Shown here: positions 1 through 64,000 of the stretch, piece after piece
Numbering within the stretch: the first letter of the stretch is position 1
How the letters are laid out: every line of letters begins with the position of its first letter
From: Tricharina praecox
Lineage: Eukaryota
Direction of reading: 5' to 3'
DNA: 64,000 bases
NCBI RefSeq assembly: GCF_024521635.1
Contig: NW_026250403.1
Coordinates: 1,116,001 to 1,180,000 of the forward strand
Made by a program: the position numbers and the translations under genes
Notes under the pieces: model-generated
What the model was told of the DNA's origin: nothing
Database searches by the model: none
The model's input: only the letters and a program-made list of their open reading frames with translations

Positions 1-2843
1 CCCCCACGCCACCATCATCAGGGCCAAATTCGAGATGTCGAGATCAGAGGTGGCGGAGGAGGCGACATGGAAAATATATCTTCTATTCACATAAAGCACG
101 CCCAAGAAGACATCCCATCGCGCTCCCCAACCCCAAGGAGCCATCAACGTCATGCCTCGCAGCCAACGTTCCTGCCCAGCCATGTGTCGATAAAGCCCGA
201 GGAATCCCCAGCATCCTCTCCTAGGTTGCACAGTCCCGAGTATATCATCAAAGAGAGCAATGCGGAGGATTCGGAGCGATCTGAGCATCGTTCAGACACG
301 ATTCGGGACTTTGGATTGCCGGATGATGATGATGATGGTGTTCGGCAAGAAGTGACGAGTAAGCCCCAACCTATATACCGCTGAGCAGCAGCACCCAAGC
401 TAAACGCGCAAACAAGCCCCATTCCTGGAGACAACATCACAGCAGCGAGGCAATAGGATCCCCTACTTTCGATACTTCGGGCCGACAGCGATTGTTCCGG
501 GCTTCAAGCAGATGGTTGTCGAGGTCAGGCAACCGAAGCCTGTGTACTCACAGTCGGTCAGCTCCGCTTCGACCGTCGGCTCGCCACCCTCGAGCTATGA
601 CTGCGCCACTCCGATCATGCTGTCGCCATCGAATCGGGACTCCGAGGACGGTGTCCCGTTTTACGAGCCCAGCGAGGCCGGACCGGTCGATCCGCTCATA
701 TTCATCCTTGTCGACGAGTTTTTCATTCACGTTGGCGCCAATTTCCCGTTTCTCCGTCGAGATGTCTTCACACGTGACGTAGAGGACAAGAAAGTTGACG
801 CTTTACTGGTTGACGCTGTTTGCGCAGTATCGGCACGGTTTTCGTCGCACCCGCTGTTCAGGCGCCACCCTCCAAGCGCGGCAGGCAAACATTTCTCTAA
901 CCGCGCCAAATCATCCGTGGTCGAAACGTTCTCGTGTCCGAGCCTGCAGGCGGTCCAGGCTTGCCTCTTGTTGGCCTATGCCGAATTTGGAAGCAACCGA
1001 GACAGTGGTTTGTGGATGTTCTTGGGATGTGCGATCAGGATGGCTCAGGACCTCGGCCTTCATAAACTGGATGGAATACACGACGATGGTACGAGGATCA
1101 TCGCCGAAAGCAACGCAGGCTGGAGCAGAAGCCTTTCACCGACGAACAGAGCGAAGACGCGGATCGACGGCTCGGAAGCCGGAACTTTCCAGGAATTTGA
1201 GGGAGCCGACGACAAGGAGAGGACTGATACCTTTTGGGCGGTTTACTTTCTTGATCGAGTCGCCTCTTCGGGAACCGGAAGGCCTGTTACCCTCAAAGAT
1301 GCCGAAATTGAGATCCATATGCCACCGGTAAACGAACCTCAGAGTGATGATGAGTACCCTCATCCGTTCCGCGGCTTGATCCATATTATATATCTATACG
1401 GTATAGCCACGGACAAGCTCAACAACATCAACACCAGCGGTGACCCCAACCAAACCATCGAAGGGCTCAAGGGGCTCTCCGAAATGGCTGAAGTCTTATA
1501 CCGTCAACTTCCCGGCGAACTTCAATTCAGTGTCGCCAACTTCCAGCACTATGTGAAGATCAATCAGTCTGCGGTATTTCTGTTGCTTCACTTTTGGTTC
1601 CACGCACTCATCGTGCTCCTCCATCGTCCCAACGTCCTTCAAGGAGTCGACGGGGAACCTCAACAGCTTTTCCCGGAATCGAACGAGCTGTCAACGTCCT
1701 CGGCCAAGACGATCGTCGACATCTATGCTTTCGCCGAAGCGGTGGACGCGGATATGAGGTCGGTGACAGGCAATCCGTTCAACAGCCAACCGATATATAT
1801 CGCAGCGTGCGCGTTCCTGCAGGAGTCTGCCACGCACGGGCTCATCTCCAGGACCCTGTCGACTCCGATGGATCAGGATTTAGGCCAATCACTAGTCTCC
1901 GCCGGCAGCGCTGTCACCAATGCGGCTAATCTAGCTTCGTCAAAGCCACGAAGGAACTCTTCCAGCCACTCGCTTCTCGCCATCGCATCCCACGAGCATT
2001 ATCAGCGTTGCTACAAGGCACTCAAGGATATCGAGCCGTATTGGCAGGGGGTCAAGTATATTCTGGCAGTAATGGACCAGAAGGCCAAAGGCGTCGTCGA
2101 TCCGCTGCTTTATATCCCGGACGAGGAAATTGAGAGCGTTGAAGTGCATCAATGGGGACGTAAAGTCTGGAGTCTTCTTAAGCGGCGGGAAAAAGTAGTC
2201 GAACCTATTGGCGAGGGTATTGGAGTGCCAGAGATGCTTGCCCGTGGAAACTCGGAATTCCCTGACGAAGGTGAGTCTTGGATCCCCCCCTCATTCACTA
2301 TCATACCAGCCGCCACTAACAGCCATCGAAGCAATCGGACTATCCATGACCGGCTTCACAGACTCGGTGAACTCGACCTACAACGTCCACTACCAGCAGC
2401 ACCCGGAGCGTCCGCAAGCAGCATTTCCCTCGTCGCCGGCTCCCACGAATGCAGGCCACCACCAGCAGCAACAGCAGCAGCAGATGGGGCACTCACCACA
2501 CTCGACACCCTGTTCCTACGCGAACACGCACACGCCGCTCACCACGGCCGCTGCAGTAAACCCGGGGGTACCGATGAGCACCGGCGGCGGCGGCGCATAT
2601 CTGCAAAGCGGTGGTGGTGGCGGCGGGTTCGACCAGCGAGCACTGGCCGTAATCTTCGATGCCGGCGGGTCCTCGCTCGAAACGGGCGTCGTCGATCTGG
2701 GAATACTAAGCGCCGAAATGGGAATTCCAGACTGGTACACGCTCGAGTACATGCCGCATCCGGTTGAGGGCGGAGGAGGAGGAGGCGGCGGCGGCATGGG
2801 CTTCGAGCAGAGGAAGTCGGATGGCCGCGTGTGTCAGTGGTGA
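1..2843 (+). CDS. Fungal-specific transcription factor (Fungal_trans/MHR domain, Zn2Cys6 family), 5'-truncated by the window edge
   Basis: Joins ORFs 67..384, 512..2767 and 2208..2843 through frame-consistent introns 359..416 (GTAAGC..GCTAAAC..AAG) and 2271..2322 or 2331 (GTGAGT..ACTAAC..AG). The protein has RIPYFRYFGPTAIVPGFKQMVV and MHR-type motifs (VQACLLLAYAEFG, WMFLGCAIRMAQDLGLHK, RTDTFWAVYFLDR..SGTGRP). The Zn cluster itself is not in the window. Confidence 0.85.
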
Positions 2844-3586
2844 GGTGGGGGGATTTTCGATTGGAGGGCGGATGAAGGAGGGCGGAGGGTGCAGGGCGGA
2901 GGCAGTGGGACGTTCATTCTTCTCTTTTTGTGGCAGTGGGAGGTTTTTTTTTCTTCTTCATGGGAAGGGCTTGGGTGGGCGTACGGGTTCTGCTTTTTTT
3001 TCTTTCTTTTTGGGTTTACTTACACTCCATTACTTTCTTTTTTTCTGCATTGAGGGAGGGGGGGGGCGATTTAATATTCATACCGATGTATCTAATGGCT
3101 GTGGATGGTTGGAGAGGGGGGAGAATTGGAATTGGATTACTGCTTTTTTATTGCTTCCGAATGCCGTTTGCTACATTCTTCATACCAGCACAGCACGATC
3201 TTCTAGCGGTTCTTGAAGGCTATATCGCCATCAGATATCGCCTACAAAGGTCATATTTCCCAGGGAAAAATTACTGGATATCAAATGTGGTATGTTATTA
3301 AACGAAAGAAAAAGCAACTACAAATAATAGATAACCCACCCAACCAGACCCCGTCACAACTCCCGCAGTTTCATGTGTAGACAGGCCAAAAAGACAAAAT
3401 AGGTACATGAAAACATAACGCGCCTCAGGCTCAGTTGGCCCATGTCGATATATAGTAGGCAGTGTGGTGTCATTCCGCCTCCTCTCGCCAAGATTATAGA
3501 AAATTAGGTATCGTATCGTCGTGCCGCTCAAAAGATTATCCGCAAATGAAAAACACCCCGTCTGTTCAAACTTCAATCTTCAAACG

Positions 3587-5134
3587 TCAAACAACTGCCG
3601 CTTCACCGTGCATCACTCCGGACCTCGGTGCCGTCCCGGGTGCATAACCAGCGTGATGGGGATGTGTCCGCCCAGCATCGTTCAGTGTGATGTCATTAAC
3701 ACCGTGGCCGTGACGTCCATGCTGTCCCGCCGTGGTGGGTGCAGATCCGTTGAGTGACGAGCCGTGATTGTGGGTGTTGTGGCGGCCATTCCCGACACTT
3801 CCGAAGCCTTCACGGTTTCCCGAAGCGAACCCGCTCACAAACATGGAGCTCGAGTCACCAGGCGCGCCCATCACGTTTCCGCCCGCGACGCCCCAGCCGG
3901 CGCGGCGCGTGGCACACCCGCCGCACCAGTCGCGCATCTCGTCGCCAGTGTAGCCCATTCCCAGCACCTCCTCGTGGCCGCGGTTCGCACCGCGCTTCAG
4001 CGGAACGTGGTTCCAGCGGAAATCCCAGACGCTGGCGAAACACATCCGGTAGGAGAGGATGGCCATGAAGATGCCGATCAGTGAGCCCGCGAGGATGTCG
4101 TACCAGTTGTGCGACATGTCCAGTGTCAGCGAGCCGACTATCAGAGTTGCGGCGATGAGGGGCGTGACGAAGACTAGGAGCTTCCAGTAGCTCGGGTGGT
4201 AGTTGGAGAAGATCTTGAGGTGCGCGTTGAGGTAGAGGGACAGGTAGAATAGGCCCGCCCAGGCGGCGACACTGTGCCCCGACGGGAAGGATTGTAGCGC
4301 GTTCGCGATCTCGTCCTGGCGCTTCTTGTCGGCATGGTCGCGGCAGATTTCAGTGGTGAAGTACATTCTTCTGTAACCCTCGCCGACAGTGTTGGGTCCA
4401 ATCTGTGGGTCGCAGACGGTCAGGAAGTGGGGTCGCATTCCCGGGACAACGAGCTTGACGATGATTTGGATCGTGGCACCGGTCATGACGGAGTAGATGA
4501 CTCCCATACAGCCGTTGTTGACATTCCAGAATGAGCCGCGCTGGAGGAAGAAGCTTCCGCGAAGGCGGGTCTTGGGGACACGCGCTCCTGGGGGGTAGTA
4601 GGTGCCGATGCCGAACAGGTTGATGATCACGATCGTGAGGATGGGAGTGAAAACAGCGATCATGGCATCGGCGATGATGGGAACGTACTGGCGCCGCTTG
4701 GGGTGGGCATAGTCCACGTTGACGACGGGACTGCTCGCCGATGTGGGATCAGAGGAAATCGCGAAGTATTTCTTGTATGGAACCGGAGACCACATTAGGA
4801 GCCAGAGAGCAATGGCACCGAGGAAGATAAACCTTTTTTCCACCCATAAAGTCAGACATGGCTAGTAGAGTGTGACACAGTGGAGGGAGACAAACGCAAG
4901 AAGGTCGTGCCAGTAGAGCTTAAACCAGCCCTTGAACCCAGGAGCCGGTCCATAAGGGTCGGCCCAGCCGTCTGAAGCCTGTGCTTCCAGATCACGGTGG
5001 GATGATCGTTTCTCACGGAGAGCATTGGGATCATTGGTGCTTGCCCGAGGTGTTACTGCCGAGGAGGGCTCTGTATCATTTGTAGGATGCCGCGTAACCG
5101 TTTCGTTACGGTTGGGGCGGAAGCGGTCAAACAT
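3587..5134 (-). CDS. PAP2-family (DPP1/LPP1-like) integral-membrane lipid phosphate phosphatase
   Basis: ATG at 5134 (MFDRFRP). One intron at about 4834..4895 (GTTTGT..CTGAC..AAG) joins WHDLLA to FIFLGAI. PAP2 motifs KLVVPGMRP, SFPSGH and HNWYD are present, with several hydrophobic segments. Confidence 0.9.
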
Positions 5135-5332
5135 AGCTGGCAGTGGAAATTTGAAGAGTATGGGCGGGCGGGTGGGACACTGGAGGAGAATGTTTGACGA
5201 CAAAGAAGCTCGTAACAATGGGCGCACGAGCCGTGCTACTTGTAGGACGGAGGGCCGGCTGAGGTGGAAGCCGGTTTTGTGGAGTGATGTAACGCAGGTA
5301 TGACATCACTGACCAGGTTTAAGCTTTTTTTC

Positions 5333-5945
5333 GCGAGGTTGGCAAAAAAAGAGCCGCACTTTAATGACGGGGTGCGAGATATGGTCGGGGACGCCTATAA
5401 CCGATGGAAAAACACCCCCAACTTTGACACCTATCTCCTCTACCAAGAAGATTTTTAAACAAAAACTCTCTATCAATCTATAGAGAATCGTATGGCCGTA
5501 ATTTAAATAACGTCCGATTAATTTTAAGACGCGTGGTTGTGGAGGAGAAGAATTTATAAAATAAATCATTTTGTATGGAGGCCAACCCAATGTCCCTCCC
5601 CTGTCATCACCCGATATACCCATGTTTGCACTCAATTTGCCCATTCTGGGCCCATTCTGGGCCCATGGACAGCCAATCAGGTAGTCAAGAACCATTTTAG
5701 GCTCATATTTGGTCTGAATAGGCCTGAAATGGAATTAAAAAGCCTATTTTTGCGAAAACAAATCTCAGAAATCGCTATTTATTACCAGATATCAGCCGAA
5801 AATGGAACTAAAATGCCTATTTTTGCCAAGAAAAATTCAAAAATCGCTATTTATTACCCGTTTTGTAATTAATTCGATTTTTCCACGAATGTCCCACCCT
5901 ATCGGCTCTAGGAGTCCCCAACTACAGAGTATTTGCCAACCTTGC
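5333..5945. mobile_element. Putative MITE / non-autonomous TIR element
   Basis: Imperfect terminal inverted repeat GCGAGGTTGGCAAA (5333..5346) / TTTGCCAACCTTGC (5932..5945), 13 of 14 matching. The interior is AT-rich with a ~73-bp internal tandem duplication (~5727..5858). No clear target-site duplication. Confidence 0.45.
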
Positions 5946-8587
5946 TAGCTGGGCACCTCCCCACGATTCATCAACTGGTACATAGATCCAGGAACCATCA
6001 TCCGTCTGACCACGTGGGTGAGGGAGACCGCAGAGATGCATCAGTTATCACTCGGTGACGACGCCTGCGATCATGATCAACCTCCAGATACTCAAGCACT
6101 AGAGTGCTCAAATGGCGCTCTGCTGCTAGTAATCCGATAGCATTGAGGAGCTCCACCCACTAGAAAGGCTAAGCTAAAAGATTTTCGAAGAGTAGTTCAC
6201 ATGCAGACATCGTTTTTGACAGACACGCCGATGTTATGTAAGTGTTCTGGGCTATTTATTACGCTTGAATGATTACCCAAACACCATTCAACCGATTACG
6301 GGCGCGCAGATCAAGGTATCTGATAGTGTCCAGATTACACCGTCATGAAAACTCACCCGCACACACCGAGGCAACTTGGCGCTAACGTCCCCCCCAGCCG
6401 CACAACCTTCTCCATTCATCTTCCTACTCTAGTCGGGCGCCGCAAATGGCATCTGAGCCGAATGCGACCCGCTCTATGCAGCTGCCTAAGTGGCTGACGT
6501 TCATAGTCGGTCACTGGATGTGGATCACTACTCCATCCGTACATATCACGGTTCTATGCAAACGTTCCCCGCGCCATTCGGCTAGCCAGCTTTCGATCCC
6601 ACGGAAAATGATATACCTCATTTGAGCCCGCGGCCATTCATGCTGCGCTATTCCGATGCATTTGGTTCCACGCACATCGGCAAAAAAGGAAATATGGGAA
6701 CGATCGGCCGCCCAATTCGTCTGGCGATGGAGAAGCCCAAATCGGAGACATCCCACAAATATCGCAGGCTCGTCGATGCTATCATATTACTACTCCGGCA
6801 AATCATTCATGCAGAGTTTCGCACTGAAGCGACGATGGTCTACCGACGATGCCAGCGGAAAATCTAAGCGCAGACAGACTCCGGCGCTGCCGCGTTTGTG
6901 AGGCACCACCTCCAACTCTCACCGTCGTCGATCCCCACCTAGGCGATGGCCCGAAACGCCTCAGCAAGTCGCAAACGTCAAGTCCATTGAACCGTCCCTC
7001 GACACCCTGAATGATAAACATTCAGCATCTCGTTCCTGGACGATAGTTTTACGTACACAATTCAACTACACAACCCCGCCGGGACGAATCGGTGAGCCGA
7101 TTACTTTATCCACCTCACCCCCAGCGAGGCTTCGATACCGATGCACATTCCGGTACAAGCGATTTGTACTACCTTACCTTCTAGGCAAATCCTCCTACTT
7201 ACCTTCCTCCCGTGTAATGCGCGTCTGAGGCGGGGGGGGGGGGGGGGGGGAAGGGGGGGTACCGGAGCAAGTCGACGTGACACCCACAAGAGAGGACGTT
7301 ACTCGGCGTCTATACTGCAATTTCTAGGCGTAGACAGGTAGGGCAGACGCAGTATTAACCGTCTGCCGACCATAGCGCCACAAAACGGCGCTTGCCACCG
7401 ACCGAGCACCTCCCTCGACTGGGGGGGGGGAAATCATTTTATTGACGTATCTGTAGACCTAAGTAGATCACGACGTCCGAGCCAATGAGAGCCACCGCCG
7501 CGAGACTAGCTAATCGGCGTCTCTCGCCTGCCCGCGAGAGAGAAGTACATCCCTCGACTGGGGTCTCTGACTACGCTCGCTGTCAAAGATCGGCAAATCG
7601 GCGGCAGCTTCAGCGCAGCTGCGGACCTGCGGTTAGTTAACTACTGGTGGCGCTTGCACTTAGAAGTTAGCACGTCTACGTATGGTACGTAGACGGCCAG
7701 GCGGACGGATGCCTAGCTCAAGCCACCCACATACCACCACTTCTGCCTTCCCCCACCACCCGCCCCCCCACCCACCCCCCGGTACACTAGGTCACGTTCG
7801 TACAAGAATTTTCGGTGCTTGTCGAAACCTACCCCAATGGGCCTTGCATTGATCGCTTCTGGCGGACTCGAAGCACCTATGTACCTACCGGCCTGTGTCC
7901 CAAGGTCATAGGTAGTCAAGGATGCTCACCGACTGATCTCACCGGCTGCAAGTATGTAACGGACATGAATATAGCATCTTTATCATGAATCATGATTACC
8001 TGCGGCATTGCGTCTTACAAAGAACGTATGTAACTAACGCACTGATAGTCCCATGGGCTCGGTTTTTTTTTTGAAGAATGCAAATACATTGTACCCATGA
8101 CAACAAAAATTTCACAGCTCTTTTGCAGACGGTGCTGTGGTGCATTGATTGTTGTGCTCCGTCTAGCGGGGTGCAGTGGGTGTCTTTTCGGCCGCATCCA
8201 CCTCGCATCCGTATCCGTCGTGCAGAAACTAACTACTGCGGAATTGACTTCCGTCTCGCGGATCATATCAGTTGGCTTCGACGAGGCTTCGAGGCTTCGA
8301 GGTTTTCGGGGGTCCATAGACCTTGGACGGATACCATTTCTGCCTGCCTGCCTGGCCTGGCACTCCAACTCCTGGACGCACACCACAATGTGTCGGAGAC
8401 CCGGAGACGATTGATGGCCGCCAGGATCCGGCGTTCAGGCGAAAATTGCGGGGTATTATGGACTATAGTTAGAACAGTCCAGCCGCATCGATACGAAGGG
8501 AACTGCTCGTTGTGTGTGTATGTAACGTTCTGTCTGTCCCGCGTGGAGGGCTGTTGGGATGGCGGATCAACAGCCAGCTTCTCAGCC

Positions 8588-8636
8588 TCACTCACTCACT
8601 CACTAACTCACTCACTCACTAACTAACTCACTAACT
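8588..8636. repeat. (TCAC/TAAC)n microsatellite
   Basis: Directly visible tetranucleotide run. Confidence 0.8.
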
Positions 8637-11574
8637 CTCCGGAGCACATATGTAATACATTACATTACGCAGGCGAAACCCGCCGTTGTCCCTGAGTCAT
8701 GTCATGGGTTCCAGTTCTGGTTGATCCCGTGCACCGGTGCAAGTCAAGAGTAGGAGAACACGGTCATGAGGGATTTTAACCGCCGAACACACAGTTTTTG
8801 GAATCGAAAGCCCCGCCTCCTCCCCAGCCGCTGCCGCAACGGCTTACAGGAACTTCGATTTTTCGCTGTATATATGTAGAGTACCCAGCGCGGGGAGGTG
8901 GGGTTGCGTGCTGGCGATACCTACGCGGCAAATGGAGTGGGTATTCGCAGGGTCGGTTCGGGGCGATTCGAGGGGCGGCCAGGAAGTAGCCTGAACGGCC
9001 AACCCGACCTTTGGCATGGACATTTGACTAACGAGCAGCCGCAGGCCCGCAGTATGTACGGCCATGCATTGCATACAGCGTCTCCGTCCGCTCTACTCAA
9101 CCAACTAACTGCCGTACTACTTACTACACCGCGTCAGGCCCGGTCTTATCTCGACTAGAGACATAGAGTAGTAACTAGAGTATGTAGAGTACCGTAGCGG
9201 TTACAGGGCGCAAAGATGTTCTCAATTTTCGGCTCGGCTCTAGGCAGCTATGGATGTACCATGGCTTCATTGCTGTGGGGGTTGGAGAGGTTGGAGCCTC
9301 ATCATTCCATCAGCCTGCCATCCCCTGTTGCACGGGGGCGGGGGAGAGCTCGCTTACCAGCAACCCAGCCCGCAGCTTACTTATCTAACTACTATGTAGA
9401 GCATCTATCTACGGTAGGTATCGGTTGGGTTGCATACATAAATACACTACATAGGGCTGAAGGCTGAAGACTGGGACGGTGGGTCAACCCGCCGGGTCAC
9501 ATCACATCACATCGAACATGTATGCATGTAGGTAGCTTGGGCCTAACATGTATGCCCTCCTGCCCCCCGGTGCATATTCCTACCGAGCCGAGTCGACATA
9601 TGTAATTCAGCAATCAGCATTGCATCAATCTTCAATCATCGACCACTCGACCACGGTAGGTAGTATGTAGCGTCACACACACGCCGCTGCTGCACTGTAG
9701 TGCACCCCGCTTTTGAAAAGTAGCCCAGCCTTCACGCCTCGTCTGGTATGTAGAGTAGTATCCTGTAGGTAGTAGGATGAATGTAGTTTGGGATAGCAGT
9801 CACCCGCTGCTAGTCAGAAGATAGATCTCGCTCGTCGCACTTCCAATTCCAACGGTGGTGACGATGAAACGGGATGAAGAAGGGGAGGGGTGCGTCTCTA
9901 GTACTACTACTGGCTAGCACAAGCCGAGCGAGTAGCGGGACTCGGGAAAGATGCGGGCTTGAGTCGAGACACATGGTCCACAGCGCATGTCCATCACGCA
10001 GCCATTCATGATTCATGGGGGGAAGGGGAACTATAAACAGTGCCGGTGGGCACAGAGATCGAAGATCCTCATGTAGGTATGTATCATAGAGTGTTTAGCT
10101 TCGAAACATCATGATCTCCCGGGCGAACTATGTAATTAATGAGAACCCCATTGCAATTTATACTAGTTGCCTATTAGTCCTGACGCTGCCAACCCATCCC
10201 CCCGCTTGATGCGACGATAAACACTAACACCAACGACCGATGGCTGTGTGGATGAATGGATGGGCTGTGTGCACTGCGGAGTGGATTGGATGGGTATTTT
10301 GTGTGGACGTCTCATAGTTGAGGTAAGCTGTCGGCCTATCCGCCGACAAACGCACCAACTCGTCCAGACGAGCAAGCGGCAGACGGTAAAACACGTTGGC
10401 CTGCTTGCTTCGGAGGGGGGGGAGTGCTGGCCCATCTATCGGTCGCTCTCTCTCTCTCTCTTGACGTCAAGTCAAGTCGAGGATGCGGGGGGTTTTCGAG
10501 GATTGGCCGAATTGAGTGTCGGTCATCCCAATATTTGCTGTCCCCCGTATCAACCATCTCGGCGGATTGCCGTTCTCATTGATGACCGCCGGTCGTCGTT
10601 GTTGGCAGCAGCAGCAGCGACGTAACGTATGTACAGCTCGTGTAAGACAGCACCGTCCTGCGTGATTCCTCCCCGCTGTTCGGATGAGATGCTGTGTCGC
10701 ACCGTTGAGAGGGGGGCCCGTTTTGCAGTGAGTGAGAGGAATGCTTCGAAGCCGGCCGCCTTTATCGTCGTCGCGCTTAGCTCGGCGGTACGATATTCGA
10801 TCGTTTTTGCAAACGACCGTATCAGGAGCCACTTGTCACGACGTTCTTTGTCCCACTTGGCTGATCGCCGGCGGCGACGGCGGCGACAGCGGCGTGGAAC
10901 CGGGAACCCCGAGAGAGAGAGAGGGGGAGAGAGAGCCATATCCTCGGATCGAGTTGACCGATTCCGCCGTTCTGAGCAAGTTCAGCTTTCGGACTCAAGT
11001 CTGCAATCGGTGGTCGGGAATTCGCCACATGAACGCCTCCTTTCAGCTCGCGTCGTTTCGTGCGTACACGAGCGAATGCCTCACGGACTAGGTACGCGAA
11101 CATGTGCGGTGGTCAGCCGCCCAGCGTTAACGGCCCGACTAACTAGTGGTGGGTAGCAGAAAGGAAGGACCAGCAAGGGTCGCCCATCGTTCGGACGCGG
11201 CAAAGAAGCTCTCTAGTCACTAGTTAGCTGAACAGTTGAATTCTCGGAAATCAGCAGGCTCGTTGGAGGCCGATGCGATCGTGGCGGCGGTGAGAATTTT
11301 TGACGCAAAGTGACGATTCACCCACGAAGCTGTTGCGTGTGGGGTAAGCGGTGCGTTTTCGTCGCTGCTGCTGCAAGCCAGATAGATGGCAGCCAGCGGG
11401 GGCGGATGACTGACTGGTTGTCACTTTCAGGCTTCCATCCATCCTCCATACGGGGTCGGCTCAATCACCAGCTCTCCATTATGTCTTGCATGGAAGTCAA
11501 TGCGAATCCAACACCCGCAGAGGCCGGCCCGATTTCCTAGTACATACGTGCACGTCCGACGGACTTCGACCTTT

Positions 11575-11734
11575 GTTTCTCGGCGTGAGCTTCGACAGCC
11601 AACAGCTAACAGCCAACAACCAACAGCAAAATTCTTCATCTGACTTACTTTGTTTCGCGGTGTGAGCGTCGATAGCCAACATTCAACAGCCAAATTTGTT
11701 CGACTCCGTTTCTCGGTGTGAGCTTCGACAGCCA
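11575..11734. repeat. Three near-identical 27-bp direct repeats (degenerate minisatellite)
   Basis: GTTTCTCGGYGTGAGCTTCGACAGCCA-like copies at 11575..11601, 11652..11678 and 11708..11734. The intervening sequences resemble each other. Confidence 0.75.
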
Positions 11735-12424
11735 GTACCCGCACCGGTAGTATTCGATGCGGGGCCGTGATTGGCTACGAGCCAAAATCCGCAACTGTGC
11801 ACGTCACTAATTGTTCTCGCCTATCGACTCTATAGGAAAGACGCCGGGCCAGGCTGTGACGCCCAGCATAGCGTCGTGCAGTTACAGCATCTTAGCTCTG
11901 AATGTTTTTCCTCCCACCGAAGAGGACCTACGTTCACACTCGTCTGAGAAAAGTGCATTGGTCCCCTAGGGGCACTTCACAGGACACTCCCCCCCTCCCC
12001 CAAGCCTCCCCTAATAATATTTATCCCGAGGCAGCATAAATATCATCATCTCCGCACACCTCCCTCCCGTGGCCCCCCCTCACCCTGCTTACTTCTACAA
12101 AGAGCTGCTTTCCACAGCCCCAATTCTTCCTCCTTCCGTCTCTCACCCTCTCACCACCACCCCCTCCGCCCTCATCCTCCCCCCAAAGCTTCTCACATGC
12201 CAATTGCTCTCCCGCCGTTTCCAATCCATTCTGTTTCCGCAGCCACGAATTGACTGCTGGATCCCATTCCGGAGCTTCGAAATCAAACGGCTTCCGGCTT
12301 TCTGCTTGCATCGAACGAGCCAACTTCCGAGCAAGGGAAAGAAAGAAAAAACACCTCGATCGGAAACATCCCCCCCCCCCCAAACGTCGACATAGTGGGC
12401 TCTCGGATCGTCGGAGTGAAGATT

Positions 12425-15400
12425 ATGGAGAACTTTTCGTCGGCCCTCCCCCGAATAGGTACTTTGGGATCAACCCCTGGCCTTCACGGACCGGCCCCGT
12501 CTCCCAGTGGGAGCTTCGACATGGGTGGGTTCCCGGGTTTTGATATTGTCCAAAGATTGCTCTTGAGGTTCGGATTGGATCCTAGCCTGTTGGGTATGTT
12601 TTTATCCTCCTCCTCGTCCTCGTCCTCCACTCCCTCCCCCTCCTGTTATGGGGGTAGCAGCGGATCGTCACTTGGCTCCATGCGCATTTTCCGCTGCTGC
12701 CAGTGGTAGTGCTGAATGTGGAAGCAATATGGCTGTGTATGTACTAACGGATGTCATGCAATTTGGAAAACAAAAGTCACATTGGGCATGTCACTTACAC
12801 TCTTGACATCGCTGCTGTCGTTCTTTACATACTCATTCGGCTCGCTTACCACCATAACACGATTCATGTCGGCAAATCTGGTGTCCTCGGCGACTATCCA
12901 TTCCTCCGATGTCACGTACCTCTACATAATGAGATGGCTGGCCACGCACAAAATCTCGACCGATTGCCGGCTGTTCTGCGTGACCTCTCGCAAGAACCCC
13001 CAGAGCTACGCCGTAAGACGGTACAGCTCCTACGCTCCCTATGGAGATGGCAACAGGGCGTGTCAGGAGGACGACGAGGATGGAGACGACGACGGGGGCT
13101 GTGAAGATGATTCCCTGGGGCCCAAGCTAAAATACACCCCAGCTCCCGGTAAGCCTTTCCGTTCCGCACCCCTCCCTCCCCCCTCCTCCCCCCCTTCTCA
13201 TTCGTCGTGGTGGTTTTTTCTCTCTGCTCTTGTCCCGATCGGGTCACATTGGAGGGTTTTCGGTTGTTTTTCCCAAGCCCTTGTTTTCGCTGTCAGCCCT
13301 GCAGCCCGAGACTGCCTAGATACCACACTTCGGAAGTCAATCATGCGTTGTGCCGTCTGTGTATGTGGGGGATCAGAACCGATGTTGCTTTTTCCTGCAT
13401 CTGGTTTTCTTTATTTATTTTTCTCTTTCCTTTTCCTTTGTTCTGCGGAGCTCTTAATCTATCCGGGACCGTTCTGCACGCTTTCCTCCAGCCCTCCGCT
13501 TTCTCTCACCCCTTCCTGCACCCGGACTCATCTCCAGGGAAGATGAGTCGTCCGTCCCATATCGAAAAGAAGGGATTGTTGCTATGGTGTGATTTGTGTA
13601 AGGCGCTGGAGCAAGCATTAACGTTCTTTTCCAGGCTTTCTCTATTTTTGGCACGGGGGACGACCGATAATTATCAACAGAAAATTAGATTTATCGTACT
13701 ACACCGGCGACATACCGGATGAGACGATTGTGAGGGCCGTTGGCAGCCTAAAAAATGTTCGCAGAAGCTAACCCGCTGCGTTTTTTCAGATCCTCACGAC
13801 AATAGGTCGGTCGCCGTCTTTTCTGCGAGATATCCTCAATGAGGCCAGACGGGATTATCTCCAGGCCCAGTCCCGCAAGACGATGGTGTACACGCTCTCG
13901 CCAACACCCTTCGCTCAGAAGACCTGGGACCAAGGTCGACACCGCCCTTCGCGCGACATCTCGACAGTCATCATGCCTCCGGAGCAAAAGGAATTTCTCC
14001 TGCAAGACGTGAAGGAATACTTGAATCCGCATACGATGAGGTGGTACGCTCAGCGTGGACTGCCATACCGCCGTGGATATTTGTTTTACGGGCCACCCGG
14101 AACGGGAAAGACCAGCCTGAGCCTCGCCCTTGCTGGGGAATTGAAACTGCCGTTGTATATCCTTAGTCTTTCGACTGGATCACTGACCGATGAAACCCTC
14201 ACGATGCTGTTTGTTGGATTGCCGAGGAAGTGTATCGTTTTGCTGGAGGACATCGACTGCGCTGGGGTCCACCGCAGTGGTGGCCATACGAATGACTATG
14301 AGTCTGATTCTTCCGATGACGACGATGACGATGAGGATAGCGAGTCGGATGGAGACAGTACAGGAAAGACCGCGAGCAAATCGACCACAAAAGGCAGCGG
14401 GGGAGGGGGAGGAGGTTCGGGAGACAAAAAGTCGACATCAAAGAGCAGTAGCAACAACAACAGTTCCAAAAACTCGGGACCGGGCCAGACCCGTCGGCCT
14501 CGTATATCGGTCAGCTTTTCGGGATTGCTCAACGCGATTGATGGAGTTGCAAGCCACGAAGGACGTATACTCATAATGACCACTAATCACCGCGAACGTT
14601 TGGACTCTGCACTCATTCGCCCTGGCAGGGTCGATATCCAGGTCGAGTTTGGATACGCGGCGAAGGAAACCCTTTCCGAGATCTTCCGCGAGCTCTACAA
14701 GGAGATTGGCGGGCGAAGCAGTATTAGCCTTGCTAGTGGTGGCAAGCTCTTCGACAAGAAGGAGAAACAGAGGCCGGAATCTGCGGAGAAGGAGCGGGTA
14801 CGCCAGCTAGCAGACACATTTTCCGAGCGGATTCCAGCCAACAGGTTCACACCGGCAGAGATACAGGGTTATCTGATGTCTTACAAGGGACAACCCGAGA
14901 AGGCCATGGATAATATCGACGACTGGGTTCTGGAAAAGACCAAAGTGGAGAGGGAAAAGAAGGCAAAGGCCGAGAGAAGGAAGAGGAAGGAGCAGAAGAT
15001 TACGGCCGCCGAACTCGACAAGGAAGCTGCAACCCAATTCAACACGAACGGCTTCACCGGCGGTGGCGCTAAACCGCCCCCCGATGCTACCTCGCCTGCT
15101 CAGGACGCGTTGACTCACAGTCTCGCAACCATCGCCAGCAGTGAAAACCTACAGCCAATCTTGCAAGCCCTACTTCAACTGGTTGCGCAGAGCCCTGTGC
15201 AGAACTCTACGAACAACCCAACGGTTCCCCCGGCCAGTACGACTACGCCTTTGCACGGTGGACGCACTAACGAAGTGGCAACCAGTCGCAGCTCCACTAA
15301 TGCGGTGGACGATTACACAGACGACCACACATACAAACCTACATCCAACCTATCGAAGGATGAAGAGTGGGAGAGGATCTCCAACGGCACCAATGGGGTT

Positions 15401-15505
15401 GACAAGAAGACGGACGCGAAAATGACCAACGGTGTGCATAAAACCAACGGGGTCAGCAAAACCAATGGTGTCGGCAATCGCGATCTGTACGTTCGAGCGG
15501 GTTGA
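12425..15505 (+). CDS. BCS1-like AAA+ ATPase (BCS1_N + AAA domains)
   Basis: Exons 12425..12593, 12777..13148, 13635..13729 and 13790..15505, joined by canonical GT-AG introns in consistent phase. Motifs: KYTPAPG-FLYFW, GRSPSFLRDILNEAR, GLPYRRGYLFYGPPGTGKTS (Walker A), IVLLEDID (Walker B), SFSGLLNAIDGV, MTTNHRERLDSALIRPGRVD, FTPAEIQG. Confidence 0.92.
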
Positions 15506-18500
15506 GGATTTCAGCGTGCGTCACGGGACGTTGCATTTGCACAGCGATAAAGGATGCGGCGACAACAACAAATTGTGCATGTGGTGGTACGGAATTTTCT
15601 TTCGGGCGGATGCGTACGGGAGGCGTTATTTTTTTGTGGCTATAGTGAGTTCGGGGAAAAGGGAGGGAGGGAGGGAGTTGAGTTTGATGTGTTGGCGGAA
15701 GGTTGTGCTCTGGAAGTCGACTTCGTTTGGGGGAGGAAGGAAGCGGTAGGGCGGGTGGGCGGCTGCAAGGCTTCCAGGTTCAAGCATCATACATGGAGGC
15801 GGGTCCGTTTGCCTGTCTGCGCCGTGCGCCGTGCGGGGAGCATCTATTGTTCTATTGTACCGCCATACATTTGTCCGCGAGGAATGGGGTTGCATGTGGC
15901 GGTGGTGATGACGGTGGTGGCGATAATCTTTCCATGTACATAAATATTTCGTACTCAAGTAAGCGCACAACCGCTGCGGCCTATTCTCTTCTTTTGGGGC
16001 TGTTTTCTTGCTTTTTTTCTTGTTACTCGTAGGTATTTCATTTTTTTACTGTTATTTCTTTCTTCAGTTTTTTACGATACGATTGGAGTTGTCTGCCATT
16101 GAAACATTCTCTCTCTCTCTCTCTTTTGCCATTCGATTCGCTTCCAGAATCCTGCGTTTACATACAGGAAGTCGCCGAAAGTGTTAGTTTATGTTATGCC
16201 CTTTTGCCTTATTTGCCTTATTTTTGTGGAGAGGCGCAATCCTGATCCGTGACGGGGTTTCTTGTCTACGAGTAGAGTACAGGTACTCTAGGTACGTTAG
16301 AGTAGACTATTGATCATTCGTTCATTGGATAGTTGGAACGGTCACGGCACGGGTTCTGGGTTCTAGGGTATGTATATTGTATTCGAGTATTTTGTTTTTA
16401 TCTTTATGTTGGAGGGGGTGTGTCCAGTTCTACATACAGGAGACTGAACATGTAGAACATATGCCTCCCACCACCACCACCACCACCACCACCGAACGAA
16501 GTACCGTTTGTTTGTAGTGCGGCTAGAAGAAGAAGACTTTGGGCACTTTTGCGGGTTTTGCGGGCTTCAGAAGCACTGCTACATATGCTAACTATGCTAT
16601 GCAATGCTAGATGTGCAATGCAATGCAAAGTGGAAAGCTGCTGGCGTACGAAGTAGGTAGCTAGGCGTGTTTGTTGCTCATGTGCTTGTACTTGTTGCCG
16701 TGATGTCATATGTACTGTCCGTGGCCGTGTCTGTATCTGTATCTTTGTCCGTGTCTGTATCTGTTGCCCGCGATTGTGCCCGCGAGCCCGCATGCCCGCC
16801 GTGTCAGTGCCCGTGTTAGTTCCCGTTTCGGTGTTTGTGTCTGTGTCCGTGTCAGTGCCAGTTCCAATTCCAGTGCTAGTGCTGTGTGCGTATTCCCGTG
16901 TTCGTGAGCTCCTAGGACGGCCAACCAGGAGATAGGAAGGGTAGGTATCGATAGTGTTCGATAGCTGTTGCCTGTGTTCGCTGGCTGCTGCCTGTGTGAT
17001 GGAGGGGGGTGCGCCGAGTCATGTCCCACAGTGCACACCACAAGATTGGATCGGTTTTCGCCCGTTCCGGAGGCATCCCCTCCCATCCCCCACGAGCCGC
17101 AAGCTGCCGAAACCCGCGCTGCTGTTGGATAGACGAACGGGGGAGAAACACAACGATTTGGCATCAGATGCTCGCACATACCATCCCAGCCCCCGCCCCC
17201 CCGCCCTCCCATATCATCAATTCATCACCATCACTACCACCACCACCTCGAACCTCGAACATGCCGGACCCCGCCCCGATCCTGATAGAGCTTTCTGCCT
17301 TCCTGTCTGGATTGTGCTTCTTCTTGCTGTCTTGCTGTGGTGGTCTGGAGCGGACTACAGGCAGTCGGCGTGTTGCTTTCAGAATTCAGACCTTGGTCGT
17401 GCCCACTGCTCAGGCAGCTGCGCTGGCCAGGCATGAACTCTGGAGCGCGAGGGTAGATCAGCAGGTTACCTGGTTTACTCGCAGTGTGGGATGCAGCATT
17501 TGGGCTGGTGAGGGGGGGGGGGGGGTGAGGGGGGTGAGGATTTGTAGATTGATGGACAAAGTGATAGGGAGTGAGGGGGGGAGGGTGGGGTTCCACATAG
17601 CTTTGGAAGCTGAAGGTTTCGGTGGAAACTCTTTTCTCATTCCATCCACCCTCCTCCCCCCCCCCTCCTCCTCCCCCTCCTCCTCTTTTCCTTCAGCTAT
17701 CCAGGTCTCATGGCCATCATCAAGATTTACGGCGAGAAGGTGCAGAGCTTTGGTCTGGCCCAGACTGGCTCAGCACACACACACCACTCCCCCCTCCTCC
17801 TCCCCCCGCCACACACACACACACACACTCGCTACTTCTTTCCCTCGGACACTGTCCGTCTCATCTCCCCCAGCTGGTTCGTGTAGCTGGCAGCGATCAA
17901 TCGGCCACGAGAAGAAGCGACCCCGCAGAGGAGTGGGGGTTGCAGATTTATCTGTGCGGCACGTGCCGGCACGAACCCCACCACGAGCGGTCCTCCTGTC
18001 CAGAACGGTTGAGATATTGTCTTGTGCTCATTTCTCGACGCAGCCAAAACCACTAAGGAACCTATCGGCCTGATCATCGGCTTCCCACGGATATCGGTGG
18101 GGCCGGTAGCCGGCGGAGATGGGATGGATTGATCCTCAACTAACTGGAGTCAGCCCGGTACGATTATTCCGTCGGAGTGGATTACATACATACGTACCTA
18201 GGACATGGACATCCGTCGCAATCCACATGAGCTTTCCCGCTGAGGCCTCCGCATAGATGGGTGGTTGGGAGAGGCGAGATCACCCTTATGTGATCGGGGC
18301 AGAAACCACGCGTAACTTAGGTAGTGAGTGGGTGAGCTGCGGATAGTTCGGATACGGGGAGGAATGGATACCACGCTGAGCAGGTATTCTAATCCTCCCC
18401 CCCAGATGAACAGGGTAAGCAGTCAGCGAAAGAGAGAGCTGGCCGCTATTTACCGTGGAGCCGCCCTTGTTTCGTTTACCCAACCAGAAACAAGCCGCCG

Positions 18501-21332
18501 CATGCGTACTATTTTTGTGTAACCTCTGACCGGCTCGTGTGTGAAACGGTAATCTTTCAGCCGCATAGGTGTCCTATGTATCATTGTACATATGATGATG
18601 ATATTCGAGAATGCAGAAGTGCGCATTGACTCATTTTCCCCCACCATTCCATCGGCGTCTGGCGACGGACGGACGTCGACGTAGAAGTCCCGGATGCCTA
18701 CCACTGCAGTTGCACTTGTACTCGGCTGGAGGGAAAGTCGTGCACCACCGGCACCACTACCAAATGGTGCTTGATGGGATGCACCACTTACCCTTACACC
18801 CGAGTACGGTAACTACGCCACGCAACGTAAGCATCCCCCGCCCGCCTCGACGTTCTTCTCGTGGGCCCAGCTAACTAGCAATCTCAGGCTTCCCTCCATG
18901 TCCAGGCAGCAGGCCGGGCAAAATTTCGAAGAGCACTATCACAGTCGCGGGTTTCGTGGCGTACGCATCCTCTCTAGCGGCGAGGATGGTGAGTCAACCA
19001 CTCTAGCTATGCTATGTACTATACATAGTCGATAAGGTTCCCCGGTCTGCGCCTGAATCTGCCAACTGGCTGTGTTTCTACGGCGTCGTCTACGGCAACT
19101 ACTTATCTTCTCAACAGAAGGATCGAGCGCGGCTCCGGAACGAAGCTTTTCGAAGCAGGTTGTTAATATCGCGGCGCAACGGAGTTCGCCATTTCGGACA
19201 TGCAACTAACTAGGAGTTCTACGCTTGCATGCGTTGCATGCAACCATGCTTGCGAGAAGCACTCCTCCGTGTAGGAGGATCCCGGAGTACGTCAGCAAAG
19301 CCCTACGTATGCGTATTTGTCTCGCCACAAACCAAACAGCATATGATATGCATTCCGCCACCTCCTAGGCATTCCTTCGCATGCGGTGTCGATTGCTGGA
19401 GAGAGGGAGAGAGAGAGAGGGAACATCGATTTGCGGTTGTCGCACGTGGCCTGCCGGGACTGGGTATGATGGCCACCTCCTGCCCGACCTCTAATTGCTG
19501 CCAGCTCCGCGGGAATATTGTCAATTGCTACGCTCCAGTTCTGACGGTGTGCGTGGCAGAGGGCATCCTGTCGAGTGACGACATGTGGTCGATACCCACA
19601 CACATGCACAGCGACAAATTCCTCCTGCTCCTCCGCCGCGCGGTACCTCGACACAGGCATACTCCCGAGGGATATATATTGAAGTGTTGCTATATTCTGC
19701 ACTGGCCTGCGTGCGTGCGTTTCGTGTCTAGGTAGCATACATAGCACGCTCGACCTCACGGCCACCCCCGCGCCGTACCGTGTAGAGCTTCACCAAGTTC
19801 AGACTTCTAACTGCGCACGTTTTTCCCTGCAAACTGCGCACGTTCGCTTACCCTGGTTGGGTATGGTACACTTGCATCCGTTCGCAAGCGGCGAGGGGCC
19901 CGATGCAAGCAGCGATGGAAAGTCATGTCCGTTTCGCTGGCGTGGGTCAAGCCTCCTCCCCCACTCCCGCTGGCCGTGTTCTCGATTGGGTCACGACAGC
20001 TGGAGGTCAGAGAGGGGGACCTCGTGAAGACCGTCATCGGGCTCGCGGGAAGTGCGTTTCGCAGCCTGGTGGTGCCGCCTTTCGCTGTGTGCGTCAAGGA
20101 AGTGTTCCGCCATATACGGGGACGACGGTGTGCAAGCAAAGCTCTCGGCAGCTTCGCATACGAGTGATAGTACATGATATCATTCTCCCAGCTCAGATAC
20201 ATTCCGAGGACCGTGTCTTCTCCGTGAGCGGAATCAACCAGTATCTATCAGTAGACTCACTACTGTATGTACCGAGAAGCCCAAAAAGAGCGGAGGGATG
20301 GAATTATCGAGAGTGTTGTATATTGGGCTATGTAAAGGAGAATCGGATATTGCCGAAATGGGAAGTAGGGACAAATTGCAAGGACAGATCCTGCGTATTC
20401 AGTGCTTAATTCTCTTCGTCGTCTCTGAGAGTTCTCGGCCTACTCCGCTGCCGCGCAGCCGCGCTGGCTTCAGAAACCTATGTCACATGAAATAGAAGCA
20501 TCATGCCTCGTTCTTTGGTATGTGCCTATGTGCTATATACTATGTAGAACATAGACCAGAGCCATGGCTTTCAGTTCCGGGTTTCAAATGTTTATACCAA
20601 AAGGCTTGTCGACGATACCATACCTACCTAGCACAAACATGCAAAATCACGCTGTGGTCACTAGCACACTTGAACCTTTCGTCGCTCAGTCCATGTGTAT
20701 TTTCGTCTATGCGGACCCCAACGTTTACTTCAGAATCCGGCGGTCCATTGATTCAATATCCGTCTTCGCTGAACTATCCATTAAGGCGATTGAAAGGCAG
20801 CCGCTTAACTCCAGGCTGCTCACCGTCTGGCGGGAAGCGAAGAAATGTAGGTACATAATGTCATAGCATGGGAAAAGATTCTCTAAAGCCTTCAGTCTTT
20901 CATTCAGTGTTCGACATACCTAGTCCGGGCCGGACGGACTGCCAAGATACAGCCCAGTCCGGCCCGAACCAACCTACCGTACCGTCTTCCTTCACCAAGC
21001 AGATACGATCCACGCACTGCCAACTTCACCTGACTAGCTAGGAGCGAGTCCATAACCTTCGACGTGTGGTGGGGCTTCATGAATTTAAGCACGGGTGGAG
21101 TCTACGATTCCCCTCGCCAGCCAACATGATTCTGAGTTTTCGTTGCATGGGCGGTCAATCGTAGCGCCATCAATAATGGTCCGGTGTGTTGGCGGGGAAA
21201 ACAATTGATGAGCCAAAAGTACTTTCCACTCGGAGACCAAATAGAACAGCAAATTGGTTACGAGGGATCGCAGCATGAGGCATATCACGTGATACTACCG
21301 AGTGATATCTAATTAGTGCTTCCTTCAGAAAC

Positions 21333-21471
21333 AAAAAACAAAAACCATCACCACCCCCGGTGGGTGGCTTGGAAACCCCAAGAGCTGAGTCTTGCACCCG
21401 GCTTTGAACCAGGAGCTTTCCCTCAACTCCCCTCGCCGATTGCGTGGCCTATACCACTAGACCACGCGGAG
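21333..21471 (-). ncRNA. tRNA-derived Pol III element (SINE head, tRNA pseudogene or structured ncRNA)
   Basis: Box A TGGTCTAGTGG (21454..21464) and Box B GGTTCAAAGCC (21400..21410) lie within a T-arm CCTGG-TTCAAAG-CCGGG. T5/T6 terminator at 21333..21344. The acceptor stem is degenerate and there is no canonical anticodon arm. Confidence 0.55.
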
Positions 21472-23513
21472 GTTTTTTCCGTGCTGGAAACATGAATTCG
21501 ATGTCTATAAAGTGGTGGGTGCCACCCCCGTGACGGACAAGCTCACCGCACCGCCTGCATCGAGCTGGATCTGATCTGATATGAGTATTTGGTAACCATG
21601 GCTCGTACTTGCCTACCTAGGCAGGTAGGGGACCGATCAACCTTTATGTAGGTAGTCGATTCTATTCCCGGATAACCCATACTGGATCTATGCCAACTGA
21701 GGCAGCTCCTCTCCGGACTCCGGAGTGGCGATCAGCCGAGGCTCAAAAACAGCATGTGTCATGGGGAGACACCAGAGAGCGGCCGTTGAAATAGAGTTAT
21801 CAGCGTAGCAATCTAACCCAGACGGGGTTCAATATGATCCGCGCGGTCGTCGGAGTTTCAAGTCGTGTACCAATGCTTCGGACTTCCAGACGCTTCTCAC
21901 GGCAGGAGACTCGCGCTTAAAGAGCATACCGTACCGTAGGTACTAGGGACCATTCCTCCGCCAACAATCACTGCACGGTACACACATCCGCAACCGGCAT
22001 ACCTGGGCACAACCACAGTCCACTACCGGTTCCTAGCAATACAGTGAGAACCTGCCAGACGTATCTCTTCATATAAAGCACAGCTAATCCTCGTCGGATA
22101 TAACAGCTCTTCGCCTGATACACCAGCTCCTCGCTGGCTACAACCGCTCACCGCCGTCGTAATCATTTATCCTCCTTCATCTCGCCAGCCTGGACAACAT
22201 CCGTCTCTCCACCGCGCGCCTCTTCGCTGAGCGGTTCATCGAACCAACGAGCCAACGAGTCCTCGCCCCACCTGCAAGTTTCCTCTCAAGCCCAGATTCC
22301 CTCCTTGACTGGAGCCACGGGTTTCCATGATTCGCTTAGCCAGAGATGGTGTGTGACTTTTGAGGGGGTGGTAAACGCTTTCGGTCAGCCTAATACCTAT
22401 CATAGGGAGAACGAGGGATCGATGTCGACCTGGAAAGAAAACGTTTGGGGCCGCTGCTCGCCAACCATGTTACGGTATGACCGACAACACGGGTTCAATG
22501 TGTAGCCATATTGATGACGTGATACTTCCGGCCACTCTGGCTGCGGACGCTGCAAGCATGAAAGAGAAAAAAAAATCTTCCTCTCGAGAGTGGGCTGGGC
22601 TGTTCCCGACAGAATCCTGCATCAGCCTACATAGCCGGTAGCCACGACCTGTGTACTCCGAATCGTACATACATAGGACCAAACAGATTTGCTGGCTGCC
22701 TTGCCTTGCCTTGCCTTGCATGATGAGCGTGCAGGGATGTGTTGGCGAAACGTGCGCACACGCGCAGCGGGTTTCCGACCGAGACTAGCCGGACATGGTT
22801 AGTTACGGCAGCTACCGGCCTGCCAGCGAGTGATTTTGAATGTAGCAGAGTGCCCAGTCCTGCACACGCGACCAGTGACCTGCAGTTCCTGCGGCCAGTT
22901 CAGCGGGTCAAGCAAGAGGTCCATGGTATCTAGTTACGGCTAGGATGTCCTTCCGCTCGCTGGACGTGGGTACAATGTATGCCGTTGAGTTGCTAGCCCC
23001 TACCCACTGCTATTCCCAACAAAAACAACACTTTACAACGGCGGTCCCATCATGCTTGATGTGCTTGAACATGTGCAATCTTGGAGCCCCCGGCCATCCC
23101 CGCGCCTTCGCCAGGCGCCTCGGGGGCTCCCGATCCCCCGCTCATGCAGGGGTAGTTGATATGAACGGCGATCGTCGCGACGCCAGGTTGTAGTGCACGT
23201 GGCAGACAATGCACGTATGTACCCTACATGGTAGGTACGTATGTCCTGCGAGCCGGAACGACTGAGGGCGAGATGTTGTGTTGGCGACTGCGGCTGCGCG
23301 TGGTGCGGCAAACAGTCCGGTTGCCAGGGGTAGGTAGGCCACTGGCGGATTGTAGAAGCACAGCGCTGTGAATTTTAAGTAGCGAATCGACGGTAGCGAA
23401 TCGGGAACGGGCCAGAAGTAGGTGGGAGAAACGGTGATATGTTTATCTTGACCACACGCTACCTACCGTGCGACATCATTCCCGATCCATGAACGGCTAC
23501 TCCGCACCGGTAT

Positions 23514-24397
23514 CAGTGCCTCCGGTAGCCCAGTCCAGTCCGTCTTTCGGCAAAAGTCGGGCTGGACTGAGAGGTTCAGTCCGGCAGGAGGCGTGGGTTG
23601 GACCGGGTAGTCGGCGCAACTGGTAGGGCTGGACTGACTGCAGTCGACTGGATGGACTGGTACTTTGAATGGAAAATGTTTGAAATCAGTAATGAACTTT
23701 TTGTACACGTCTATAGTACATACAGCTATTGCAGGTTCTCCTCGCAAAGTGGATTGAGCATAGTCTCCATCTCCTTGATATCGCCCTTTGTAGCAGCTAC
23801 AAGACCATCTCGTTGCCAGCTTTTGTGACATTCCAGGGCCTTCGGTGCGTCCTCACCCATGCTGCAGCGGCGATGAGAGAGTGTGAATTTAGTCCCACTA
23901 AAAACTCGTTCCGGCTCTGCTCTCATGGCGGGAATGCCCAAATACTCGAGGGCCATTCTGGCGAGATCTTTCCAGCGAGGTTCGTGTGATTTAATATTCG
24001 CCCAGTACTGTACCACATTGTCGATGGAATCGCATAGAGGCGGTTCCTGCTGGAAGACCTCCACCATATATTTATTCAGACGACAGTGGAGTAAGAGATA
24101 GAGAGCCGGCATGATAGGAAAAGAGAACATGTGATACGTTGAAAGAATGATGCCCGCTAGCCACATACCTAGTTCAACCCAAAGTTTTAGAAAGTGTCAG
24201 TCTGTCAGTCGACTGCAGTCCGAGGCGGCAAATCTTGGGGACGGACTGAATTCAAACCGTCCTCCAATTTTATGGACTGGACTATCAGGAGCACCGACCG
24301 CGGCGGGAATCCGCCGCCACCGCCGAGCGGGCCGTCCATCGCAAGTGCCGCGCGGTTTGCCGTCCAGACCAGATCAGACCGCTACTCTGGATGCCTT
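23514..24397 (-). mobile_element. Internally deleted hAT-superfamily DNA transposon
   Basis: ORF 23726..24166 encodes an hAT C-terminal dimerisation motif (WKDLARMALEYLGIPAMRAEPERVFSG..RRCSM..ALECHKSW). It is flanked by GGACTG/CAGTCC-rich subterminal repeats and a perfect 15-bp inverted pair at 23636..23650 / 24206..24220. Element ends are approximate. Confidence 0.8.
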
Positions 24398-25705
24398 AAT
24401 CGCATTCCTGGTTGCAGATTGAACCAGCCGCCATCCCAGGCCCCGGGGCAGTCAGTCACCGGTCACCGCCGTGCGGGGGTGGGCGGCCGGGGGTTTCTGT
24501 GTGCCACAACGGTTTCTGTGTGCCACAACGCATAGTCAGGGCTGTGTGACCCCTTTGCCCGCCACCATCCGCCGTCATGACAAGCATGGAATGCCGTGGG
24601 TCGGACCGTACGCACGTGTGCGGCGCCGACTGACCGACATCCCTCCCTGCCGCGGCTTGCTCTCGATCAAACATCCACGAGCCTGGCTCGGACGGGGTTG
24701 TAACTTGTTGCTTGAGGCTAACTACCGGTACGTACTCTACTCTACCAGTGACAGACTTCGCGGCCTGCAACTTGAGCTAGGTACCATGAGCTACCGTGAG
24801 CTAGCTATGTACCGCGGGACGGGCCGTCGTTACATGTTTCATAAGTAGATCACAGTTCCCTGTAACTACACTCTACTTCGGAACTTGGAAACTTGTTTTG
24901 AAAGTTGAAACACCGTCTGTCAGCGTAACACCCGAGGTAGTCCGTACACCAGGAGTTTGAAGTTTCCGGGTGCTATGTAGACGGTTGGACACTCACTGCA
25001 TCAGATTGGATGATCGAAGCCTCCACCGCAGCAAGAGATGCGAGCACAGTGTTCACCAGTATTCGCCAGGAACGGACTTCACAACGACCCGTCACGGTGC
25101 CAAATGCTCGGTGGTGGGATGCACCTCGTGATTTGTGATGAGTAGTATTTTGCCTAGCACGGCCCAGCAAGGCCCAGCTTTAGTTATCGATTCATACCAG
25201 CCTTATCAGGAAACGGGTCCGGAGTGTTGTCTTAGGCCTGCAGTGGTACCTATCGGTATCGGGGCCTGAACCTGGTCCACTGATCCATGCTCCCGTGACC
25301 GTGCATTGTCCTTCTAGGTTCAAAGTTCCGAAGTCATAACCGTGAGGGGCGGGTGTTCTAGATAGTCACTAAAGTCTCATTGAACGGTATTTACATGGTA
25401 CATTCTAGCTACGGATGACTTTTGCGTACCGTACCCTACTTGGCTGTGACTATAACACAATCACACGATGTCACCCGCATAGTGAGGATTCAGAGTCAGA
25501 ATCGCGGAGGACCCAGGGAATAGGTATGTACCAGTGAGGTAGTGCTACTACCTAGTAGAGTACTTGAGGACGACATATGTGGGGAAGAAAATCCTAACGA
25601 TAGAAGCCCAACTAAAATATGAAATAATCTGGAAAGGTCGAATGCATTATTATGAAACAAAAAAGTAAATATATACCCGCACACCAGCCCCTATGTATCT
25701 CGTAT

Positions 25706-26847
25706 CTACGCCCGCTTGATGCCCTTCTGCTTTCTCTTTTCCGCCTCAATTTTCGCCAGCTTTATCAATCCGAACACTTCACTCATGGAGTAATCCTATT
25801 ATTGCACGCACACATCAGCCGCCGTCGTCCTGCTCGCCAAACCCCGAAACAAAGACTTACTGTGAACCCCTTCCAGAGGAAAGTCTGGATGGCCCAAGCG
25901 GACCAAGAATAGTAGCCATCCCAGAACAACGGCTTGCTGCCACCACGGATGATCCTGGCCACCACGCTCTTCGCGTACACGGCGGTGTCCATGGGACATG
26001 CCTGGCTGAGCTCCACCCGCTGGAGCCAGTAATCGTTGATCGGGGTGTACAGCGAGTTCTCTGGCAGCTGTGTGTTTGCCGACCTGACGATCGAGGAGCG
26101 GACGCCGCCGGTGATTATTGTCAACACCTTGACGCTACACACATACCATCGTCAGCAGCGATCGCGATCGCGAGTGCGCGTGTGTGAGGGGTGGACGGTT
26201 AGTTACTTGAACGGTTTCAACTCCATCCTGAGGCAGTCCGCATACGCATGCATAGCGGCCTTTGAGGCGTTATACGCGCCGCCGAAGACGAGGGGGATGA
26301 TGGGTGCGATGCTGCCGATGTTGACGACGGTCGCGGCGCCGTCGGCGATGAGCAGGTCCACGAACGCCTGCACCACCCGCATCACGCCGAAGACGTTCAC
26401 GTCGAACGTCTCCTTGACGACACCCTCGACGTCGAGGTCTGTGCAGGGGCGCGGCGTGCCCTGTCCCGCATTGTTGACGAGCACGGAGAGCTTGCCGTTG
26501 GTGAGCGCCGAGATGGTCGCGTGCGCCGCCGCGATGGATAGGGGCGAGGTCACGTCTAGCTCGACGGTCTCGATGCCGAGCGCGGCGAGCGGGGCGACGG
26601 TTTCGATACGCCGGTAGGCGGCGAATACTCGGTAGCCTGTGGGCGGGTAGGATGCTTAGTGAGTGCGGGGTGAGCGGGAGGGAGATGAACATACCCTTCG
26701 CTTGAAACTCTTTCGCAAGTTCTCCGCCGATGCCGCCGACGCCGGCTCTGTGGGTTTGTTAGCTTGCCCGCTCCTATACATCACGCTTTGTGTCGGTACC
26801 TACCCAGTGATGAGAACAGTCTTTCGTGTATCCGGTGAGGTGGCCAT
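25706..26847 (-). CDS. AYR1: Short-chain dehydrogenase/reductase, AYR1-like (1-acyl-DHAP reductase family)
   Basis: Multi-exon gene. MATSPDTRKTVLITG joins AGVGGIGGELAKEF (TGxxxGIG). Other motifs: LVNNAG, FDVNVFG, YNASKAA (YxxxK), LRMELKPF, ITGGVRS. The last exon DYSMSEVFGL..KRA ends at the stop at 25706. Confidence 0.82.
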
Positions 26848-27211
26848 GTTTTTGTTTGGAGTATTGAGGTGGTGCTGCAAGGGCGATGTTGAGGGAAGAT
26901 ATGGAGTGATTCCGGGGATGTCATATATGGCCTCAGCATGTTGGGTTGGGGACCCTGTAACCCCGAAGCATGTGCTGGATACAGAAAATACAATCAGGAA
27001 CACGGGGACCATCCAGCACAGCCGAGGGCCGATCCATGTAGGTCGGCGTATGTAGGTACCTATCGGTATCAAATTGTCGTCCGAACCATTCCAAGGTGCG
27101 TGATGCCTGATCACCGGGCAGGTTGTGGATTGAATCTTCAGCTTTAGTGATCGCTCATGCAGGGCAGAGATGAAACTCAGCTGGATTCCGAGAAGCAGAT
27201 TGCGGAAGTCC

Positions 27212-27490
27212 ATGTACCGATGTTCTCCGCCTCCGGAGCGGACGGTTTGTACTTGGGTGTTTATCTGATGTACCGGTGTCCCGCGCCTCCGCAGCGGACG
27301 GTTTGTCCTAGGGCATGAATATGAGGTATCGACAGACCGTCCATGCCCAACTACCACCGGCCTTGGCATGCATTTGGGGAATCGACACACCGTCCATGCC
27401 CACCACCGGAGTTCAGTATACATTTGAGGTATCGACAGACCGTCGCTATGTACCTTGGGCATATATTTAAGGCATCGGCAAACCATCCCT
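27212..27490. repeat. Compound ~50-56-bp tandem repeat array
   Basis: Two copies of ATGTACCG..GCCTCCG.AGCGGACGGTTTGT..GGG are followed by about four copies containing (T)GAGGTATCGACAGACCGTC-like cores. Confidence 0.7.
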
Positions 27491-27992
27491 GCCTACAATC
27501 GCCCGGGACAGCAGCTGAGAGGCTGAATCTGGGTGGGCCCCATCTTGGCGGCACGTCCTCAAGCATAAATATCTACGCAAGTCCGGCCGGTCCTAGGCCC
27601 TAGGCGGCTAGGTACTCTACTCTGTTACGGCGGCTTTCGGTGTTCGCCAATTTGCCGGTATCATAACTGTCGGTTTGAAAATTGACATAGCGATGGACGG
27701 AACGGACGGAACGGACGATTAGGAAACCTAGGCTGAAGTTACCAGAGATAATGGAAGAATACCTAATGCAGAAAGCATCAGTCCTTGCCCGTCACCGCCT
27801 GATTTGACAGAAACAAGTGAGCCCATCCACTGATCCCACCATCGTCAGCAATCCCTGTGGTGATCCATTTACCCCAGTCAACCCATGTTTTTACCGTTAG
27901 TCAGCGGGGTCATTGACTTGCACCCCCACCAACCAACCAACCCCACCTCCTACTACCTTCACGACGTCCACGCGCCCACCGACACTCCAACC

Positions 27993-28865
27993 ATGGGTAA
28001 ATCCTCCAAAGACAAACGCGACTCCTACTACCGCCTCGCCAAAGAGAGCGGCTACCGGGCTCGTTCAGCGTACAAGCTCCTGCAACTACACTCACACTTC
28101 AACCTCCTCACGTTCCCCACCGCGAACCCACGGGTCATCGACCTCTGCGCCGCGCCCGGCTCCTGGTCGCAAGTCCTCAGCCGGCACCTCCCGCCCAGCA
28201 GCACGATCATCGCACTGGACCTGCAGCCGATGACGCCGATTCCGGGGGTGACGACACTGCAGGCGGACATCACACACCCGTCCACACTACCACTGATCGC
28301 CGCGCACCTTGGCGGGTCGGGGCCGGAGTCGGGTGCGGCAAAGGTGGACATGGTGATCTCCGACGGGGCGCCAGACGTGACGGGCCTGCACGACCTAGAC
28401 GAGTACGTGCAGTCGTCGCTGCTCCTGGCGGCGCTGAACCTGGCGGTGTGCGTGCTCACGCCCGGCGGCTCGTTCGTCGCGAAGATATTCCGCGGCCGGG
28501 ATGTCGACGTGCTGTTCGCGCAGCTGCGGTGCTTCTTTGAGCGCGTGGTGTGCGCGAAGCCGCGCAGCAGTAGGGGCAGCTCGATTGAGGCGTTCGTCGT
28601 CTGTCAGGGTTTCGCGCCGCCGGAGGGATTCGTCGGCAGCTTGGAGAGACCCATGACCCTAGGAGTCGGGGTTGGAGAGGGATGGGGGGAATGTAGGGCC
28701 GTGGTCGAGTTTGTCGCCTGTGGCGATCTGGATGAGCCCGACTCTGATGCGACGCAGAGACTACCGGGGAGAGAGGGGAGTATCGATCCTGTGCAGCCGC
28801 CCACCGCGCCGCCGTACAAGAGGGCGGTCGAATTGAGGAAGCAATTGGGGGGTGGGGGGAAGTAG
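27993..28865 (+). CDS. TRM7: tRNA (cytidine32/guanosine34-2'-O)-methyltransferase, FtsJ family
   Basis: [95 protein letters not shown]. Confidence 0.95.
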
Positions 28866-29638
28866 CCTGAACAGGAGGAGGAGGGGAGGGGAGAGGGAGA
28901 GAGATATATACCTAGGCAGGAGCACGATGTATAAATAGTAGGGTGTGGGATGAATAAGGCGTTCTGGTTGGTTTAGATCTTAGAGGCTGGTTGGGAATAG
29001 ATATCACAGCGGTCCATTCATTCATGGCATGGCACTCGTCCTTTCCTCAGATTAAATGCAACATGACGGAAAATAGTTTAGCATGCAGTATCTCAACACT
29101 ACGGCACATGTAGCTCATTCCACCGTTCTATCTCTCCCCTCCAACTATACTCACCACTATTCCAACTTTCCACAGCAACGACGGCGGCAAAAGTGGTCAC
29201 TACTTTCAGACATTGGCTGAACCACTTGTACGTCGTCGTACCTATTACCTTGGTGGCCATATCCTTTCTGTTTTCATCCTTGGGGTACTGGGTGTGTAAG
29301 GAAGAAGAGGAAGGAAGTCGTACATCGGTGAATTTACCTGGATTGAAGGCCGAAAGACACTACTTGGTGATTCCAACACTGGTAGCTGGTGGGAAACTGA
29401 GAGTCTTCGTGATCTATGAGAGTGGAACTTGATAAAGAATGAGGGATTTCTAGTCAAGAAAGACGGATGGAGGGATACAGTAGGTAGAATACATGAACGC
29501 ACAGGAACGAACGCCGCGAAAGCAACATTTTGAACGGAATAGATATCCAGGTTATATCCACAACTACAACAAAACGGAGAAAGCAAAGCAAAGCAAAGCA
29601 CAGTAGCGCAAGCAAAAGAAAGAAGGAACAAAAAAAAA

Positions 29639-31242
29639 TCATTGCGGCACAGGTCTCTGCTTCACAAGTAACAAATATACACTCTCGGCGACCCTCTCCT
29701 TCCACTGGGCAGCCTTGCGCACCTCGTCCTCCTCCACCATCCGTCCCGGTGTCTCTCCACTAAGGGTGTCCAAGTCCCGCTTCTGAGAGCTGACCCAGCG
29801 CTTGACGAACTCGGCCGGGTCCTCGGCAAGACTTCTCCAGAAATCGCGCTTGGCCTTGCTGTGGTTGATGGCTTGCACCAGCATGGCGATGTGGTCGTCA
29901 ATGGTGGAGATCTCGCGCAGCATCCCGATGTAGGATGGCGATTGCATCACTGCGTGCATCTTCTGTCGGATGGGGTCGTCGATGAAGATGGTGACGTCGT
30001 GGATCTGTGGCGACATCGATGCGGCGACGTCGCAGCGGACGAGGTATTTGATGACGATGGGCTCCAATGGATGGATATGCGAGAGCGTCAGTTCTGGTAT
30101 TTGCGGAAAGTACAGGCGGTCGACATTAAAGATCTGTGGGCAATTAGCTTGGGTAGTCTGAAAGCATGGTAGGTAAGCGTACCGCCCGCAACTGGGGGTT
30201 GCAATTGATGGTTCTCTTCTCGTCGGGATCCTGTAAACCATGTGCGCGCACGTACTCCCAGACCTTCATTACGATGCCGGCACGGGTATCCTCTTTGGTA
30301 TCCAGCAAGTCCGCGAGGGCGGGCGAAAGGCGGAACCGATCCGGCGATTCATCACGGATCAACTTGATGGTGCAGTTGATATTGTCGTCTCCTTTCCTCT
30401 CAAACTCGAAGCCGTCAAACTCGGCAGGCCCGTTGAGACCGAGAGCGGAGGTGGCGGGCTGGGTGGCGGGCGACTGCTTCCTCCACTCGATGGTGTTACC
30501 TTCCGGGTGCAGTTCTCTCGACCGGTCAAGCTCTATTACTATCGACTTGAAGAAGTGCGAAAACTTGCGCTTCTGCAAAGGCGGAGCATTATCAGGGCGT
30601 GGTGTGAGTCCTAAGTCAGAGTCGGGATCCAATTCCGCCGCATCGCTCTCCTCATCGTCAAGGAGTCGGCCCTCAATTTTCACACGGAACGTAGGGATTT
30701 GGCCAGTATCGAAATCGAACGCGTTCTCGTCAAGTGGACGATCCGACACCTGCCATAGCTGGTCCTTGGCCGTGTTGGATACGAAGATGCGCAAAGTCCG
30801 GGTATTCTATTGTCATCAGCGCCTACCCCCACCATAGGAAACATTCACAATATCGCTCTCACACCTTGATATTACGATTCACAGCATCCTGTATATCCAA
30901 CCTCTTGCGCATAATGGCAGCATCGTACCGTCTCTCCATCTCCCTGAGATCCCTATAGACGCGCGCATTGGCCACAATCTCCTCGACGCCCTCGGGGATG
31001 GTCTTGTCGGTCGGTTTCCTCGCGCGGCGCTTGGCAAGCTCGCGCTCGGCGACTGCCGCCTGATGCTGCGCTGCCATCTGCTGTTGGGACATCTGTTGAT
31101 GGGGCTGTTGCGGAGGACGGATCATGGGGCCGGGGCCGCGACTGGCTGGCGCTGGTGACGGCACCGGTCCAGGGACGTACCCAGCTGGGACGCGCATTTG
31201 GACGGGGGACGGACGCATCTGGTCCATGTTGTTTCGATTCAT
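29639..31242 (-). CDS. SNF12: SWI/SNF-RSC subunit of the Snf12/Rsc6/BAF60 family (SWIB domain)
   Basis: Three exons (ORFs 30859..31389, 30144..30794, 29639..30241). Motifs: RKPTDKTIPEG, ERRYDAAIMRKRLDIQD, LRIFVSNT, RKFSHFFKSI, FDGFEFERKGD, WEYVRAHGLQD, KRWVSSQKRDL. Confidence 0.9.
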
Positions 31243-31730
31243 AAGCGGGGTGGCGTGGGGGTGAGCGATGGTCGTGATGGGTGATTGTCGCGGCCGAAGG
31301 AGGTGTTGCAAGACGAGAGAGAGACGAGACGGTCGCGTTGCGCTAGGTACCGGAGGCGCTAGCTCGTGTAGATTCATTGAGACAGTCATGTGATCGAATG
31401 CTCATCTAGTGTGGTGAATGGCCCTCAGAATCTAGAGAATCAACAGACGGCCGTACATAGACAACAGAGATTCTGGGACTGACAGAAAGCTGACCACGAA
31501 AGAGACCTTGTGGATCGCATTTCCTGCTGGTACAAAAATAGTAAAAAATTGGACCAACGTTTGGCCAACCCAAACACAGCAAGCTCGCTATTAGCAGCTA
31601 CATACGACAATTGCAGATATAATAGGCACATAAATCTCCAACCGTGGAGTACGGACACAAAGAAAATATACAGGTATCTCAGGCAATTCTCCCACAGTAT
31701 AATCTGCCTGTGCCACATACCGGTACGGCA

Positions 31731-33263
31731 TTATGTCACCATGCGCATTATCTCTGGTCCCTTCTGCCATGGAGGTGCCTCATCTGGCTCCTCCTTCACC
31801 CCTCCAACCTCTTCCTTCCCCTCCTCCAGCTCGTGAATCCCTTTATAGACGATCATCGTCAAGATGAAAGGGTATTTGGAAGTCATGAACACAGCCTTAT
31901 CCGGTGGGATGGCAAGCATCGGAAACATATAGGCGGTACGGTCATCGAATCCCCACTCCTCGCTGCGAACTATCGTGAAGTTCACTTCGAAGAAAGACCC
32001 GCTGTTGCCGTTGACGCCAGTAACCATCGGTACATGTGTCGCTATGGCGATGCCGCTGCAATCCCGCAGCAAAGCGTGGATTGTTCCGTCAAACATGTAC
32101 ACCTTTTTCGGCAACTCGCGAATTCCCTTGAACCACAGATGTTGATACATGATGCGGCATGCGCGGCTGTCGAATATGGTGGCGTGGGTAGAAATTCCAT
32201 CCTCCGAGTTGCCAGCACCGGCCCATCTCTGGGGATGTCCCCACAGATGGCCGATGATGTGGAGGTTTTCCGCGCAACGTCCCCCTCTGTGCACCGGAAT
32301 GGCTCCTTGATCAACTGGCTCACGAAACCATCCGCTGATCTCTTGAAGAAGCTCGCCAGTAACAATCGAGTATGTTTTAATTGATGGCAGATGATTATTC
32401 AGAAGACTGACTTTTTGGGTACGTGCGTCGATGTAAACAGCATCACAGTTTTCTGAGTCGCCCAGGCTGACCATGTTCCGGGTGGGAGCATCGTACAGCA
32501 ACATCCCACCACGCCATGCGAAGACAGCGAGATTTCCGTCGGCCTCCACAATGCGCTCAGCGTTGGGTAGTCGGAACATGTGACTCTCAAAATTCCCAAT
32601 CTGCCAGACCCAAATCTGGGCCGCATCGTCCCCCGAGACCATGACATAGTCATCCAACAGCCGGACCCAGTTCAATGTGGTACGTGCCGGCACAGCCAAA
32701 CCGCCCACAATTCGATGGCCTAACCCCGGGCCGAGTTGCCATATCTCGAATGACCGATGGTCTGTTGCGAGGAGCGCCAATCGCTGGCCCATGACTGACG
32801 CGACCTTTGCGAACGGATTGACATGCTCGAGTGGCATCTGGATGCGCTCGCACAAGTGTGGGCTGCGGACTGCCCGTTCGCGCGACACCTCGTTCTCGAA
32901 CATTCGCCTCCAGGACCTCTGATCCTCCTCCTCGCACACGGTGGCCTCTTTGGGGTACCACTTCCTAAGCAACGCACTACACACCGAGTCCGCCGTGAGG
33001 AGGCCGTGCCATCGTCTGCCGACGCGCCGGTAGGGAATTATTTCGCGCGGCTCAAGATAGGAGAGCACTTGGGTGGCGAGCTCGATAGGTAGATTCCCGA
33101 CGATGTCGAAATAACTGTTTTGCGAATAGAGGATCTGCTGAAGCTGCCATCGATCCGAGGGACAGAATCGCTCCGAAAGCTTCGTCAAAAATGTCAGACG
33201 ACTCCTCCCGTCGAGCATTTCGAATGCCATGAGAGCCTCATCAAGTGGCGACACGCAAGACAT
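31731..33263 (-). CDS. F-box domain protein
   Basis: 510-aa ORF with F-box DIVGNLPIELATQVLSYLEPREIIPYRRVGRRWHGLL, followed by a beta-rich (possibly propeller-like) region. Confidence 0.8.
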   Translation of the reverse strand: MSCVSPLDEALMAFEMLDGRSRLTFLTKLSERFCPSDRWQLQQILYSQNSYFDIVGNLPIELATQVLSYLEPREIIPYRRVGRRWHGLLTADSVCSALLRKWYPKEATVCEEEDQRSWRRMFENEVSRERAVRSPHLCERIQMPLEHVNPFAKVASVMGQRLALLATDHRSFEIWQLGPGLGHRIVGGLAVPARTTLNWVRLLDDYVMVSGDDAAQIWVWQIGNFESHMFRLPNAERIVEADGNLAVFAWRGGMLLYDAPTRNMVSLGDSENCDAVYIDARTQKVSLLNNHLPSIKTYSIVTGELLQEISGWFREPVDQGAIPVHRGGRCAENLHIIGHLWGHPQRWAGAGNSEDGISTHATIFDSRACRIMYQHLWFKGIRELPKKVYMFDGTIHALLRDCSGIAIATHVPMVTGVNGNSGSFFEVNFTIVRSEEWGFDDRTAYMFPMLAIPPDKAVFMTSKYPFILTMIVYKGIHELEEGKEEVGGVKEEPDEAPPWQKGPEIMRMVT

Positions 33264-34932
33264 CGCAGGGTGATATGATGGGGGTAGTCGTAGTTGTAGA
33301 GTCGTGGTTGTAGGGCCGTAGTTGCGGAGTCGTAGTTGTGGTTATGGTCGAGTTGGTGCGGGGGTGGGCTTGTCATGAACACACCTGTCAACTCACTGAC
33401 ACATCTGCTGCGAGCCGAACCTTAAGTATTCTGCTCTATGATAGTAGGTACATAGACGAATCGTTGCTCCGTCACTGATGCTCACTCATCCCCCGACGAG
33501 TTACTTTCTGTAGCTGCGTCCTATTGCTCCGTCAGTCTAGTAAGGCCGTATGCGACAATAAATTGATTATCTCTCTCTCAATCGTTCCGTCCCAGGAGGA
33601 GAGGAGGCGAGAGGAGGGGGAGGGGGAGGGCGCTGAGGTTGAGGAGCTGGCGTCACCCCCCATTATTCCTCCGAACGGGGTCAGCGAAAGCCACGATGGG
33701 CTGCCTGACGAAGAGGCAGGGGACGAGACGGACTGCGGAGCGGACTTTTTTTCCTAGCTTTACTTCCTCGGTGCGCTCTACATGTATATCTGGGGCAGGT
33801 CAGGGCGGGGGCATGGGAAGCCATGATGGGCCGCCAGACGAAAGCTGGGTTGGATAGTGGGACAAGGAAACGCCGTGTGTACCACCATATACCTAGTATT
33901 TCCATGATCCAGGTAGGTCACGAGCCATCATTGATGGTTACAGTCAGAGAAGAAGGATTAGATTGGGCTGGGCACTTTGCAAACGCCAACCTACCTATCC
34001 ACCGCCCGTGTGAAACACCCAAGTCACAGTAACCATCATTTGTCGGAAGCTAGGTGAAATTTCATGAGACTCCGGTCTTTCTTTCTTTAGGGGACGAGGA
34101 GAAGGAGGATTATGTAAGTTGTACATAAAAGTGCCAGTTTCAAGCCGTGATCTAGATGGGCCGTGAGGAGCATTGCATTTAAGAGGATTCAGACAGCGCC
34201 TTGAAAACTTCATCGAAGGCTAAAGTATAGGCACAGTTCCATTCCCCTTGGGCTGATACTCATGTTGCAGATAGCCATCCTGAACTTGGATCATTCATTG
34301 ATAGGATCTTCCAGCTTGGAATGTAACTTCAAATCAAAGAAAAATCAAGCTAGCCATACAATCCGGAGATAAAACCAAAAAGGCACGACTTCGTTAAAAC
34401 CAACCATCCTTTGTTATAGCCCCCTCATTTTGTTGGGCGAGGTTTAGCCTAGGTAATACATAATCTAGATTATATTTTCAGGTGAAAATACATTTCATAC
34501 TGGGTGATCTTGTCTGAATGGCAAAATAGATGTCGGTGGCTTGAGTAGTCTGAATGCTGTCGAAAATGCTAGAGCATGTATGACTGCGAAGTTTGAAAAC
34601 GCCCTACACCGTACATTGAATTGAACTGCTAGACCAAGCTAAAACTCCCCGTGTTGAAAATCTAATGAGAATATGTCAAAACACCTCCATGTTGAAAATT
34701 GAAAGAAAACTCAGCAAGTCCCCCCATGAACATCATGAACTCCATGCAGAATCTTGAAAGAAAAAAAACGAAAGAAAAAAAAATCACAACCACACAATAC
34801 CCCAGATCACACCAGATCACACAAGAAGAATCCTCGACCTGAACATGACAGCCCCAACCCTTTCTGTTCTTTTTTCTTCAAAAGATCCCTCTGCTCTATC
34901 CCATCGACTCGGTCCTAAGGTTCAGCTTCCCT

Positions 34933-36930
34933 CTACTGAGGTAGGAAATCCCACATCCTCTCATGAAGTTCACAAGCTTCATCTCTAGAATCCTCTGCAA
35001 GTTGCCTCTCATGAAACTGCTTCTCCAAAGCTTCAATCTTCCTGTTGACAGAACTGTTTCAAATCAGTCTTGTTTTCTAGTGCTTATGTGAAGTACCTAT
35101 CCATAAAAAGGGTATAATGATAGGTCTCTTCAGGCCAATGGGGGGTTAAGATGAGTGGTAAATACACATACATGTCTGTCTTGTAGTTGCGAGCCATAGG
35201 CTCGATGCCAGCGGCCTCCATGATTTTCCAGGCCTTCCTCTGGTGCCAGATGTAATGCTCGAGGATATCTCTGGCTCCTTCAGCCGTATGGGCATCAAGT
35301 ATTCCATGCCCACAGTCTCTGTAAGGACACCCCCAGATGCCATTATCTTGACCCCTTGTGGGCAAAAGGGGTGTCCTTATGATAGTTGGAGTATGAATAT
35401 TTCCCAAAGATGGTGAAATAGAAGGAGATAATGGAAGCAAGGGGGTGGTTTGAGGTAAGGGGGTGGTTTGAGGTAGGGGGAGTGACCCAGCGGAGGCCGT
35501 GAGCCCATCTACCCCAAAACCAAGTGTCTCTACCCATGGGTGATGGGGCCATGGCTTCAGATGACGAGCTTCTTCTCCCCTGAATCTTCTAGCGCTTGCG
35601 TGAGGATCGTAGAAGTCGTATGAGTCTGATTCATATCCCTCAAGGCTGCCATTTGGATTGAGGGGACCAGCCTCAGGACTGAAGGACCGGGCCCTTGGAA
35701 GGGGGATTTCAGCCTTTTTATCTTCGGGCTCGTCCCAGTAGGGACTGTGGTATCCATGGTCACTTTCATCCCCAGGATAATTGCCTTCATGACCACCCAA
35801 GGAACAAGCGTCTCCAACTGAACTAGTATGCCCTACCATGGCGGTGGTGGCAGGCTTTAGCTCTTGGTGGATTTGAGACTGGTTTAAAGTCAACTTTTCG
35901 CCAGTCCTATACCGGCTCAACCTACGTCCATCCGACTTTCGGTCCTTTGCCTTACGCTTGATACCACTAGAATTTGGAGTCTGACTGACAGATGGCCCAC
36001 CGTCGCTTTCCTTGCGCTTGATGCTAGAGCTTTGAATCTGACTGACTAACGAGTCACCATCGCTTGACTCGCGCTTGATGCCGGGGCTAGCCAAACTAAC
36101 AGTGTTACGGGCGGTACCAGCGACAAGATCGGCTCCCTCGCTCGGAGGCGCCGGTGCGATCTTCCGTCTCTTGGGTTTCGGCGTCCCCTCCCCCTCATCC
36201 TCCTTCTTTTGTACTACCGCATCCCAAATGGCGGTCACCAGAGCGGTGACCGCGGCGACTTCCAGCGGGTACTTTTTAGAGTACCACCGGTAGAGACAAT
36301 GGCTTCTCCACCGTTGTGCCTCCGTACCCCACGAATTTATCATCTTCAGCAAAACGAAGCGCCTGTGGGTCTCCACATGCGCTGCTTGGCCGCCCGGCAC
36401 CTCCCTGCAGTAATCCCCTAGGAACTTGTTGTATAGGTTCTCCTTCTTCATCTTTCCTGGGGGTTCGAACGTTTCAATGAACAGCCACAGTCTCGCCTTT
36501 TCTTCGATGCCCACGAAGATTTGGGCGTACTCCGCAGAAGGCTTGATGGAATACCATCCCGCTTTCCCGAGAACCCAAATCTTGAGATCGCAGCTGTCCG
36601 TGATTTCAATGGCGTAGTTTTTTATGTCGCTGACGAGAAGCTCGTGATCAAACACCGACTGCGTGCGAACTACGGAAGTCAGTCTCAGCCCAACCATCCC
36701 TAGGCACTTGCGAGTGACCACTTACTGATGCTTTTCGCGACACTCTTTCGTAAGAGTTTTCCCGTCATCCTGAAAGGTCCGTCCTCGAACACCGTGAGGA
36801 GATCCACTTCTTTGTACTTCCCGGTTGCTTTATCCTTCTTGCTCACAGTGGCGTTGCGTAGCTCCATCTGCGGTATTTGATCTTCCGTGAGCCCCCGGTT
36901 GTACTGTAGCAGTCCGCTCAACTCGTACAT
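34933..36930 (-). CDS. RFTS (DNMT1-RFD)-domain protein with a C-terminal C2H2-like finger, Raf2/DIM-7-like
   Basis: ATG at 36930. Intron 36670..36725 (GTAAGT..CTGAC..TAG) and probable intron 35054..35171; the 3' end is uncertain. N-terminal MELRNATV..VDLL...GPFRMTGKL..IKNYAI..IWVLGKAGWYSIKPSAEY resembles fungal RFTS domains. C-terminal WGCPYRDC-X18-HYIWH. Confidence 0.65.
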
Positions 36931-37109
36931 CTTGACGGTTGCAATAGGCGTTCTGATTGTGTGGGGGTGTGAGGGGTCGTTGCGAAGAATCGATGGTTGT
37001 GCGCTGCGTGAACTCAAACTACGAACGTATCGAGACAGAAGCAATTGCGACGGTTTGTGATTGCGGTAATTGTGGTTGCGGTGGGTGTTGTTGTTGCTGT
37101 CACTGTCGC

Positions 37110-37216
37110 AGTTATTGGTAGTAGGGAGGGAGAAGGTTGTGCTGTCGCGGCCGTTGGTAGTGGGGTGGGAGAAGGTTGTACTGTCGCGGTCGTTCGTAGT
37201 GGGGAGGGAGAAAGTT
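37110..37216. repeat. 36-bp tandem repeat, about three copies
   Basis: Repeated GTAGT(A/G)GGG(A/T)GGGAGAAGGTTGT(G/A)CTGTCGCGG.CGTT units upstream of the RFTS gene. Confidence 0.75.
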
Positions 37217-38039
37217 GTTGTTGTTGTGGTGGTGGTGGTGTTGCTTGGAAAGGTACAAGAGTAGAGTGTCACCGGAAGCATCGAGTTGTCGCTTACACGG
37301 CAGTTGCCGATAGCATGTGACCGAGTACGCACGCCCGCAACAACCGATGGAATGATAAATACATGCATCCATACCTGATATCTACATACCTAAGAAGTAT
37401 ACACCTTATGTGTATGAGTTTAGAGTATTCAGGTACATATGGAATGTCATGTCAACCAGTCTCGAGCTCAAAGACCATAGAAACGTGGAATACGATTGCT
37501 CGAGGTGTTTGTGGAAGCATGTTTCCAACCAGGTACGCGTGGGAACGATTGCCGCGTGCTCGACGCGATACCACGTGACGTTGCGCTGCTGCGAAATGAT
37601 GTTTGTTCAAAGGCAGCACCGCGATACAGCAACACCAGAAATAGAGCAGATAACCCAGTCAATCAGTCATTAACTACGCCTCATTGACTACCAAAAAGCC
37701 GTCCGGCAGTCCGGCCAACTGAAAGACCAGCTCGGCGACTTCAACAAGATCACAGACTGTAACTTCAATTCAGTAACATACATACGAAGAAGCAATTGGT
37801 GTATAATTTGAGCTATGCGGGAAAAAAGACTCATCTAACAGCCGTAGTTGTACACAAAAGAGATATAGAGTAAACCATCCAAAACCAATCCCACCAATCC
37901 ACCCCTCCAAAAAACTCCAAAAGGAAAGTCGTGAAGCAAACACCAAAGAAAAGCACACAAAAAGTTGGCATACAGTACTCCCCCCAAATTAGTGAGCCTG
38001 TAGCAATATTAAGTAAGTACTCTAGCAAAACACCTACGT

Positions 38040-41000
38040 TTAAGCGCAGGTGAGATCCACCACCGGAACGGCCTCCAAAACTGTACACCCCTCTGTGACC
38101 TTATCACTCTCACCAGCCACCTCCCATCCAGCCTCAATCCACTCCTTGATGACAACTCTGACAGTCTCGGGTCCCTCCTTCACCGCCCAGGGCTCCTGCC
38201 TAACCACATTGCCAGCATGTGCCATAATGACGGACGGGCTCACCGATTCCTCAACAGGCTCTGACGACCCATCACTTCCACCCTCCCTACTCGGTGGCTT
38301 CTTCGATCCGCGACGACGGACCACGACGTGCGGGCTGTTCTGCACAACTTCAGGGGCCAACGGGTCACTAACAACTCTGATAGGAGTCGCAGCAGCAACC
38401 GGCTTGGTGGTTGCCTTGTTCGCAGAAGTATCGACAAAATACGGCTTGCTAGTAACTTTGATTGGAGTTGCCGGTGCGGATCCGCAAGGGCCTGGGGAGG
38501 GTGATATAACAATGGTCTCGAAATTGCGGAGGAGGGCGGCGACAGAGCCCGAGGCCACTTTACCGATGCCGGGAGACGGTCGCCGTTTTGGTGGCGGCGT
38601 CTTCGTTCGAGTCTTCGGCCTCGGCTCGAGGGATGCCGTGGCGATACGTACGCCTTCCATCCATTTCGACAAACCCTCCGTTGCTGGGATTTGGTCGATC
38701 TCTTCGAGTGGCAGATGCGTCGACGTTGTGGATGGACGAATAGGGGAAGGCGATGTCAAATCAATGACCTCCATCGCCTTTATTACGCGTTCGATAGGGG
38801 TCTGGGGTGGGAAGCGATTCACCGGGCGCCCACGTATCGGGGAGGCGTCGCGGGCCACTTCTGGCTCTTTGGTGGCGACCACGGAAGTTTCCACAATAGG
38901 AGACTCCGCCGCAAAAGTCTCCGCTGGTTCCTCTGCCACCAAGGGGGCGAATTGAGGTTCTTGCGTCAACGGGGACGTAGGAGTTTGTCGAGCTGACTTG
39001 CTAGTACTTGCTCCAATTCTCCGGGTATCGATCGCCACAGCCTTTCGGGGATCACTTGTAGTCGATGCAGAGAGTTTGGACTGCGATGACGCGATCATCG
39101 ACTTGGGTCGAACGGGTCGAACAGGCGCTTTGCTCTGCGATAATCCCGCAGCAGAAGTAGTGCGTGGTGCTCTGGTTGGGGAAGCGACCGAAGACGCGCG
39201 TGAAGCCGGAACCTTGGTGGGCGAAGCAGTGAGGCGTAGAGGCTCACTACGTTTGGTCTGCGTGGTTTGAGTGCGTGGAGGCGCCGACGCCTTTTTCGTT
39301 GGTGATGGAGGAATAGGAGCCTTCTTCACTGGTGATGAGGGGATCGGGGCCTTCTTCGTTGGTGAGGGAGGAATCGGGGCTTTCTTGATTGGCGAAGTGG
39401 AAGTCTTGTTGACGGCCGGAGGGGCTGCTCGGCTACCTGCCCTGCTAGTGACCGTACTGATGACGGGACGAGATGGTCCTTTTGATGTCGGCGACGAATT
39501 TCCACTATTCTTTGTCTGCTTGAGATGGCGGGTAATAGGAGGCTGTACCAGGCCATCTTTGGCCGTCGCTGTAGTGGGCGTCTTGGTCGCGACTCTGGTT
39601 GTTATGGTCCTGGTAGCGGTGGTGGTATTGATCGCTGGCGGCTTCTTAGCCTTTGGGGCTGGCTTTGATGCTTGGGTGCTATTGTACTCGTCGAGCCTGT
39701 CCTGCATGCCTCGCGACAAGAAGGATTCCAGTATCCAGATTCTCTCCGCGACGAGAGGATTCCAGTTCTTCCCGCCCTCGCCATCGTTCATCAATGCCGA
39801 ATCGTCGTCATCGAGTACGCCAGCTTGCTCGCGTCGTTCTTCCTGGTCGTCCTCTTCCTCGAGTTCTTTGTTGATCGGGATGACTGCGACCGGTGTATAT
39901 GAGATTCGCATCTCCACAAGCCCGTCGGTCGAAGAATGATTGCGCCTCCCGTGCATGGCTTCAATCAACTTGCACATCTCCGTATTCCGGTCCCATACGT
40001 GCTGCGCCAATACAACCGGCGCCAGAGTTCTCACGAACTTGTTTGCACCGCCAGGACCTCTCCACTCGAAGGTATCTCTGGTATACTCCCTCAGCGCAAC
40101 CACATCCACCTGCTCATCCCACACGATGGCCTCCCTCAGCCTCTCCACCGTCTCGGCGTCAGACACCATAGGCTCGGCATACCACCCCAATATCTCCTTA
40201 TTCGGAAACCCGGCGGGGACGTTGGCCTTCCCATTCCTGCGTTTAAACCACCCACTCTCATTGCTGGCCATCTCATGCTGCAATCGTTCTCTCCACTCCT
40301 TGAGCCCCTTATCATCGGCTCTCACCTCATACAAATCTTTACCAAACCCTGCTCTGGCCGCCTCGACAGCCGTCTTGATGCCACACCCTGGCACGCCCTC
40401 GGGAAGATAATCGCCGCCGCGCATGAGAGCAACCAGCACCAGGCCTTCCCGGGTTAGCTTCGACCTAGCCTCGATCGCGTCGGCGTGGTGCACCGTCACA
40501 TGCGTGGCCGCGGTGGACTTCCCTTCGCCGGACCACTTGCGCAGGATCGTTTTCGCGCCGAACATCAGCGTGTCAACGTCCTCGCTGAGAACGGCGTCGA
40601 CGATGCCTTCGCGATTGAGGAGCGCGCATTCGGCTTCGGCTTCGCCTGGCGCGGTGTGGAAGGGCACCCCGAAGAGTTTGAGGAGCTTCTTGGAGAGGCG
40701 GATTAACGACGGCGTGAGCTTCGTGTTCGTCTTTTGCCCCCGTTTGAATGCGGGGCGGTGTGGGCCGTCGAATACAAAGAGCGGCGTGATATTGTGCGAG
40801 AGGAGACGGAGAATGCGATAATACACGGTGCGAAGCGCGGGGTTCGAGCCACCTAGAAAGGAGGGAGGAGTCAGATCTCAATCGCTGTCCAAATACCCGC
40901 AATAAGTATATACCTTTGCCCGACTGCACCTGGAAAGACCAGATGGAAGCATCCACAGCTATGCGAAGGCGCCGTCCGATGCGTGTATGGTGATCGGCTG

Positions 41001-41125
41001 CATATTTGGCCAGAGAAACGCGTTCGCCAGGGCCGAGTTCAGCGAAGAGTCTGTCGCGATGAGATCAGTTTCTTACGCATCCGGATAGAGAGGAAAGAAT
41101 TATGCGCATACCCTGGAATACCCAT
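38040..41125 (-). CDS. YEN1: XPG/Rad2-family Holliday junction resolvase Yen1/GEN1
   Basis: Exons MGIPG / LFAELGPGERVSL..LRIAVDASIWSFQVQSGKG / GSNPALRTVYYR. XPG motifs FVFDGP, APGEAEAECA, SEDVDTLMFGA and GGDYLPEGVPGCG. Long Ser/Pro/Thr-rich tail. Confidence 0.9.
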
Positions 41126-42232
41126 ATCCGGTGATTTTCTTGAAGAGCGAGTTCGATCTCGTGCGAAATATTTCTCCTGTAAGGTACCGATATGGCGTAC
41201 GAGAAGAGCAGTGGACGTTGCTGCAGGAAATGGGCCACGTTTTACGGGGGCAGGACACGCTTTGTTTATAGACAATGGCCGGAATGTTCCGTTTCAGGCT
41301 GGGCGACGACGGTTGCTATGCCGAGGGCTTGTGCTTGGGCCTCCAAACGGATTCGATGCTTCTGCGAGAATTTGTTGGGCGGTAAACTGAGATCGTGAAC
41401 GGATGCGACGAGTCGACGACAGACTTTCGGATGATGGCAGGAAATACCGAGAAAAGACACCTGCGCTGTGCGATGAGGGAGCTTTATGATACCCAGCACC
41501 TCTGTAGTATTATTATTCTCGCTAGCTCTAATTCTAACACCAAGCTCCAGCTCCTCACCGCGTCAGGAGGTCATAGTGGACATTGCACCCACTCGAGAGA
41601 CATGCGTTCAAATGCATTCGGCACGCGGGATATAGTTGCACTGCACATCTACCGGAATCATTTTGACGTGATGCTGGAGTGTGTAATTTGCTTCCGCAAG
41701 CCTCCCGAGATTCCATCGACAGATAGGAATGTAGTACGGAATGCAGCGCAAATTGTGGTTGAAACTCGGCGTGTAAGTTCGACGGTTTGGGGCATATCCA
41801 CAAGGGCGTCCCTCCATCCAATTTCCGGGCTGGTGGTGTGGTCATGGTGTGGTCATGGTGTGGAGGAGATCCGGAGACCTGGCTGTTTCTTATACGGCGG
41901 CTCATTTCGCTTGGGGCATTGTGGACGCGCGCCTGTTGATTATGACTCCAATTTTCATAGGTATTCTTTCCGTTTCCATTCTTCTCTGCATTCTTCCACA
42001 GCTAGATCAGGAAGCTGGGAAAATAATTGAGGAATTCTGTGAAGGGATTGGGGGACTTTTAATTGGGTTCGCGATGTCACGTGCAGTTAACTATGGCACA
42101 GCAGCCGTCCCGACTGCTGCGGCGAGCCTGACCCGTACCTCTCACAACTCGACATCTCCACCTTGCCACAGCTTCAAGTCCACCCAACGCAACCTAACTC
42201 AACCCCGCACCCGCCCCACCACCATCGCAACC

Positions 42233-43237
42233 ATGGCCGAGAAAGATAAATTCAAGTTCAGACTCGAAATCCAGCAAATGATGTTCGTCTCCGGGGAGAC
42301 GGGCGAGCCGTCGCCGGAGACGACGGGGATAATCGAGGAGATGGTTCGGGGACAAGTCGTAGAGATGGTGTGCACCACCTCCCCGCTACCACCTTTCGCA
42401 ACATTTCTGACCGTGAAATAGCTCCTGCAGTGTACCCAACTCGCCGCGCGCCGCGGTTCCCGCTCGATTTCCACCGACGACCTGATCTTCCTTATCCGCC
42501 ATGACAAAGCCAAAGTCTCGCGCCTACGCACATATCTCTCGTGGAAAGACGTTCGGAAGACCGCGCGCGAGCAGGATCCTGTGGGGGGTGGCGCGGGCGC
42601 CGAGCCCGGCGACCTGATGGAGGAGGCAGCAGCGGGCGTAGGGAGCTCCGGCCCTACGGCGCAGGTCATCAAGCAGAAGAAGACGAAAGTCGGCCTGCCG
42701 TGGGAAGTGAACTCTTTCTTCTCCGAGACGGTTCCGGAGCGCGAGGACGATGAGGATGAGGACGAGCTCGAGGCGAACCAGGCGACTCTCCAGAGACTGA
42801 AGAATGCGGATGAACGCACCCGCGGGATGACCCGTGATGAGTATGTTCACTGGTCTGAGTGCAGACAGGCATCTTTCACGTTCCGGAAGGGAAAAAGATT
42901 CCGTGAATGGGCGGGTTTTGGTACCGTCACTGAGGCGAAGCCGCATGATGATATTGTCGACATTCTAGGGTTCCTGACGTTCGAAATCGTACAGACGTTG
43001 ACGGAGGAGGCGCTCAAGGTCAAGGAACAGGAGGATGCCGTCGCAAAGCAGAGTATGCGTACCAATAAGAAGAGGAAGAGGGAGGAGTTTTTGTTTCACG
43101 CGCAGGAAGGGAGGACTCCGGTTGAGGCCCGCCACGTGACCGAGGCGTTCAGGCGGCTGCAGACGCCAAAGCCGAAGATGAGAGCCATGAGGAACTTCTC
43201 CGGAGGTGCTGTGAAGAGCAGATTGACTCTGGTGTAG
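42233..43237 (+). CDS. SPT3: SAGA complex subunit Spt3
   Basis: [14 protein letters not shown]; intron 42368..42421; [56 protein letters not shown]. Confidence 0.96.
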
Positions 43238-43876
43238 TTTCGAATCCCTGGTTACTTGGTTTTATTATCGGCTTGGAGTTAATGGAGTTATTGGGCATCT
43301 GTGTAGCGATTTTTTTGGAGAGAGAGGGGAGGACGGGAAAACTGTTTTGATCGGCTCCGTCCATCTCAGCGTGTCCTATATGAATAGCAAAGCGCGGCAT
43401 GGTCAATAGGTTACCTACATTGCCTCCAGCTTGCATGTTCGATCCAAACAAGTGGAGCGCAGGAGCGTTACGCGCCTATGATTCACTGTTGTCTCGATCC
43501 CTCATCCAACCATCGTTGCTCCACCAGTCCCAATCCCTCAAAACCAGTCCGCTACCGGTAGTCAATTTCCTGTCACCAATACCGTCCGATAGAAACAATG
43601 AGAGCCTGTTCGGTACCGTACCGTATCTGGTAGCTACCACACAAATTTGAGCTTACGTCGGTTCACAAGTACACTGAGCGTTCGGTACAACGTATTTTAG
43701 AAAATACGATCGTTAAAACTCAGCCACATCGTATTTCTTGCGTATTTCTCTGAGCCTCCACCAAAAAATAGATTATGCTGGCATTCGTCACCAGATCCCC
43801 CTGAAGCCGTACAACAACATCCACAATGTCCGCCGGTCCCAGTCTCCTCACCCCGGAAAATATCAATCACGACTAC

Positions 43877-44040
43877 CTCCAACTAACGCGGTATATGTCA
43901 GTGAAAGAGCAGCTTGAAATATTTCTCAAAATTGGCAGCGATAACGCGTCCAACATCCGGCACAAGAACATTTTAATGAAGCGGCGACACGATCAGCCGT
44001 ACCTTTAACAACGTTCTCGACGCGATGGTAGAGCTTTGCA
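43877..44040 (+). mobile_element. Degraded PIF/Harbinger transposase fragment
   Basis: Frameshifted translation LQLTRYMSVKEQLEIFLKIGSDNASN / QEHFN / GDTISRTFNNVLDAMVEL resembles the Harbinger transposase N-terminal HTH region (SVEEQLAIFL...ERFQHSGETISRxF). A possible TIR, GAGCCTGTTCGG, lies at about 43602. Confidence 0.55.
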
Positions 44041-44645
44041 CTGTAATTGAGTAGGCGACACAGTGTGGACTGGGCACTGCTGCGAGCTGTAGGATAGTTA
44101 TATACAAGCTGCTCACTGCCTGCCATCTTCCCCCATTGTCTATCTCTCATTTCCGACCCCCTATCTCCTCCTATTGCTATCCCTTAATGTTTGTCACCTG
44201 TACGGTATCTCTGTCTCTGCCTTAACATTTTCACCCACCAGGACGCGATGCAGTAGAGAGGACAGACTTGGGAACGGGAGAAGGATTAAGTCATAGCGCT
44301 ATAAACGGTAGTTACTTCTACTTGAAGGACACCAAAATTAATAGTTCGAAGGTCTTGACGGTAATATTGAATATCCACCTCCTTCGTGGGCTCCAATGTT
44401 CTCCAGAGGAGATGCAATCCCCCCAAAATAAAAACCGGATAATGTGACAAAAGGCGGCATTTGATGCTAAGTTCTAGATGGTCCGATTTTGTTGGCACAC
44501 ATTATGGATGCTCTCCGAGAGTAAAGTTGATTACTCTTGAATAGATTGGCTGCCGGTCACTGCCAAGCCCTCGTCACGTGGCTGATCGAGGTTGAGGTCC
44601 AAGCTGAACTGCAGTCCGGGACTCAGCAACAATCACAATTCTCCC

Positions 44646-45445
44646 ATGGCAGACAAGAAAACGAATTCCGCTCCTGGTGGCGACACAGTACGCATCTCTC
44701 TCTCTCTCTCCTCAAAGTCTCCTAATCTTGCCGCTGACACTTCTCACAGGGATTCCGTCGCACATGGGACCGCGACGAATGGGCGTCGAAAGCCAAAGAG
44801 CGTGAAACCAAAGAACGCGCCGAAGGCAAACTGCGCGCTGAAGCCAAAGCCCAAGGCAAGAAGTATTATGCGCCAGCCGCCGACGATGCGGAGATGATCA
44901 GCGCGCGCCGCGGTCGCATCAACTTCGAGGAGAATCTCAATAAAGTACAGCTTGTGCCTGGCGGTGCGGCGGTGGGGAAGAAGGGACGCAGCGCGGGTTT
45001 TTACTGTGAAGTCTGCGACCTTACCTATAAGGACTCGTTGCAATGGGTGGACCATTTGAACTCCAAGCAGCATTTGGTCGCTACGGGAAAGACGGGGGAG
45101 GTTGAGAGGGCGACGCTGGAGGATGTGCTCAAGAGACTTGAGTGGCTGAAGAAGCAGAGGGAACAGAGGGAGAAGGTGGAAGACCTGGATATCAGGAAAA
45201 GGATGGAGGAGAGGGCTATGATTGAGGAGGAGGAGAGGCTGGCGAAGAGGGAGAAGCGGAAGGAGGCAAAGAAACGGAGGAGAGCGGTCGAGATCAAGCT
45301 GGAAGAGGGAGCTGCTGCGCGGGCGAAGGCTGGTGAGGCTGCTGCCGCTGTCTCCGAGGAGGCCGAGATGGATGACGATGCCGCGATAATGGCCAGAATG
45401 ATGGGCTTCAGCGGCGGATTCGGGACGACCAAGAAGAAGAACTAA
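44646..45445 (+). CDS. SNU23: U4/U6.U5 tri-snRNP zinc-finger protein Snu23/ZMAT2
   Basis: Intron 44688..44749. FRRTWDRDE, GFYCEVCDLTYKDSLQWVDHLNSKQH, VERATLEDV, MMGFSGGFGTTKK. Confidence 0.93.
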
Positions 45446-45932
45446 TTTTGCCCGCCGTTCATCGGGTCCTATGGAGTTATGCAGGCGTTTCTGTTGTTTT
45501 CTTCTTCGAGCATGTATAATAGAGGCACGCACCAAGCCACTCAGCATCAGCGCCGTCGTCGTCGTCATCGCCGCATGTCCCCCACCCCCGCCTCCATCGC
45601 TCCATGGTGAATTCTTCACAGTTCTTCACGAACCAAAGAAAAACGTGCGCAGTCTTAGCTACCTCATCCCACATCTCACTCTAGTCCCCATCTGTCGAGC
45701 CAAAATAATATTGTGGTGATCATCCCTGCCACGTCCCAACCAAAGTGCTTGCTGTAACTCTAGTGTCACCAAGTACCGAACAACAACGAACTTGCTCCTC
45801 GTCCGCTCCTCTCCTCCGTGCCATCCAACATCTACATGCTCCCAATACCGCTATAGATTCGGGCGAACTGGCCCTTCATCCGTCAACGACCTGGTCAGGA
45901 AGATCCAAGTTCTTCCATGACTTTAGCTTTTG

Positions 45933-46660
45933 ATGCGGCCTCTGTGAGTAAACCCGAGAAGCCAAGTTCCGCCTCCTCTGCCTGCTTCTGCCTGCCCTTT
46001 CACCCCCGAAACCCCAATACGCCCCCAACCCAACAAAAAACTGCCACTAATCAACCGTCCGACGTCGGGACGAAACGAACAGGTTGTTTGCGATCATAGT
46101 CTTCATTGCCGGTTATATCACAGCTCGCTACGCTGTCATCACGCAGGCGGTAGAACTTGCAAAGTTTGCTTGGGAACACGGAGTTGTGGTTCGTGGATCC
46201 CTTCGCGCGCCCTCATGAGCGTGCCCCCTGGAATAAGAAGACAGGTCGTCGGTCTCATCGGTCTTGTCGCGCACACTCCGCCGCCGCCTTCTCCGCGGGC
46301 AATGACACCTCCGAAACGACGCCGAAACGTTTCAAGATTTCACCAGAGACATCGGCTGACTGGGTGCGGAAAATAAATAGGGCCGGGCAACGAAAGGCTT
46401 CTTGATCTTATCGATATTCTTCTTCCTGTTCTGTATACCTATCGAACGAATCGTCGCCCGCGAGGCAGCCAACGAGGTTCGTTCCGTCCGTCTGCCAGCG
46501 CCTCGTCATCACCCCTTCATCCTACTCCTCCTGCTTCTACACCAGTCCGCTCGATCAGCGCAGACGGCGAAAGCTAACCTATCGGCGCTACTACCCACAG
46601 AACTCTCGAGGCGGCAACATCTCAGCCCGCGAACAGCTACGGAGAAGGGGCAGTTTCTAG
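45933..46660 (+). CDS. Small (90-aa) two-TM membrane protein of unknown function; four exons; not in the ORF track
   Basis: Exons 45933..45943, 46083..46188, 46381..46476 and 46601..46660 total 273 nt. The three introns have GTGAGT/GTTCGT donors, ACTAAT/GCTGAC/GCTAAC branch sites and CAG/TAG acceptors, all in consistent phase. Product: MRPLLFAIIVFIAGYITARYAVITQAVELAKFAWEHGVVGRATKGFLILSIFFFLFCIPIERIVAREAANENSRGGNISAREQLRRRGSF. Confidence 0.8.
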
Positions 46661-46688
46661 TGCGCATACACAAGAGGAGGGATATTCA

Positions 46689-49007
46689 ATGGGGGGGTCC
46701 AAAAATGACGTGTTGATGCGAATATTCTGGCCGCTGGACTTCCCGCGCAACGATCAAGCGGGAATACTAGTTGGCTGGCGGAATTCGGAGACGGATATCT
46801 TTGTGGTTGCGATTCTTAACGGGGTTAATGTGCGATGAAATTCTTCTTTGATTTTTATGGGGGTTTCTTACTTTTCTTTTCTTTTTGGAAGCGTCATCGT
46901 TCTTTGTGTAGTATATGGGAAAGTGCAATTGGCTGACTGAAGACGCTCCGATTTGTGTTGGTGTTGGGTTTACAGAGCACAAGAATAGACAACGAATTAC
47001 GAACGCAATCTCTGTTCCGGAAATCGCGACACTCGGTGGAACGCATCTTTGATGTCTGTGGGCAGTCGGCGCTGCATGTGCTGGGCGAGGTCAATGGCAA
47101 TACTACTCCCGATACCGTGTTCCGTCGGGACCATATCTATGCCTTCACGCACAAGTCGAGTCGCTACCCGCAGATCTTTTGTCCGCCGTCCAGTGGGGTG
47201 ACGTTACAAGTCATTCTGTTCGAAGAGCCAAATCCTTACAAGATGGAATATCACTCGTTGACGCCCATCTCGCTGGCATTGGAAGACAAGGCGGGAAGCA
47301 AGCCGAGCGATGGTGACGACATGGAGGAAATCACGGAGAGCAAGAAGCAAGTTGAGCTCGTGGAGAAGCTGAAGCTACACACTGTTACGAAGCACGCTCC
47401 GACGGAGAAGGAGCGCGGTCTGCCGACTATCATCCATCAGATCAATTGCGCGCACGAAACCAAGGAGCTGCTCAGGATCAATGTGGAACTCTTGAATTCC
47501 CGAAGGCTGCGGAGGGCGCTCTCGGTCAGTGAGCGTGTGGTTGAGTCGGCCACCTCGGCGTGGAGAACTACGCTTCACATGTGTGTGGAGACAGCGAAGT
47601 TCTTATGGCCATTCGTCAAGAATACCCTTGTCGCAATCATCCTGTTCTGGCGCTCGTTGGCGAATTTGATTTTGAAGGTCCTAGAGTGGAGGGCGAAACC
47701 GGATTTTGCGGCGCTGAAGGATATTTCTGCTACAGGTAGATATCACTAGCTATCCGTTCAAGGCACGTGGATGCAGTAGCTAACTTGTGGTCATAGCTCA
47801 ACAGTTTGATATCCGCCTGCAGCAGTTTTGCTATTGGCCGTTACAGTATATCACCGTACGTCGGCGCAAAGATGATTGGGGTGGAGCAACGAATTCTCAT
47901 CCGGATTACATCCGGTTCTACAACAGCCTGTGGCTGGTGGCAAACGATATCATCATCGGTATCGCCTTAGGGTCGTACATCATCGAAAATGCCAATGTCG
48001 TTGCACAGAGTATTGATTACTACCTAAAAGTAAAACTCCCCAGGCCGCGCTGCGTGAGGATGGTGGACGAGTGCTAACTAGTTCTTCAGACATACACCAT
48101 CGAAGGGATGGGCCGCACAATAGAATGGCTCTTAATAGATCCGGGAGGATTGAAGCTGAACGAAGAGCTAGACAAGTTCCTCGGTGATTTCTTCAGATGG
48201 GTTCTCAACTATTGGGCCGAGATCACCGCTTCGATCAGTCCCTACCTCCCCCAAATCATCTACGCCATCGGCATCTCCTCCTTCGCCGGCGCCTCGATGC
48301 CAATTGCCCTCTTCTCCGACCTCCTCTCCATCCTAACCCTCCATATCTACAGCTTCTACATTTCCTCAGCCCGTATATACAATTGGCAACTCAGCATAAT
48401 CTACTCCCTCTTCCACCTCTTCCGCGGCAAAAAAATCAACGTCCTGCGCAAACGCATTGACTCCTGCGACTACGAGCTGGATCAACTCCTGATCGGCACC
48501 ATTCTCTTCACCCTCCTAATCTTCCTCCTCCCCACAGTCTTCGTCTACTACTGCCTCTTCGCATCCGCGCGCATGGCCATAATAATCCTTAAAGCCGGCC
48601 TCGAAACCCTCCTCGCATGTCTAAACCACTTCCCGCTCTTCGCCCTCATGCTCCGCGTCAAAGACTCCAAGCGACTGCCCGGCGGAATAAAATTTGAGCT
48701 CATGGACACTCCCGACGTGTCCAGTCGTTTCCGGCACGACCTGGGAGACACGGCTCCAACAGCTTACATCCGCTTGCGCAGCACGCCACTCCCGCTGGGC
48801 GCCATGTTTAGACAGTACTCGCAGCTCGGGAGTAGACTCCAAGGCCATTACGTCTCGGCCAGAGTCATACTCTGCTTGCTCACCGGGAAGGCCGTCCCGC
48901 CGATTCATAGGAGGAATCTATATTCTATGCAGTATAGTATGTTGCCGACTAAGAGGGCGGGGGTTATGGAGGTGTGGAATAAGTTGACGGGGGGAGGGAG
49001 AGGATGA
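46689..49007 (+). CDS. GPI1: GPI-GlcNAc transferase subunit Gpi1 (PIG-Q)
   Basis: MGGSKNDVLMRIFWP..GILVGWRNS. Introns at about 46830..46975, 47736..47796 and 48030..48089. Motifs: QQFDIRLQQFCYWP, YIRFYNSLWLVANDIIIG, PGGLKLN, LFRGKK.NVLRKRIDSCDYELDQLLIGT. Confidence 0.93.
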
Positions 49008-49602
49008 GAGGGAGGATGCGGCCTGTGGATACTATGTGCTTAATGTTCTTTCTTTTCCTTACTTTATGAACGATGACTACAGACGATGTTTGGCTCGTGG
49101 TGATTTGGACTTCATAGCAGATACTTAATGAGTTGTTCTCCATCATTGAAACGAACCAATAATGCTACCCATCTGGTCCGCCTGATCTCCAATGCCCGCA
49201 GAAAAACCACTCATTTGCCAGCACCTAATAGGTACTCAGACAACCACCCCCGAGAACGTCTGAGGGGACGGACTCGCCGTTTCGAAACGTCTGTAGATAT
49301 TATAGAATTTTTAGAAAGACCCCAGTTTTTTACGGATAGCATGCGCGGGCTACAACTCGGAATTACAGAGTTTTGGTATGCGTATGCTTCCGGAAGCGTC
49401 CTTTTCTGTTATGAAGATAGAAATCATAGCCGTGGATCGGCCTTATTTTTATTTTGGTTCCATCATTGATTGCATGCGACCTATTACTAGGTATGGCAAT
49501 ATGTCGGAGTCGATCATTTCAATGGAAGTGAAGGCCAGCTCTTGATACCACGAGTGATTTGACGTGACGTCAATGTATAACCACAGTTACAAAGTATGCT
49601 TC

Positions 49603-50700
49603 TCAAGCGTCGTCTTCCTTCTCATCCAACTTTAAAGCCTTGACACACTTCCTCCATGCCTCCGCTCCTCTCTTTGCATGGCTCTCGGGAATACCCGGAG
49701 AAGGATCAGACATGGACCTGTTGAACAGCTCCATCGATACCCAACCTCTGTAGCCCCAATCAAAGATCCAGGCCTCCAACATTTCCAGGACGGGCATGTA
49801 ACCCCCGAGGTTCTCCTCGAAGGGGAACAATCTCGCATTTCTCGACCAGATCTTCCGCATGTTAGCCGTGGTACCTAACTAAGCCGCGAAGAAAGAACTC
49901 GCCATATTGGGCTTCATCTTCGGATCCCACCACTCATGTGCGGCATTGATCGGCTTTTCCTGCCTCTGGGCGTCCGAAAGCTGTATATAGTACACCTTAT
50001 CCAGCGGCAGGGTGTCGACGAGCTCCTTCAAGTCGACCCTCATCCTCTCGTCCGCATTCTCGCGCCGCCCGCCTTCCGCCGTCACGTCCGCCCACGTCTG
50101 CGCCAGGATCTGGTACGTATCCAGACACATACCAAAGTTCGGCCGGTCGACCTTGCGCGCGATCCGCCAGCCGTCCTGCCAGGTATCGCTGTGCGCGCCC
50201 CACGCCATCGTCTCGTACGCGAACCGGATGCCCGCCTCGGCGCCGATATCGGCGACCTCCCGCAGGTCCGCGACGATCTTGTCCTCGGAGCCAGTGGCAA
50301 CCGTGGGGTCTTGGTGGAACATGCTCGGGATCTGGATCGTGTCGGTGCGCAGGACCTTGGCCATCTTCAGCCAGTGCCGAAGCTTGGCGAGCTTCTCGGC
50401 GTGTCGCTGCGGTGACAGCAGGCCGTCGTAGTTCTTGAACGGCTGCAGAACGAAGATCTCGAGGAAGTACTTGTCGCAGAGGTCGCGGAACGTCTGTGCT
50501 GACTTGAGGAGGTTCTCTTCGAAGGTACCAGTGCTCATCGCCCGCGCGGGGAGCTTGATGTCTTCGTAGAACACCTCGATACCTTTGAAGCCCGCCGCGG
50601 CCGCGGCGGAGAGCTTGGTCTCGAGGTCGTGGTGCGCCGCACGGCCCAAGCTCATGGACGCAATCGCGAGTGGGAAGCGGTCAACTAGTTTTCCGGTCAT
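49603..50700 (-). CDS. qutC: 3-dehydroshikimate dehydratase (QutC/QA-4)
   Basis: AIASMSLGRA, GFKGIEVFYED, LQPF..YDGL, AYETMAWG, VDRPNFGMCLDTYQ, YIQLSDA, WSRNARLFP, GWVSMELF. One intron at 49852..49902. Confidence 0.92.
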
Positions 50701-50831
50701 GGTTGCTTGCGTTCTTTGTGTATTATTCGACGACTGTCTGAAGATGGCACAATGCGATGTTTATGGCATTTTTCTTGGTATGCATAGTGGGGTACAGTGT
50801 TGCTCATTAGCATGTGGGGCTGTAGTTAGCT

Positions 50832-50847
50832 GGGTAAGACTTTTCCC
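50832..50847. promoter_or_regulatory. Putative QutA/QA-1F binding site (qutC/qutE divergent promoter)
   Basis: GGGTAAGACTTTTCCC matches 13 of 16 positions of the Neurospora QA-1F consensus GGRTAARYRYTTAYCC. Confidence 0.55.
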
Positions 50848-51228
50848 GGATCTTCACTATTCTGGCAACGACGTGGAACGAACACAACCGATCCTGGACA
50901 ACGGATCGCCCGTTGCCCGTTCCCCGCTCGCGCTCCCCACGGTGTCAGACTCCGCAATACCCTGATAGCCGACCCCGCGAAGTTGACGCGGTGGGGACGG
51001 CTAAGCAAAAAGCAACGGGATTTGGAATAATCCGGGGGCGGCGCTGGCGCCGGCAACGTTTTGGCCGAGCTTCACCGAAAATGTATATCTCCATCTATCA
51101 CCGTAGCTGGAGATTCAGAAATCCGGTCAAGCAAACAGACAAACAGACAACGACAAAAGCCAGCCTGAATTCTTTCCTTACCGCAGAATTATCCTCCAGT
51201 TTACTCTTCCACTCCATACACCGCCAAT

Positions 51229-51817
51229 ATGTCCGAAGCACCCAGATCACCCAAGCTCCTCCTCCTCAACGGCCCTAACCTTAACCTCCTCGGCGTATGT
51301 TAACCTTCTTCCAGCTCTTACGTTCCACCTCCGCTAACCTTGCGCCGTCTAGACCCGCGAGCCCAACATCTACGGGCACACGACGCTCTCCGACGTCGAG
51401 AACTCATGCAACGCACTAGTGACCGCGCACGGGGCGACACTGAGCACGTTCCAATCGAACCACGAGGGCGCGCTTATCGACCGCCTGCACCAAGCGCGGC
51501 TGGACAAGGTCGACTTCGTGATCATCAACCCCGGCGGGTTTACGCACACCTCTGTGGCGCTGCGCGATGCCATCGCCGGTGTCGATATCCCGTTCATCGA
51601 GCTGCACATCTCAAATGTCCATGGCCGCGAGCCGTTCAGACATCACTCCTACTTCAGTGATAAGGCCGTCGCTGTCATCGCTGGCTTGGGCACCTATGGC
51701 TACGAGGCCGCGATCGGTTACGTCTTCCAGCTGCCGAGGTTTAAGGGCGCGAAGATCGGTGAGGCTCATAAATGGGGTGAGGCTGTGGGCATGGAGACGG
51801 AGGAACTCAGAGGCTAG
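51229..51817 (+). CDS. qutE: Catabolic type II 3-dehydroquinate dehydratase (QutE/QA-2)
   Basis: [13 protein letters not shown], intron 51295..51352, then TREPNIYG. Also [49 protein letters not shown]. Confidence 0.96.
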
Positions 51818-52145
51818 ATTGTGATGGGGAGCGAGGAAGGGAAGGAATTTCATTAGCTGTATATATCTTTGTACCACCATTTCATACTGCGTGGCAGGCT
51901 GGTCCTATATAGTAGTATTGTGGTAGGGAATCGAATCGAGCAAACAATTGCAACCACAAAAGTCGGTGTCTTGAAAGTAAAGTGAAGCCCTGCTGTGTGG
52001 AAGAACAAGACAAAACCCAAAACGCACCATAGAAGTAAACGCCAAACACCAGTCCATCCATCCATCACTGCCTAATAGTCCAACAATCATCGCACATAAC
52101 CCAGAAACCAGGCGAGCCCAAAAATAGTATACCTTACAGAACGGA

Positions 52146-55041
52146 TCATCCATTTCCTCCGTTCCCATTCCCACCCCCATTCCCACTCCCATTCCCACTC
52201 CCACTCCCATTGCCATTCCCAGCCCCCAACATCTCACCCAAGTATTGCTCTAGCACCGTGTTCAATCCCCGCCCAGCATATATATTGCTGTTGTGACCGG
52301 ACGTGTCGTCTTCGCCCACACCACCCATGCTAACGTTCTGCCCTTCCACAAGGCCCTGGCCCTGACCTTGTCCATGGGGGGTGGATTGTTGATGTTGCAT
52401 ATCCATACTGGTCTCTGGGCTAAATCCTATGTACCCAAGGTTCTGCATGAATTCGGGAATGCCATTGTGGGCCCTGTGTACGAGTGTGGTCAGCAAGTGA
52501 GTCGTGAGTAATGGGAGCAATATCAGTGCGAACTCACCATGGCAGGTCAAACATTCCAAACTCATCGTCCAGCGTGCCCGGACTCGGCTTGGAGAAGAAC
52601 ATGCTGGTCGAGTTTTGTGTCGCGATGTTGCTGGCGTTCAGGTCTTCTTCGCGGAGCGACATCGCGAGCGTTTGCCGCTGGATCGGTCGCTCTTGGAGCT
52701 CGGCGGTTCGGATTGGCGCTGAAGGAGAGTACATGTCTTGCATCATGCTACCGGTGGAAGGATTGACCGGATTGTTTTCTGGCAGATACGGTGATTGGAT
52801 TGACATTGGCCGCGAAATAATCCGCTCGTCCATGCGTGACATCGCGATGTGGGAAGTGTGGATGGCCGATCCCTCCGTGTTGAACGCTCTCAGCAACGCT
52901 TTCCCTGGTGTAAAACCTTCCACTGTGCAAAATTTCAAGAGATCCTCGTTGAAGATCTTTGCAACTCGAGCGGTGGGATTCTCGCCGGGGATCCTGCTGT
53001 CGTCCCTGGCCATGGGGTCGTTGGATATGAATGCCGCACAATGGATGAATGTGCACGGAGCAGATGCAAAGGACCGGTGAGACTTGTAGGCCTCGAAGAT
53101 ACTTGCAGCGGAAGAAATCGCAGCTTGCTTGACCGCCCGGATAGGCTCGTCATCGAACATCCCACGGAGGTCGATTAGTGGAGGTTGGTGAAGTCGCAAA
53201 AGCGCCTGTAAGTACAGGAGGTGCAGATTCGAGACATGCGGTATCGATGTCTTCGAGGGTTGCATGTCGGAGTAACTTGCTCTGAGCGAACATGATGACG
53301 GCAATTCTCGGGCCCAAACACGGAGTCGCTGTAGCAAGTCTGTTTGTCGGCCGTCCGCGTCCAAATACTGTTGTGCAGTCTGACTCGACAGACTGGCTAT
53401 TAGCCGTACAATCTGGACCAGTTTGACGAGCTGGTTGAAGACCGATGTGATGTGGGCCGGCTCATGCTCGACGTGGCCCGCGGTCCGGACCTCAAACAGT
53501 GAAGAACCATTCCACAAATCCCACTCCTCCCATCCGTCTTCGGACACCGGTAAAACTCGCCAGTCATCGTCGGTGATCTGCGGCTCCCTGCCCAACCAAA
53601 AAGCTATCAACGACTCCAACACCAAAAACCCGAGCCAAGTCCGCCGGCCGAAAGGTTGGTCTGTTAGATTCAAGCCAATATCTTGCGAGACCCGTCCTGC
53701 ATGTCCGACGAGCAGCCATGCCGTGCTAAGATGAAGCTGGGAGATGTTTAGGAGAGCAAGTATCAGAAGACACTGGACATGCTCCATGCCGTATTCCCGA
53801 GATTCAAATAGCAGCTTCTGCGAGGAAGCATACAACCTTGCAGAGGTTGTAGCGATCATCTCGTCAGGCGAAGTTGCTTCCCCACCATGCCTGGCAAGGC
53901 CCTCCATCTGGGAGGATGCCAGTGACAGCACCGCATAAAGCAAGGCCCGTTTCCCGGAATCAACTTGCGAGGGGGCGCAGGGATCCAGACTCTTCGGAGG
54001 TGGAGGTGCGTTGATATGATGAAGAAGCCGGACAATGTCGTATTTATCCAGGATCGGATACCAGCAATGGCAGTAGGAGAAATACACGTCCAACAGTATG
54101 CGGGAATTCGGCGGGATATGAGTAGGTTCGGGCAGCTGGTTCTGGAGCATCAAATCCTCCGTATACATGTCGCTGCTGACCGCGGGACTAGCCATGACCG
54201 AGGGACAGTGATGGGAGGGAGACTGATCGTATCCATGGGGCCGGAAGTTGGTATTGTTGTGGAAGTGATTGGCGGCGGCGGCGGCTGTCGTTGCGGGAGA
54301 CGGTGAGGGGGGGACCGGTGAGAGATGCTGATCCGGCGGAGGCTCGTATCCGTCGTTGGGAGTCGAGCCGGCGTAGGAGTGAGCGAGCTGCTCGTTCTCG
54401 TTCTCGTTCGACCGAAACATGGTGCCTTCCCCGCCAGTTCCCTCCACATCCATACTTGGCCCCACGAATTGTCGTTCCATTGTCTCGTTTCTGGGGGCCG
54501 GCGGCGCCTGGGACCGTCCTCCGTCGTAAGCTGTCGGTCCATCGGCTGTGGGGGTGCAGTCCACACGGAAGCGCGCAGTCCTCAGATCCAAGTCCGCCCG
54601 TAGAGGCTCTACTTCGGATGGCAAGTCTGGAGCCTCCGAGTGGCCGAAGCCGGTGGCCTGAAACGAGTCCAATGCAGCTAGGACAATGCCCTCCTTCCAC
54701 GCGACGGTTAATCGTTTTCCATTATCATCATCGCTAAATAAATGCGCGCTGTGCTGCTGTGCCAACGCGACGAGAGCGTGATCGGCGCCCTTCACCGTCA
54801 CCACCAGCAGGCCCAGCACCCGTTGCAGCAGCTTCACCGTCCTCTCCAGCGCCGAAACACTACCCGGCGCCAGGCCCCGCTTCTTGGGCGAGGCGCCATA
54901 CGTGCACCGCAGCGACAGCAGTGTGCACGGCGAGCAGATGGGCTGGGTGCCGTCGCATTTGATCTTCTTCGATCGGCACTGTTCGCAGGCGCGGGAAACC
55001 CGAAGTCGTTTCTGAGCCGGACCTGTGTCGGAGGTGCTCAT
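52146..55041 (-). CDS. qutA: Zn2Cys6 quinate-pathway activator (QutA/QA-1F-like)
   Basis: RVSRACEQCRSKKIKCDGTQPICSPC..C..PKKRGL; MHR region (YFSYCHCWYPILDK, EDGWEEWDLW). Intron 52474..52537 gives the C-terminal W..PEFMQNLG motif. Divergent from qutR within the cluster. Confidence 0.88.
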
Positions 55042-55315
55042 CGATATCTCTGTGCCCCGAGCTCAGCTGTCGTCGATAGTCATAAATCGGAAGTCCCGGA
55101 TAACGAGAATTGGAGGCGACCGGCAACAACCGCACATGGGACTGGAGGCCGTGGCCCTTGAGGGATACCAAGTAGGCACTGGGCCGAGGAACCACCAATC
55201 ACATCGTTGCCTTGCCAGCCAATCCTGACTACTGCTGGGTGTCAGTAGCGAGCCCGCTCTCATTTCCCCGCAAACCGAGTCCCACCTACAGGAGCACACA
55301 GGGCGGGCCGGGGTC

Positions 55316-55331
55316 GGTCGAGCATTTATCC
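55316..55331. promoter_or_regulatory. Putative QutA/QA-1F binding site (qutA/qutR divergent promoter)
   Basis: The reverse complement GGATAAATGCTCGACC matches 13 of 16 positions of GGRTAARYRYTTAYCC. Confidence 0.5.
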
Positions 55332-55449
55332 GTAGTGGTGTGGCCGCGGTCACAACGAACTATCTTCGCCTCCACCGTAGACCAACACGATATGGCGGCG
55401 CGACACCAGCAACACCACCGACCACGTCGACCTCACAGACAGTCCTCCG

Positions 55450-58088
55450 ATGAAGCGAAAGGCTGCCGATGTTCACGACTTCGAGATCGGACCGAGTCCG
55501 GCGCGACCTTCTCCGCCGCACTGGCAGGCAGCCGATTTCCCGCATGGCCCGTGTCCGCGCACCGACGCCTTCTCGCCAAACGCCTCCATAGCCCTCGTGG
55601 GGCTGCGTGGCGTCGGGAAGTCGACGATCGGTGTCATTCTGTCGTCGATGCTACGCCGGCGCCTCATCGATGGCGACGTCTACTTTGTCGGCTCGACGGG
55701 AATGTCAATCGCGCAGTACGTCAACATCCACGGATGGCCGGGCTTTCGCGCGAAAGAGGCCGAGCTCATGGATGAGATCTTGCGAGAAAACGGAACCGAC
55801 ACCGTGATCGTCTGTCCCAGCGGCTGCGTGGAAACGGCGAGTACGAGATCGCGGCTACAGGAGTGGATGAATCACCGGCCTGTCGTGCATATCATTCGCA
55901 ACGAAGACGAGATTCGGGATTACCTCCAGCCGCAGTCGCCAGCGTCCTCCCCTTCGCAGCGACCCAACCCCCCAGGGAACACTCTACGCCGCTTAGTGGC
56001 GCGACGGGAGCCTATGTATTCGAGCTGTTCAAACCTTGTGTTCTACAACATGTGGGACAAGCAACAACACCCGACAGTTTCCTCGGGCCGGTATTCGCCC
56101 TCGGCACCCACACTGAAGAATGTCGAACAAGATTTCCTGCGCTTGCTCAATTTCGTGTTTCGGCGAGAAATGGCCCCGGTCTGGGATTGGCACGGACCCC
56201 ACCCGTCATCAGCACCGGTAGCAACCGCTGTCGAGGAGAGGTCGTATACGTATGCTCTCAGGATGCCTCCAAATCCTTCCTTCGGGACCATCGTCCGTGC
56301 CCCGGTGATGCTCGAGGAATTGGGCGAGACTGTCGATGCGTTCGATCTGAGGATTGATTTCTTATTGCATCCCACGATAAGCCCCGCAGTGGACCGCCGA
56401 AGCTTCTCGACACTATGCTTCATAGCGGAACAGTTCGCTTGCATCAGGAGGCGTACTTCGGTACCCGTTGTCTACCATGTCAAAACCGAGCACCAGGGAG
56501 GATGTTTCCCAGCACACCCCGGAAACATCAACCAGGAGAAAGCATACTTCCATCTTCTGTATCACGGCATTCGGCTCGGTGCCGAATACGTCATCGTGGA
56601 GCTAAACTACAATGCCCAGATGATCTCCGATTTGGTGGCTCGGAAGGGTGCAACAAAGATTATTGGAGCCCACTTCGAAAGACAAGGCACGAATTTCGAC
56701 TGGGACAGTCCGGAGCGGCTGCAGCTGTATGAACGAGGAGCACGGTTGGGATGTGATATCGTCAAGCTGGGCCAGAAAGCAAACAGCATGCAGGACAACT
56801 TTGCCGCAATCGCGTTTACCCACGCCGTGGAGAAGCGGCGAAGCGCTGGTGACAGAATCCTCCCGGGGTTGATGGCTTTCAACACGGGAAGTTTGGGCAA
56901 ACTCTCGCGTTCTCTCAACAAGACGTTGTCGCCGGTGACACATACACTACTACTTCAACGCCAGCAGCTTGCGGGAGTCACGGGCGATGAGGACAAGATC
57001 GACGGCAAGCCAGAAGATGAGGAGGATATGACCCCACAAGAAGCCATATCGGCCATTCACGCCTGCGGCATCCTGCCTCGCCTCAATTTCTGCATTCTGG
57101 GCTCAGCTATCCGCCACTCCCTATCGCCGGCTATGCACAACGCCGCCTACAAAGTCTACGGGATGCCGCATAGCTACCGTATTTGCGAGACACCCACCAT
57201 CAATCAACTACTAACGGTGGTGCAAGACCCAGCATTCGGTGGAGCGAGTGTAACACTTCCTTTCAAGCTCGAAATCATCCCGTTGATCCACACGCTGTCG
57301 GATCATGCTCGTGCCATCGGCGCAGTGAACACCATCATCCCAATACGGCCCACGGACAACAAAACTCCGGTGGCGTTGCACGGCGATAACACGGACTGGA
57401 TCGGAATCCGCACGTGTGTGCTGCGATACCTGACGCCAGTGAATGCCATCACGAGCAGCACAACATCGCTCGTTATCGGCGCTGGAGGAATGGCAAGGGC
57501 TGCCATCTATGCGCTGCAGAAGATCGGGGTGGAGAACATCTTCCTCTGCAACCGGACAGCATCGCGCGCGATGGAGATTGCCGAGTACTTCAACAGCAAA
57601 CGAGTCGGCGACCGAACACCGGAGAGGGCCAGTCCGAGTTCGCCCAGCATCGTCCGATACCTGTCATACTCGGAAGTTTCGTGGCCGACCGGATACCGGC
57701 TGCCGACAATTGTGGTTTGCTGCATCCCCGCACACTCGATCCAGGGTGCGCCGCCGGCAAACTTTACGCTGCCGAACAAGTGGCTCGAGAGTCCCACGGG
57801 TGGCGTATGCGTCGAGGTACATACTGCTTTTCCCCATCTGCCCAATCCCAAGGGGTCTTTTAGCTAACGGTCGGGTTCGGTTCCTTTTAGCTTGCATACA
57901 AACCCCGGGTTACACCACTGTTGCACCAGATCCGCACGCTGGCGCAAAAGGGCTGGATCGGAGTCGATGGCCTAGAAGTCTTGCCAGAGCAGGGTTTTGC
58001 ACAGTTCGAGTTGTTTTTGGGTAGGAAGGCGCCGAGGAGAGTGATGCGAGATGCGGTCGAGCAGGCTTATGTACAAGAGCGGAAGTAG
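55450..58088 (+). CDS. qutR: Quinate repressor (QutR/QA-1S; shikimate kinase-, type I DHQase- and SDH-like domains)
   Basis: [69 protein letters not shown], then intron 57817..57890, then [22 protein letters not shown]. Confidence 0.9.
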
Positions 58089-58766
58089 GGTTTTGCCGTA
58101 ATTTGGGGGCAGGTGGTGTTTGTTTTGCGATTCCTCTTCTTGCTCTCCGCGTGGCGTTGGTTAGTCCATATATCATACACAGTACATTGTGGTTCTTTGG
58201 GTGTATCTGTGCGGGGCTTGAGGTCAGCGATAACGAATGAGCTCGGTGTGGAAAGGAGCGGGGTGGCGGGGCACCGGTAGGCGTGGAGTCGCGGCAAAAA
58301 GCGTCTCGCTTGATTAGCCTCTGAGACCGGGCCATTCCCGGCCAAGGGACCGATGGACCGATGGACCCTTTACTGACGTATGTACCCATCCACGCTATTT
58401 CATCCAGATTGTCAACTGCAGGCAACTACTCACGTGGACCGATGAGCGAGAAACGTGTCCCAACGCCCGTAGCCCTGTTTGCTTCTTCGGAGGACGGTGA
58501 ATGCTGCGGGAGCCCATTTTGACAGGCACCGGGATGACGCCATGACGTGCATGTCCATGTCCATGTGGTGCCCACTTCTATCATACATAGCAGCTTGCAA
58601 TTATCCGGAACCCTCTCCCTCCCGGCTCTTTACTGCGCTTCCCCGCAACGACAGGCCTGAAGCCACACCCTATATGTTCCTGTCCCAGTAGCCCACTCGG
58701 CCCTTCTCCAGTCCTCGAATTTCCATAGAATTACCATATCGGAGGCAGCAACACACACCAGTTACA

Positions 58767-60367
58767 ATGAACGTCGCCCAGTTCATCCCCGAAGTCCAAG
58801 GCGTCGAGGACGTCTATCCCGCCGAGTCGCATGCCCACCAGAAGGAGCGCTGGGACCACCTGCTCGCGAAGTTCGAGGAGAAGTATGGCAAGCGCGCGTC
58901 TTTCATCTCGCGGGCACCGGGGCGGGTCAATATCATTGGCGAGGTAAGTCAAGCACCGGTGCGCACCGCATGGGCGAGCGAGCGTTGCGATGGCTGACGG
59001 GCAATCCGGTGTAGCACATCGACTACATGCTCTTCTCGGTGCTCCCCATGGCAGTCGAGGCCGATCTCCTCCTCGCCGTCCGCGTTACGCCCGAAAACTC
59101 CACCATCAAGATCGGCAACGTCCTTGCCTCCAAGTTCCCCGACCGCGAGTTTGTGATCCCCGCGGCGGGAGAGGGAAACTTGGAGATCGACTCGACGCAG
59201 CTGGAATGGTCCAACTACTTCAAGGCCGGGTACCGCGGAGCGGTCGAGTTTCTGCGGCGCAACAGCGTCTCTGCCGCCGAGAAGCCGCCCGGAATGGAGA
59301 TTCTAGTTGACGGCAACGTCCCCTCTGGCGGCGGACTCTCGTCGTCCGCGGCATTCGTGTGCGCCAGCGCTCTGGCGGGCATGGCAAGCATGGGAGTCGC
59401 CACCGTCGACAAGAAGGAGCTGGTGAGCTTGGCAATCGTGTCGGAGCGGTACGTGGGCGTGAACTCGGGCGGGATGGACCAGTCGGCGTCGGTATTGGGG
59501 TCCGCGGGAAGTGCGCTGTTCATCTCGTTCGACCCTGAGTTGTCGGCGGAAGCGGTGGCGTTCCCAAAGACGAAACCGGAGCCGGTGTTTTTGATCGCGA
59601 ATACATACAAGACGGTCGAGAAGCATGTTACCGGACCTATACACTACAACCTCCGTGTCGTCGAGACGACGCTGGCGGCGGAAATGTTGGCTAAGAAACT
59701 CGAGCTAGCGTTGCCGCAGGATACTGGCCCGCTGGGAACCACGCTCAAGGGCCTCATGGATGTCTACTTCACCAAAAACCCATCCGACCAGTCTCTTGAG
59801 CAGAAATTCGAAGAGATCGCGCAGATCACCGAGGGTGTACTGTTCAAGGAAGAGGGCTACACCCGCGAGGAAATAGCGGAAGTACTGGGAATCTCCGTCG
59901 ACTCTCTCGTGGAGCGGTACATGACCAAATTTCCCATCCGCGCCGAAAAGTTCCAGCTACGTTCAAGAGCCCTGCACGTGTTTGGAGAAGCTGCCAGGGT
60001 GGTCCAGATGTACTGGCTTCTGGAGAAGTCCTCGAAGAAGGACGATCCGAAGGAGGAATCACTTGTGGTACTGGGCGAGCTCATGAATGCAAGCCAGAAG
60101 TCGTGTAAGGAGCTGTACGACTGCTCGTGCGAGGAATTGGATGAGCTATGCAGACTGGCGAGAGAGGCGGGCTCGTATGGAAGCCGCTTGACGGGTGCGG
60201 GTTGGGGCGGCTGCAGTGTCCACTTGGTGCCGAAGGACAAGGCCGAGGCGATCAAAAAGGTGTGGATGGAGGAGTACTATGCAAAGATGGACCTGAGCGA
60301 GGAGCAATTGTTGGAGGCCATCGTAGAGACAGAACCGAGCTCGGGCGCTGTTCTGCTTAGGCTGTAG
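58767..60367 (+). CDS. GAL1: Galactokinase (GHMP kinase)
   Basis: RAPGRVNIIGE, intron ~58944..59014, then HIDY. Also VPSGGGLSSSAA, GVNSGGMDQSAS, YNLRVVE, RALHVFGEA, GSRLTGAGWGGC. Confidence 0.95.
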
Positions 60368-60530
60368 ATGGCGAAATGGGAACTTGGGGTGTTTACGTTT
60401 CCAGGCAGAGAATAATGAATACTACCACGTGTCTGTGACAAAGCATCTAAGAAACAACTACCCATGATATCCCATTCCTGCATAAATATATGTACAATCT
60501 GACCATACAGAATCCCAAGTACCATCCCGT

Positions 60531-61448
60531 CTATTTGTTGATAAACCGGTTTTTGTCCGCCGCAGTATACAGCGCCGCCCACGCCGCCTCATGCGGGATC
60601 TCTTTCACCCTGTCCTTACCAGCCCAGTTCTCATACTGCTGATCCAGCTGCCAGCCAATAATATTGATCCCCTCGACAACCGGCCACCCACTCGCCTTTG
60701 CCGCCTTGAGATACCTCGTACTCCTCGGGTTGAAGCACATCTCCAAGAAAACCCCCTTCTCCCCCGTACTAAAGAAATACTTCAACATCTCCGCCGCCGC
60801 CACCTCCGTCTCCGTCTTCGGCTCGAAATCCGGCACCGTGCCGACAACATAGTACGGCCTCTCCTCGGGCTTCAGCGCCCTCGCCTGCTCCACGCTCTCT
60901 AGGTGTACGATATCCGGGCCGCCGGTCGCCGCATACTTCGCCGCGTCCTTACGCAGCGCCTCAACCTCGCCCGCCAGGCGGTTGATGACATAGATAGTCG
61001 AGCAGTTGAGATGGGCAAACAGGGCGTAGACAGCGGCTCTAGCCGCGCCGCCGGCACCAACCACAAGCGCGGGCCTACCCACGCCCGCGGTCGACGCAGA
61101 CTTCAGACACTGCAGGATCCCGATCCAGTCGGTGTTGGAGCCGACGAGCTCGCCGGTGGGTGAGAGGTACACGTTGTTGCAGGCGTTGAGGGTCGATGCG
61201 TAGGCGTCCAGCCGGTCGAGATAAGGCATTATCGTCTGCTTGAAGGGCATGGTCACCACGCCGCCCGCGAAGTCGGGCTGCCGGAAGGTCGAGATCACCG
61301 CAGATACGGAGGGCGCTTCGTACAGTTGGAATTCCCAGGGAAGACCCAGGGCGTCCGCGACGGTTTGGTGGATTGTTGGGGAGATCGAGTGAGATACACC
61401 TTGTCCGGCCAGGTAGTAGAACTTCTTTTCGGGGGTGGAAATGCTCAT
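60531..61448 (-). CDS. Quinate/shikimate 5-dehydrogenase, QutB/QA-3-like
   Basis: HSISP, VTMPFK, ACNN, GSNTDWIGI, GAGGAARAAVYAL, INRLAGEV, VGTVPDFEP, LEMCFNP. Likely start is the ATG at 61448. Orthologue versus paralogue of qutB is unresolved. Confidence 0.85.
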   Translation of the reverse strand: MSISTPEKKFYYLAGQGVSHSISPTIHQTVADALGLPWEFQLYEAPSVSAVISTFRQPDFAGGVVTMPFKQTIMPYLDRLDAYASTLNACNNVYLSPTGELVGSNTDWIGILQCLKSASTAGVGRPALVVGAGGAARAAVYALFAHLNCSTIYVINRLAGEVEALRKDAAKYAATGGPDIVHLESVEQARALKPEERPYYVVGTVPDFEPKTETEVAAAEMLKYFFSTGEKGVFLEMCFNPRSTRYLKAAKASGWPVVEGINIIGWQLDQQYENWAGKDRVKEIPHEAAWAALYTAADKNRFINK

Positions 61449-61586
61449 GGTGAGGGCGGTGGTGAGGATGGTGAGGATGGGGGAGTGTGGGCTTGGCTTC
61501 GAGATGGCTTCCGTCGAGCGCAGACAGGAGATATTTCTGTATTTTTGTATCTCCCTCTTACATGACATGATGCCGTTCACCCCTCC

Positions 61587-61602
61587 GGAGAAAGACTTAT
61601 CC
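61587..61602. promoter_or_regulatory. Putative QutA/QA-1F binding site (promoter between the two dehydrogenase genes)
   Basis: The reverse complement GGATAAGTCTTTCTCC matches 14 of 16 positions of GGRTAARYRYTTAYCC. Confidence 0.6.
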
Positions 61603-61793
61603 GCCCAGGTCCCCATGTCCCGCACATCCCCACATGGGCTGCGTACGCTCGCCCAGCAGCGAAATGTTGTGACTCGCTCACAGAGCTAGAGAGGTATAAT
61701 TATCGGCAGCTAGAGGTCGGTCCTTTGGTAGCCGTTTACAGGACAGGACCTACTTTCCAAACCCCATCTCGAGCTCCACCAAGCACACAAGCA

Positions 61794-63459
61794 ATGGCAA
61801 CAAACGGCACACCAGCTCAGTACAGAGATCTGCTCCGCCAGAACTACGCCGCCGGGGAAAAGACCTACATCCTTACCCTCACCTTCCCGTCCATCGAAGA
61901 TTCCCTACCGCACCTTACACGGCTGAGCTATGGTACCGACATGTGGGAGCTCCGCGCCGACCTCCTCAGCTCTACCTCGCCGGCGTTTGTCTCGCAGCAG
62001 ATCAGTTTGCTGAGGGCAAACTCGGAGCTGCCGATACTGTTCACCGTGCGGACGGTTAGCCAAGGAGGGAAATTCCCGGATGAGATGGCTGTGGAGGCCC
62101 TGGAGCTGCTACAGCTAGCTGTGGAGGCTGGGTGCGACTATGTCGATGTCGAGACGAGCTGGCCGGTAGAGGCCGTCGATAAGCTGCGGCAGAACAAGGC
62201 GGATACAATCCTCGTGGCGAGTTGGACGGACCCCACCGGGGCCATCAGGTTGGAGGATGCAGTCCTGCAGGAGAAATACATCCAGGCGGAGAAGATTGGA
62301 GGTACGTAAAACACTTGTATTCCACCGAGCTTTATACAGTACTAATGAACGATCAGACATAGTGATGCTCAGCATCCTAGCCACAACCGAATACGACTCC
62401 CACGAGCTGGCACTATTCCTCCGCGACCACCGACAAAAGCACCACAAGCCACTGATCGCCATGGGATTGGGCACGCACGGGCAACTCTCACGAGTAGTCA
62501 GCCCAGTCTCATTCATTACGCACGCGCTCCTTCCGGGCGCCGGCGCCCCGGGGCAGATGAGTCTCGCGCAGATCCAGCAGAGCATGCACCTTCTGGGGCA
62601 GCTGCCGGCACGGAATTTTTTCATATTCGGCAACAACATAGCGCACTCGCTTTCACCAACACTTCACAACACGGCCTTCACGGAGCTGGGGCTTCCGCAC
62701 CACTACAGCATCCACGAGACCTTCGCCGTGGACGAGGGCGTGCGCGAGATCATGAGCCGCCCGGACTTCGGCGGTGCATCCGTCACCTTCCCGCACAAGC
62801 TGCAGATCGGCCAGTTCCTGCAGACCGAGTCAGCCGTTGCGCGTCTCATCGGCGCGGTCAACACCGTGCTGGTGCGCACGGGGAAAGACGGGTCCCGCCA
62901 GCTCGTCGGCGACAACACCGACTGGCTGGGGATCAAGTCCTGCATCGAGGTGAACTGGCCGGACGGTGGAACGGTCACCGCGCGCGCCGCAATCGTGATC
63001 GGCGCTGGCGGCGCCTCCCGCGCTGCGTGCTACGCCGTCCAACAACTCGGCGTAAAGACGCTCTACATGATCAACCGCACGCGCGCCAAGGCCGAAGCGC
63101 TGGCGGAGGACTTCCCCGCGCTCACGTTCGTGCACTACAGCAGCTTTGCGGAGTTCCCTGCGGCGGGCGCGGACCCCGCACCGAGTATCATTGTTGGCTG
63201 TGTTCCCGCCGATGACTTCGTCGAGGAGGATATTCCGTCCGCGATGTTTGCCGCGGTCGAGAACGGCGTGCTGGTCGAAATGGCGTATCGCCCCCTGGAA
63301 ACGGCCCTGATGAAACGGGGAAAGAGGTTCAACGGGTGGAAGATCACCCGTGGCGTCGATGTCCTCAAGGAACAGGCTTATCATCAGTTCCACATGTGGA
63401 CCGGACGTAGGGCACCCAAGAGGGTTATGGCGCAGGCGGTGGATGCGAAGGTTGGATAA
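61794..63459 (+). CDS. Two-domain type I dehydroquinase-like + shikimate dehydrogenase protein (resembles the AROM C-terminus)
   Basis: ATG at 61794; intron 62302..62356. DHQase-I motifs: ELRADLL, LFTVRTVSQGGKFP, YVDVE, GQLSRV, APGQ. SDH motifs: HSLSP, ASVTFPHK, GAVNT, GDNTDWLGI, GAGGASRA, NRT, EMAYRP, EQAYHQF. Confidence 0.88.
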
Positions 63460-64000
63460 CTAAGCTTTAGATAGAGGGATCACGTGTGTATTTGTATATA
63501 TGTAGCTCTGCGGCCGGAAATCAAGCTCGTCGTTGAATTCATCACGTTACGTGTGTGGTCGTGGTTGTGGAGTATGTATGTGGCGTAGCGGGGTTGACAG
63601 GCGGGAAGTTCTTAGCGCCCGCTGTACCGGGGGATGCGCAGCCCGGAGTTGAGTAGATCCACCACTAAGAAGCAGCGTTGCTCCGAAGAAGGCCGCCAGG
63701 CCGCACAGCCGTTGCCTACCAATTCACCAGCCTTTTCTTTACACATGTCTATAACGTAGCCTCGTAGCCTCACTATATTCTCCATCTAATTAACCACGAT
63801 CGAGTGTTCTGGATGAATCATGGATGGATGGCTATTGACCGTTTGTTTGAGATGCCGTCGATGCATGCAGCGATGGCATCAACTAGTGTAAAAACAGTGC
63901 TGCCGTCTTCAGCCGTTTTGACGATGTTGCCACCCCAAGGGATGCGTAACCTACGAGCGATGGGAGATGGGAGATGGTCATCGCTACTTAGGCATCAGAT

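Follow-up and report, generated by a model that had tools for sequence, protein, structure and literature searches.

A conserved small membrane protein encoded directly upstream of GPI1 in Pezizomycotina suggests a candidate bicistronic locus

GPI-anchor synthesis, an antifungal target, is indispensable to the fungal cell wall. In humans, the PYURF-PIGY mRNA is translated by leaky scanning, and no joint role of its two products is known to us. The pair is named as a characterised human bicistron in the accessible part of PMC13303939. Several small membrane proteins belong to the first enzyme of the pathway, the GPI-GlcNAc transferase. According to the available text of 10.1101/2024.02.28.582498, Eri1/PIG-Y (68 aa in yeast, 71 aa in human, 116 aa in Candida) has two predicted transmembrane helices and members that are barely alignable among themselves, and the DPM2 homologue (yeast Yil102c-A) is a further subunit, common to this enzyme and Dol-P-Man synthase. 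The subunit list is still growing as far as the accessible sources describe it, with ARV1 and the DPM2 homologue as recent additions. Homologues of all yeast GPI-pathway proteins except Gpi15 are listed for Colletotrichum in the part of PMC8949851 that was available.

Here we describe a microprotein gene that ends 28 nt before the start of GPI1, as originally predicted, in a 64,000-nt stretch of Tricharina praecox DNA (the whole stretch analysed, hereafter the window). The downstream gene is GPI1 by its Pfam domain PF05024 (E 3.5e-86; E 1.5e-18 for another downstream ORF); it encodes 683 aa in total, with an N-terminus that parallels that of Wilcoxina mikolae Gpi1 (P0274, 88% identical). The coding exons of the microprotein join in frame to 273 nt and 90 codons (Table 1). 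Assembled contigs from public runs X1 and X2 (two studies), letter-identical to the window, served as RNA sources; both runs are labelled as RNA only by guess, but contigs that lack seven GT..AG introns can only come from spliced RNA. The soil metatranscriptomes X3 and X4 gave no contig that aligned here. At the microprotein locus, both runs skip exactly 139, 192 and 124 nt, each bounded by GT..AG. The four-exon, 90-aa ORF proposed from the bare sequence is therefore real, with all three predicted junctions present in contigs of both runs, and a 901-nt contig of a relative codes for the already spliced 89-aa form (P0002). The first intron appears, from sequence comparison, to be specific to Pezizomycetes, and the metagenome loci L001-L004 are without it; family members from Morchella read through its position.

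Table 1. Features of the microprotein-GPI1 locus (positions in the window)
Feature	Position	Strand	Evidence
5' leader of the putative shared transcript	45781..45932	+	X1 contig start 45781 (adaptor letters before), X2 contig start 45846
Microprotein coding exon 1, 11 nt, weak-context ATG (T at -3, C at +4)	45933..45943	+	Joint 45943>46083 in X1 and X2
Intron 1, 139 nt, GTGAGT..CAG, CTAAT branch site	45944..46082	+	Sequence and RNA contigs
Exon 2, hydrophobic helix 1 and amphipathic stretch	46083..46188	+	Sequence and RNA contigs
Intron 2, 192 nt, GTTCGT..TAG, CTGAC branch site, phase 0	46189..46380	+	Position kept in L001-L004
Exon 3, hydrophobic helix 2	46381..46476	+	Sequence and RNA contigs
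Intron 3, 124 nt, GTTCGT..CAG, CTAAC branch site, phase 0	46477..46600	+	Position kept in L001-L004
Exon 4, basic tail; C-terminal motif of the whole family (ends RRRGSF); stop TAG 46658-46660	46601..46660	+	Sequence, family alignment
Spacer between ORFs, 28 nt, without ATG	46661..46688	+	Unbroken cover by X1 contig 2 and X2 contig 7
GPI1 coding exon 1, 47 codons, ATG 46689	46689..46829	+	In-frame joint 46829>46976 in X1; N-terminus parallels P0274
GPI1 intron 1, 146 nt	46830..46975	+	X1 contig joint
Remaining GPI1 exons (46976-47735, 47797-48029, 48090-49007), Gpi1 Pfam domain	46976..49007	+	Pfam, RNA contigs

Both ORFs occur on one assembled transcript contig (X1, X2), in agreement with the shared transcript that had been proposed, contigs being unable to prove a single molecule. 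An unbranched X1 contig (contig 2, 45781-46829) starts in the leader, crosses all four microprotein exons and GPI1 exon 1, and connects to GPI1 exon 2; X2 contig 7 (2720 nt, 45846-49141) covers both ORFs. In another species, a 92-aa family member and a 707-aa GPI1 are each recorded on a single Logan contig, with a length of 2704 nt in both cases. One X1 contig has GPI1 intron 1 spliced out, whereas a second X1 contig and the 2720-nt X2 contig retain it. No other X2 contig reaches across both ORFs, and the isoform represented by the 2720-nt contig cannot yield full-length Gpi1 from 46689. Assembled contigs merge overlapping transcripts, and a bicistron cannot be told by them from two separate mRNAs, of which one would extend its 3' UTR from the microprotein into GPI1 and the other would start inside the microprotein gene. 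Assemblers would then have fused the two, and an internal GPI1 promoter would keep the spacing. The length of many contigs with the spliced small ORF, no more than about 1 kb, fits such overlapping mRNAs, while the unbranched X1 contig and the 2704 nt common to both proteins in the other species argue against them.

The microprotein belongs to a large fungal family. The spliced product of the window matches an HMM of 110 family members with E 1.8e-40 and 123.7 bits (Z=1) and is thus not a chance ORF. One search gave 184 cluster representatives at E<=1e-3 and a profile search 1190 hits, with a typical size of about 92 aa and a range from Pezizomycotina to Lipomyces and Dipodascopsis; the orders of Neurospora crassa and Aspergillus nidulans both have members. 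Across the 110-sequence alignment, mean column identity is 74% and 11 residues are invariant, the last five among them. Four of ten pairwise comparisons, all divergent with unsaturated synonymous sites, gave dN/dS values of 0.10-0.16; five were saturated, and the near-identical pair L002/L003 gave 0.345 from very few changes. Judged by dN/dS, the microprotein is under purifying selection, and the conservation of the peptide on which the original prediction depended is borne out. Relatives are named “hypothetical” or, misleadingly, “PIG-Q” in databases such as UniRef and NCBI, and the gene is not generally hidden as had been claimed, given that many Pezizomycotina genomes carry it as an annotated separate 92-aa protein, often as PIG-Q.

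The two hydrophobic segments and the basic tail ending in RRRGSF that had been read from the sequence were recovered in the hydrophobicity profile, which peaks at about residues 4-18 and 46-60 and then runs into a polar, basic C-terminal stretch. AlphaFold2 (AF2) models a helical hairpin (H2-35/H38-70, pLDDT 89). Taken together, this shows that the roughly 90-aa product is a real and strongly conserved membrane protein, with a predicted two-segment helical hairpin. Its arginine-rich tail would face the cytosol by the positive-inside rule, and the RRRGSF ending presumably resembles both a basophilic-kinase (RRxS) site and an arginine-type ER-retention or C-terminal 14-3-3 signal. The same data bear on the idea, raised at the outset, that the ORF might merely be a regulatory uORF that throttles GPI1 translation through a peptide of irrelevant sequence. 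In favour of this idea, the microprotein ORF precedes GPI1 on one and the same RNA contig. Because of the low dN/dS (0.10-0.16) and the 11 invariant residues, together with the steady length of about 92 aa, the confidently modelled hairpin and the conservation of the family from Pezizomycotina as far as Lipomyces and Dipodascopsis, we consider a mere uORF extremely improbable.

Linkage to GPI1, first noticed in the window alone, extends across all five resolvable loci (the window and metagenome loci L001-L004), where both genes share a strand and 19-63 nt separate the microprotein stop from the GPI1 ATG. Conservation does not extend to the upstream neighbour, as the zinc-finger gene preceding the pair in the window had no match in the four metagenome loci. 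One further locus (L005) is a true homologue whose remaining 380 nt or so hold neither the last exon nor GPI1. Another (L006) was left out of the locus counts as a chance match, with 9.8 bits to the family HMM and without GPI1. Locus tags of microprotein and GPI1 are adjacent or near in Zasmidium, Cladosporium and Hymenoscyphus.

Linkage is also visible in 38 of the 120 GPI1 database models listed, in which the microprotein is fused to the GPI1 N-terminus. At least in some isoforms or species, the small ORF might accordingly extend Gpi1 at its N-terminus, if the 3' end of exon 2 or 3 were spliced to an acceptor immediately ahead of the GPI1 start; both exons end in phase 0 and the spacer of the window contains an in-frame AG. 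No such joint is present in X1 or X2, where contigs keep the TAG and the spacer, and the fusion points vary from model to model and leave out the invariant tail, a pattern that artefacts of gene prediction would produce. Over 100 stand-alone 92-aa entries terminate in the conserved tail, and an extension of this kind is very unlikely in our view. The label “PIG-Q” on the small protein is a misnomer that most likely spread from fused gene models.

Start codons are sparse in the first cistron. The spliced RNA of the window has no ATG in any frame in the 301 nt between the starts at 45933 and 46689, where dinucleotide shuffles expect 3.2 (P 0.017), and the other loci have 1-2 as compared to 3.1-5.8 expected (one each in L001-L003, two in L004, one of them in the CDS). 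An out-of-frame ATG 8 nt upstream of the GPI1 ATG is present in L001-L004 and would be met first by scanning ribosomes. Internal methionine accounts for 3 of 9557 residues in the family (0.03%, vs 2.45% in GPI1) and is missing from 102 of 105 members, which are relatives and not independent. Methionine ever occurs in only two of 25 variable hydrophobic columns, while GPI1 of a similar range of taxa has it in 62 of 116. With the amino-acid sequence kept fixed, the scarcity of out-of-frame ATGs is not significant (synonymous-shuffle P 0.15-0.78). The AUG signal is essentially one of methionine avoidance. In all five loci, the microprotein AUG is flanked by a pyrimidine at -3 and C at +4, while that of GPI1 has a purine at -3 in four of five and G at +4 in four of five (the window combines T at -3 with G at +4). 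Hence, a weak upstream AUG followed by a better downstream one, the arrangement expected for leaky scanning, is found across the loci. Speaking against leaky scanning, the leader contains two ATGs in spliced RNA, of which 45836 opens a 6-codon uORF and 45917 a 114-codon ORF in an alternative frame that ends at 46716. Two overlapping mRNAs would leave the near-absence of methionine and ATG as well as the uniformly weak upstream AUG unexplained, and we regard them as rather unlikely.

On balance, we favour a two-gene transcription unit in which microprotein and GPI1 share one mRNA. Its promoter would lie within roughly 270 nt after the 3' end of the upstream gene (about 45511), and the transcript would start near 45781-45846, with the 90-codon ORF first and GPI1 28 nt later. 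That GPI1 is read from this same mRNA by ribosomes scanning past the weak AUG of the microprotein is moderately probable. We propose that such leaky scanning would cause selection against AUG between the two starts, which might have kept these roughly 300 nt almost AUG-free and, in consequence, the protein almost free of methionine. What the co-produced hairpin does is a more tentative matter. Its linkage to GPI1 hints at a putative role in the GPI-GlcNAc transferase of the ER, be it as a small subunit, in assembly or in regulation, which we put forward as a possibility; its mode of action may be like that of Eri1/PIG-Y or DPM2, without detectable homology to them.

Database comparisons gave the family no known name. 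Profiles of PIG-Y (Pfam, presumably PF15159; E<=10), DPM2 (which we take to be PF07297) and PIG-P (PIG-P/Gpi19) matched none of the 110 members, in keeping with the earlier impression that a PIG-Y or DPM2 signature is lacking, and the microprotein therefore represents a separate family. PF05024 (Gpi1/PIG-Q) likewise matched none of the 110 members at E<=10, P0002 included, and a Pfam search with the exon ORFs and P0002 gave no family. Weak Pfam matches scattered among the 110 members (best YqzM, four members, E 0.025) were taken as chance. The best hit of a PDB profile search, a CDP-diacylglycerol transferase (E 0.0048; all others E>0.3), was attributed to transmembrane composition. Foldseek returned no PDB match for the AF2 hairpin, and a search for a solved structure of a Gpi1 relative found none. 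In the ESM Atlas, only own-family clusters named ‘pig-Q’ (one with 159 members of the same family as the microprotein) and chance rows were recovered. Our literature search found no paper on the microprotein or on a GPI1 bicistron in fungi. Co-folding of Wilcoxina Gpi1 (P0274) with P0002 gave ipSAE 0.00 in two runs, which, made without alignments or controls, speak neither for nor against binding. With 90-92 aa and two helices, the family falls within the size and topology of Eri1/PIG-Y (about 70-116 aa), features common to many unrelated proteins, and because Eri1/PIG-Y members are themselves barely alignable, sequence settles neither homology nor analogy.

The microprotein could also be real and co-transcribed but play no part in GPI synthesis, with a linkage kept only by the shared mRNA. 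This would agree with the lack of any sequence, fold or family tie to a GPI-GlcNAc transferase subunit in these searches and with the existence of bicistronic pairs of, to our knowledge, unrelated products such as PYURF-PIGY. On the other hand, the pairing persists in all sampled Pezizomycotina classes while flanking genes change, and with its small size and two membrane helices the product resembles Eri1/PIG-Y subunits as described in the accessible text. A GPI-unrelated role is thus quite conceivable, and we hold it with the same reserve as a role next to Gpi1. The most far-reaching version, in which the hairpin would be an unrecognised subunit or regulator of the transferase throughout Pezizomycotina, acting in the place that Eri1/PIG-Y has in yeasts and animals and made in fixed proportion to Gpi1 via the leaky-scanned bicistron, is speculative and unlikely as a whole.

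If true, a fungus-specific and highly conserved small partner of Gpi1 would offer a new handle on the regulation of the GPI-GlcNAc transferase. With 19-63 nt between the ORFs in filamentous ascomycetes and an AUG-depleted first cistron, the pair would rank among the clearest natural bicistronic mRNAs in Ascomycota and, whatever the function, would give fungal leaky scanning a ready test system. Orthology tables are corrupted by the wrong fusion in about one third (38/120) of the GPI1 models listed and by the widespread naming of the small protein as PIG-Q.

Compared to known systems, the entries of about 92 aa named ‘pig-Q’ or ‘Phosphatidylinositol glycan, class Q’ are the same family as the microprotein and are without the Gpi1 domain. 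DPM2/Yil102c-A is likewise a small membrane protein but differs in that the microprotein does not match the DPM2 model. Eri1/PIG-Y shares the size class, the two predicted helices and a genomic link with the first step of GPI synthesis, whereas a tail such as RRRGSF is not described for it in the accessible text. Like human PYURF-PIGY, the locus combines a small conserved upstream ORF with a subunit of the GPI-GlcNAc transferase, here on one transcript as judged by contigs only. Unlike in the human pair, however, the downstream cistron is the large subunit Gpi1/PIG-Q and not a small one, the upstream product is a predicted membrane hairpin of a different, unnamed family, and the arrangement is fungal and spliced.

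The four-exon gene directly upstream of GPI1 is almost certainly real. Contigs of two public sequencing runs from two studies, X1 and X2 (guessed to be RNA), were compared with positions 44500-49400 of the window and are letter-identical to it. Their joints (45943>46083; 46187>46380, cut +1; 46474>46599, cut +2) are exactly the three introns originally predicted for the 90-aa ORF, whose branch sites lie 20-40 nt ahead of the acceptors. The GPI1 introns 47736-47796 and 48030-48089 are also spliced in X1 and X2 contigs, and 46830-46975 in X1 besides. Since seven GT..AG introns are absent from the contigs, these must derive from spliced RNA. No contigs of X3 and X4, two soil metatranscriptomes, matched this stretch. 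Other elements of the original prediction held as well: the TAG precedes the GPI1 ATG by 28 nt, a spacer covered by X1 contig 2, and the product has two hydrophobic stretches, peaking around residues 4-18 and 46-60, and a C-terminal part that is polar and basic. The first coding exon comprises 11 nt only, which may explain why near relatives such as Pyronema and Wilcoxina have no separate microprotein model among the matches listed; the N-terminus of the Pyronema GPI1 model (P0275) is also aberrant.

Coordinates of microprotein and GPI1 features in the window
Feature	Position	Strand	Remarks
Microprotein coding exons	45933-45943, 46083-46188, 46381-46476, 46601-46660	+	joined 273 nt, 90 codons + TAG
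Microprotein stop codon TAG	46658-46660	+	end of joined four-exon ORF
Microprotein intron 1	45944-46082	+	139 nt, GTGAGT..CAG, CTAAT branch site
Microprotein intron 2	46189-46380	+	192 nt, GTTCGT..TAG, CTGAC branch site
Microprotein intron 3	46477-46600	+	124 nt, GTTCGT..CAG, CTAAC branch site
GPI1 coding exons	46689-46829, 46976-47735, 47797-48029, 48090-49007	+	683 aa vs 677 aa in Wilcoxina
ATG (spliced RNA from 45781)	45836	+	opens 6-codon uORF
ATG (spliced RNA from 45781)	45917	+	opens 114-codon alternative-frame ORF, end 46716
ATG (spliced RNA from 45781)	45933	+	microprotein start
ATG (spliced RNA from 45781)	46689	+	GPI1 start; next ATG after 45933

Pfam Gpi1 was matched by ORFs 47784-48077 (E 1.5e-18) and 48078-49007 (E 3.5e-86). 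Over 309 aa, the fungal GPI1 of the window shares 88% identity with that of Wilcoxina mikolae and 84% with that of Pyronema domesticum, which points to a Pyronemataceae-like Pezizomycete as its probable source. The GPI1 ATG starts a 47-codon exon with an in-frame joint to 46976, and the N-terminus so modelled runs parallel to the Wilcoxina protein. Upstream, the stretch 44738-45511 belongs to a gene for a JAZ-type C2H2 zinc-finger protein (last ORF 44738-45445), presumably Snu23-like and with a weakly SNRNP27-like C-terminus. Transcript contigs of this gene stop at 45510/45511 in both runs, so that about 270 nt remain for a promoter of the microprotein-GPI1 unit.

The two ORFs are likely to share transcripts. 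X1 contig 2 (614 nt), preceded by adaptor letters, runs unbranched from 45781 to 46829, spanning all four microprotein exons, the stop and the spacer and reaching the end of GPI1 exon 1, where the assembly forks into an intron-retaining (46800-47005) and a spliced contig (46976-48972). X2 contig 7 (2720 nt; 45846-49141) passes through both ORFs; a contig across two genes, in either run, is distinct from a demonstrated single transcript molecule. This sole locus-spanning X2 contig keeps GPI1 intron 1 (146 nt), and X1 has contigs with and without it. All three introns of the microprotein gene and the remaining ones of GPI1 are seen in spliced form only. Retention of GPI1 intron 1 leads to a stop at 46836-46838 and could therefore be a regulated step.

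The microprotein is very probably conserved and tied to GPI1. A search with the exon-2 ORF yielded P0002, an 89-aa relative on a 901-nt contig that is collinear with the spliced product; as it stems from a prokaryote-style gene call, its source must be intron-free, cDNA-like sequence. An exhaustive HMMER search with P0002 returned 184 cluster representatives at E<=1e-3 (31 at E<=1e-10), many being genomic calls running on into an intron, and a profile search matched 1190 of 8000 scored candidates, the best 120 mostly exactly 92 aa long. Source names place the family in Leotiomycetes, Dothideomycetes, Eurotiomycetes, Sordariomycetes and Pezizomycetes and, beyond Pezizomycotina, in Lipomyces starkeyi and Dipodascopsis tothii. 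The spliced window product matches the family HMM at E 1.8e-40. Across 110 aligned members, column identity averages 74% and 11 positions are invariant (F11, G14, Y15, E67, S78, A79 and the final five R, R, G, S, F). Among ten pairs from five DNA loci, dN/dS was 0.10-0.16 in the four that are divergent with unsaturated synonymous sites, 0.345 in one near-identical pair (L002/L003) with very few changes, and saturated in five. The anticipated conservation is thus confirmed, whereas the gene is not "hidden" in general: relatives are recorded as ~92-aa proteins, widely mislabelled. NCBI calls most hypothetical, UniRef and some records use "Phosphatidylinositol glycan, class Q" or "gpi1", and a 159-member ESM Atlas cluster is automatically named "pig-Q". 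The annotated P0036 (Fulvia fulva, 61 aa) has exon 2 joined straight to the tail exon and lacks the second hydrophobic helix, through either exon skipping in an isoform or a faulty gene model.

A metagenome scan yielded six loci. With a score of 9.8 bits against the family HMM and no GPI1, L006 is a chance match and was left out of locus counts; L005 is a true homologue on a 1140-nt contig without the last exon and without GPI1 in the remaining ~380 nt. In L001-L004, three independent loci given the near-identity of L002 and L003, a 92-aa, two-intron model precedes GPI1 in the same orientation, with introns at the positions of window introns 2 and 3. It is separated from the first GPI1 ATG by 63, 19, 19 and 20 nt, respectively, compared with 28 nt in the window. 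Among the 120 best-matching long GPI1 proteins in the database, 38 (within P0276-P0388) also carry the microprotein N-terminal motif fused ahead of GPI1, which proves adjacency in those species and, with the spacers, bears out the proposed linkage. Junctions are variable and usually skip the conserved tail; the fusions look like gene-predictor artefacts and, together with the 92-aa proteins named PIG-Q, like propagating annotation errors. The pair has consecutive locus tags in Zasmidium cellare and Cladosporium halotolerans; in Hymenoscyphus albidus the tags differ by two. The window's zinc-finger gene had no match in L001-L004, and the upstream fusion partner in some Sordariomycete models carries another domain (PF05254); thus, the pair persists while its neighbours do not.

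A leaky-scanning bicistron is slightly favoured as the main route to Gpi1. No ATG occurs in the 298 nt between the two window starts (3.2 expected by dinucleotide shuffles, P 0.017), and L001-L004 have 1, 1, 1 and 2 (3.1-5.8 expected, P 0.04-0.14). Out-of-frame ATGs are not significantly avoided given the protein sequence (synonymous-shuffle P 0.15-0.78), so that the depletion reflects Met avoidance. Internal Met makes up 3 of 9557 residues in 105 full-length members (102 have none); overall Met is 0.03% against 2.45% in GPI1 proteins from a comparable spread of filamentous ascomycetes, and 2/25 variable hydrophobic columns ever hold Met against 62/116. In all five loci, position -3 of the microprotein AUG is a pyrimidine and position +4 a C; for the GPI1 AUG, position -3 is a purine in four. 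All this is consistent with leaky scanning. However, an ATG 8 nt ahead of the GPI1 start in L001-L004, two extra leader ATGs in the window and frequent retention of GPI1 intron 1 count against its simple form. The -8 ATG is out of frame (L001 3701-3711, L002 5407-5417, L003 788-798, L004 5388-5398) and absent from the window; the ORF of 3-5 codons that it starts in L001 and L004 has a stop overlapping the GPI1 start or shortly after it. Beginning 16 nt upstream of the microprotein start, the 45917 ORF extends 28 nt beyond the GPI1 ATG and would compete with both cistrons; with no equivalent closely upstream in L001-L004, it is probably not conserved.

The family is functionally uncharacterised, and our literature search found no paper on the microprotein or on a GPI1 bicistron in fungi. 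AF2 with the family alignment predicts a helical hairpin (H2-35, H38-70, short H79-85; mean pLDDT 89), for which Foldseek found nothing similar in the PDB. Pfam gave no domain, and none of 110 members matched PIG-Y, DPM2, PIG-P or Gpi1, in agreement with the earlier impression that a PIG-Y or DPM2 signature is missing. We take the tail to resemble a basophilic-kinase site and an arginine-type ER-retention or C-terminal 14-3-3 motif. According to PMC8949851, all yeast GPI proteins except Gpi15 have homologues in Colletotrichum, which might indicate a separate Eri1 there. Published accounts of GPI-GlcNAc transferase describe Eri1/PIG-Y as its least conserved subunit (orthologues only 14-22% identical) and name a DPM2 homologue as a further one. 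Because the pairing with GPI1 is deeply conserved and the enzyme employs such small two-helix subunits, the microprotein might, tentatively, serve GPI-GlcNAc transferase.
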